Part shown: piece after piece, positions 1 through 41,998 of the stretch
Layout of the letters: every line of letters begins with the position of its first letter
Numbering within the stretch: position 1 is the first letter of the stretch
NCBI GenBank assembly: GCA_000432995.1
Contig: HF972654.1
Location: forward strand, 28,839 to 70,836
DNA: 41,998 nt
Reading direction: 5' to 3'
Source: Clostridium sp. CAG:1013
Lineage (GTDB): Bacteria; Bacillota; Clostridia; Oscillospirales; Acutalibacteraceae
Made by a program: the position numbers and the translations under genes
The notes under the pieces: generated by a model
Database searches by the model: none
Seen by the model: only the letters and a program-made list of their open reading frames with translations
Told to the model about the DNA's origin: nothing

Positions 1-221
1 AGATTGAAATCTGTGCTTTCCAGAAAGGCCGTTGGCTGCGGCTGGCTGCCCATGCGGTGGAAGATCCCCGCCTGGAAGCCCAGGAGCACATGCTGGAGGC
101 GTATCCCAGCCTGAAGAGAAATTATCAGGCCGGGGACGGGAATACCCAGATCTTCGCCCTGACAAATGTCACCGCCACCTTTTCCTCCTTTACGGAGGAG
201 CCTCGTGTGGTAACCTTCTAA
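1..221 (+). CDS. 3' end of a pyridoxamine 5'-phosphate oxidase-like (NimC/NimA-type) protein, truncated by the window edge
   Basis: Frame starting at nt 3 reads IEICAFQKGRWLRLAAHAVEDPRLEAQEHMLEAYPSLKRNYQAGDGNTQIFALTNVTATFSSFTEEPRVVTF*, with TAA at 219-221 followed by a terminator. Resembles the C-terminus of small clostridial FMN-binding split-barrel proteins. Confidence 0.7.
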   Translation, partial: IEICAFQKGRWLRLAAHAVEDPRLEAQEHMLEAYPSLKRNYQAGDGNTQIFALTNVTATFSSFTEEPRVVTF

Positions 222-226
222 AAAGC

Positions 227-273
227 AAAAGCCCCTTCCGCAAACTTTTCGGTTTTGCGGAGGGGCTTTTTTT
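227..273. terminator. Bidirectional intrinsic terminator
   Basis: AAAAGCCCCTTCCGCAAA...TTTGCGGAGGGGCTTTTTTT between convergent genes. Confidence 0.85.
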
Positions 274-1143
274 CTAGTTTATAGACTGATACCAGGTAGG
301 GACAGGATTACGCATGTAATCATACCATTCCAACACTTCTGCTGCTTGTTTTCTCATGGTAGCTATTTCCTGATCCCCAAAGGGAATGGCCCATGGCAGG
401 GAACCCAAAGCGTTGTTGGAAATGTACAGTGCCAGCAGTTTCCAAAATTCCAGAGGAGGGTTTCCTTCAAAGTAGCCGTCTACCATTCCAGACGCAAAAG
501 CAGGGGAGAGCTGAGCGCACCAAACAATCCGGTTGAACTCTTCCCAGGGATCCCCGAAATCGGGCCGATCGAAGTCGATGACATAGAGCTTCCCTTTCTG
601 GATCATCATGTTGCCCACATGAAAATCTCCATGCTGGCAGCACTGGGGGCGTCCCTGGAGCAAGTGCCGGTTTTCCAGTAGATAGCTGATGAACAGATCC
701 CCTTTCTCGTATTGCAGGGGACAGCTGCGGTACATCTTGATCTTACGATCGATCTTTTCGCCGAAGCGCTCCTCCCATGGCGTTAGAGGTGGGGAACAGG
801 GGAGGTCGTGGAGGTGCTTGGCGATCTCTCCCCCTTGAAGTCCTAAGCGGTACTGCTCATTTTGGGTGAGCGAGGGAAGAACTTGCTCCGCCATATCTCC
901 GGGCAGCCATTCTTCCACCCACAGAAGTTGGTCTCCTTCTTTAGATAGCTCCAAAGGCCGACTCACAGGCAAGCCGTTTTCCGCGGCCTGTTTCTGGAAG
1001 AAAAAGGCCTGTCTCAGTTTTTCCTCTCGTGCTAAGGGGCAGATTCTCAGGAAATAACACCTTCCTTCTGGATCCCAAGCCCGGTATTTTTTGTCTCCGG
1101 ACCATCCGTACTCCACAGGTTCCAGTTTGGCGAATTCCATCAA
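274..1143 (-). CDS. Aminoglycoside phosphotransferase (APH)/choline-kinase-like family protein
   Basis: Brenner motif HGDFHVGN plus DFD; AGGAGG RBS upstream. Confidence 0.85.
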   Translation of the reverse strand: MMEFAKLEPVEYGWSGDKKYRAWDPEGRCYFLRICPLAREEKLRQAFFFQKQAAENGLPVSRPLELSKEGDQLLWVEEWLPGDMAEQVLPSLTQNEQYRLGLQGGEIAKHLHDLPCSPPLTPWEERFGEKIDRKIKMYRSCPLQYEKGDLFISYLLENRHLLQGRPQCCQHGDFHVGNMMIQKGKLYVIDFDRPDFGDPWEEFNRIVWCAQLSPAFASGMVDGYFEGNPPLEFWKLLALYISNNALGSLPWAIPFGDQEIATMRKQAAEVLEWYDYMRNPVPTWYQSIN

Positions 1144-1157
1144 GTTCCCTCCTTATC

Positions 1158-1191
1158 AAAAACTGCCGGAGCACTGGCCCCGGCAGTTTTT
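1158..1191 (-). terminator. Intrinsic terminator after prfC
   Basis: AAAAACTGCCGG...CCGGCAGTTTTT inverted repeat directly after the prfC stop. Confidence 0.7.
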
Positions 1192-2787
1192 TTAGTTTTT
1201 GCTGAATTCCGACAGCAGCAAGCCTTCATTGTGTTCCAACGCCCAGTTGATACTCCACTGGTTGGAGAACAGCAGCAGGTAGCGACCCTTCATGTCCTGA
1301 ACCTTTTTGGTGTCAGAGGTGAGATTCAAGGTTTTTAGGTCGATCTCCTCGTTGTCGATCCAACGGATATAGGAGAAAGGCAGAGTCTGCATGGTGATGT
1401 CCACATTGTACTCGTTCTCCATCCGATACTTGAACACGTCGAACTGCAGACTTCCCACCACGCCCACGATGATTTCCTCCATACCGGAGGCGATTTCCTG
1501 GAAGATCTGAATAGCGCCTTCCTGGGCAATCTGGGTGGCGCCCTTGACGAACTGTTTCCGCTTCATGGTGTCCTTTTGGCGCACGAGGCTGAACAGTTCA
1601 GGGGCGAAAGTGGGGATGCCTTCAAAGCGAACCTTTTTCCCAGGAGCGCACAGAGTGTCGCCGATGGAGAACACGCCGGGATCGAACACACCGATGATGT
1701 CTCCCGCGTAGGCTTCCTCGATGATCTCCCGGCTCTGAGCCATCAGCTGCTGAGGCTGAGACAGCTTCATCTTACGGCCGCCCTGAACGTGTTCCACTTC
1801 CATGCCCTTCTCGAATTTGCCGCTGCAAATGCGGATAAAGGCGATGCGGTCCCGGTGAGCTTTGTTCATGTTGGCCTGGATCTTGAACACGAACGCGGAA
1901 AAGTTGGGATCGAAGGGGTCCACCACACCCTGGGCGGTGTTCCGGGACAGGGGAGGAGTAGTCAGTTTTAAGAAGCTCTCCAGGAAAGGCTCCACACCGA
2001 AGTTGGTCAGCGCCGAACCGAAGAACACGGGAGACAGCTTTCCGTGACGGACCTTTTCCAGGTCAAAGTCGTAGCCCGCGCCGTCGATCAGTTCCACGTC
2101 GTCTTGGAGAGTGTTGTACAGGTATTCTCCCACGGCGTCCTTCAAGCCGGGATCATCCAGGGAGAAATCACGTTCCCGAGCCTCTTTCCGACCGGCGTTG
2201 TCTCCGTCGGGCTCAAATTGGAGCACCTGACGCCGCTCCCGGTCGTACACGCCTTTAAAGTCAACACCGGAGCCGATGGGCCAGTTCATGGGGTAGGTGC
2301 CGATGCCCAACTCCTTCTCGATCTCGTCCAACAGATCGTAGGGGCTGCGGGAGTCACGGTCCATTTTATTGATAAAGGTGAAGATGGGAATATCCCGCAT
2401 GACGCACACCTTGAACAGCTTTCGGGTCTGGGCCTCAACACCCTTGGAAGCGTCGATAACCATCACCGCGGAGTCGGCTGCCATCAGGGTACGGTAGGTG
2501 TCCTCGGAGAAGTCCTGGTGGCCAGGGGTGTCCAGAATGTTGATGCAGTAACCGTCGTACTGGAACTGCATCACAGAGGAGGTGACGGAGATACCACGCT
2601 GCTTCTCGATCTCCATCCAGTCAGAGACGGCGTGGCGGGAGTTACGCTTTCCCTTCACCATGCCCGCCAAAGTGATAGCCCCACCGTACAGCAGGAATTT
2701 TTCCGTCAAGGTAGTCTTACCGGCGTCGGGGTGAGAGATGATTGCAAAGGTTCTCCGGCGCTGGATCTCATTTTTCAAATCAGGCAA
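1192..2787 (-). CDS. prfC: Peptide chain release factor 3
   Basis: RRTFAIISHPDAGKTTLTEK, DTPGHQDFSEDTYR and NKMD GTPase motifs; 531 aa; TTG start. Confidence 0.97.
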   Translation of the reverse strand: MPDLKNEIQRRRTFAIISHPDAGKTTLTEKFLLYGGAITLAGMVKGKRNSRHAVSDWMEIEKQRGISVTSSVMQFQYDGYCINILDTPGHQDFSEDTYRTLMAADSAVMVIDASKGVEAQTRKLFKVCVMRDIPIFTFINKMDRDSRSPYDLLDEIEKELGIGTYPMNWPIGSGVDFKGVYDRERRQVLQFEPDGDNAGRKEARERDFSLDDPGLKDAVGEYLYNTLQDDVELIDGAGYDFDLEKVRHGKLSPVFFGSALTNFGVEPFLESFLKLTTPPLSRNTAQGVVDPFDPNFSAFVFKIQANMNKAHRDRIAFIRICSGKFEKGMEVEHVQGGRKMKLSQPQQLMAQSREIIEEAYAGDIIGVFDPGVFSIGDTLCAPGKKVRFEGIPTFAPELFSLVRQKDTMKRKQFVKGATQIAQEGAIQIFQEIASGMEEIIVGVVGSLQFDVFKYRMENEYNVDITMQTLPFSYIRWIDNEEIDLKTLNLTSDTKKVQDMKGRYLLLFSNQWSINWALEHNEGLLLSEFSKN

Positions 2788-2892
2788 AACAAGCCATCCT
2801 TTCTCAAAGTGAAATATGATGTAATATGGGGTAGACAGCGGGCTTTACATGGGAATTCCCTCGCTTTTGAAAAATTGGTCCAAAACTAAAAT

Positions 2893-2921
2893 ATTATATC
2901 ATGGAGGATTGCAAAACGCAA
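2893..2921 (-). promoter_or_regulatory. sigma-A promoter of prfC
   Basis: Minus strand TTGCGT-17 nt-TATAAT with extended TG. Confidence 0.65.
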
Positions 2922-3006
2922 GATTCTTCCTGGTTTTCAGCCGTTAAAAGGTCTGCATAGAGACAAGTTCTCCCGCGTATGTTTCCGTAAAAGGGGGGGC
3001 GGGTCT

Positions 3007-3087
3007 GTGTACCTGATCTTTTTGGGGGCGTACGTGCTGTTAGCGGTGGGGACGGCCCTTCTGGCCGTTTTTATCCGGCGAAGGTAG
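3007..3087 (+). CDS. Unannotated 26-aa single-pass membrane peptide (MYLIFLGAYVLLAVGTALLAVFIRRR)
   Basis: G-rich RBS (AAGGGGGGG) before a GTG start; one hydrophobic helix plus an RRR tail; followed by a terminator with a U-tract on the + strand. Confidence 0.55.
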   Translation: MYLIFLGAYVLLAVGTALLAVFIRRR

Positions 3088-3097
3088 GGTGGGCGTG

Positions 3098-3134
3098 AAA
3101 AAGCTTGGGCAGTGTTTCTGTCCGAGCTTTTTTT
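3098..3134. terminator. Bidirectional intrinsic terminator
   Basis: AAAAAGCTTGGGCAG-TGTTT-CTGTCCGAGCTTTTTTT. Confidence 0.8.
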
Positions 3135-3144
3135 CTTGAGTGTT

Positions 3145-3639
3145 TTAAAACAGGAAAAATCCTCCCTGGCGGACGATCTGACCGATAAAGGCGATAACAA
3201 TGCCCAACAGAGCACCGCAGATCACCTCAATGACCCGGTGGCCCAAGGACTCATTCAGTCGGGGAATCAGATCGTTGAGACGCTTTTTACCCTCTTCTTT
3301 GTCGTCGTTTTCCAGGTACTCCACGATCTGGTTGATGGCTTTGGCGTGAAGCCCAGCCGCCCAGCGGACTCCTGTAGCGTCATACATGACGATAAGGGAC
3401 AGAATAAAGGCCAGCGCAAATACAGGTGACTGGAAACCATAGAGGAAATAGGAGGTCAGTACCACTGAACAGCAGACCGCAGAGTGAGAACTGGGCATGC
3501 CGCCAGCTCCTGCCAGGCGCTGCCGGTTGAAAGAGCGGTGCTTGATGGCATCAATAACGGTCTTGATAAGCTGGGCGCAAAGCCAGGATAGCACGCCAGC
3601 GTTGATGAGGGGATTGGAAAATAAAATCGAAAGATCCAT
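3145..3639 (-). CDS. Divergent PAP2 family membrane protein (DUF212)
   Basis: GGMPSSHSA, VMYDATGVR and ESLGH motifs; upstream minus-strand TTGACA-17-TATCAT promoter. Confidence 0.9.
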   Translation of the reverse strand: MDLSILFSNPLINAGVLSWLCAQLIKTVIDAIKHRSFNRQRLAGAGGMPSSHSAVCCSVVLTSYFLYGFQSPVFALAFILSLIVMYDATGVRWAAGLHAKAINQIVEYLENDDKEEGKKRLNDLIPRLNESLGHRVIEVICGALLGIVIAFIGQIVRQGGFFLF

Positions 3640-3833
3640 ACACAGTTCCGCCTTACCGCAGTTTGCCCTGGAGAAAGCCCACCGCTTTTCATATCTGCCT
3701 TAATGATACCGTATCCCAATAGGAGTGTCAACTGAAATCAGCGCTGGGTAAGGCAAAAAGTTAGTGCCCTTGAAATCACCGGTTTACTGTGATAAACTTT
3801 GTAAGGATCAACAAACAAAAGGGAGGCGATGGC

Positions 3834-4484
3834 ATGGCGGCGCCCAGTCGCAATTATTCCAAAGAACTGGAACGACTGATCCAGCAGCTAGAGCAGGAGG
3901 GACGTGTCCCCCGATTGTTGCTCCACGTTTGCTGCGCTCCCTGTTCCAGTGCCGTATTGGAGTATCTCACACAGTATTTTTCCATTACACTGCTTTATTA
4001 TAACCCTAACATCGCACCCTATGAGGAATATCAAAAGCGGGAAGCGGAGTTGAGAAGACTGGTGTCCCAGATGAATATGGTCCACCCGGTGGAATTGCTT
4101 CCCTGCGATTACGACGGACAAGCCTTTGTGGAGGCCGCTCGAGGACTAGAAAAGGAACCGGAAGGCGGCAAGCGCTGCGAGGAGTGCTTCCGGCTGCGTC
4201 TGCGGTATGCCGCCAGAGAGGCCGCCCGCCTAGGTTTTGACTATTACACCACCACGCTGTCTATATCTCCTTTGAAAAACGCCTCATTGCTGAACCGGTT
4301 GGGGGAGGAGATCGGGGCGGAATTCGGCGTGGCTCATTTGCCTTCGGATTTCAAAAAGAAAAACGGCTACAAGCGCTCTGTGGAGCTTTCTAAGGAATAC
4401 AGTTTGTACCGCCAGGATTATTGCGGCTGTGTCTTTTCCAAGGCGCAGCGCCAGCGGGAAAAAGAAGAAAGGAAGGATCAGTAA
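3834..4484 (+). CDS. queH: Epoxyqueuosine reductase QueH (DUF208)
   Basis: LLHVCCAPCS, YYNPNI, RCEEC, TTTLSISP and YRQDYCGC motifs; GGGAGG RBS places the start at ATG 3834. Confidence 0.92.
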   Translation: MAAPSRNYSKELERLIQQLEQEGRVPRLLLHVCCAPCSSAVLEYLTQYFSITLLYYNPNIAPYEEYQKREAELRRLVSQMNMVHPVELLPCDYDGQAFVEAARGLEKEPEGGKRCEECFRLRLRYAAREAARLGFDYYTTTLSISPLKNASLLNRLGEEIGAEFGVAHLPSDFKKKNGYKRSVELSKEYSLYRQDYCGCVFSKAQRQREKEERKDQ

Positions 4485-5303
4485 GTGTCAGTGTTGCACA
4501 ATGGCGTCACCTACCGGGCAGCGGACGCCCATGCCCATATCTATCCCGGAAAGATCGCGGAAAAGGCTACCGGCTCTGTGGGGGATTTTTACGACATCCC
4601 CATGCAGCATGTGGGGCTGCCCCATGTGCTGGCGCAGCAGGGTGGGGAAGCGGGCATCGACCGTTTCCTGGTGTGTTCTGTGGCCACGAAGGTGGAGCAG
4701 GTCCGGTCCATCAATCAGTTCATTCAAGAGAAATGCGAGAAATATCCCCAATTTCTGGGACTGGCCGCTTGGCATCAGGACGTGGAGGATATTCAGGGGG
4801 AAATGGACGACATCCAGCGCCGTGGTCTTCACGGCATCAAACTCCACCCGGATTTCCAGCGCTTCTTCATCGACGATCCCAAAATGCTTCCTGTCTATGA
4901 GGAGGCCAACCGCCGGGGACTGCCCGTCCTGTTCCATACCGGGGACAGCCGCACGGATTTCTCTACGCCCCGCCGGCTGATGAACGTTATTGAGAAAATT
5001 CCCGACTTCACCTGTATCGCCGCTCATCTGGGGGGATACAGCGAGTGGGAAGACGCTCGCCGGGAGCTTTCCGGAACCAATGTGTACATCGACACTTCCA
5101 GCTCTCTGTTTATGGTCACCCCGGAGCAGGCGCGGAAGAGTATCGAGCATTTTGGAGTGGACCATACTATGTTCGGCACAGATTTCCCCATGTGGAACCC
5201 CACTGAGGAGTTGGAGCGGTTCTTCGCCCTGGGATATGGGGAAGAGGATAACCAGAAAATGCTTTACGACAACTTTGACCGGTTGTTCCACTTGACCGAT
5301 TGA
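4485..5303 (+). CDS. Amidohydrolase family (Amidohydro_2) metal-dependent hydrolase
   Basis: DAHAH, GIKLHP, LFHTG, AHLGG and FGTDFP motifs; abuts the queH stop. Confidence 0.88.
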   Translation: MSVLHNGVTYRAADAHAHIYPGKIAEKATGSVGDFYDIPMQHVGLPHVLAQQGGEAGIDRFLVCSVATKVEQVRSINQFIQEKCEKYPQFLGLAAWHQDVEDIQGEMDDIQRRGLHGIKLHPDFQRFFIDDPKMLPVYEEANRRGLPVLFHTGDSRTDFSTPRRLMNVIEKIPDFTCIAAHLGGYSEWEDARRELSGTNVYIDTSSSLFMVTPEQARKSIEHFGVDHTMFGTDFPMWNPTEELERFFALGYGEEDNQKMLYDNFDRLFHLTD

Positions 5304-5304
5304 G

Positions 5305-6081
5305 ATGGATCAAGTCCGTTTTTTAGAGGCGTGCCGCTGGGCAACCTCGGAGGAAGCAGTCCGACAGGGGATTGGCACCTTGGGGGAAAAGACTCTGCAC
5401 AGCGCTGTGAAATATTATTTCCAGCCGGACCCGGCAAAGCGGGAAGTGAAGCTGGGACCCTACTGGGCTGACGCCGTAGGCGAGGAAGGGATCATAGAGA
5501 TCCAGACCAGGTCCTTGGGGAGACTCCGTCCCAAGCTGGAATACTTTCTGCCTCAGCAGCCGGTGACGGTGGTGCATCCTGTGGCCGCGAAAAAGACAGT
5601 GGTTTGGATCACGGAGGAAGGAGAGACCACGCCGCCCCGAAAAAGTCCTCTAAAGCCCACCGCCGGACAAGTTCTTTGGGAGCTTTACCCGTTGCGAGAT
5701 CTGCTTTCCCATCCTAATTTGCGGCTGTGTGTGCTGTTGTTGGAGGTGGAGGAATACCGGTTGCTAAACGGCTGGAGCAGAGATAAAAAACGTGGCGCTA
5801 CCCGGTTCGACAGGATGCCTGTATCCCTGCTGGGAGAGGTTTGGGTCCGAGAGCCAAAAGAGTATAGCCACCTTTTGCCGGAGGGACTGCCGGGTCTTTT
5901 TACTTCCCGGGAACTAGGGAAAGCCGTGGGGCTGTCCCCGAAAAAAGCCACAGTGGCTGCCAATGTGCTGCGGAATCTAGGGGCGATCCGCCAAGAGGGT
6001 AAAAAGGGGAACGCCTATTTGTATACGGTCTCGGAACCAGGCACTGGGCCGGTTGCCGAAACTGACACAACGTCGATTTGA
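5305..6081 (+). CDS. Conserved hypothetical protein with a PD-(D/E)XK-like nuclease core and C-terminal winged HTH
   Basis: IGTLGEKTLH...EV...ADA...IIEIQT pattern; C-terminal FTSRELGKAVGLS..KA...LRNLGAI..GKKGNAYLY. Confidence 0.65.
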   Translation: MDQVRFLEACRWATSEEAVRQGIGTLGEKTLHSAVKYYFQPDPAKREVKLGPYWADAVGEEGIIEIQTRSLGRLRPKLEYFLPQQPVTVVHPVAAKKTVVWITEEGETTPPRKSPLKPTAGQVLWELYPLRDLLSHPNLRLCVLLLEVEEYRLLNGWSRDKKRGATRFDRMPVSLLGEVWVREPKEYSHLLPEGLPGLFTSRELGKAVGLSPKKATVAANVLRNLGAIRQEGKKGNAYLYTVSEPGTGPVAETDTTSI

Positions 6082-6109
6082 GGACGTTTGAAAAAGGAGA
6101 TCAAGATTT

Positions 6110-7252
6110 ATGACATTCTATCTGAAGGTAGTGTGGCAGGCGGTAATGGTGTTTCCGTTTGCTGCGGCTGTGATCGCGCTGCCTTTTCTCATTCATCATT
6201 ACAGGAAATACGGTAGCATGACCTTCGCTCGTTTTTTCCTAGCTTATTCTTTTGTGCTCTATGGACTTTGCGCCTACTTTCTGGTGATCCTGCCCCTGCC
6301 CAGCAGGGAAGCGGTAGCTCAAATGACAGGCCCCAGCACCCAGCTGATCCCTTTCAGCTTTTTTCGGGATCTGCATAAAGAGACTGGATTCCTGTTAGAT
6401 GATCCGTCCACCTATCTGCCCGCTCTGCTCAGCACCTTTACACTGCAATTCCTGTTCAATATAGCGTTGCTGGTTCCTTTGGGGTTTTATTTGCGGTATT
6501 ATTTCCGCAGGAAGATGCTGTCCGCTGTGCTTATCTCTCTTGGAGTCAGTCTGTTCTTTGAGTTCACCCAGCTTTCGGGGCTGTATGGCTTCTATCCCAG
6601 AGCCTACCGACTGTTTGATGTGGACGACCTCCTGTGCAATACTCTGGGAGGCTTCTTAGGATATGTGCTTACTGGACCGCTGATGAAAATCCTTCCGGAT
6701 CGGGATAAGATCGACGAACGCTCCTACCAAAAAGGGGAGCGGGTTACATTTACCCGACGGGGACTCTCTTATCTGGTGGACCTGTTTTTCTGGTCGATCC
6801 TTTACGTTGTGACTTCCAGATTCGTCTCTTGGCAGGCTCTTGCGTTTGGCCTTTCCTACCTGCTTTATTTCGGCTTGTTTCAATGGGCATGCGGTGGGAA
6901 AAGTTTGGGAAAACGCCTTACAAAGATTTGCGTAGTCAATCAGAACGGCACACGGGTGCTCCTCTGGCGTTGTCTGCTACGCTATGGGTTGCTGGTGGTA
7001 TTTCTTGAGGCATATTGGGCTGTGGCCTGGCTGTTTTCTCTCACCTCGTCCCTGGCGTTTGGTTCAGAGTTTTTGTCCCTTTTTCTGGTGAGTCTTTGGT
7101 TTCTTGCCGGTGTCTTCGTTCTGCTTTTGGAAACGGTGATGAACCGATCTTCCCAGACGGGAAGAGATTACCTGTACGGCAGGCTTTCCGGTACTCGCCT
7201 TGCCAGTACCGTGCTGCGCCAACCGGAACCGATTCCTCCTGCTCAACCGTAA
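6110..7252 (+). CDS. VanZ family membrane protein with C-terminal RDD domain
   Basis: NIALLVPLG, SLFFEFTQL and RLFDVDDLLCNTLGG (VanZ); RRGLSYLVD and GKSLGKR (RDD). Confidence 0.9.
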   Translation: MTFYLKVVWQAVMVFPFAAAVIALPFLIHHYRKYGSMTFARFFLAYSFVLYGLCAYFLVILPLPSREAVAQMTGPSTQLIPFSFFRDLHKETGFLLDDPSTYLPALLSTFTLQFLFNIALLVPLGFYLRYYFRRKMLSAVLISLGVSLFFEFTQLSGLYGFYPRAYRLFDVDDLLCNTLGGFLGYVLTGPLMKILPDRDKIDERSYQKGERVTFTRRGLSYLVDLFFWSILYVVTSRFVSWQALAFGLSYLLYFGLFQWACGGKSLGKRLTKICVVNQNGTRVLLWRCLLRYGLLVVFLEAYWAVAWLFSLTSSLAFGSEFLSLFLVSLWFLAGVFVLLLETVMNRSSQTGRDYLYGRLSGTRLASTVLRQPEPIPPAQP

Positions 7253-7271
7253 ATAAAGAAAGGATGGTTTT

Positions 7272-7541
7272 ATGGAACGCCAACTGGAGCTTCAGAAATT
7301 CCACTATTTTGATGAAGGCAATACCTATGCCGGTCAAAAAACCAAGGATCCTGATCGGGGTGCGCTGCTTCGTTATTTGGTGACTCCCGATAAAGAGGCT
7401 GCTCTGATTCGGGCTTACTGCTGGACAGAGGACCTTTGCTTTGACCGAGCCCAGAACAAACAGGAAAAAGAGTACCCCCTTACTGAAGAAGGACTGGACA
7501 AGGCCGTGGAATGGCTGGAGGGGGAATATCAGGCACTGTGA
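7272..7541 (+). CDS. Small conserved hypothetical protein
   Basis: 89 aa, AAGGA RBS, same strand and tight spacing in the operon. Confidence 0.75.
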   Translation: MERQLELQKFHYFDEGNTYAGQKTKDPDRGALLRYLVTPDKEAALIRAYCWTEDLCFDRAQNKQEKEYPLTEEGLDKAVEWLEGEYQAL

Positions 7542-7560
7542 TGAAAGCCGCAAAAGGCAG

Positions 7561-7589
7561 TTGACAAAAGTTGGTTCATTAGGTATCAT
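7561..7589 (+). promoter_or_regulatory. sigma-A promoter of the ABC operon
   Basis: TTGACA-17 nt-TATCAT. Confidence 0.85.
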
Positions 7590-7595
7590 AGTAAA

Positions 7596-7745
7596 GCGTT
7601 TTAGCACATATCCGGCAGGAAGCCGGACCAGGCGCCCAAGGTGCCGGCTGTTATGCATAAGATCTATGAATTCAACTTAGCTTAGCCAAAAGATACCAGG
7701 AAGGTGTCTGCTTTTCGTGAGGAAAAGCGGACGCCTTCTTTTTTT
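7596..7745 (+). ncRNA. Candidate cis-regulatory leader RNA (riboswitch/attenuator) of unknown class
   Basis: Hairpins 7611-7627, 7631-7645, 7646-7687 and 7691-7709; the last overlaps a strong terminator at 7700-7745 upstream of the first gene. Confidence 0.65.
7700..7745 (+). terminator. Attenuator terminator in the 5' leader
   Basis: GAAGGTGTCTGCTTTTC-GTGAG-GAAAAGCGGACGCCTTC followed by T7, ~20 nt before the start codon. Confidence 0.85.
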
Positions 7746-7765
7746 GCGAAAGGAGCAATGAAAGG

Positions 7766-9415
7766 ATGAAATGGAAAAAGGGTTTCGCGTTGCTGCTTGT
7801 GGGAGCGCTCCTGATGGGAGTGTTTTCCGGCTGCGGTCAAAGTCAAGAGGGTAGTCCGGGGGAAAGTCTCGTATCCGTTGGGGAAGAGAGCTCCACAGTA
7901 TCCCAGGAGGAAAAGACCTCCGTGGTCATCGCCATGGGCCCCACCTCTGAACCAGAAGCCGGTTTTGACCCTGCCTACGGTTGGGGCGCAGGGGAACACG
8001 TCCACGAGCCGCTGATCCAGAGCACGCTGACTGTCACCAACACGGACCTGACCATCGGTTATGACTTAGCAACTGAGTATTCCGTCAGTGAGGACGGTCT
8101 CACTTGGACAGTGACCATCCGGGATGACGCTTTCTTTACCGATGGTGAACCTCTCACAGCGTCGGATGTGGCCTTCACTTATAACACAGTGAAAGCATCC
8201 AGCTCGGTCAACGATTTCACCATGCTAGATTACGCTGAGGCCACCAATGACACAACGGTGATATTCCATATGACCAGGGCTTTTTCCATTTGGCCTTATA
8301 CCATGGCCATTGTGGGGATTGTCCCGGAGCATGCCTACGACAGCGCCACGTATGGTTCCAACCCCATCGGCTCGGGACGTTACATTTTGAAGCAGTGGGA
8401 CCGAGGCCAGCAGGTGATCCTGGAGGCCAACCCCGACTACTACGGGGAAGCGCCAAAAATGGAGCGGGTAACCATTCTTTTCATGGAGGAGGATGCCGCT
8501 TTCCTAGCCGCTCAAGCCGGCCAAGTGGATGTGGCTTACACTTCCGCCACTTATTCCAATGAGTCGGTAGCCGGCTATACCCTGGAAGCCTATGACAGCG
8601 TGGATAACCGAGGGATCAACCTTCCCACGGTGGCAGCTGGGGAGACCAACGAAAACGGTGTGGCGATCGGCAACGATTTCACCAGCGACGTGCTGGTGCG
8701 CCGGGCCATCAACATGGGCGTGGACCGTCAGGAAATGATCGACAATGTGCTCAACGGCTACGGTTCCCCGGCGTACAGCGTTTGTGACCAGATGCCCTGG
8801 TACAATCCGGCTTCTGAGGTGGAGTACGATCCGGAAGGGGCTGCGGCTCTGCTGGATGAGGCTGGCTGGCTCATGGGAGAGGACGGTGTCCGTGAAAAGA
8901 ATGGTGTGAAAGCGGAACTGACTCTCCTCTATTCCAACGGGGATTCTGTCCGTCAGGCACTCACCGCTGACCTGGTGAACCAGCTGGGAGAGCTGGGCAT
9001 TTCCTGCACCATGGAGGGAGTTGGATGGGATACCGCCTATGACCGTGCCCTTTCCACGCCACTTATGTGGGGCTGGGGAGCCCACACGCCCATGGAGCTG
9101 TACAACATTTACCACACTATGGAGGATACAGGACTGGCCCAGTACTCTCCCTACGCCAACGAGACAGTGGATCAGCTCATGGACGAAGCCCTGGCCTGCG
9201 GCGATTTGGAGGAGTCTTACCAGCTCTGGCAGCAGGCTCAGTGGAATGGTTCCACTGGCGTTACCCAGGAGGGGGACATTCCCTGGGTGTGGCTGGTGAA
9301 CATCGACCATCTGTACTGGGTCAGGGAAGGTCTTCAGGTGGCCCAGCAGAAGATCCATCCCCACGGTCACGGCTGGTCCTTGGTCAATAATGTGGACCAG
9401 TGGTCCTGGTCTTGA
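7766..9415 (+). CDS. ABC transporter substrate-binding lipoprotein (NikA/DppA/OppA family 5)
   Basis: Lipobox FSGC; family-5 motif LATEYSVSEDGLTWTVTIRDDAFFTDGEPLTASDV; His-rich GEHVHEP and HPHGHGW. Confidence 0.93.
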   Translation: MKWKKGFALLLVGALLMGVFSGCGQSQEGSPGESLVSVGEESSTVSQEEKTSVVIAMGPTSEPEAGFDPAYGWGAGEHVHEPLIQSTLTVTNTDLTIGYDLATEYSVSEDGLTWTVTIRDDAFFTDGEPLTASDVAFTYNTVKASSSVNDFTMLDYAEATNDTTVIFHMTRAFSIWPYTMAIVGIVPEHAYDSATYGSNPIGSGRYILKQWDRGQQVILEANPDYYGEAPKMERVTILFMEEDAAFLAAQAGQVDVAYTSATYSNESVAGYTLEAYDSVDNRGINLPTVAAGETNENGVAIGNDFTSDVLVRRAINMGVDRQEMIDNVLNGYGSPAYSVCDQMPWYNPASEVEYDPEGAAALLDEAGWLMGEDGVREKNGVKAELTLLYSNGDSVRQALTADLVNQLGELGISCTMEGVGWDTAYDRALSTPLMWGWGAHTPMELYNIYHTMEDTGLAQYSPYANETVDQLMDEALACGDLEESYQLWQQAQWNGSTGVTQEGDIPWVWLVNIDHLYWVREGLQVAQQKIHPHGHGWSLVNNVDQWSWS

Positions 9416-9431
9416 AGGAAAGGGTGACACC

Positions 9432-10424
9432 ATGACACGATCCCTGCTATTCGCGGGAAAAAAATTATTGCGTGCGTTGCTGCTCCTAGTGGGTGTGAGC
9501 TTGGCCGCATTTTTGCTGCTGTGTGCCTCTCCGCTAGATCCCCTGCAAACTAACGTGGGTCAGGTAGCGCTGGGTTCCATGAGCCAGGAACAAGTGGCCC
9601 AGCTGGAGGCCTACTGGGGGGTGGATCAGCCTCCTGTAGAGCGGTACCTGGGTTGGCTTGGCGGCGTGGTCCACGGAGATTTTGGAACTTCTCTGCTTTA
9701 CCGTCAGCCGGTGCTCACGGTAATCGGCCAGCGGCTGGCAAGCTCTCTGTGGCTTCTCCTCGCGGCCTGGGTGATCTCCGGCGTTCTTGGTCTGGTCCTT
9801 GGGGTGACTGCAGGAACTTTTCGGGGACGCTGGCCGGATAAACTGATCCGTGGCTACTGTCTGGTGATCTCCAGTACGCCGGCATTTTGGCTGGCTTTGC
9901 TGTTTCTGCTGATCTTTTCCGTGTGGCTGGGATGGCTGCCCATCGGCCTGTCCGTACCTATCGGAGTGGAGGAAGAAGCTGTGACTTTGGCCGACCGGCT
10001 TCAGCATGCTGTGCTTCCGGCTCTTACCCTGAGCGTCACCGGTGTCTCCAATATAGCCCTTCACACTCGAGAGAAACTGGTGGACGTACTTGGCAGTGAC
10101 TATATCCTGATGGCTCGGGCAAGAGGGGAAAGCAGTCGTTCCATCATCCTGCGCCATGGTCTGCGGAATGTAGCTCTGCCTGCCTTGACTCTCCAATTTG
10201 GATCTATCAGCGAGATCATCGGCGGTTCTGTGCTGGTGGAGCAGGTATTCTCCTATCCCGGACTGGGACAGGCTGCGGTGACTGCGGGACTGGGAAGCGA
10301 TCTTCCTCTGCTGCTGGGTATCACTGTGATCACCTCCGCCTTGGTGTTTGGAGGCAATCTTCTGGCGGATCTGTTGTACGGAGTGATCGATCCCAGAATG
10401 AAGAAGGGGGAGAGAAGGTCATGA
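9432..10424 (+). CDS. ABC transporter permease (NikB/DppB-like)
   Basis: DYILMARARGES and LVEQVFSYPGLG motifs; start at ATG 9432. Confidence 0.92.
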   Translation: MTRSLLFAGKKLLRALLLLVGVSLAAFLLLCASPLDPLQTNVGQVALGSMSQEQVAQLEAYWGVDQPPVERYLGWLGGVVHGDFGTSLLYRQPVLTVIGQRLASSLWLLLAAWVISGVLGLVLGVTAGTFRGRWPDKLIRGYCLVISSTPAFWLALLFLLIFSVWLGWLPIGLSVPIGVEEEAVTLADRLQHAVLPALTLSVTGVSNIALHTREKLVDVLGSDYILMARARGESSRSIILRHGLRNVALPALTLQFGSISEIIGGSVLVEQVFSYPGLGQAAVTAGLGSDLPLLLGITVITSALVFGGNLLADLLYGVIDPRMKKGERRS

Positions 10425-11245
10425 AGCATGTGAACCGAAGGCTGGCTACTCTGCTTTTTCTGGGGGTTGCCGTAGCTATTTTGACTGGGGTCACTGTCTC
10501 CGGGATCCTTCTCAATGAAACCGCTATGACCACGGATTTTTCCCGTAAAGATCTGGCACCAAGTCTTTCTTTTCTCTTCGGTACTGACTGGATGGGTCGG
10601 GACATGTTTGCCCGCACCCTGGCTGGTCTTTCCCTGAGTATTCGTGTGGGACTTCTGACTGCGGGGATCAGCGCTGGTGTGGCTTTGGTGCTGGGAGTAC
10701 TTTCCGCTGTTTTTGGCGGATGGGTGGACGCTGTCATCTCTTGGTGGATCGACCTGGTCATGGGGATCCCCCACATTCTGCTGGTGATCCTTTTGTCTAT
10801 CGCCTGCGGCAGAGGATTTACCGGTGTGGTGGTAGGCGTGGCTCTCAGTCATTGGACCTCCTTAGCCCGGGTGATTCGGGGAGAGGTGCTCCAACTGAAA
10901 AACGCTCCCTATCTTCTGGTGGCGGAAAAGCTGGGAGTTTCTCGGTGGAAGCGTGTTCGACTCCACTTGTTGCCCCACCTGCTTCCCCAATTTCTTACCG
11001 GACTGATCCTGCTGTTTCCCCACGCCATCCTCCACGAGGCCAGCGTCACCTTTTTGGGGTTTGGGCTTTCCTCGGAGCAGCCTGCCATCGGGGTCATCCT
11101 GTCAGAGAGCATGCGCTATCTCACCACAGGAAAATGGTGGCTGGCATTGTTCCCTGGAGTATCCTTGGTACTGGTGGTCGTGCTGTTCGCCCTGCTTGGA
11201 GAAAGAGTCAGGCTGTTGTTAGATCCCGGAAGTGTCCATGAATAA
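10421..11245 (+). CDS. ABC transporter permease (NikC/DppC-like)
   Basis: FGTDWMGRDMFAR and HEASVTFLGFG motifs; ATGA overlap. Confidence 0.92.
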   Translation: MKHVNRRLATLLFLGVAVAILTGVTVSGILLNETAMTTDFSRKDLAPSLSFLFGTDWMGRDMFARTLAGLSLSIRVGLLTAGISAGVALVLGVLSAVFGGWVDAVISWWIDLVMGIPHILLVILLSIACGRGFTGVVVGVALSHWTSLARVIRGEVLQLKNAPYLLVAEKLGVSRWKRVRLHLLPHLLPQFLTGLILLFPHAILHEASVTFLGFGLSSEQPAIGVILSESMRYLTTGKWWLALFPGVSLVLVVVLFALLGERVRLLLDPGSVHE

Positions 11246-11255
11246 GGAGGTTTCC

Positions 11256-12191
11256 ATGGAACCGATTCTTCAAATCGATCATCTTTCCATTTCTTTTACC
11301 CAATACGGAAAAGGATTCCATCAAAGGGAACTTCCTGTCATCAGAGATCTGTCGTTGTCTTTGAATCCAGGCGAGGTGACCGCCATACTGGGTGCTAGTG
11401 GTTCGGGGAAAAGCCTGCTGGCCCATGCTATTTTAGGACTGCTTCCCTATAACAGCCACCAGGAAGGCACCATTCTCTATGAAGGTCAACCCTTAACTCT
11501 TCCTCGCATTCAAAAACTCCGTGGCAAGGAAATTGTACTGGTGCCCCAGGGAGTCACCTATTTGGATCCGCTGATGAAGGTGGGACACCAGCTCCAAAAA
11601 GGCCGCCGGGATAAGACTGCAAAGGAAAAGACTAAAAATGCTTTATCTAGGTATGGCTTAAGAGAAGATACAGCAGACCTGTACCCCTTTCAACTGTCGG
11701 GAGGCATGGCAAGGCGAGTGCTGATGGCTTCCGCTGTGATGGATACACCCCGGCTTATTATTGCGGACGAGCCTACGCCCGGTCTGGACGCACGATCCGC
11801 CGCCAGGATCTTAGGTCATTTCCGGGAGCTTGCAGCTGACGGAGCGGCTGTGCTGTTCATCACTCATGATTTGGAATTGGCCCTTGCTGTTGCCAACCGA
11901 GTGGCGGTATTTTACGCCGGCGAGACGGTGGAAGTAGCCCAGGTATCTGATTTTCAGGAGAACAGGCTGCGTCATCCCTTTACCAAAGCCCTGTGGGACG
12001 CTCTTCCTCAACGGGGGCTCCATTCCCTTCCAGGTGCCCAGCCTTACCCTGGAGAGGTGGAGGAGGGTTGTCCCTTCTTTGGGCAGTGTCCCCATCCTCG
12101 AGATGAGTGCGCCCAAGGGAAGATCCCCCTGCGTTCTCTGAGTAATGGAATGGTTCGCTGCCTGTATCCTAGTGGGGAGGTGGAAGCATGA
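11256..12191 (+). CDS. ABC transporter ATP-binding protein (NikD/DppD-like)
   Basis: GASGSGKS, LSGGM and ADEPT; C-terminal GCPF..C Cys motif; AAGGAGG RBS before ATG 11256. Confidence 0.92.
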   Translation: MEPILQIDHLSISFTQYGKGFHQRELPVIRDLSLSLNPGEVTAILGASGSGKSLLAHAILGLLPYNSHQEGTILYEGQPLTLPRIQKLRGKEIVLVPQGVTYLDPLMKVGHQLQKGRRDKTAKEKTKNALSRYGLREDTADLYPFQLSGGMARRVLMASAVMDTPRLIIADEPTPGLDARSAARILGHFRELAADGAAVLFITHDLELALAVANRVAVFYAGETVEVAQVSDFQENRLRHPFTKALWDALPQRGLHSLPGAQPYPGEVEEGCPFFGQCPHPRDECAQGKIPLRSLSNGMVRCLYPSGEVEA

Positions 12192-12796
12192 TTCTGGAAG
12201 GAAAAAACCTCACTTTTAGTTACGGAGGGAAAAAAGCCGCACCGGTGCTGGATCAGGTGGATATTTCCATTGGATCTGGCGAGCGTGTGGGTCTGAAAGG
12301 GCACAGTGGCAGAGGCAAGACCACCTTGTGTCGTCTGTTGGCGGGGTATGAAAAACCACGAAATGGGGAAGTCCTGTTGGACGGAAAGCCACTGTCCTCT
12401 TTTTCTGGTCCTTGTCCTGTGCAAATGGTGTGGCAGCATCCGGAAATGGTGGTGGATCCGTTGCTGCCGTTAGGAGTGTCTCTAGGAGAAGCTACTCCGC
12501 CAGATCCAAACTTAATTTCCGCCCTTCACATCCGGGAGGGATGGCTCACCCGGTATCCATCGGAGCTTTCCGGAGGAGAGCTTCAAAGATTTTGTCTAGC
12601 AAGGGCGCTGCACCCGTCGGTAAAGTTCCTGTTGTGCGATGAAATCACTGCCATGCTGGACTTAGTCACTCAAGCGCAGATCTGGGAATTCCTGCTGCAC
12701 GAGGCAAAACGGAGAGACTTAGGCCTTTTAGTGGTGTCCCACAATGATGCCCTGTTAGAGCGGGTCTGTACCAGGATCGTCACATTAGAAAACTGA
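12188..12796 (+). CDS. ABC transporter ATP-binding protein (short NikE-like)
   Basis: GHSGRGKT, LSGGE, CDEIT and VSH motifs. Confidence 0.9.
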   Translation: MILEGKNLTFSYGGKKAAPVLDQVDISIGSGERVGLKGHSGRGKTTLCRLLAGYEKPRNGEVLLDGKPLSSFSGPCPVQMVWQHPEMVVDPLLPLGVSLGEATPPDPNLISALHIREGWLTRYPSELSGGELQRFCLARALHPSVKFLLCDEITAMLDLVTQAQIWEFLLHEAKRRDLGLLVVSHNDALLERVCTRIVTLEN

Positions 12797-12869
12797 AAGT
12801 GGGGTTTGTGTACTCAAAAAAGAGGCTGCTTTTTTGTGTAGTGGGACATATCGAAGAATAAATCGTCTT

Positions 12870-12903
12870 AAAAGAGCAGCTGGTGGGGAACTAGCTGCTT
12901 TTT
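12870..12903 (+). terminator. Intrinsic terminator after the ABC operon
   Basis: AGCAGCTGGT-GGGGA-ACTAGCTGCTTTTT. Confidence 0.7.
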
Positions 12904-13182
12904 GGTTGTTGTGAAAAGCCAGTAGTGGAGGCAGAGTCGCAAAAGGATCTCTAACGTTTTTCACCTATGAAATACGACCGGATTTTGAAAGATCCATCCT
13001 GAAAGAAACGGATTGTTCTTTGGGCGTACAAGTCTTGAAAAACCATGTGGGCTATGCTAGAATATTTGTACTTCCCTGTTTTTCTTAGGGGATTGCTTGC
13101 GGGATGATCCTGCGGAGGGTATTGGGCTGCGGCGGGGGATAGCCGCGCTTTTTTACATTATAACTTTTTAAGGAGCGACACT

Positions 13183-13956
13183 ATGGCAAGAGAGCGATAC
13201 CTGGTAAACGCAGGAGAGGACACCATTCATCAAAACGAGATCAAACTGGTCACCGGTAAAGACAAGCGGAAGAACTGGTGGTATTATCATAAAGTGCATT
13301 TACTGGTTGCGGTGCTGGTGATTGCATTGGTAAGCAGCTTTGTTTATTCGATAGCAACTAATGTGGATCCGGATTATACGATTGCATTGCTGACATCCTA
13401 TTCCATGCCTGAGACTGGTATGGATCAGCTGGAGGCGCATATCACGAAATATGCGGATGACCGCAACGGGGACGGACAAGTGAACGTTCGGGTGGTAAAC
13501 TACGTCTACTCAAACGATGATGATGTAGACTATTCTCAGAAGGAAGCTGCCATCGTGCGTTTTATGGCGGATGCCAGCAGCAATGAGGTCATGATTTACC
13601 TCCACGATGAAAAAGCGTTTAGTGCTCTGGAAAGCACATTTGAAGGATTTTTCCAGTACACAGACGGCACTTCTATGCCGGAAGACGCAACCGATTTTGA
13701 AAATGCTATGACCCCTTGGGAGGACATTGCGGCTTTTGCAAACTTTGAGCCTGTGTCGGAAGAAGGGGAGCTGTACACAGCGGATATTCTCTCGGAACTT
13801 TACGGCCGACTTCGTGTTTCCTGCCGGGCGGCTGAGGGCAGTTCCATTGAGAAGAAAGAGGAGGATATGGAATATTATGAGTCCTCCATGGCGCTGTTTG
13901 AGCGTCTTAAGAACGACGAACCCTTGCAAGAGGAGACTGTTTCAGAAGAGGGATAA
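13183..13956 (+). CDS. Hypothetical membrane-anchored protein
   Basis: KNWWYYHK followed by one TM helix and an acidic extracellular domain (DRNGDG motif); AAGGAG RBS; upstream TTGAAA-17-TAGAAT promoter. Confidence 0.8.
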   Translation: MARERYLVNAGEDTIHQNEIKLVTGKDKRKNWWYYHKVHLLVAVLVIALVSSFVYSIATNVDPDYTIALLTSYSMPETGMDQLEAHITKYADDRNGDGQVNVRVVNYVYSNDDDVDYSQKEAAIVRFMADASSNEVMIYLHDEKAFSALESTFEGFFQYTDGTSMPEDATDFENAMTPWEDIAAFANFEPVSEEGELYTADILSELYGRLRVSCRAAEGSSIEKKEEDMEYYESSMALFERLKNDEPLQEETVSEEG

Positions 13957-13959
13957 ATC

Positions 13960-15540
13960 ATGGGCCCAGTAACCATCTTCGATTCCACCCTGCGGGACGG
14001 CGCACAGGGAACAGGTGTTGCGTTTTCTCTGGAGGATAAACTCCAGGCGGTGCGTCTGCTGGATCAAATTGGTATCCAATACGTAGAGGCAGGCAATCCC
14101 GGTTCCAATCCCAAAGACGCGGAGTTTTTCCAGCGGGCAGAGAAACTGTCCTTAAAAAACACCCAGCTGGTATCTTTTGGCAGCACTCGCCGAAAGGATC
14201 TCCGGCCGGAAGAGGACAGCAATCTGGCAGCTATATTAGCCGCAGGAACGCTGTGGTGCAGCGTTTTTGGAAAGTGTTGGAAATTCCATGTGGAGCGGGT
14301 GTTGGAGACCTCCTACGAGGAGAATTTCCGCATGATCGAGGAAAGCTGCCGTTTTCTCAAAGAGCACGGCAGGAAGGTGGTTTTTGACGCGGAGCATTTC
14401 TTTGACGGCTGGAAGGACGACAAAGCCTTCGCGTGGGAAGCTCTGCGAGCGGCTGTGCGGGGCGGAGCAGATGTGGTCTGCCTGTGTGATACCAACGGCG
14501 GCGCGTTTCCCAAAGAAGTAGAGCGGATTGTCAAAGAAGTGGTGGGAAAACTGGGTGTCCCCGTGGCTGTGCATTTTCACGAGGATTGCGGTATGGCCAC
14601 CGCTAACAGCGTGACCGCCGTGCTGGCAGGAGCTTCCCAGGTGCAGGGCACTCTGCTGGGATTTGGCGAACGATGCGGCAATGCCAATTTGGCATCTATC
14701 ATCCCTGATCTACAAGTGAAGCTGGGGATCCCCTGTATCCCGCAGGAGGAGCTTCTGCATCTGACCCAGCGGGCACGGGAGCTGGCGTCCATCGCCAATA
14801 TGGATTTGCCCGCGTGGATGCCCTATGTGGGGGAGAACGCCTTCGCCCACAAAGCTGGAATGCATGCCGCAGCTGTGTTGAAGTCGCCCCGCTCTTTCGA
14901 GCATGTGGATCCCTATCTGGTGGGGAATGCTCGGCGCTTTCCTGCGTCGGAGATGTCCGGAAGAGCCGTGGTGCTGGAAAAGGTGAAAAACATTTTTCCC
15001 TCCGCGCGGCTGGATTCCCAGGAGACAAAAGCGCTGCTTCACGAGCTGAAAGAATTGGAGTCTCGGGGATATCAATTTGAAGGGGCGGATGCCTCCTTCC
15101 AGCTATTGGTGCGCAAGCGTTTGAAGCCCTTCCCGCCCTTTTTTGAGATGCTGTATTATCACATCTATACCGATTACAGCGATGGCGCCGACCGAGGGGC
15201 CAGTGCCACGGTGAAAGTCCGGGTAGGGGGAGAGATCCAGCTGATGGCGGCGGAAGGAAACGGCCCTGTGAACGCTCTGGACCAGGCCCTTCGCAAAGCC
15301 TTGGAAATCTTTTATCCTGTGCTGTCTCAGGTCAAACTGACCGACTATAAAGTTCGTGTGCTGGACAGTAAAAGCGCTACCGCAGCGGGAGTACGTGTAT
15401 TGATCACCTCCACTGACGGGACAGATACTTTCACCACCGTAGGAGTTTCCGGAGACGTGGTGGCGGCCAGCTGGAAAGCCTTGGAAGATTCCATGGAGTA
15501 TTTGCTGCTGAAGGACGCTTACCGGAAGGAAAAAGAGTAA
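13960..15540 (+). CDS. cimA: Citramalate synthase (LeuA/CimA family)
   Basis: DSTLRDGAQ, FDAEHFFDG, LCDTNGG, GERCGNA and HKAGMH; C-terminal regulatory domain (GNGPVNALD, DYKVRV). Confidence 0.9.
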   Translation: MGPVTIFDSTLRDGAQGTGVAFSLEDKLQAVRLLDQIGIQYVEAGNPGSNPKDAEFFQRAEKLSLKNTQLVSFGSTRRKDLRPEEDSNLAAILAAGTLWCSVFGKCWKFHVERVLETSYEENFRMIEESCRFLKEHGRKVVFDAEHFFDGWKDDKAFAWEALRAAVRGGADVVCLCDTNGGAFPKEVERIVKEVVGKLGVPVAVHFHEDCGMATANSVTAVLAGASQVQGTLLGFGERCGNANLASIIPDLQVKLGIPCIPQEELLHLTQRARELASIANMDLPAWMPYVGENAFAHKAGMHAAAVLKSPRSFEHVDPYLVGNARRFPASEMSGRAVVLEKVKNIFPSARLDSQETKALLHELKELESRGYQFEGADASFQLLVRKRLKPFPPFFEMLYYHIYTDYSDGADRGASATVKVRVGGEIQLMAAEGNGPVNALDQALRKALEIFYPVLSQVKLTDYKVRVLDSKSATAAGVRVLITSTDGTDTFTTVGVSGDVVAASWKALEDSMEYLLLKDAYRKEKE

Positions 15541-15561
15541 AAAGACTGTGGGACATGAATG

Positions 15562-15590
15562 AAAAAGGACGCTGAGAAGCGTCCTTTTTT
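15562..15590 (+). terminator. Intrinsic terminator
   Basis: AAAAAGGACGCT-GAGA-AGCGTCCTTTTTT. Confidence 0.88.
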
Positions 15591-15624
15591 GATGTTGAAA
15601 TCGCCATTATTTCATGTGGGGGGA

Positions 15625-15653
15625 TTGAAATTTGTTCGGTAATTCTCTATAAT
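15625..15653 (+). promoter_or_regulatory. sigma-A promoter
   Basis: TTGAAA-17 nt-TATAAT. Confidence 0.75.
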
Positions 15654-15724
15654 GAAAGCAAAGAAAAAGTGGAAGGCATTGTGTTGTATTGTGGCCTCCC
15701 GCTGAAATATAAGGAGTGATACCA

Positions 15725-16696
15725 ATGAAATTAGGCGTGCTCACCAACGTGATCGGCGAGACCCCTTTGAAGGAAGCGCTGGCTTACTTTAAGTCTCTGG
15801 GCGCTCAGATGGTGGAGATCGGCTGCGGCGGTTATCCCGGCAAAGATCATTGTGATCCCGGCGTACTGCTCCATGATGAGGAGAAGTTCCAGGAGTTTGT
15901 TAAGACCATCGAGGAATCCGGCCTGGAGATCAGCGCTCTCAGCTGCCATGGCAATCCCATTCATCCCAACAAGGAGATCGCCAAGCAGTTTGACGACGAT
16001 ATGCACAACGCCGTCCTTATGGCGGAAAAGCTGGGCATCCATCAGATCAACTGCTTCTCCGGCTGCCCCGGTGACTGCCCCGAGTCCAAGAACCCCAACT
16101 GGGTTGTCTGCGCTTGGCCCAACGATTATCTGGAAGTTTTGGATTATCAGTGGAACGAAGTGCTCATTCCCTACTGGAAGGACTTTGTGGCCTTTGCTAA
16201 GGCTCACGGCGTGAACAAGATCGCTCTGGAAATGCACCAGGGCTTCTGCGTGTACAACACCTACACTCTGAAGAAGCTCCGTGAGGCTGTCGGTCCCGAG
16301 ATCGGCGCCAACCTGGATCCCAGCCACCTGATTTGGCAGGGTATGGATCCCATCAAGGTTATCCGCGCTCTGGGCGGCGACGCCATCTTCCATGTCCATG
16401 CTAAGGACACCAAGATTGATCCCATCAACGCTCCCATTGACGGTACTCTGGACACTCGTTCCTATTCCGACGAGATCCATCGTTCCTGGATCTTCCGCTC
16501 CATCGGCTACGGCCATGACGAGCTGTTCTGGAAGGATTTCGTGAGCCAGCTGCGGCTGGTGGGCTACGACTACGTGCTGAGCATCGAGCATGAGGACAGC
16601 CTGATGAGCAAGAACGAAGGTCTGGTTAAGGCTTGCGACGTGCTGAAGCGCGCCATCACCTTCGAGGATCGCATGACCGATATGCGTTGGATCTAA
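15725..16696 (+). CDS. Sugar phosphate isomerase/epimerase (xylose-isomerase-like TIM barrel)
   Basis: ALEMH, NLDPSH, HVHAKD and SIEHED metal motifs; strongly C-ending codons; AAGGAG RBS before ATG 15725. Confidence 0.88.
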   Translation: MKLGVLTNVIGETPLKEALAYFKSLGAQMVEIGCGGYPGKDHCDPGVLLHDEEKFQEFVKTIEESGLEISALSCHGNPIHPNKEIAKQFDDDMHNAVLMAEKLGIHQINCFSGCPGDCPESKNPNWVVCAWPNDYLEVLDYQWNEVLIPYWKDFVAFAKAHGVNKIALEMHQGFCVYNTYTLKKLREAVGPEIGANLDPSHLIWQGMDPIKVIRALGGDAIFHVHAKDTKIDPINAPIDGTLDTRSYSDEIHRSWIFRSIGYGHDELFWKDFVSQLRLVGYDYVLSIEHEDSLMSKNEGLVKACDVLKRAITFEDRMTDMRWI

Positions 16697-16724
16697 TCGG
16701 TTAGTTTCATTTACGATATGAAGC

Positions 16725-16763
16725 AAGGAAGCCCTTCCCGTTGTGGGAAAGGCTTCCTTTTTT
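16725..16763. terminator. Terminator between convergent genes
   Basis: AAGGAAGCCCTTCCC...GGGAAAGGCTTCCTTTTTT. Confidence 0.8.
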
Positions 16764-16768
16764 CTGTG

Positions 16769-19264
16769 TTATAGAAATCTCCCAGTGATACTTTCCGCAC
16801 AGCTAGCGATATCTTCCGGAGTCCCAGCTGCAACAATTCGGCCGCCTTCTTGGCCGCCACCCGGTCCCATGTCAATGAGATAATCCGCATTGCGAATCAC
16901 GTCCAGGTCGTGTTCTATCACAATGACTGTGGCTCCTTGATGGATGAGCGTCTCAAACACTGCAAGTAGGGTGCGCACATCTAGGGGATGTAGTCCAATG
17001 GTGGGTTCATCGAAGACAAATACCGATCCAGTTTGTCCTCGGCCCATTTCGCTTGCCAATTTCAAACGTTGGGCTTCTCCGCCGGATAAGCTGGGCGTTG
17101 CTTCGCCCAATGTCAGGTATCCCAGACCAAGATCCTCCAACACTTGGAGACGTTGGCTGACAAGTTTCAATTCCCGGCAGTTCTCCAACGCTGTGTGTAT
17201 GTCCATCTCCATCAGCTGGGGAAGAGAATACTCCTTGCCGGTTTTTCCATGATATTTGACTGTTTCTGCCTCCTTGGAATAACGAGAACCTCTGCATTGA
17301 GGGCAGGGGATCTCCACATCCGGTAAGAACTGCACATCAAGACTGATGGATCCCGTACCGTCGCACAGAGGGCAGCGAAGAGAACCAGTATTGTAAGAGA
17401 AATCCCCAGCTTTCCAACCTCTGTTTTTTGCGTCGGCCGTGCGAGCAAAGACTTTCCGGAGTTCGTCATGAACGTTGGCGTAGGTTGCCACCGTAGACCG
17501 CACATTGATCCCAATGGGTGTGGCATCGATAAGTTTTGCACGATGTATGCCGGATGCTTCCACTTGGTGGACATGATTTGGCAAAGGTGTACCCTCAATG
17601 GCAGCTTCCAAAGCGGGAAGAAGGCTTTCCAAAATAAGAGTGGTCTTACCAGAACCGGATACACCAGTTACTACGGTCAACCGCCCTTGGGGAATGGAGA
17701 CGTCCAGAGGCTGTACTGTGTGAATAGCCCCAGTGGAAAGGTGAATGGCTCCTAGTTCAAACATGGAGTCTTTGGAAACTGGAGTCCGGAGAGGTGGTTG
17801 TATTCTGTCCCCCAGAAAAGGGCCAATCTTGGAAGCTGTGTTATGTTGCAGGTCGTTCACGGTGCCTTGAGCAATCACCTCACCGCCGTTTGCGCCAGCT
17901 CCCGGCCCCATTTCAATGATCCAATCCCCATGAGAAAGAATCTGCGTGTCGTGGTCCACTAGTAGAACCGAATTTCCATCCGCCACTAAGTCGTCCATGA
18001 CTCGGATAAGTCCTACGATGTTACTGGGGTGCAAACCGATAGAAGGTTCGTCCAAAACGTAGAGGACTCCGGTAGTCCTGTTGCGAACTGCTCGGGCTAG
18101 CTGCATCCGTTGCCGCTCTCCAGTGGAAAGAGTGGAAGAGGCTCTATCCAAGGAAAGATATCCAAGGCCCAGTTCCACCAAACGGATCGCAGTATCCTGG
18201 AATGATTGACAAATGCTTTCCGCCATTGGCTGCATCTCTTCTGGGAGGGAAGCAGGAACCCCTTTGACCCATTCAATCAGTTGAGTCAAGGTCATCTGGC
18301 AAGCTTCATCCAGGCCGATTCCTTGGAGCTTGGGCGCTCGTGCTTGCGGGGAAAGCCGGGTGCCATGACAGTCGGGGCAAAGGTCCTCTTTCAGGAATTT
18401 CTCCACTCGTTTCATGCCCTTTTCATCTTTGACTTTCGCTAGGGCGTTTTCAACGGTATATACTGCGTTGTAATAGGTGAAGTCCAGCTCCGCAGCGTCA
18501 TTGGAGTTTTTTGCTTTGTAAAAAATATGCTTCTTCACTGCGGGACCATCAAAGACAATGTCTCGTTCTTCCTTCGTCAATTCTCGAAAAGGAACATGAG
18601 TACGCACTCCCATAGCCCGGCATACATCGGTCATCAAGGACCACATGAGAGTTTTCCAGGGCAGTACGGCTCCTTCCTCGATGGAAAGAGATTCATCCGG
18701 CACCAGTGTAGAGCGGTCCACCGCTCGGACAATTCCCGTGCCTCCACAGGTAGGACAGGCGCCTTGCGAGTTGAAAGCCAGTTCTTCCGCACTGGGGGCA
18801 TAAAAGGTAACGCTGCATTCTGGGCAAGTGAGTGGTTGGCCAGCTGCCACCCCAAGGGAAGGAGGAAGAACGTGACCATTCGGGCAGCAATGATGAGCCA
18901 GGCGGGAGAACATCAGCCGGAGACTATTCAGCAGTTCTGTTCCCGTACCAAAAGTGCTGCGAATTCCTGGAACACCAGGGCGTTGATGCAGTGCCAGTGA
19001 CGCGGGAACGTATAGCACTTCATCCACATCGGCTTTGGCGCTTTGGGTCATCCGACGGCGAGTATAAGTGGAGAGCGCTTCCAGATATCGTCGGGATCCT
19101 TCCGCGTAAAGTACACCCAAAGCCAAGGAAGATTTCCCAGAACCAGACACACCTGCAACTCCTACAATCTGGTTCAAAGGAACGTTAACGTCCACGTTTT
19201 TAAGGTTATGTACTCTAGCACCCCGAATAAGAATTTCCTTGGGCGCTCCAGCGGTAACTCCCAT
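16769..19264 (-). CDS. UvrA-family ABC ATPase (short class II/DrrC-like paralog)
   Basis: GARVHNLKN, two GVSGSGK Walker A motifs, LSTGE/LSGGE signatures and CxxC zinc fingers; 831 aa; no uvrB/uvrC nearby. Confidence 0.9.
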   Translation of the reverse strand: MGVTAGAPKEILIRGARVHNLKNVDVNVPLNQIVGVAGVSGSGKSSLALGVLYAEGSRRYLEALSTYTRRRMTQSAKADVDEVLYVPASLALHQRPGVPGIRSTFGTGTELLNSLRLMFSRLAHHCCPNGHVLPPSLGVAAGQPLTCPECSVTFYAPSAEELAFNSQGACPTCGGTGIVRAVDRSTLVPDESLSIEEGAVLPWKTLMWSLMTDVCRAMGVRTHVPFRELTKEERDIVFDGPAVKKHIFYKAKNSNDAAELDFTYYNAVYTVENALAKVKDEKGMKRVEKFLKEDLCPDCHGTRLSPQARAPKLQGIGLDEACQMTLTQLIEWVKGVPASLPEEMQPMAESICQSFQDTAIRLVELGLGYLSLDRASSTLSTGERQRMQLARAVRNRTTGVLYVLDEPSIGLHPSNIVGLIRVMDDLVADGNSVLLVDHDTQILSHGDWIIEMGPGAGANGGEVIAQGTVNDLQHNTASKIGPFLGDRIQPPLRTPVSKDSMFELGAIHLSTGAIHTVQPLDVSIPQGRLTVVTGVSGSGKTTLILESLLPALEAAIEGTPLPNHVHQVEASGIHRAKLIDATPIGINVRSTVATYANVHDELRKVFARTADAKNRGWKAGDFSYNTGSLRCPLCDGTGSISLDVQFLPDVEIPCPQCRGSRYSKEAETVKYHGKTGKEYSLPQLMEMDIHTALENCRELKLVSQRLQVLEDLGLGYLTLGEATPSLSGGEAQRLKLASEMGRGQTGSVFVFDEPTIGLHPLDVRTLLAVFETLIHQGATVIVIEHDLDVIRNADYLIDMGPGGGQEGGRIVAAGTPEDIASCAESITGRFL

Positions 19265-19343
19265 GTTCCATCCACCAGCTTTCTATATTTGTTTTATTAT
19301 AGCACAGGCGTGAAAAGGTGAACAAGTGGCGTAACCCCCAAAC

Positions 19344-19384
19344 AAAAATCCCCACCTGCTTATTGGCAAGGTGGGGAAGTTTTT
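19344..19384 (-). terminator. Terminator after the MBOAT operon
   Basis: AAAAATCCCCACCTGC...GCAAGGTGGGGA inverted repeat, U-tract on the minus strand. Confidence 0.65.
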
Positions 19385-19393
19385 ATAAGAGGA

Positions 19394-20773
19394 TTAGGAT
19401 TGGACTTGCAGTGGGGAGGACCACCATTGACCATTTTCTTTATAGAGAATTTGAGCTCCAGAAAGATCGGTTTCCAGGGGTAAATAAGCCGTAAAAGGAT
19501 AAGCCTCCTGGCCTTCCTCTACGGTTCCCACAGGAGAGAGCTCATAGGTTACTCCGTTCACTTGGAGGTAGAGGGGGGAGTCTGTGTCGCAAGGGTTTAT
19601 TTGTCCGGTGACTGTCAAATAACCTGGCGTACTGGGAGACTGAGCCCCTTGGGCCACGGCTTCGTTGTCTCCAGGCTGTACTGATTCCGTGAAATCCACT
19701 TCCGGTGCCGGGAAGATGAACGAGATCTGGGAGAGCAAAGGCAAGTTTCGCTCCACAATCTCCACGATTACATAGTTCGCACTGATTTCGTCCATCATGC
19801 CCAGATTGTAGGGCTGAGCTCGTGAAAACAGAGCGTGGCTGAAATCTTCCGCCATAAGGCTGTGCAGAGTGTTGCCGAAAGAGTCACGGAACATGAGCAG
19901 ATTCCCCAAGGTACCGTCGCTGCTGGTCTGGATCCGCAGATCGTCCACATCCCGAATAGGAGTGTCATAGGTGAAGTCCAGTTCCTCTGTAAACTGCCAC
20001 TGATTATCCAGAACAGGAGAAGCAGGATAAAGCATTTGATACAGGTCACCTTGGTGAGTGGGCTGATAAGTTCCCTCCTTGGAGAAGGCATCACCGGAAA
20101 GTCCCAGGCAGTCCAGAAGAACATCGTGAGCTAAAGTCGCCCCCCGATAGGTCCAGTGAGAGTCCAGCTTGTGGTAAAGAACTTCTTCTTGCTCCTGGAA
20201 GGCTATAAACAGGTCGGCGTAGGGGACCTGTTCCGCTGTGAGGGCATTTTTAACCTGCTTGGCCGTGGTTATTTCTCCCGGGACAAGACCGTCCTGAGCG
20301 TACTCAGGATACAGAGAGATCTTGTTTGGCGCCACGGTGAACAGGAACGAGGCTCCTTTGCTTTCCACATAGTTTCGGGCCAGGGCCAGGGATCTGCCGA
20401 TGGCATAAGCCTGGCGTTCCGTCAAACAGTCAGCGCCAGTGTAGTCATCCAAGGTCTCCGCGTAAAAAAGCCAGCCGTCCCTGCCCAAGGCTACCTGATC
20501 CTGGGAGGAAGTGTGGAACACAGCGGCTTTTAGGGCGGAATCTGCCGTGATCAGCTCCTGCCGAAAGGCGAAGTGATCCGCAAAGTAGTCCGCCGCGTCG
20601 GACATGACCTCCAAATTCAAAGAACCGTCTGCCTGGGTGAGGACAGGCTTGGGAGAGAGTACCTCGTTGGCAGCGGCTTCACTTTCCCCAAGAAACAGCA
20701 TTCCTAATCCTGGAATAGCACAGGCGCAGAAAAAGAGAATCACGAATATTGAAGAAAACTTTTTGCCCATCAT
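19394..20773 (-). CDS. AlgJ/AlgX-like (DHHW-type) extracytoplasmic O-acyltransferase
   Basis: N-terminal TM; LGRDGWLF, VAPNK, KLDSHW (DxH) and RDSFGN (catalytic Ser) motifs. Confidence 0.85.
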   Translation of the reverse strand: MMGKKFSSIFVILFFCACAIPGLGMLFLGESEAAANEVLSPKPVLTQADGSLNLEVMSDAADYFADHFAFRQELITADSALKAAVFHTSSQDQVALGRDGWLFYAETLDDYTGADCLTERQAYAIGRSLALARNYVESKGASFLFTVAPNKISLYPEYAQDGLVPGEITTAKQVKNALTAEQVPYADLFIAFQEQEEVLYHKLDSHWTYRGATLAHDVLLDCLGLSGDAFSKEGTYQPTHQGDLYQMLYPASPVLDNQWQFTEELDFTYDTPIRDVDDLRIQTSSDGTLGNLLMFRDSFGNTLHSLMAEDFSHALFSRAQPYNLGMMDEISANYVIVEIVERNLPLLSQISFIFPAPEVDFTESVQPGDNEAVAQGAQSPSTPGYLTVTGQINPCDTDSPLYLQVNGVTYELSPVGTVEEGQEAYPFTAYLPLETDLSGAQILYKENGQWWSSPLQVQS

Positions 20774-20788
20774 GTGATCCTCCTTTTC

Positions 20789-22195
20789 TTAGAATCGAAA
20801 ATAGATGAAGGGATTAAAATCGCTGCCTGCCAGATTCATCACGCACAGGCAGAATAAGACTGCCGCTGCCCCATAGGAGACAGCTTCCAGCGCTTTACCA
20901 CTCCTAAGTGTCGCGGTCTTAGAACGGAGCCAGGGAAGCAGGGGGAAGGAAAAAACTAGACCCAGCAACACGGTGGTCACATTCAGAGGGGAAAGCAGCT
21001 CTCGGAGAAGAGCGTCACTCTGAAGAGTAAAGGTAAAGCCTGTGAACATTTGGGAGTAGATCCGCCCCGCGTCAGCCAAAGTGTCCGCTCGAAACAACAC
21101 GAATCCCAACAGCACCACCAGAGGCGTGACAATGTGACCAGCTATCCGGCGGAATTTGCCGCCTCGGGGAAGAAGATCCTCCGCCACGATAAACGCTCCA
21201 TGCCACAGCCCCCAAAGCACAAAGTTCCAGGAAGCTCCATGCCAGAGGCCGGTGCAGAAAAATACCAGCGTCTTGTTCAGTTCTGTGCGGAGTTTGCCTT
21301 TCCGGTTTCCGCCCAGCGGGATGTAAAGATAGTCCCGGAACCAGGAGGAAAGGGAAATATGCCACCGCCTCCAGAACTCTTTCACTGAGCCGCTGATATA
21401 AGGATAGTTGAAGTTTTCCAGGAAGCGGAAACCGAACATTCGCCCAAGACCAATGGCCATGTCGCTGTATCCGGAGAAATCGAAGTAGATCTGCAAGGCG
21501 TAGCAGAGCGCACCCAGCCAAGCCAGACGCAGATCCAACTCCTGAGTTCCCGCGGAAAAAACCAGGTCTGCCATGTGGCCCACTGTGTTGGCGATGAGCA
21601 GTTTCTTGGAAAGACCTAGAATAAACCTGCGGACGCCGTCAGCAGTGAGAGGGGAGGAGACTTGTCTCTCGTCGATTTGCTGGGCCACATCATGGTATTT
21701 TACAATGGGACCTGCAATGAGCTGTGGGAAGAAAGAGATATACAGCGCTAGTTTTACAAAGCCTTTTGCAACCTGTTTCCGGTCACGATAGACGTCGATC
21801 ACATAGGAAAGCCCTTGGAAGGTGAAAAAGGAAATGCCCACCGGCAGGGCAATGCCCGTCAGTGGGATTTCCAGGGAAAAGGCCCGGTTTACGGAGGTGA
21901 GGAAAAAGTCAGTGTATTTGAACACAGACAGCATTCCCAGGTTCAGGATCACAGCTGCTGCAACTACCAACTTATCCTTACCCTTGCCGGAAATAGCCAA
22001 AAGCCGGCCTGCGGCAAAATTGATCAAGGTGGAGAAGAGCATCAGCAGCACATAGACCGGTTCGCCAAAAGCGTAGAAAAGGAAACTGGCGATCAGAAGC
22101 AGAACGTTCTTAGCTCGGATCCCTGGGACGATCCTGGAAAGAACGAACACCACCGGCAGGAATACAAACAGAAAAGCAGCCGAACTGAATACCAA
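20789..22195 (-). CDS. MBOAT family O-acyltransferase (AlgI/PatA-like)
   Basis: LPVGISFFTFQ, FFPQLIAGPI, DFSGYSDMAIG, FWRRWHISLS and GLWHGA; C-terminal PFIYFRF; likely TTG start at 22195 after AAGGAG. Confidence 0.95.
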   Translation of the reverse strand: MVFSSAAFLFVFLPVVFVLSRIVPGIRAKNVLLLIASFLFYAFGEPVYVLLMLFSTLINFAAGRLLAISGKGKDKLVVAAAVILNLGMLSVFKYTDFFLTSVNRAFSLEIPLTGIALPVGISFFTFQGLSYVIDVYRDRKQVAKGFVKLALYISFFPQLIAGPIVKYHDVAQQIDERQVSSPLTADGVRRFILGLSKKLLIANTVGHMADLVFSAGTQELDLRLAWLGALCYALQIYFDFSGYSDMAIGLGRMFGFRFLENFNYPYISGSVKEFWRRWHISLSSWFRDYLYIPLGGNRKGKLRTELNKTLVFFCTGLWHGASWNFVLWGLWHGAFIVAEDLLPRGGKFRRIAGHIVTPLVVLLGFVLFRADTLADAGRIYSQMFTGFTFTLQSDALLRELLSPLNVTTVLLGLVFSFPLLPWLRSKTATLRSGKALEAVSYGAAAVLFCLCVMNLAGSDFNPFIYFRF

Positions 22196-22222
22196 AAGAC
22201 ACAACTCCTTAAAGGGGATCGA

Positions 22223-22801
22223 TCAATAAACGGCGACGACCACTTCGCTACCGCTGACGCTGCGGAAGGTATTCACCGTGAAGCCGCTGTAATAGAGGAT
22301 GCCGTCTTCTCCTTCCTGACCGCTGCAGCTGGTGGCGTATTCAGAGGAGTTGGGATAGCCGAACACACTGTAGAACGTGCCAATGTCATAGCCAACGTAA
22401 TCGTAGGGGCTGGCCGCCTCAGGTTCTGGTGTGGGTTCGGGAGTGGGTTCCGGCGTCGGGACAGGAGTGGACTCAGGTGTGGGGACGGGAGTAGTATCCG
22501 TCACAGAAGCAGTGTTATTGGCAGAATCATTTTGGGAAGAGCTATAAGATTCCTCAGCTTCCGAAGAAGAGGGCACCTCCACCTCTGCCTGACTGGTGGA
22601 GCTCATGGCAGCTTTCGGAGTGGGGGAAGCGCTGGAACTGGCAGAAGGACTCGCCTTGGGGCTGGCACTTGGACTGGCGCTGGGAGATGCGCTGGGGGAT
22701 GGAGCGGCGCTGGAAGTGCTGTTGGAAGAGCTTGATCCGCCGCAGGCACACAGGGACAAGGCCAGGCACACAGCTGCGATAATAGAGAGCAGTCTTTTCA
22801 T
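22223..22801 (-). CDS. Lipoprotein with Ser/Pro/Thr-rich linker and small C-terminal domain
   Basis: Signal MKRLLSIIAAVCLALSLCAC (lipobox); SASP and PTPE repeats; C-terminal domain YVGYDIG...GYP...YATSC..GEDGILYYSGFTV. Confidence 0.85.
   Translation of the reverse strand: MKRLLSIIAAVCLALSLCACGGSSSSNSTSSAAPSPSASPSASPSASPKASPSASSSASPTPKAAMSSTSQAEVEVPSSSEAEESYSSSQNDSANNTASVTDTTPVPTPESTPVPTPEPTPEPTPEPEAASPYDYVGYDIGTFYSVFGYPNSSEYATSCSGQEGEDGILYYSGFTVNTFRSVSGSEVVVAVY
22425..22710 (-). repeat. Coding low-complexity repeats (SASP)n and (PTPE/PTPV)n
   Basis: Translation SPSASPSASPSASPKASPSAS...TPVPTPESTPVPTPEPTPEPTPEPE. Confidence 0.75.
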
Positions 22802-22836
22802 GGAGAACATTCCTTTCCTCAAATGGATGATTTCAC

Positions 22837-24324
22837 TCAGCTAAGGATCTTATCGTTCACCCGGTAGTGGGCGACACTTTGGCCGTAGGGCTTCATAAAC
22901 AGGTCCCAGTTATAGCCCCAGGTGGCGGCATGACCATCCCGAAGCTGGGGATCGCATACATAGATCACACCGTTCAGGTCGATTTCCACCCAGCCATGCT
23001 CTGACCAACTGCCGTATGTCCAGGTGGGGCAGGTATCCACTGTAACCATTCCGGACACAGCAGTAGCCTGGTAACCCAGCCGCTGGGCCAGCAGCGCATA
23101 CAGCGCCGCGTAGCTGTAACAGTTCCCCCGGCGGCGGTCGATCATAGAGGAAGCGTAAGTATTTACCCAACCGGTGCTCCCCTGAGGAACGTGGGAAAGA
23201 GCCAGATAGCTGTAATCATCAATGATGTAATTGTACATTCTCCGCAGATTTTCATAAAGGGAAACACTGGGATCAGCTTCCCGCTGAATGATAGAGGTCA
23301 GTTTCGCGTCTAATCTGACGTCTCCGGTGGTGAAACGGCCCAAGTCGTTGAATTGCAGCACGCCCACGGAGTCGTTGCGCACATAGTAGCCATCGTCGCC
23401 CACGTAGTAAAGCTGGCTGTCAACCAAATGCGGACCACGGCCAAGCTGTGCGGTGGGAACCACATACCCTTCCCAGACCTCATTGTCTTCCTCGTCGTAG
23501 GAATGACTGTGAGGAGTGGAAGCTTCCATGATGTGGTAGTAGGCCCAGTGATCGAAAGGCAGATCCAGGAACCGCAGAACCTTCCCCTGGGAATCCAGCA
23601 GGGACTTGTCGGCGGAACGGCCCAGCATATTGTTGATCATGGCGAAGGCTTCGGCTCTGGTGATGGGGGAGTTGGGACGGAAAGAACCGTCCGGATAACC
23701 GGAAACCCACCCTTGAGCAGCCACGTTTTGAATATAGGAGTAAGCCCAATGGGTGGAGGGGACATCGGTAAAGGTGATGTCAGTTGTTTTCATGGGAAAT
23801 AGCTTAGAGAGAATGGCGGAAAACTCTGCTCGGGTAATATTCCGATTAGGAGCGAAAGTGTTGTCGCCCATACCGGAAAGAATGCTCATGTTTGTGAGAG
23901 AATCCACAAACACCTGATACCAAGCGCCGGAAGGCACATCCTCGAATTTACCTTCCCCGGGATCGGCTGGGTCTGTAAGAAGCTGATAGATCAAGCTGGC
24001 AGCTTCGGAACGGCGGAGGTTACCATCGGGATTCACCGTATCCTCCGTACCGGAAACATAGGACACGTGTTCCTCTATGTACATGCCAAACAAGGGCTGC
24101 AAAGCCGTGCCAGTTTCACTATCCTCGCCTTCAGAGTTGTCATGGTCAGGAAGAGGCTCTTCCTCCTGACCGGGTTCGTCATCCGCGGGCTCGGTTTCAT
24201 CGCTTTCATCAAAAACTTGGACGGGGGTACCTTCTGACTCATCGCCTTCATAAGCGGAGGCGGTGAGGGGCAAAGCGCAAAACGTCAATACAGCCGATAG
24301 TAAAACGGCAGCAAATCTTTTCAT
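22837..24324 (-). CDS. Secreted S-layer-homology (SLH) protein with C-terminal transglutaminase-like domain
   Basis: Signal peptide (LTASA); SLH repeats (FAPNRNITRAEF, FRPNSPITRAEA); triad GNCYSYA (Cys), HGWVEI (His), CDPQ (Asp); upstream minus-strand TTGACT-17-TAACAT. Confidence 0.88.
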   Translation of the reverse strand: MKRFAAVLLSAVLTFCALPLTASAYEGDESEGTPVQVFDESDETEPADDEPGQEEEPLPDHDNSEGEDSETGTALQPLFGMYIEEHVSYVSGTEDTVNPDGNLRRSEAASLIYQLLTDPADPGEGKFEDVPSGAWYQVFVDSLTNMSILSGMGDNTFAPNRNITRAEFSAILSKLFPMKTTDITFTDVPSTHWAYSYIQNVAAQGWVSGYPDGSFRPNSPITRAEAFAMINNMLGRSADKSLLDSQGKVLRFLDLPFDHWAYYHIMEASTPHSHSYDEEDNEVWEGYVVPTAQLGRGPHLVDSQLYYVGDDGYYVRNDSVGVLQFNDLGRFTTGDVRLDAKLTSIIQREADPSVSLYENLRRMYNYIIDDYSYLALSHVPQGSTGWVNTYASSMIDRRRGNCYSYAALYALLAQRLGYQATAVSGMVTVDTCPTWTYGSWSEHGWVEIDLNGVIYVCDPQLRDGHAATWGYNWDLFMKPYGQSVAHYRVNDKILS

Positions 24325-24571
24325 AATACATGTTCCCTCTTTCTCCTCAGTCGTTTCTTGCAAGAAGAAGCAAGAATATACAAAAAATATGTTACACTTT
24401 TTTCCTTTTCAAGTCAAGGAAAACGCTGGATTTTCCATAGAAGGATGCCATTCTCGCAAATTTTACCTTATGCTTGGAATCGTGGGATTTTTCCAAAATA
24501 GTTTTCTTTAATCCCTTATTCTCTTCCTTTATTTAGGTGTATGTCAGAAAACAAATCGTTTTATTTGCAGG

Positions 24572-24600
24572 TTGAAATGGCAAAAGAAACAGTGTATACT
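24572..24600 (+). promoter_or_regulatory. sigma-A promoter of the GH95 gene
   Basis: TTGAAA-17 nt-TATACT; the -10 sits in the imperfect palindrome ACAGTGTATACTCTGT. Confidence 0.6.
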
Positions 24601-24710
24601 CTGTCTGTATTAGTACCGTATAGGTGAGAAGGGTTACTCTGTGCGGTTTATGTGATGCTTGTAAAAAGAATCGTTTCATTTTGTGGCGTATGATAAAGGG
24701 AGGAATCAGC

Positions 24711-26948
24711 ATGCGCTTATGGTACGAAAATCCAGCGGAAGACTGGAACAGCGCTTTACCTTTGGGCAACGGTAAGCTTGGAGCCATGGTATTTGGCCGC
24801 CCGCTGAAAGAGCGGATCCAGTTAAATGAGGACAGTGTCTGGTCTGGTGATTTCCGGGATAGGGTCAATCCGGATGCTAGGGAAAAACTGCCAGAGATTC
24901 GCCGTCTGATGGAGGAAGGAAAGATCCGTCAGGCGGAAAATCTGGCGAAACTTGCTTTAGCCGCCACACCGGAGTTTGAGCGGATGTATCAGACACTGGG
25001 AGACATATATCTGGAGATGGAAGCGCCCAGTGAAAACGTAGAGGATTACTGCCGCCAGCTGGATCTGAACAGCGCTTTGTCCACTGTGACCTACACCTGC
25101 GGCGGGAAGAAGTACCAGAGGGAGACGTATATCAGTGCCCCTCACAATGTGATGGTGATCCGCCTGACCGCCCAGAAAAAGGCAAGTATCAGTTTTCAGG
25201 TGAGGATGCACCGTGGACGGTTCTTTGACAGTTCCCTCCAGGACAAGGAGAACCAGGCTGTGTATTACACTGGCGGGGAAGGAATCCGGTTTTGTTCCAT
25301 GCTTCGAGGGGCCGCGGTTGGCGGTTCCGTAGAAGTGGTGGGTGAGTATCTGACGGTGACAGGCGCTGACGAAGCAGTGCTCTACTGGACCGCCGCCACC
25401 ACCTACCGGGTAGAAGATCCTGTGGAGGAGTGCAGACGTGTTTTGAAAGCTGCCGCCGCTCTGCCGGAAAGAGAGCTATGGCAGGCGCATTTGCAGGATT
25501 ACCGGGAACTGTATGAAAAGTCCACGCTGACACTTTCTGGGGACGAGAAGCTGGAAGAACTTCCCACCGACCAGCGTTTAGCCAGAGTTCAAAAAGGGGA
25601 AACAGACCTGGGCTTGGTGAACTTGTACTACGCTTTTGGCAGGTATCTCACCATTGCATCCAGCCGTCCCGGGTCTTTACCCTCTACTCTCCAGGGTATT
25701 TGGAACGATAAAATGGAGCCTGCCTGGGACAGCAAATACACCATCAATATCAATACGGAAATGAACTATTGGCCGGTGGAACCCTGCAATCTGTCTCAGT
25801 GCCACCAGCCGTTCTTTGAGCTTCTGGAAAAGATGTATCCCCGGGGCAGAGAAGTGGCAGAGAAAATGTACGGCGCCCGTGGGTTTGTGGCACATCACAA
25901 CACAGACCTGTGGGGAGACTGCGCACCTCAGGACAGCTGTATCTCCTCTACTTATTGGATGATGGGCGCAGCTTGGATGTGCACCCACATTTGGGAGCGT
26001 TATGAATACACCCTAGACCGGGAGTTCTTGGACCGGTATTTCTACCTGCTCAGGGACGCCTGCCTGTTCTTTGTGGATTTCCTTACACGAGATGAAAAAG
26101 GCCGCTGGGTGGTATTTCCCACCTTGTCTCCGGAGAACACTTACCGGCATCCCAGCGGGGAGAACGCCTGCCTGGCCAAGGGCTGCGCCATGGACAGCCA
26201 AATCCTTACAGAGTTGTTCCAGGGGTGTGTCCAGGCCTGCGAAGTGCTTGGAAAGGAGCTGGAACTAGCGAAAGAACTCAAAGAACGCCTCAAGGATCTG
26301 CCGAAGCCAGAGATCGCTTCCAATGGAACTTTGAAGGAGTGGCTGGAGGAATACCCGGAGGTGGAAATAGGACACCGCCATATTTCCCATCTTTTTGCCC
26401 TGTATCCTGGGCATCAGATCACTCCAGAGGAAACTCCCCAGCTTGCTGACGCCGCCCGAAAGACACTGGAGCGGAGACTTTCTCATGGAGGGGGTCACAC
26501 CGGTTGGAGCCGGGCGTGGATCATCAATTTCTGGGCTGCCCTGGGAGATGGGGAGAAGGCGGGAGAAAATGTCCGGTTGCTGCTGGACCGTTCCACGCTA
26601 CCCAATCTGTTCGACAACCACCCGCCATTCCAGATCGACGGCAATTTCGGAGGCGTTGCCGGTATCACCGCAATGCTGCTGCAAAGCTCTTCACATAAGG
26701 TAAAGCTCCTGCCGGCGTTGCCCCAGGATTGGGCCGACGGTAAGGTGGCAGGCATCCGCGCCAAGGGAGGTTTGACCGTTGACCTGCAATGGGTAGGCGG
26801 GACCTTAGAGAAAGCATGGGTCACGGCGGATCACCCTTATGAGGGTGTGCTCTCTTACCAAGACCGCCAGATAGAGCTGCGGTTGAACCCGGGAGACAAA
26901 GTGGAGATCCTACCGGAAAAAGATAGCCTTGTGTGCCGTACTTTATAA
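24711..26948 (+). CDS. Glycoside hydrolase family 95 (alpha-L-fucosidase/alpha-L-galactosidase)
   Basis: ALPLGNGKLGAM, NEDSVW, LQGIWN, YTININTEMNYW, HRHISHL and PPFQIDGNFG; GGGAGG RBS before ATG 24711; no signal peptide. Confidence 0.95.
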   Translation: MRLWYENPAEDWNSALPLGNGKLGAMVFGRPLKERIQLNEDSVWSGDFRDRVNPDAREKLPEIRRLMEEGKIRQAENLAKLALAATPEFERMYQTLGDIYLEMEAPSENVEDYCRQLDLNSALSTVTYTCGGKKYQRETYISAPHNVMVIRLTAQKKASISFQVRMHRGRFFDSSLQDKENQAVYYTGGEGIRFCSMLRGAAVGGSVEVVGEYLTVTGADEAVLYWTAATTYRVEDPVEECRRVLKAAAALPERELWQAHLQDYRELYEKSTLTLSGDEKLEELPTDQRLARVQKGETDLGLVNLYYAFGRYLTIASSRPGSLPSTLQGIWNDKMEPAWDSKYTININTEMNYWPVEPCNLSQCHQPFFELLEKMYPRGREVAEKMYGARGFVAHHNTDLWGDCAPQDSCISSTYWMMGAAWMCTHIWERYEYTLDREFLDRYFYLLRDACLFFVDFLTRDEKGRWVVFPTLSPENTYRHPSGENACLAKGCAMDSQILTELFQGCVQACEVLGKELELAKELKERLKDLPKPEIASNGTLKEWLEEYPEVEIGHRHISHLFALYPGHQITPEETPQLADAARKTLERRLSHGGGHTGWSRAWIINFWAALGDGEKAGENVRLLLDRSTLPNLFDNHPPFQIDGNFGGVAGITAMLLQSSSHKVKLLPALPQDWADGKVAGIRAKGGLTVDLQWVGGTLEKAWVTADHPYEGVLSYQDRQIELRLNPGDKVEILPEKDSLVCRTL

Positions 26949-26986
26949 AGACGGAGTAGACAGGGTAAATCATACAGGAGACAAAG

Positions 26987-27017
26987 AAAAAAGGTCCAGA
27001 TTTTTCTGGGCCTTTTT
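26987..27017. terminator. Bidirectional terminator
   Basis: AAAAAAGGTCCAGA-TTT-TTCTGGGCCTTTTT. Confidence 0.75.
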
Positions 27018-27062
27018 CCTGTTCAGTCAAATTTGAAGCAAGATGCCGGATTTTAAGGAAGG

Positions 27063-27410
27063 TCACTCCGCAGACTCTTCCGGATGGTCGTGGCAGCAGT
27101 CTTCACAACCACTGCGGCCACAGTCGACGGAGGCTTTTCCTGCCTCGGCTCGGGCACCGAAAAAGACAGGCACCTGGACTTTCAGCTTTTGACTGATGGT
27201 AAACTGGCACACGCCCTCCTCGCAGCCGGGACACATGTCACCTCCGGTGCGAACTACAGGCTGGCCAAGGCACTGGACTTTCACGTTACCCACCTGGCCA
27301 TAAGGCTTGATGGTCACCGGTACGCAGACGGTGACATCTTGATAGCTCATTGCAGGGCAGGCCGGCTCGTCCATAGATTCCACAGGTCTGTTTTCAAATT
27401 CAGCATTCAT
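27063..27410 (-). CDS. Small Cys-rich protein, possibly spore coat/exosporium
   Basis: 115 aa from ATG 27410 (AAAGGAG RBS); many Cys (CVPV, CLG, CPGC, CQF, DCGRSGCEDCC); overlaps the GT stop. Confidence 0.75.
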   Translation of the reverse strand: MNAEFENRPVESMDEPACPAMSYQDVTVCVPVTIKPYGQVGNVKVQCLGQPVVRTGGDMCPGCEEGVCQFTISQKLKVQVPVFFGARAEAGKASVDCGRSGCEDCCHDHPEESAE

Positions 27411-29409
27411 AGGGAAAACTCCTTTCAGGATCGGGTTCATGGAGAATGTGGTAAAGGAAGCCGATGGCCTCGTCCATGGGAATGCCGTCGTGGCCTTTGT
27501 CCGGGCGGTAGTGAAGGATCACCTGGATGGGGTGGTATTCCTTGATGGAAGCCATGGTCTCGGCATTTTGTAAAAAGGGAACCAGCTGGGTGGAATTGTC
27601 CGCGGTGGAACACAGGTTCACGTGAAGATAGATAGGTGGCACATACTGATGCTTCTCAAAGGCATCCACGATACTGAACCGTTCCTGGTATTTCAAGGCG
27701 CTGCCGATGTTGTCAAAGGAAAAAGTGATGACCGAATCCAGGGCGTCTTTGTAGATCCAGTTGCGCACGTCCAGCTGGGCATTATCCGCCACCACCTTGG
27801 CGCCTTTCAGGTAGATGCCCATCATGATGGAGAGATAGCCTCCGGCGGAAGTGCCGAAAATGGCGGTATCCTCCAGAGCGATCCCCATTTTCTCGATGAT
27901 CTTCTTCAACAGCAGGCTGCTGGTTTCCAGGTAGTAGTTCTCGTTCTTTCCAATGCCCCACCCGATCTGCAAATAGCGGTTGAGATAAAGGGTAGGGTCC
28001 ATGCAGAACACAGAAGAGGTCCTTAACAGCTTTGCCCAACTATGACGCTGAAAGACGGGGACGGACACATTGCCCTCGGCCACAGCGCCGTTGTGAAAGA
28101 CGATCAGCTTATCGCTTTCGCTACGCCGGTTTATCAGGTACTCGTAGGGCACACCGTCTTTCAGTACGCGGAGCACGTACATGAAGTCCCGCTGGATCTG
28201 GTAACTGTCCAGATCGTAATCATGGATGGTGATCTCCGGATAGGGAAGCCTTTTCAGCTTCACGTGGGAGCGGTATCTTTCCAGGGTCTCTCGGATCAAA
28301 TCCTGGGTCTTTCGGACTTCCGTTTTGATGTCGTACTCGTCCCCAATGGGAAACTTTTCCTTGTAGCCGTCATACTGGTTCAGGTAGCGCAGCATCACGG
28401 CCGCCAGCTCTTTTTCGTCATAGGGGATGAGATCGCCGCAGTGGTATTTCTCGATCACTTCTCGGGCCACCCCCACATCGGTTGAGATAATCGGCGTGTT
28501 CAGCATGACGCTTTCCACCAGCACAAGGCTGAATCCTTCGCTGAGGGAAGTCAGCACGGTGGCCACGCTGTGCTTCATATAGGGATAAGGATTCTCTTTG
28601 AATCCCAGGATCTTGGCGTTTTCCTCCAGGTCGTTTTCGCGAATATACTTTTCCAGGGCTTGTCTTTCCTCGCCCTCGCCCAGAAGATAGACCATGAAAT
28701 CCTCCCGCAGCTTTTTCACTTCTTTGGCTGCTTTCAGCAGCAGGATCTGATTTTTGTTGTAGTCCAGTCTCCCCAGAGTGGTGAACAACGGTTTGTCGGG
28801 AAGGTCCACCGCCTCCTGACAGAGCAGCTCCATTTTTTCACTGTCCACAGAGTTGGAGATCTTCACCACGTTTTCCGTGACTCCAAACAGGTCCCGTAAA
28901 GTTTGTTCCACCACATCGGAGATCACCGCGATGGAGTCGAAGGATTTCAGGACGTTCGCCTGCATTTGGAATTCCTGTTTCGTCTGTTTGTACTCCTTGG
29001 AATCCTCCGGATATTGGCGGTAGTCCAGTTCCCGCATGTCGCCCCGGATCCACAGGATCTTTGCGCAGCCCTTGATATACGATGCAAAGTAGGAGGGCGC
29101 GTTGTGGTTGCAGGCGATGACGCAGTCATAACTTTCTCGGATCCGCTTATTGAAGCTCATGGGATCCCCTAACAGGTGGTAGTACTCATTGAGGGCCCGC
29201 TGCTCGTCCAAATCCTCTTGGGTGTAGTCGATGAGCGGGTCTAAGATTTTCACGTTGCTGTGAAAGATGGAATTGTTGGAGTTTTTAAAAAGCGGCAATA
29301 CGCTCAGATCGTATTCCGCCGGGTCCATACGGTTGAGCACGTCTGCCAAAGATTTTTCCGTGCCGTACCCATAAGACACACTCCAAGTGATAAATAAAAG
29401 CTTTTCCAA
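27400..29409 (-). CDS. GT4-type glycosyltransferase fused to an alpha/beta-hydrolase-like domain
   Basis: GRLDYNKNQ, GFKENPY and SLSEGFSLVLVES (GT-B); C-terminal domain with a GTSAGG nucleophile elbow and a late His (KGHDG); start uncertain (29418/29415/29409). Confidence 0.85.
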   Translation of the reverse strand: MEKLLFITWSVSYGYGTEKSLADVLNRMDPAEYDLSVLPLFKNSNNSIFHSNVKILDPLIDYTQEDLDEQRALNEYYHLLGDPMSFNKRIRESYDCVIACNHNAPSYFASYIKGCAKILWIRGDMRELDYRQYPEDSKEYKQTKQEFQMQANVLKSFDSIAVISDVVEQTLRDLFGVTENVVKISNSVDSEKMELLCQEAVDLPDKPLFTTLGRLDYNKNQILLLKAAKEVKKLREDFMVYLLGEGEERQALEKYIRENDLEENAKILGFKENPYPYMKHSVATVLTSLSEGFSLVLVESVMLNTPIISTDVGVAREVIEKYHCGDLIPYDEKELAAVMLRYLNQYDGYKEKFPIGDEYDIKTEVRKTQDLIRETLERYRSHVKLKRLPYPEITIHDYDLDSYQIQRDFMYVLRVLKDGVPYEYLINRRSESDKLIVFHNGAVAEGNVSVPVFQRHSWAKLLRTSSVFCMDPTLYLNRYLQIGWGIGKNENYYLETSSLLLKKIIEKMGIALEDTAIFGTSAGGYLSIMMGIYLKGAKVVADNAQLDVRNWIYKDALDSVITFSFDNIGSALKYQERFSIVDAFEKHQYVPPIYLHVNLCSTADNSTQLVPFLQNAETMASIKEYHPIQVILHYRPDKGHDGIPMDEAIGFLYHILHEPDPERSFPYEC

Positions 29410-29430
29410 AAGCATCACCCCACGTTGGTC

Positions 29431-29501
29431 ATTCTATGAGGGAGTGGGAGGAAAGGTGCGAACCCGGCGCGGGAACCGGTTGTGCGGTACACTCATAGGA
29501 T
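29431..29501. promoter_or_regulatory. Back-to-back sigK-like promoters
   Basis: Minus: CACC-16 nt-CATAGAAT (29458-29431). Plus: AACC-16 nt-CATAGGAT (29474-29501). Both match the sigK consensus mACm-N16-CATA---T. Confidence 0.6.
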
Positions 29502-29541
29502 GGGGTAAATCCAGAAAAACGGGAAATACGGGTGATAACAT

Positions 29542-30126
29542 ATGAAAAAGCTGTGGCCAGCCATTAAGAACATCTTGTCCCGGATCTCTTTGGTGGACCG
29601 GTTCCTGATTTTGTTTATGTTCCTTTTGTTTTGCTATATGGCTTATCAGCTGTTCTCCGGAGGCCTTTTCGACGAGAACAACACCATCGATGTAATCGTG
29701 CAAACCTCCGCCGCCACGATTTTCGGGTACTTCATCAGTGTGAATTCTCTGACTGCCGTCCCCAAAAAGGAGTCCATCTCCCGGTCGTCCACAACAACCT
29801 CCGGGACGGAGCCGGTTTCTCAAGAGAAGGGTCCGGTGGGGGTGAAGATTGGATTTCAGGATCCATCCGGGGAATCCCAGACAGAAATGGGGAAGATCAC
29901 CGTTTCAGAGACTCCCGATGCCTCCAAAGGGACCTGCGGGAAACTGCAAATCTGGGTGGTGTCAGCGGTGGGGCTGTTGTCTCTGGTGATCCTTATCGGA
30001 GCGAAAGGATATCCCGATGTAACCCCAGAACTGACTGCCCTAGTCTCCCAGCTGCGAGATTTCCTCTTTGGCTGCATCGGGTTTCTGGTGGGCTGCGGCA
30101 AAAACGCTGTGCGTGAAATCGACTAA
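29542..30126 (+). CDS. Hypothetical membrane protein (about 4 TM)
   Basis: Two hydrophobic pairs separated by a Ser/Thr-rich loop; GGGTG RBS; followed by a hairpin at 30131-30160. Confidence 0.75.
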   Translation: MKKLWPAIKNILSRISLVDRFLILFMFLLFCYMAYQLFSGGLFDENNTIDVIVQTSAATIFGYFISVNSLTAVPKKESISRSSTTTSGTEPVSQEKGPVGVKIGFQDPSGESQTEMGKITVSETPDASKGTCGKLQIWVVSAVGLLSLVILIGAKGYPDVTPELTALVSQLRDFLFGCIGFLVGCGKNAVREID

Positions 30127-30210
30127 ATAAAGAAACCGGCCTACAATCAGGCCGGCTTCTCTATTTTAGGAGCGTACATCAAACCACGCATACAGGCGAC
30201 ACGTCATATT

Positions 30211-30378
30211 TTAGTCGCATTTCTCGGAAGAAAAGCTTCTTTGGGCAGAAATGGTAAACAGCGTGTCGGCAAGTTGTGTCAAGATCACGCCCAGCAGGTT
30301 CAGTTGATCGTCATCCAGTTTGCAGGCAAGGGTGTTCGCGACTGCTGTGATCGAAGCGGTCAATTCACATGGATTCAT
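30211..30378 (-). CDS. DUF6774-like small protein
   Basis: MNPCELTASITAVANTLACKLDDDQLNLLGVILTQLADTLFTI; GGAGGG RBS; upstream CATAGAAT -10. Confidence 0.75.
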   Translation of the reverse strand: MNPCELTASITAVANTLACKLDDDQLNLLGVILTQLADTLFTISAQRSFSSEKCD

Positions 30379-30447
30379 GAGAGATCCCTCCAAGCCATTC
30401 TATGAAATACACTGGCGGAAGGCTCTTCCCTTTTTGAGACTGATTTT

Positions 30448-31134
30448 TCAGCTTTGGGAGGCGTTCTTCTCGTACACCACGAATTTCTGGTTTCGATCAC
30501 AAACAGCCAGGATCACGTCTTTAGAAGAGTGGATGTGGCGCTGTTTCAGCTGCTTGTCCAGCCAAGTCGCGTCAAGCCCCATTCGCTTCAAATTATCCTC
30601 TAGCACACGACCGTCCATAATCAGCTCTGTAAACAGAAGCTCCTGATCCGGGGCCAATCCCATATCGTTGGGGGTGGCAGGGCGTTGACTGCTTACCGGA
30701 AGAATGGTCAGTTTTCCGTTGTACTCAAAGACTGCTGTTTGAATGCTAGTCAAGTCAAAATACCCTTGCTGTCTGCACATGACCATAAATTCGCTTAAGT
30801 CCAGCTTCGATTTTTTCAGGTTTTCATAGTACAGTTTCCCATGATCTAGGAGGATCGTTGGAGTTCCGTTCAGATACTTCCGGGACCGGGGGAACTTGCT
30901 GGAAATGAAGCTCAGCAGTACCGTGATCCCTCCGTAAATGACCATAGCGGTCAGCGGTTTCCAGGGCTTTTCCAGCTCGGTGGCCATCTCAGCCGCAATA
31001 GAGCCGATGGTTATCCCTGTGATGTAATCAAAAAAATCAAGCTGAGAAATTTGTTTGTGACCTATGAACTTGGCCACCAAAAATAATACCCCAAATGATC
31101 CTGCGGCAGTCAGGCAAAGCTTGAGAAAACTCAT
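30448..31134 (-). CDS. DUF421/YetF-family membrane protein
   Basis: GHKQISQLDFFDYITGITIGSIAA, GTPTILLDHGK and AVFEYNGKLTIL; upstream sigG-like GTATG-17-CAGAATA (31189-31161). Confidence 0.9.
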   Translation of the reverse strand: MSFLKLCLTAAGSFGVLFLVAKFIGHKQISQLDFFDYITGITIGSIAAEMATELEKPWKPLTAMVIYGGITVLLSFISSKFPRSRKYLNGTPTILLDHGKLYYENLKKSKLDLSEFMVMCRQQGYFDLTSIQTAVFEYNGKLTILPVSSQRPATPNDMGLAPDQELLFTELIMDGRVLEDNLKRMGLDATWLDKQLKQRHIHSSKDVILAVCDRNQKFVVYEKNASQS

Positions 31135-31628
31135 ACAGCATCCCCTTCGGTTTTATTCTCTATTCTGGTCCGGATCTTGCGGATCATACAGGATCGAACA
31201 GTGTTTCTTCAAATAGGTCGCCCTTTCTCAGGTTATGCATTGCCGGATCCAAAAGGGGCAAATATCATTTCGAATGTAGCGCTAACGTACATCTGTCCTA
31301 GTGGAGGCCTGCCAAAAGAAACTGATGTCGCACCGCTTGACAGGAAGGCGGGAATGGACAATAATATCCCTACCAGTAGGTTGCCCAGGAAGATTGATTT
31401 ATAAAAATGAGGTAGGTGGGTCATCCACTGTTACTGGAATTAAATAATTCTGTCACGCCTCTGATGGATATGATAGGAAAAGCCCCTAGCTTATTGGCTG
31501 GGGGCAATTTTATGCAAAAAATGATGCTCTGTATTTTCGAGAGCCGCCCTAGAGGAGTGTAACACCCTAGAGGGAGCGAGACTATACTGTGGTGTGTACA
31601 CCTCTGTAAACTTGCGAAAGGAGGAGCT

Positions 31629-32456
31629 ATGACACAGAGCAGGATTTTACAGACTCAGGAAAACAGAATCACTCGTGGGTTTGGGAATGGTCACAGCGGC
31701 GTGGATCTAGGCTGGCAAACCACCCAAACAGACGGTATACTTGCCCACAGCCAAGGCACAGTGACTTTTTGCCAAACTGGGTACGGCAATGATCAGGGGG
31801 CTGGGGGAAATGCTTCTTACGGAAATTGCGTAAAGATCAAGCATCCTAACGGGTATAGTACGCTCTATGCCCATTTGAATACGGTAGCTGTACAGAATGG
31901 GCAGAGCGTGGAAAAGGGTCAACAGATTGGAACCATGGGGAATACGGGAAACAGTTACGGAAGCCACCTGCATTTTGAAGTGAGGGATACTTCCGATACC
32001 TGCATTGACCCGGCACCCTATCTCTCTGCAGATCTACCAGATCTAAAAACTGAAACAGAAATGGAGGAACCGGACATGACAGAGGCAGAAGCCCGAAAGA
32101 TTGCTCAAGAAGAGATCAGCAAGTATTTCATGGAGCTGGAAAAGGAAGAGGCATCTCCGTGGGCGCAAGTTCCTGTAAAGACGATTGTAGACCGCGGTAT
32201 TATGAATGGGGACACCAACGGAAACTTTCGGCCCCAGGACGCAATCACTAGGGAAGAGGTTGCCGCTGCACTAGTCAACGCGTTAGGAATCGATAAAACG
32301 GTTTCCGATTGGGCCAAGGAAGCCTTTGAAAAAGCCTCAGCAGTGGGATTCTTAGACGGCACCATGCCCAGGGAGTCATTGACCCGAGAACAATTTGCCG
32401 TGATTCTGGACAAGCTGGGGCTGATTCCTTCGGCGGCAGATAAAGTAAGTGGATAA
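31629..32456 (+). CDS. M23 family peptidoglycan endopeptidase with C-terminal SLH-like repeats (endolysin-like)
   Basis: HSGVD (HxxxD), YAHL and HLHFEV (HxH); SLH-like WAQ...GIMNGD..FRPQDAITREE; no signal peptide; AAGGAGG RBS. Confidence 0.88.
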   Translation: MTQSRILQTQENRITRGFGNGHSGVDLGWQTTQTDGILAHSQGTVTFCQTGYGNDQGAGGNASYGNCVKIKHPNGYSTLYAHLNTVAVQNGQSVEKGQQIGTMGNTGNSYGSHLHFEVRDTSDTCIDPAPYLSADLPDLKTETEMEEPDMTEAEARKIAQEEISKYFMELEKEEASPWAQVPVKTIVDRGIMNGDTNGNFRPQDAITREEVAAALVNALGIDKTVSDWAKEAFEKASAVGFLDGTMPRESLTREQFAVILDKLGLIPSAADKVSG

Positions 32457-32496
32457 GAGCCAGACGGTTGGGTTAGATGTTCTCTTGTCAAATGAG

Positions 32497-32538
32497 AAAA
32501 CCCGCAGTTTGCCGGTAAACGGTGACTGCGGGCTTTTT
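32497..32538 (+). terminator. Intrinsic terminator after the M23 gene
   Basis: CCCGCAGT...ACTGCGGGCTTTTT. Confidence 0.75.
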
Positions 32539-32612
32539 GCTAACTATAGTGTATGCTATAGCAGGTTTGCTGGGGAATCCATACAAACCAATTCCTAGAA
32601 AAAACAAAAAAG

Positions 32613-32655
32613 AAAAAACCGCTAGAACCAGCATGAATACTGGGTTTCTAGCGGT
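32613..32655 (-). terminator. Terminator hairpin after the tRNA-Ser pair
   Basis: ACCGCTAGAA...TTCTAGCGGT with a U-tract on the minus strand. Confidence 0.7.
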
Positions 32656-32657
32656 CT

Positions 32658-32747
32658 TGGCGGAGAAGGAGGGATTTGAACCCTCGCGCCGGTTTCCCGA
32701 CCTACTCCCTTAGCAGGGGAGCCCCTTCACCACTTGGGTACTTCTCC
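32658..32747 (-). tRNA. tRNA-Ser (GCT)
   Basis: GGAGAAG...CTCCC-CT-GCT-AA-GGGAG, long variable arm, GTTCAAATC, 3' CTTCTCCGCCA. Confidence 0.97.
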
Positions 32748-32800
32748 ATGGTGAAGATCTATAACAAACGATAAAGCTGTTGTTTAGCGTGACTGGCAGG

Positions 32801-32889
32801 TGGCGGAGAGGAAGAGATTCGAACTCTTGGTCCCTTGCGGGATCACTAGTTTTCAAGACTAGCTCCTTAAACCACTCGGACACCTCTCC
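32801..32889 (-). tRNA. tRNA-Ser (TGA)
   Basis: GGAGAGG...CTAGT-CT-TGA-AA-ACTAG, long variable arm, GTTCGAATC, 3' CCTCTCCGCCA; upstream TTGACT-17-TATCAT promoter. Confidence 0.97.
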
Positions 32890-32931
32890 ATGTCTGACGC
32901 TGGTATATGATATCACATGTTTTTTCAAAAG

Positions 32932-33354
32932 TCAATGACTTTTTTTCAAGAGATTTTGTTTTGTTTGATCTTCCAGGGATGGCTCCCGGCAAAATTCGCA
33001 CAGAGCCATGGCAGGAAGAGAAAGACCTACCCATAAAAAGGAGTAAGGCAGGCATACTTGCCCAAAGAGGTTAAAAGGTACCGTGGAGTAGTCCCAGATA
33101 TCAAATCCCAGCAGGCGGTTGAGGAGCAATCCCAGTACAAGCTCCACAGCTGTGATAATGCCGGCTCCGGCCAAAGAACGACTGATTATGTTTTTATCCT
33201 TCAACAGATCGCAGCAGATATGATTGATCAAGCAAAGGCACATTCCTCCGGCAAGCGCCATGGACGAATGTGTCTCTCCTCTCCAGAGCATTTCGATAGC
33301 TGGATAGGTCCAGCTTCCGGCCATAAAAAGAAGGGCGTCCTGATACAGATACAT
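32932..33354 (-). CDS. Small membrane protein (putative ABC-transporter type IV/CmpB-like permease family)
   Basis: Y..IEMLWRG.THSSM...GG and IWDYSTVPFNLFGQVCL motifs; GGGAGG RBS. Confidence 0.8.
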   Translation of the reverse strand: MYLYQDALLFMAGSWTYPAIEMLWRGETHSSMALAGGMCLCLINHICCDLLKDKNIISRSLAGAGIITAVELVLGLLLNRLLGFDIWDYSTVPFNLFGQVCLPYSFLWVGLSLPAMALCEFCREPSLEDQTKQNLLKKSH

Positions 33355-33543
33355 AGTAATTCTTCCTCCCTGATTCGCAGCGGCGTTTTTTTAGTATTCG
33401 CAGCAGGATCCTGTTTATTTCATCCAAGTGAATTAATCGAACTACTTGTATTTTCCACCCCTTTTCCCTTATAATAACAAGGGAAGCCTTCGGGCAGCTT
33501 TGTGATGCTGGGAGGCAGAAAAAACAGGAAGGAAGTGCGGCGT

Positions 33544-34560
33544 GTGAAGATCCTTGTCACCGGCGGCGCCGGGTATATCGGTAGCCATACCGCCATTATT
33601 TTATTGGAGCAGGGTCACCAAGTGGTGATCGTGGACAACTTGTGCAACAGCAAAAAAGTTGCTGTTGACCGGATCGAGGAGCTTTCCGGGAAACAGGTTA
33701 GTTTCTACCAGTACGACGTGTGCGACGAAGAGAAAATGCGGGAAGTTTTTGAGAAGGAAAAGATCGACGCTGTGATCCACTTTGCGGGACTGAAAGCCGT
33801 GGGTGAGTCAGTGGCGCTTCCCTTGAAGTATTACGACAACAATTTGACTTCCACTTTGGTGCTGCTGAAAGTGATGAAGGAATTCGGCGTGGGGAATTTT
33901 GTGTTCAGTTCTTCCGCCACTGTGTACGGGGATCCTGCTTCCGTGCCCATCCGGGAGGATTTCCCTCTGTCCACTACCAATCCTTACGGCACCACGAAAC
34001 TGATGATCGAGCGGATCCTTACAGATTGTGCCAACGCGGATCCGGAGTTCCACCCGGTGCTGCTGCGGTACTTCAATCCGGTAGGCGCTCACGAGAGCGG
34101 CAAGCTGGGGGAGGACCCCAACGGCATCCCCAACAACCTGGTGCCCTATATCACTCAGACCGTGGTAGGCAAGCGTGATAAAGTCCATGTGTTCGGCAAT
34201 GACTATCCCACTCCGGACGGCACCGGCGTGAGGGACTATATTCATGTGGTGGACTTGGCGAAAGGTCACGCCGCGGTGCTGCCTTTGTTCGAGAAAGGCT
34301 TCACCGGAGTGAAAATGTATAACCTCGGCACAGGTCATGGGTACTCTGTGCTGGAGATGATCCAGGCGTTTTCCAAGGCTGCGGGAAAAGAGATTCCCTA
34401 TGCCATTGATCCCCGACGTCCTGGGGATATCCCTTCCTGCTATGCTGACTGCACCAAGGCTTGGGAAGAGCTTGGTTGGAAAGCGGAAAAAACACTGGAC
34501 GAAATGTGCGCGGACTCTCTGCGCTGGCAAAGGATGAATCCCAATGGCTTTGAAGATTGA
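33544..34560 (+). CDS. galE: UDP-glucose 4-epimerase
   Basis: GGAGYIGSH, FSSSATVYG, YGTTK and LRYFNPVGAH; GTG start at 33544. Confidence 0.96.
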   Translation: MKILVTGGAGYIGSHTAIILLEQGHQVVIVDNLCNSKKVAVDRIEELSGKQVSFYQYDVCDEEKMREVFEKEKIDAVIHFAGLKAVGESVALPLKYYDNNLTSTLVLLKVMKEFGVGNFVFSSSATVYGDPASVPIREDFPLSTTNPYGTTKLMIERILTDCANADPEFHPVLLRYFNPVGAHESGKLGEDPNGIPNNLVPYITQTVVGKRDKVHVFGNDYPTPDGTGVRDYIHVVDLAKGHAAVLPLFEKGFTGVKMYNLGTGHGYSVLEMIQAFSKAAGKEIPYAIDPRRPGDIPSCYADCTKAWEELGWKAEKTLDEMCADSLRWQRMNPNGFED

Positions 34561-35122
34561 ACAAAAACTAGTACTGGCTTCCTCGTCACCCAGCAGGAAA
34601 ATGCTTTTGGAGCAGGCAGGGCTCTCCTTTGACGTGGTGGTCTCCGGTGTAGACGAGACTGTCCCGGAGAACTACACACCTGCCCAGACTGTGGAAACTC
34701 TGGCCCGTCGGAAAGGAGAGGCGGTTTTGCCTCTCTGTCCGGACAAAGCTATTATTGCCGCGGATTCTGTGGTGAGCATCGACGGCCTGATTTTGGGCAA
34801 GCCCAAGGACGATGAAGCGGCGAAAGAAACTTTGCGCCGCCTTTCCGGCCGCACCCATGAGATCTTCACCGGGGTGTGTCTCCTGTGGAACGGTAAAATA
34901 GATGTGTTCCATATGAGCACCAAGGTGACGTTTTACCAGTTGACTGAGGAAGAGATTGCCGAATATGTGGCTTTGGGAGAATCCCGAGGACGGGCAGGCG
35001 CTTATGGGATCGAGGGGATCGGTGTGGTGCTGGTCCAATCCATTCAAGGTGACTACGCCAATATCGTAGGCTTACCCGTGGCGGAGACTATCCGCCGTCT
35101 GCACAAACTTTTGGGAGACTAA
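34544..35122 (+). CDS. maf: Maf family nucleoside triphosphate pyrophosphatase
   Basis: LASSSPSR, AADSVV, LGKP, AGAYGI and GDYANIVGLP motifs. Confidence 0.93.
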   Translation: MALKIEQKLVLASSSPSRKMLLEQAGLSFDVVVSGVDETVPENYTPAQTVETLARRKGEAVLPLCPDKAIIAADSVVSIDGLILGKPKDDEAAKETLRRLSGRTHEIFTGVCLLWNGKIDVFHMSTKVTFYQLTEEEIAEYVALGESRGRAGAYGIEGIGVVLVQSIQGDYANIVGLPVAETIRRLHKLLGD

Positions 35123-35170
35123 ACACACTCGCACCCGAACATGCCATTCTACGTAGGATGGAGGGTGGGG

Positions 35171-35812
35171 GTGAGAAATTTGGGCAGAAGGTTTCGCAGG
35201 CGCCATGTGACAAAGAGAAGAAAGCATTGGAAAACGCTGCTGGTGATCGCCGTTGCGTCAGTTGCAGGATGGGTGGCCTTTTCCGAGTGGGGACTTGGTT
35301 CTATCTCGGAGGAACTTACTCAAGAAGCAGCCCGAGGGTATGTTTTGGCCCGGGTGAATGAAGCCGTTGAGGAATCCATGGGAGAGGAAGGCGCTTTTGT
35401 TTCTGTGGAGAACGACGAGACTGGGAGCCCTGTGGCAGTGCGTACGGATACCGCCGCTCTCAACCAGCTTCGGGCCCAGATACTCTCCCGGCTGGAGGAA
35501 ACGCTCAACGGCAGCGTGACCGTGGAAGTGCCTGCGGGCAGCCTGACAGGCGTGGCCCTCCTAAATGGCCACGGGTTCCCTGTGCCGCTGACCATGCGCA
35601 TGGAGAGTTCAGCGGACCTTTCTTTTGAGACGGAGTTCGTCTCTGCTGGGATCAATCAGAGCTGCCATCGGATTACCATGACCATAACGGTGCAGACATA
35701 TTCCCAATCCAAGCGTTTTGAGACGCAGGCTCAAGTGGAGACTTCCACAGTTCTTGCGGAAACGGTTCTGGTGGGAAATGTACCAGAGGGCGGGCTTTTC
35801 AATATGGGATAA
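35171..35812 (+). CDS. yunB: Sporulation protein YunB
   Basis: N-terminal TM; VPAGSLTG, FVSAGINQSCHRI and AETVLVGNVP motifs; GTG start at 35171. Confidence 0.88.
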   Translation: MRNLGRRFRRRHVTKRRKHWKTLLVIAVASVAGWVAFSEWGLGSISEELTQEAARGYVLARVNEAVEESMGEEGAFVSVENDETGSPVAVRTDTAALNQLRAQILSRLEETLNGSVTVEVPAGSLTGVALLNGHGFPVPLTMRMESSADLSFETEFVSAGINQSCHRITMTITVQTYSQSKRFETQAQVETSTVLAETVLVGNVPEGGLFNMG

Positions 35813-37828
<2,016 letters not shown>

Positions 37829-37834
37829 CCGTGC

Positions 37835-39073
37835 ATGATCTGCAAATTTGAGGAACTGTATCAACAGGAAGCGCAGGCTCAGCGAGCCCGCTATAACGAG
37901 CTGCGGGAAGGATTCCAGCAGAGCTTTGGTGACAGTGAAGGCGGAGAGTTTTTCAGCGCTCCTGGCCGGACCGAGGTGGGAGGCAATCATACCGACCACA
38001 ACCACGGTCGCGTGCTTGCTGCCGCGGTGAATCTGGATATCGCTGCTTACGCTCGGAAAACAGACAACAACAAAGCAATCCTGAAGTCTGCTGAGTACAC
38101 AAAGATCGACGTGGTGGATTTGGACGATCTGGAGCGCAAAGAGGAAGAAGATGGTGTTTCTTCCGCACTGCTTCGGGGCATTTGTGCCCGCTGCCGGGAA
38201 CTGGGTTACAATGTAGGCGGTTTTGAAGCCTACACCAAAACTAGAGTTCTGAAAGGTTCCGGACTTTCCAGCTCGGCGGCCTTTGAGGTGCTGGTGGTCA
38301 CCATTATCAGCCATTTGTACAATGATGGAAAGATCGACCCTGTCACTGCGGCAAAGATTGCTCAGTACGCGGAGAACGTCTATTTTGGCAAGCCCTCCGG
38401 ACTGTTGGATCAGATGGCAAGTTCCGTGGGTGGCTTTACCTCCATTGACTTTAAAGATCCTGAAAATCCTGTCATCAATAAGGTGGATTTTGACATCACC
38501 GCAGCTGGTTACGCCCTGTGCGTGGTAGACACCGGCGGCAACCACGCCGACCTGACTGGCGAGTACGCTGCCATTCCTCAGGAGATGAAACAGGTAGCAG
38601 CCTTCTTCGGTAAGGAATTCCTTCGGGATGTGGATGAAAAAGAGTTCTACGAACATATCGGTGAAGTCCGCAAGGCCACAAATGACCGTGCAGTGTTGCG
38701 GGCAATGCACTTCTTTGACGACGACCGCCTGGCCGCTGAGGAGGCAAAAGCTCTCCGGGACGGCGATCTGGAAGCCTTCAAGGGAATGATCATCGCTTCT
38801 GGACGTTCCTCTTTGCAGCGTCTGCAAAACGTGTTCGCGTCCGTCGCTCCTCTGGAGCAGGGATTGACCCTGGCACTGGCGCTGTCCGAGCGTCTGCTGG
38901 CAGGCAAGGGCGCTTGGCGTGTCCACGGTGGCGGTTTCGCCGGAACCATTCAAGCATTTGTTCCTCTGGATCTTCTGGACGAATATCGTACTGAGATTGA
39001 AAAGGTGTTCGGTCAGGGTAGCTGTTATGTGTTGTCCATCCGTCAGGCTGGCGGCACCAAAGTGGAACTGTAA
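37835..39073 (+). CDS. galK: Galactokinase (GHMP kinase)
   Basis: APGRTEVGGNHTDHN, GSGLSSSAA, GLLDQ and HGGGFAG motifs. Confidence 0.88.
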   Translation: MICKFEELYQQEAQAQRARYNELREGFQQSFGDSEGGEFFSAPGRTEVGGNHTDHNHGRVLAAAVNLDIAAYARKTDNNKAILKSAEYTKIDVVDLDDLERKEEEDGVSSALLRGICARCRELGYNVGGFEAYTKTRVLKGSGLSSSAAFEVLVVTIISHLYNDGKIDPVTAAKIAQYAENVYFGKPSGLLDQMASSVGGFTSIDFKDPENPVINKVDFDITAAGYALCVVDTGGNHADLTGEYAAIPQEMKQVAAFFGKEFLRDVDEKEFYEHIGEVRKATNDRAVLRAMHFFDDDRLAAEEAKALRDGDLEAFKGMIIASGRSSLQRLQNVFASVAPLEQGLTLALALSERLLAGKGAWRVHGGGFAGTIQAFVPLDLLDEYRTEIEKVFGQGSCYVLSIRQAGGTKVEL

Positions 39074-39079
39074 ATAAAC

Positions 39080-39128
39080 AAAAAAGGCTTCGCTGCCGTC
39101 GGGAAACCGGGGCAGCGAAGCTTTTTTT
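39080..39128. terminator. Bidirectional terminator
   Basis: AAAAAAGGCTTCGCTGCC...GGCAGCGAAGCTTTTTTT. Confidence 0.88.
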
Positions 39129-39164
39129 GTCCTACCATAAAAAGGCAATGGGAAACACAGCATG

Positions 39165-39575
39165 TTATCCTTTGCGGCGTTTCAAGATTTTTTCCAGATC
39201 TTGAAGAAACCCGTCTACATCTTCCACGTGGGAGTATTTCAGCAGAGAGCACACAATGGATGGAATATCCTCTGGTGTGAATTTTTCCGAGGAAGTGATC
39301 TGCAATGCGAAATGCTCGTTGCGGGTCACCGTGGGAGCGTAGCGCCGGGCATAGTTGCGTTCCTTTCCCATGCCGCTTACCACCACGATGTATTCCTTCT
39401 CGATCAGGTCATTAATGAGCAGATGGAAGGAGTTGACAGCGAACAGGGGTTTTTCCTTTTCGGTCAACGCAGCTTCCAAAATCTCGGGACGGCCCAAAGG
39501 TCTGTCAGCGTCCCACAAGATCTCCATTAATGCCAATTCCGATTTCGTGAGTGGGAACCGTTTGTTCTTTTTCAT
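39165..39575 (-). CDS. BlaI/MecI/CopY family transcriptional regulator
   Basis: LTKSELALMEILW N-terminus, winged HTH and RRYAPTVTR; upstream TTGACT-17-TAAACT. Confidence 0.8.
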   Translation of the reverse strand: MKKNKRFPLTKSELALMEILWDADRPLGRPEILEAALTEKEKPLFAVNSFHLLINDLIEKEYIVVVSGMGKERNYARRYAPTVTRNEHFALQITSSEKFTPEDIPSIVCSLLKYSHVEDVDGFLQDLEKILKRRKG

Positions 39576-39891
39576 AGGGTACCTCAGTTAAAATTAATTT
39601 CGCTCAAATGTATACGTTCAGTTTAATTTTTTGCTTTGAAAAAGTCAAGATAGTTTCCGTAATTCCACAAAAAAATATACAAAAATAAGAGGACTTGTCA
39701 TTTTTGTCTGCATTTTTGGAAAAATTTGGAAGAAAACCATGGCAGTTTTATGGACAGCCTCAAATGCCGCAGGAAAAATCGAATAGGGCATTTTCCTTGC
39801 AGTTTTGTGGACGCTGTGGTATACTATTCAACAGGTTGTGCCCATTTTCACTTGGGACCACAGCCGGTATCATTTTCGAGGAGTGTGGCCT

Positions 39892-41301
39892 TTGGAAAAT
39901 CAGCTTGCTCAGGAAGAGCTCTCCCGTCAAAGATTATATGCGGCCGACGTGGCCGAAATGATGAAAGTTCGCGCTAGGGGCCCTGTACCGCTGGCTTATG
40001 TGCGCACCTACGGATGCCAGCAGAACGTGGCCGACGGGGAAAAAATCAAAGGCATGCTCAGCAAAATGGGCTTTGAGTTTGTCCATTCCCCTGAAGAGGC
40101 GGACTTCATTCTGTTCAACACCTGCGCGGTACGGGAGCACGCGGAAGATCGGGTGTTCGGCAACGTGGGAGCGTTGAAAAATATTAAGCGGCGTCACCCT
40201 TCCACCATCATCGCGGTATGCGGTTGCATGACGGAACAGGAGCATGTGGCGGAGCGTTTCCGCAAGAGCTTTCCTTTTGTGAACATTGTGTTCGGCACCC
40301 ATGTGATCCACCGGCTGCCCGAGATGCTCTATACCGCTATCACCGATTCTAAGCGAGTGTTCCTTCGGGGGCATGAAGGGGAAGAGGTGCTGGAAGGCAT
40401 CCCTACCCGCCGGGACGGCAAGTCCAGAGCTTGGGTGACGGTGATGCTGGGCTGCGACAATTTCTGCTCCTACTGCATTGTGCCTTATGTGCGTGGCCGT
40501 GAAAAAAGCCGCCGGCCTGATGAGATCGTAGCTGAGTGCCGGGAATTGATCGAAGCCGGTTACAAGGAGATCACCCTGCTGGGGCAGAACGTCAACTCCT
40601 ACGGGAAAGGTCTGGAGGAGAATGTGAATTTCGCAGAGCTTCTCCGCCGGATCGACGCTATCCCCGGGGATTACCGTATCCGGTTCATGACGTCTCATCC
40701 CAAGGACGCTTCTAAAGAGCTGTTCGACGTGATGGCCGGCAGCACTCACATTCCTCACTACATTCATCTGCCTTTCCAGTCTGGAAATGACCGGGTCTTG
40801 AAGGAAATGAACCGGCATTACGACCGGGAGCAGTACCTTTCATTGATCCGCTACGCCAGAAGTGTCATGCCGGATATCAGTTTTACTTCGGACGTGATTG
40901 TGGGATTCCCCGGGGAGACCTATGAGGAGTTTCAAGATACGCTGAGTTTGATCCAGGAAGTGGAGTTCACCTCCTTGTTTACCTTTATCTATTCTCCCCG
41001 TCAGGGGACAAGGGCCGCCAAGATGCCAGACCCTGTCTCCCACGAGGAAAAGACCCGCTGGTTCTCGGAACTTTTAAAGGTCCAGGAAGAAGTTGCTGCC
41101 CGGCGCTGCCAGAGTATGGTGGGCACCACTGAGCGTGTTTTGGTAGAGGAGCGAAACGAGAAGTCCGGCCTGCTTTCCGGCAGGACCAATTCCAGTGTGG
41201 TCATCGAGTTTCCCGGAGAAGATGAGCTCCTGGGGCAGTACGTCACCGTAAAAGTCACCAGTGCCCGCAGTTGGATGCTCCAGGGAGAACTGGTGGATTA
41301 A
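39892..41301 (+). CDS. miaB: tRNA-2-methylthio-N6-dimethylallyladenosine synthase
   Basis: TYGCQQN, NTCAVRE, radical SAM CDNFCSYC, RFMTSHP and C-terminal TRAM; TTG start after GAGGAG. Confidence 0.96.
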   Translation: MENQLAQEELSRQRLYAADVAEMMKVRARGPVPLAYVRTYGCQQNVADGEKIKGMLSKMGFEFVHSPEEADFILFNTCAVREHAEDRVFGNVGALKNIKRRHPSTIIAVCGCMTEQEHVAERFRKSFPFVNIVFGTHVIHRLPEMLYTAITDSKRVFLRGHEGEEVLEGIPTRRDGKSRAWVTVMLGCDNFCSYCIVPYVRGREKSRRPDEIVAECRELIEAGYKEITLLGQNVNSYGKGLEENVNFAELLRRIDAIPGDYRIRFMTSHPKDASKELFDVMAGSTHIPHYIHLPFQSGNDRVLKEMNRHYDREQYLSLIRYARSVMPDISFTSDVIVGFPGETYEEFQDTLSLIQEVEFTSLFTFIYSPRQGTRAAKMPDPVSHEEKTRWFSELLKVQEEVAARRCQSMVGTTERVLVEERNEKSGLLSGRTNSSVVIEFPGEDELLGQYVTVKVTSARSWMLQGELVD

Positions 41302-41323
41302 TCCTGAAAAGGAGAGATGTTCT

Positions 41324-41554
41324 GTGAAACGTTTGGATCGGATCCTTACCATTGTCATGGCAGCTTTTACCGGCGCGTTTCTAGGCCATGGAATCTATCT
41401 TTTCTGGGAACAAAGCACCCATCCAGAGCTGTACGCTTCTTGGTCCGCGCCCTGGTACGTTCAGTTGATCGTCCCGGGGATCGTGCTTATGTGCGTACTG
41501 GTCTTGGGAGCCGGTGCAAAATGTATCATTCATTGCAAGCTAAAAAAGTCATGA
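41324..41554 (+). CDS. Small two-TM hypothetical protein
   Basis: GTG after AAGGAG; two hydrophobic helices flanking HPELYASWSAPWY. Confidence 0.7.
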   Translation: MKRLDRILTIVMAAFTGAFLGHGIYLFWEQSTHPELYASWSAPWYVQLIVPGIVLMCVLVLGAGAKCIIHCKLKKS

Positions 41555-41600
41555 GGCTTTTTTACAATATTTAAGAAAAATTCATTTGGAGGAAATATCT

Positions 41601-41998
41601 ATGGATATCATCGAATTGACAAGAGACTTGGGCCGTGCTTTGCAGAACGACGAGCGTTACATCGCCATGATGGCTGCCCGCCAGGCCAGCGACGAGGACG
41701 AGGCTTTGCAGGAGGCCATCGGCGAATTTAACCTGAAGCGTATGGCCATTTCCAACGAGGCTCAGAAAGAGGATCGCAACGACGAGACTCTTCAGCGCCT
41801 GAACGAGGAGTTCCGTGCTGTGTATCAGAAGATCATGGAGAACGAGCATATGCTTCGCTATAACGACGCGAAGAACGAGTTTGACGCTCTGCTCCAGCGC
41901 ATCACCGGCATTCTCAGCATGTGCGCTGAAGGCGAGGATCCTGAGACCTGTGATTACGATGCTGCTTCCTGCGGCGGCAACTGCGCCAGCTGCGGCGG
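41601..41998 (+). CDS. YlbF/YmcA (RicAF-like) family regulator, runs off the window end
   Basis: GGAGG RBS; MDIIELTRDLGRALQNDERY...IGEFNLKR...; Cys-rich tail SCGGNCASC; downstream of miaB; absent from the ORF track because there is no stop in the window. Confidence 0.85.
   Translation, partial: MDIIELTRDLGRALQNDERYIAMMAARQASDEDEALQEAIGEFNLKRMAISNEAQKEDRNDETLQRLNEEFRAVYQKIMENEHMLRYNDAKNEFDALLQRITGILSMCAEGEDPETCDYDAASCGGNCASCG

Follow-up and report, generated by a model that had tools for sequence, protein, structure and literature searches.

Introduction

What does the leader of a nickel-type ABC importer operon respond to, when two of its hairpins carry the same loop and the second overlaps an intrinsic terminator? 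The question is raised by a locus in Clostridium sp. CAG:1013, within a stretch of 41,998 nucleotides (contig HF972654.1, positions 28,839 to 70,836; hereafter the window). A first-pass annotation of this stretch had proposed a new riboswitch or attenuator, turned on by a ligand or a protein and controlling a nickel or peptide transporter. Here we report that the leader recurs with covarying stems in related genomes, where it precedes genes for the synthesis of the cofactor nickel-pincer nucleotide (NPN), nickel importers and ECF S-components. We put at roughly 0.55 the probability that the leader belongs to a new riboswitch-type attenuator class governing the NPN regulon of Clostridia, that is, genes which make or metallate the cofactor and, probably, also genes which salvage it.

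Results

Anatomy of the leader and its operon

The leader and the operon behind it comprise the following features.

7561..7589, + strand: predicted sigma-70-type promoter (-35 TTGACA at 7561-7566, -10 TATCAT at 7584-7589)
7611..7627, + strand: P1 hairpin, TCCGGC-AGGAA-GCCGGA, 6 bp, a C-G pair closing the loop AGGAA
7631..7645, + strand: P2 hairpin, GGCGCC-CAA-GGTGCC, with loop CAA where most relatives have NGAA
7646..7687, + strand: variable linker (P3 of the first-pass annotation), a helix in the centroid fold only
7691..7709, + strand: P4 antiterminator hairpin, AGATACC-AGGAA-GGTGTCT, 7 bp, a C-G pair closing the loop AGGAA
7698..7747, + strand: intrinsic terminator, a 19-bp stem (7698-7740) followed by a U tract
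7750..7755, + strand: Shine-Dalgarno sequence AAGGAG, as read from the sequence, 10 nt upstream of the ATG at 7766
7766..9415, + strand: SBP_bac_5 substrate-binding lipoprotein, nik-like
9390-10424 and 10421-11245, + strand: permeases of the nik-like importer
11232-12191 and 12188-12796, + strand: ATPases of the nik-like importer

The promoter is indeed close to consensus, matching it at 11 of 12 positions with a spacer of 17, and transcription is predicted to start near 7596. P1, P2 and P4 agree base for base with the hairpins that had been proposed, and the strong terminator said to overlap P4 is present as a 19-bp stem with a T run after it. For its 5′ arm this terminator uses the P4 loop and the 3′ strand of P4, nucleotides 7698-7709 being common to both helices. 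The long P3 that had been drawn at 7646-7687 did not hold up: it appears in the centroid fold only, and its length and sequence vary among relatives, which places it outside the conserved motif. None of 200 shuffled versions folds as well as the whole 171-nt leader (z = -4.76). Folded alone, P4 of the window has an energy of -8.8 kcal/mol and the terminator one of -30.3 kcal/mol; the median energies are -6.4 kcal/mol for P4, -6.95 kcal/mol for the upper hairpin and -27.6 kcal/mol for the full terminator. Because the terminator is far stronger than P4, we infer that termination is the default and that P4 needs help to compete. The heptamer CAGGAAG, made of the loop and its closing pair, is common in the window (23 copies against 8.85 expected) and is not diagnostic, and its count was dropped as evidence. 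What stands above chance is the hairpin context of the loops together with their conservation and covariation in relatives, not the heptamer itself.

The operon consists of five genes of the nik/opp type, encoding the lipoprotein, two permeases and two ATPases (the last four at 9390..12796). Relatives of the substrate-binding protein were found in 274 stretches of public genomes, and among the best 80 of these 274 a same-strand LarC-like gene ends directly before the binding-protein gene in 66; of the remaining loci among the best 80, 12 have the motif leader in its place and two have no upstream DNA. The placement of larC directly upstream in 66 of 80 loci argues that the ABC system of the window is a nickel importer accompanying NPN synthesis, and it bears out the nickel side of the original assignment. 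On our best reading, the switch in the window thus controls a Lar-associated nickel ABC importer. Other neighbours are a VanZ-RDD fusion protein (6110-7252) and, just before the promoter, an 89-aa open reading frame without a family (7272-7541); past the ABC operon come a 257-aa open reading frame, likewise without a family, and citramalate synthase (13183-13956 and 13960-15540, respectively).

Spread of the motif

A DNA-level search for the leader in relatives gave matches in just 7 of 61 genomes, and covariance models (R1, R2 and R3) were built and used for scanning instead. The scans of more than 40 genomes applied strict filters with about 19 candidates scored per genome, so that the counts are floors, and the scanned genomes are related, so that the counts are not independent; read in this way, the motif occurs in at least 27 of the 58 genus genomes, in at least 14 of 151 genomes of the family sample (13 of 150 genera), in at least 32 of 151 of the order sample (23 of 96 genera and 15 of 30 families) and in at least 27 of 151 of the class sample (23 of 108 genera). 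There are one or two copies per genome, and one carrier, Massiliimalia timonensis (locus L065), is a cultured organism. Similar promoters are found in relatives 15-25 nt upstream of P1. The order-level copies have promoters of their own, and a same-strand gene lies 0-72 nt downstream in 27 of 28. An orphan copy in genome G023 (contig C44, L118:1501-1643, - strand) has no obvious gene downstream and is followed by a second, perfect hairpin with T runs.

Conservation and covariation

The check on orthologous leaders that the first-pass annotation had proposed came out in favour of structure, with P1, P2, P4 and the terminator all covarying. Fourteen distinct nik-type leaders (alignment A1) align well at these four elements. 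In the version of the structure composed of P1, P2, P4 and the upper hairpin, 89.4% of cells are paired and double changes occur in 12 of 25 pairs; the covariation score of 0.342 compares with 0.198 ± 0.017 for shuffled alignments, none of 500 of which reach it, and with a maximum of 0.176 when the structure is slid. In the terminator version of the structure for the same 14 leaders, 91.6% of cells are paired, and the terminator taken by itself has 95.8% of cells paired and double changes at 6 pairs. One pair distinguishes the two helices. In A1 the P4 pair 159-169 is A-U in nine sequences and G-C in five, while the terminator pair 169-198 is U-G in nine and C-G in five, the partner of column 169 staying G. 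Since the P4 pair covaries while the terminator partner does not change, P4 is selected in its own right, which upholds the view that it is a real helix excluding the terminator.

A wider set of 51 diverse copies aligned to R2 (alignment A4) has 92.2% of cells paired, double changes in 22 of 25 pairs and a covariation score of 0.70 (0.225 ± 0.013 when shuffled; slid controls at most 0.163), figures to be read with the proviso that A4, like A5, was fitted to a covariance model and its pair counts lean towards the model structure. Five of the six P1 pairs in A4 have double changes.

The matching loops of P1 and P4 proved to be the most conserved feature among relatives. The observation that the two loops match stands, but GGA is not invariant among relatives and the consensus is A(N)GAA. 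Loop and closing pair of P1 read CAGGAAG in 30 of the 51 copies; variant readings are CATGAAG, CAAGAAG and CAGAAG, and only the closing C-G pairs and the loop GAA are near-invariant, giving consensus loops of C-A(N)GAA-G for P1, C-NGAA-G for P2 and C-A(N)GAA-G for P4. The N positions of P1 and P4 show no correlation across copies, which argues against a Watson-Crick pair between the loops at this base. Spacing is uneven. P1 and P2 are 3-4 nt apart, the linker between P2 and P4 runs from 14 to 88 nt and cannot be aligned among relatives, and the starts of the P1 and P4 patterns in nik-type copies are 63-132 nt apart (79-132 nt but for two copies at 63). P2 is absent from many class-level copies, as judged by eye. 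Inspection by eye of several leaders also indicated a possible closing helix, P0, around P1 and P2, which could not be aligned and is not counted in the motif, and the P1-P4 linker of one copy (L207, genome G317) contains three tandem repeats of about 22 nt that include the inverted repeat GACAAT..ATTGTC.

Genes behind the motif

The genome of the window holds a second copy (G000, contig C94, L161:3046-3192, - strand), scoring 40.5 bits with R2 and 90.3 bits with R3, that lies directly before larE-larB-larC. Its P1, CTTCC-AGGAA-GGAAG, is a full compensatory change relative to P1 of the window. LarE was found in 39 of 58 genomes of the genus; 17 of the 30 LarE loci fetched have a match directly upstream, and four more carry the motif by eye. 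A single copy in G134 precedes larE-larB-larC together with a nik-like ABC system (nikABCDE). Copies in the genus also precede nik-like substrate-binding proteins, ECF S-components, FecCD permeases with Peripla_BP_2 and FmdE and, by eye, CbiM-PDGLE with CbiQ/O-like genes.

At greater distance the first gene behind the motif is most often a transporter component. The 28 order-level copies are followed by ECF_trnsprt (16), LarE-like genes (5), LarC (Ni_insertion; 3) and SBP_bac_5, FecCD, an ABC ATPase and an unclear gene (1 each); the five LarE-like proteins share 57-64% identity, and two of them pass Pfam QueC at 1e-5. Among 26 class-level copies the corresponding genes are ECF_trnsprt (17), CbiM (3), FecCD (1), FmdE (1) and genes of no family (4). 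The most frequent regulated gene is therefore an uncharacterised ECF S-component, often followed by a uridine-kinase-like protein. In 10 of 21 cases the next gene after the ECF S-component encodes the same conserved protein, about 355 aa long, and this module of PF12822 and partner is found at L128:744-2395, L152:7521-9147, L198, L199, L203, L205, L210-L212 and L217. The partner belongs to a large, unnamed family (4040 matches at E up to 1e-20). Its predicted model (pLDDT 91.9) resembles uridine-cytidine kinases in the C-terminal half (best 3asy_B, E 6.8e-11), and its N-terminal domain is conserved with an invariant Q..G..H. For the ECF S-component itself, comparison with solved structures and the protein atlas gave generic ECF S-component matches only; one homologue of 65% identity is named 'niacin transporter' by JGI. 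One weak copy has a NadN-like 5′-nucleotidase gene downstream.

Several further contexts were noted. In G204 the motif-led ECF S-component is fused to a DUF1893 (TM1506) domain (L158:625-1596). A small membrane protein of 135-144 aa that begins MAC(F/L)L(V/I)PAAEA and has no Pfam match is encoded immediately behind the motif by four genomes (L141:1696-2100, L147:1000-1431, L229:1006-1428 and L230:1068-1478); in G117 it is followed by an ECF S-component, a methyltransferase and a CobW/HypB-like GTPase. In G241 the motif copy has a canonical FMN riboswitch (100 bits; L200:2906-3033, - strand) at a distance of about 1.3 kb.

Association with the NPN cofactor

Across the 151 genomes of the order sample, the motif was found in 32, LarC in 42, LarB in 34 and Lar_N (LarA family) in 50. 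Of the 84 genomes that encode LarC or a LarA-family protein, 29 carry the motif, as opposed to 3 of 67 with neither (odds ratio 11.2, Fisher p 4.7e-6, uncorrected for kinship), the three exceptions being G055 (77% complete), G239 and G335. No protein is a universal partner of the motif, LarC being present in 13 of the 32 motif-bearing genomes and LarA-family and ANTAR proteins in 21 each.

Genomes with and without LarC use the motif differently. In the 13 that have LarC, the copies whose downstream gene could be read (G302 is left out) sit on lar or nickel-transport genes, except in G080, where the copy sits on an ECF S-component gene although LarC is present. The other 19 all lack LarB as well as LarC; 16 of them have a LarA-family protein (6 strong matches and 10 weak ones at E 1e-12 to 1e-15), and in 16 the motif is on an ECF S-component gene. 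LarC without LarB was seen in nine genomes of the order, G080, G042, G241, G286 and G298 among them; five of the nine are motif-bearing, and in three of these five, G042, G241 and G286, the motif lies directly before larC. G080 (1.4 Mb, 100% complete) also lacks LarE and LarA, and the vicinity of its larC contains no motif at E up to 1. Behind the motif-led larC of G042 comes a gene for a membrane protein of 393 aa, which may be transporter-like. In the order sample at large, 42 of 50 genomes with a LarA-family protein have no LarC, and only 8 of 42 LarC genomes have a LarA-family protein; makers and LarA-type users of the cofactor are therefore largely different genomes. This distribution is consistent with a regulon that covers synthesis of the cofactor, supply of nickel and salvage of the cofactor or a precursor.

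Comparison with known RNA families

Scanning the whole window against Rfam 15 at the gathering score returned two tRNA genes only (32661-32747 and 32804-32889, - strand). At E up to 10, the region 7500-7800 gave terminator-like noise, the best being ctRNA_p42d at 21.1 bits against a threshold of 50, and at E up to 0.01 none of 34 related loci has a match at the motif. The covariance search suggested by the first-pass annotation thus finds no family for the leader, NiCo, cobalamin, NAD+-I/II, guanidine-II and T-box included. Cobalamin riboswitches do exist in this genome, as three canonical copies located elsewhere.

Of the parallels that had been drawn, the echo of NiCo was not borne out, as no Rfam NiCo match appears even at E up to 10. 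NiCo riboswitches (the czcD motif) share with the leader an involvement in nickel/cobalt biology in Firmicutes. They are built on a four-way junction and control exporters, whereas the genes led by the new motif are importers and cofactor genes. The CsrA parallel fails on the loops, in which the GGA is not invariant among relatives: P1 loops include AUGAA, AAGAA, ACGAA and AGAA, P2 loops are mostly NGAA and P4 loops vary likewise, which rules the motif out as a set of CsrA/RsmA sites.

The likeness to ANTAR targets is closer in layout. As far as the excerpted text describes the EutV, NasR and AmiR targets (PMC8934654), these also have two hairpins with similar loops, the second overlapping a terminator, and binding leads to antitermination. 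The parallel nevertheless breaks down on loop size, spacing and protein co-occurrence. In the same excerpt (PMC8934654), ANTAR targets have six-nucleotide loops whose first base is A and whose fourth is G, set at a short and constant distance from each other, and 20 nt added to the linker abolishes the action of EutV; the loops here are A(N)GAA, 4-5 nt long and closed by C-G, with a P2-P4 linker of 14-88 nt and P1-P4 starts 63-132 nt apart. The ANTAR domain (PF03861) occurs in 21 of 32 motif-bearing and 68 of 119 motif-free genomes of the order, and 9 of the 11 motif genomes that lack it are at least 93% complete.

The nearest design is that of guanidine-II (mini-ykkC), with its separate small hairpins, identical C-G-closed loops and variable linker. 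In guanidine-II the ligand is thought to bring the loops together. The new motif is not a member of this class, its loops being A(N)GAA and not ACGR and no Rfam match being obtained, and it differs further in that the loops lack self-complementarity, a third hairpin often occurs, control is by a terminator and not at the Shine-Dalgarno sequence, and the regulon is another one. In terms of regulon, the counterparts are the cobalamin and Moco riboswitches, whose targets combine synthesis, metal uptake and salvage; here too a single RNA class precedes synthesis genes, a metal importer and a salvage transporter. Those classes are OFF switches with large junction aptamers, unlike the new motif, which bears them no likeness in sequence or structure and has a minimal hairpin core and an ON-type anatomy. 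More generally, the leader has the marks of an attenuator (a conserved, covarying terminator and an alternative helix, P4, that excludes it) and the genomic context of a riboswitch (a conserved structured leader before a coherent set of non-homologous genes in distant taxa). In the parts of the literature covered by our search, no paper connects a riboswitch to Lar, NPN or niaX motifs, although supplementary lists of discovery papers may hold the motif under another name; one excerpted paper reports new NPN-dependent enzyme families and mentions neither a transporter nor a riboswitch there (PMC13524815).

Discussion

We propose that the leader operates as follows. Unaided, the terminator would form and end transcription before the operon is reached. 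If an effector took hold of the matching loops, P4 would be locked, so that the 3′ arm of the terminator could not invade and RNA polymerase would read into the genes. That P4 is the effector-bound form, with binding leading to read-through, is suggested by its loop, which is conserved like that of P1 and for which the terminator has no need. As effector we consider a small molecule from the pincer pathway, bound directly by the RNA, the most likely, because the motif precedes larE-larB-larC, larC, nickel importers and ECF S-components with a riboside-kinase-like partner, and the ECF S-component and kinase-like pair looks like a salvage route. Candidates would be NPN or one of its precursors without nickel, for instance pyridinium-3,5-bisthiocarboxylate mononucleotide or the corresponding riboside. 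The breadth of this regulon, with lar and ECF S-component genes in addition to the transporter originally considered, changes the likely effector from the one first envisaged. In cofactor regulons the end product usually represses. Anatomy and energies point to an ON switch where feedback logic would prefer OFF, and since read-through on effector binding conflicts with end-product repression, the effector may be a precursor or deficiency signal, or the mechanism an unorthodox one. A precursor or riboside acting as inducer, a cofactor-free protein or competition between the loops would each reconcile the two.

A protein in the place of the small molecule is unlikely in our judgement but has to be taken seriously. 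In such protein-dependent antitermination an RNA-binding protein, possibly a cofactor-free NPN binder, would grip the C-A(N)GAA-G hairpins and hold P4, giving read-through under cofactor scarcity and so squaring the ON anatomy with the feedback expected for a cofactor regulon. Small hairpins that recur in identical form at varying distances, the middle one being dispensable, look like protein sites, and the tiny core of the motif (loops, closing pairs and variable spacing), which counts against the riboswitch reading, is equally typical of them; a second hairpin overlapping the terminator is moreover the logic of ANTAR, LicT and HutP as given in the excerpt of PMC8934654. On the other hand, the motif contexts examined show no linked candidate gene, no tested family is present in all motif genomes (ANTAR 21/32, LarC 13/32, LarA family 21/32), and one or two copies per genome is a pattern common among riboswitches. 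It is improbable that the ligand is a metal ion, with Ni2+ or Co2+ bridging the purine-rich loops via N7 and altering the stability of P4. Many of the regulated genes are nickel/cobalt importers (nik-like, CbiM-PDGLE, and FecCD with Peripla_BP_2 and FmdE), the loops are rich in G and A, and NiCo riboswitches bind their metal through guanine N7. Yet if metal induced the read-through of an importer, a toxic metal would be driving its own uptake in positive feedback; the most frequent unit (ECF S-component and uridine-kinase-like protein) has no evident tie to free metal, and the NiCo model shows no similarity.

The 'niacin transporter' label on the 65%-identical homologue of the ECF S-component speaks against the NPN reading in that it would fit a ligand from the NAD pathway, such as nicotinate riboside, NaMN, NaAD or similar. 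The ECF S-component and kinase would then be a pyridine-riboside salvage system to which lar genes are attached because LarB consumes NaAD, and the ribonucleoside-kinase fold of the partner, the weak copy before a NadN-like 5′-nucleotidase and the fusion of DUF1893 to one ECF S-component can be cited in its favour. A sensor of this kind would leave unexplained why nickel importers and larC are under the same switch with the same polarity; the motif tracks LarC and the LarA family (29/84 versus 3/67), whereas NAD metabolism is universal, and the Rfam NAD+ classes are without a match, so that we hold out little prospect for it. That the element is not a regulated switch at all, but a terminator preceded by a hairpin (as a constitutive attenuator, an upstream transcript end or an RNA-stability element), its loops being alike by descent, is very improbable. 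The terminator is far stronger than P4 and the copy at L118 lacks an obvious downstream gene, as this would predict; but the leader has its own promoter, 27 of the 28 copies from the order have a gene on the same strand 0-72 nt downstream, conservation with covariation extends over no fewer than 15 families of the order, and further, in front of functionally linked, non-homologous genes, and P4 is conserved by covariation though the terminator does without it.

The riboswitch-type attenuator of the NPN regulon therefore remains the reading we favour. To our knowledge, the only regulator described for lar genes is the protein LarR of Lactiplantibacillus, and no RNA regulator of nickel uptake or NPN synthesis is described in Rfam 15 or in the portions of the literature searched. 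A hairpin-only switch spread across Clostridia would extend the known ligand classes by one and introduce a small-aptamer architecture of a new kind. Predictions follow from its regulon for what a widespread, uncharacterised ECF S-component transports, the role of a kinase family of more than 4000 members and the source of the cofactor in LarA-like genomes without Lar biosynthesis genes (42 of 50 in the order sample), and cultured carriers such as Massiliimalia timonensis make experiments feasible. More tentatively, and at rather less than even odds, this may be the first riboswitch class for NPN or its nickel-free precursor, together with a salvage route, consisting of the ECF S-component and a uridine-kinase-like riboside kinase, that lets many gut Clostridia with LarA-family enzymes, but lacking LarB and LarC, take the cofactor from their neighbours. 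If so, NPN would be a shared 'vitamin' of the gut community.
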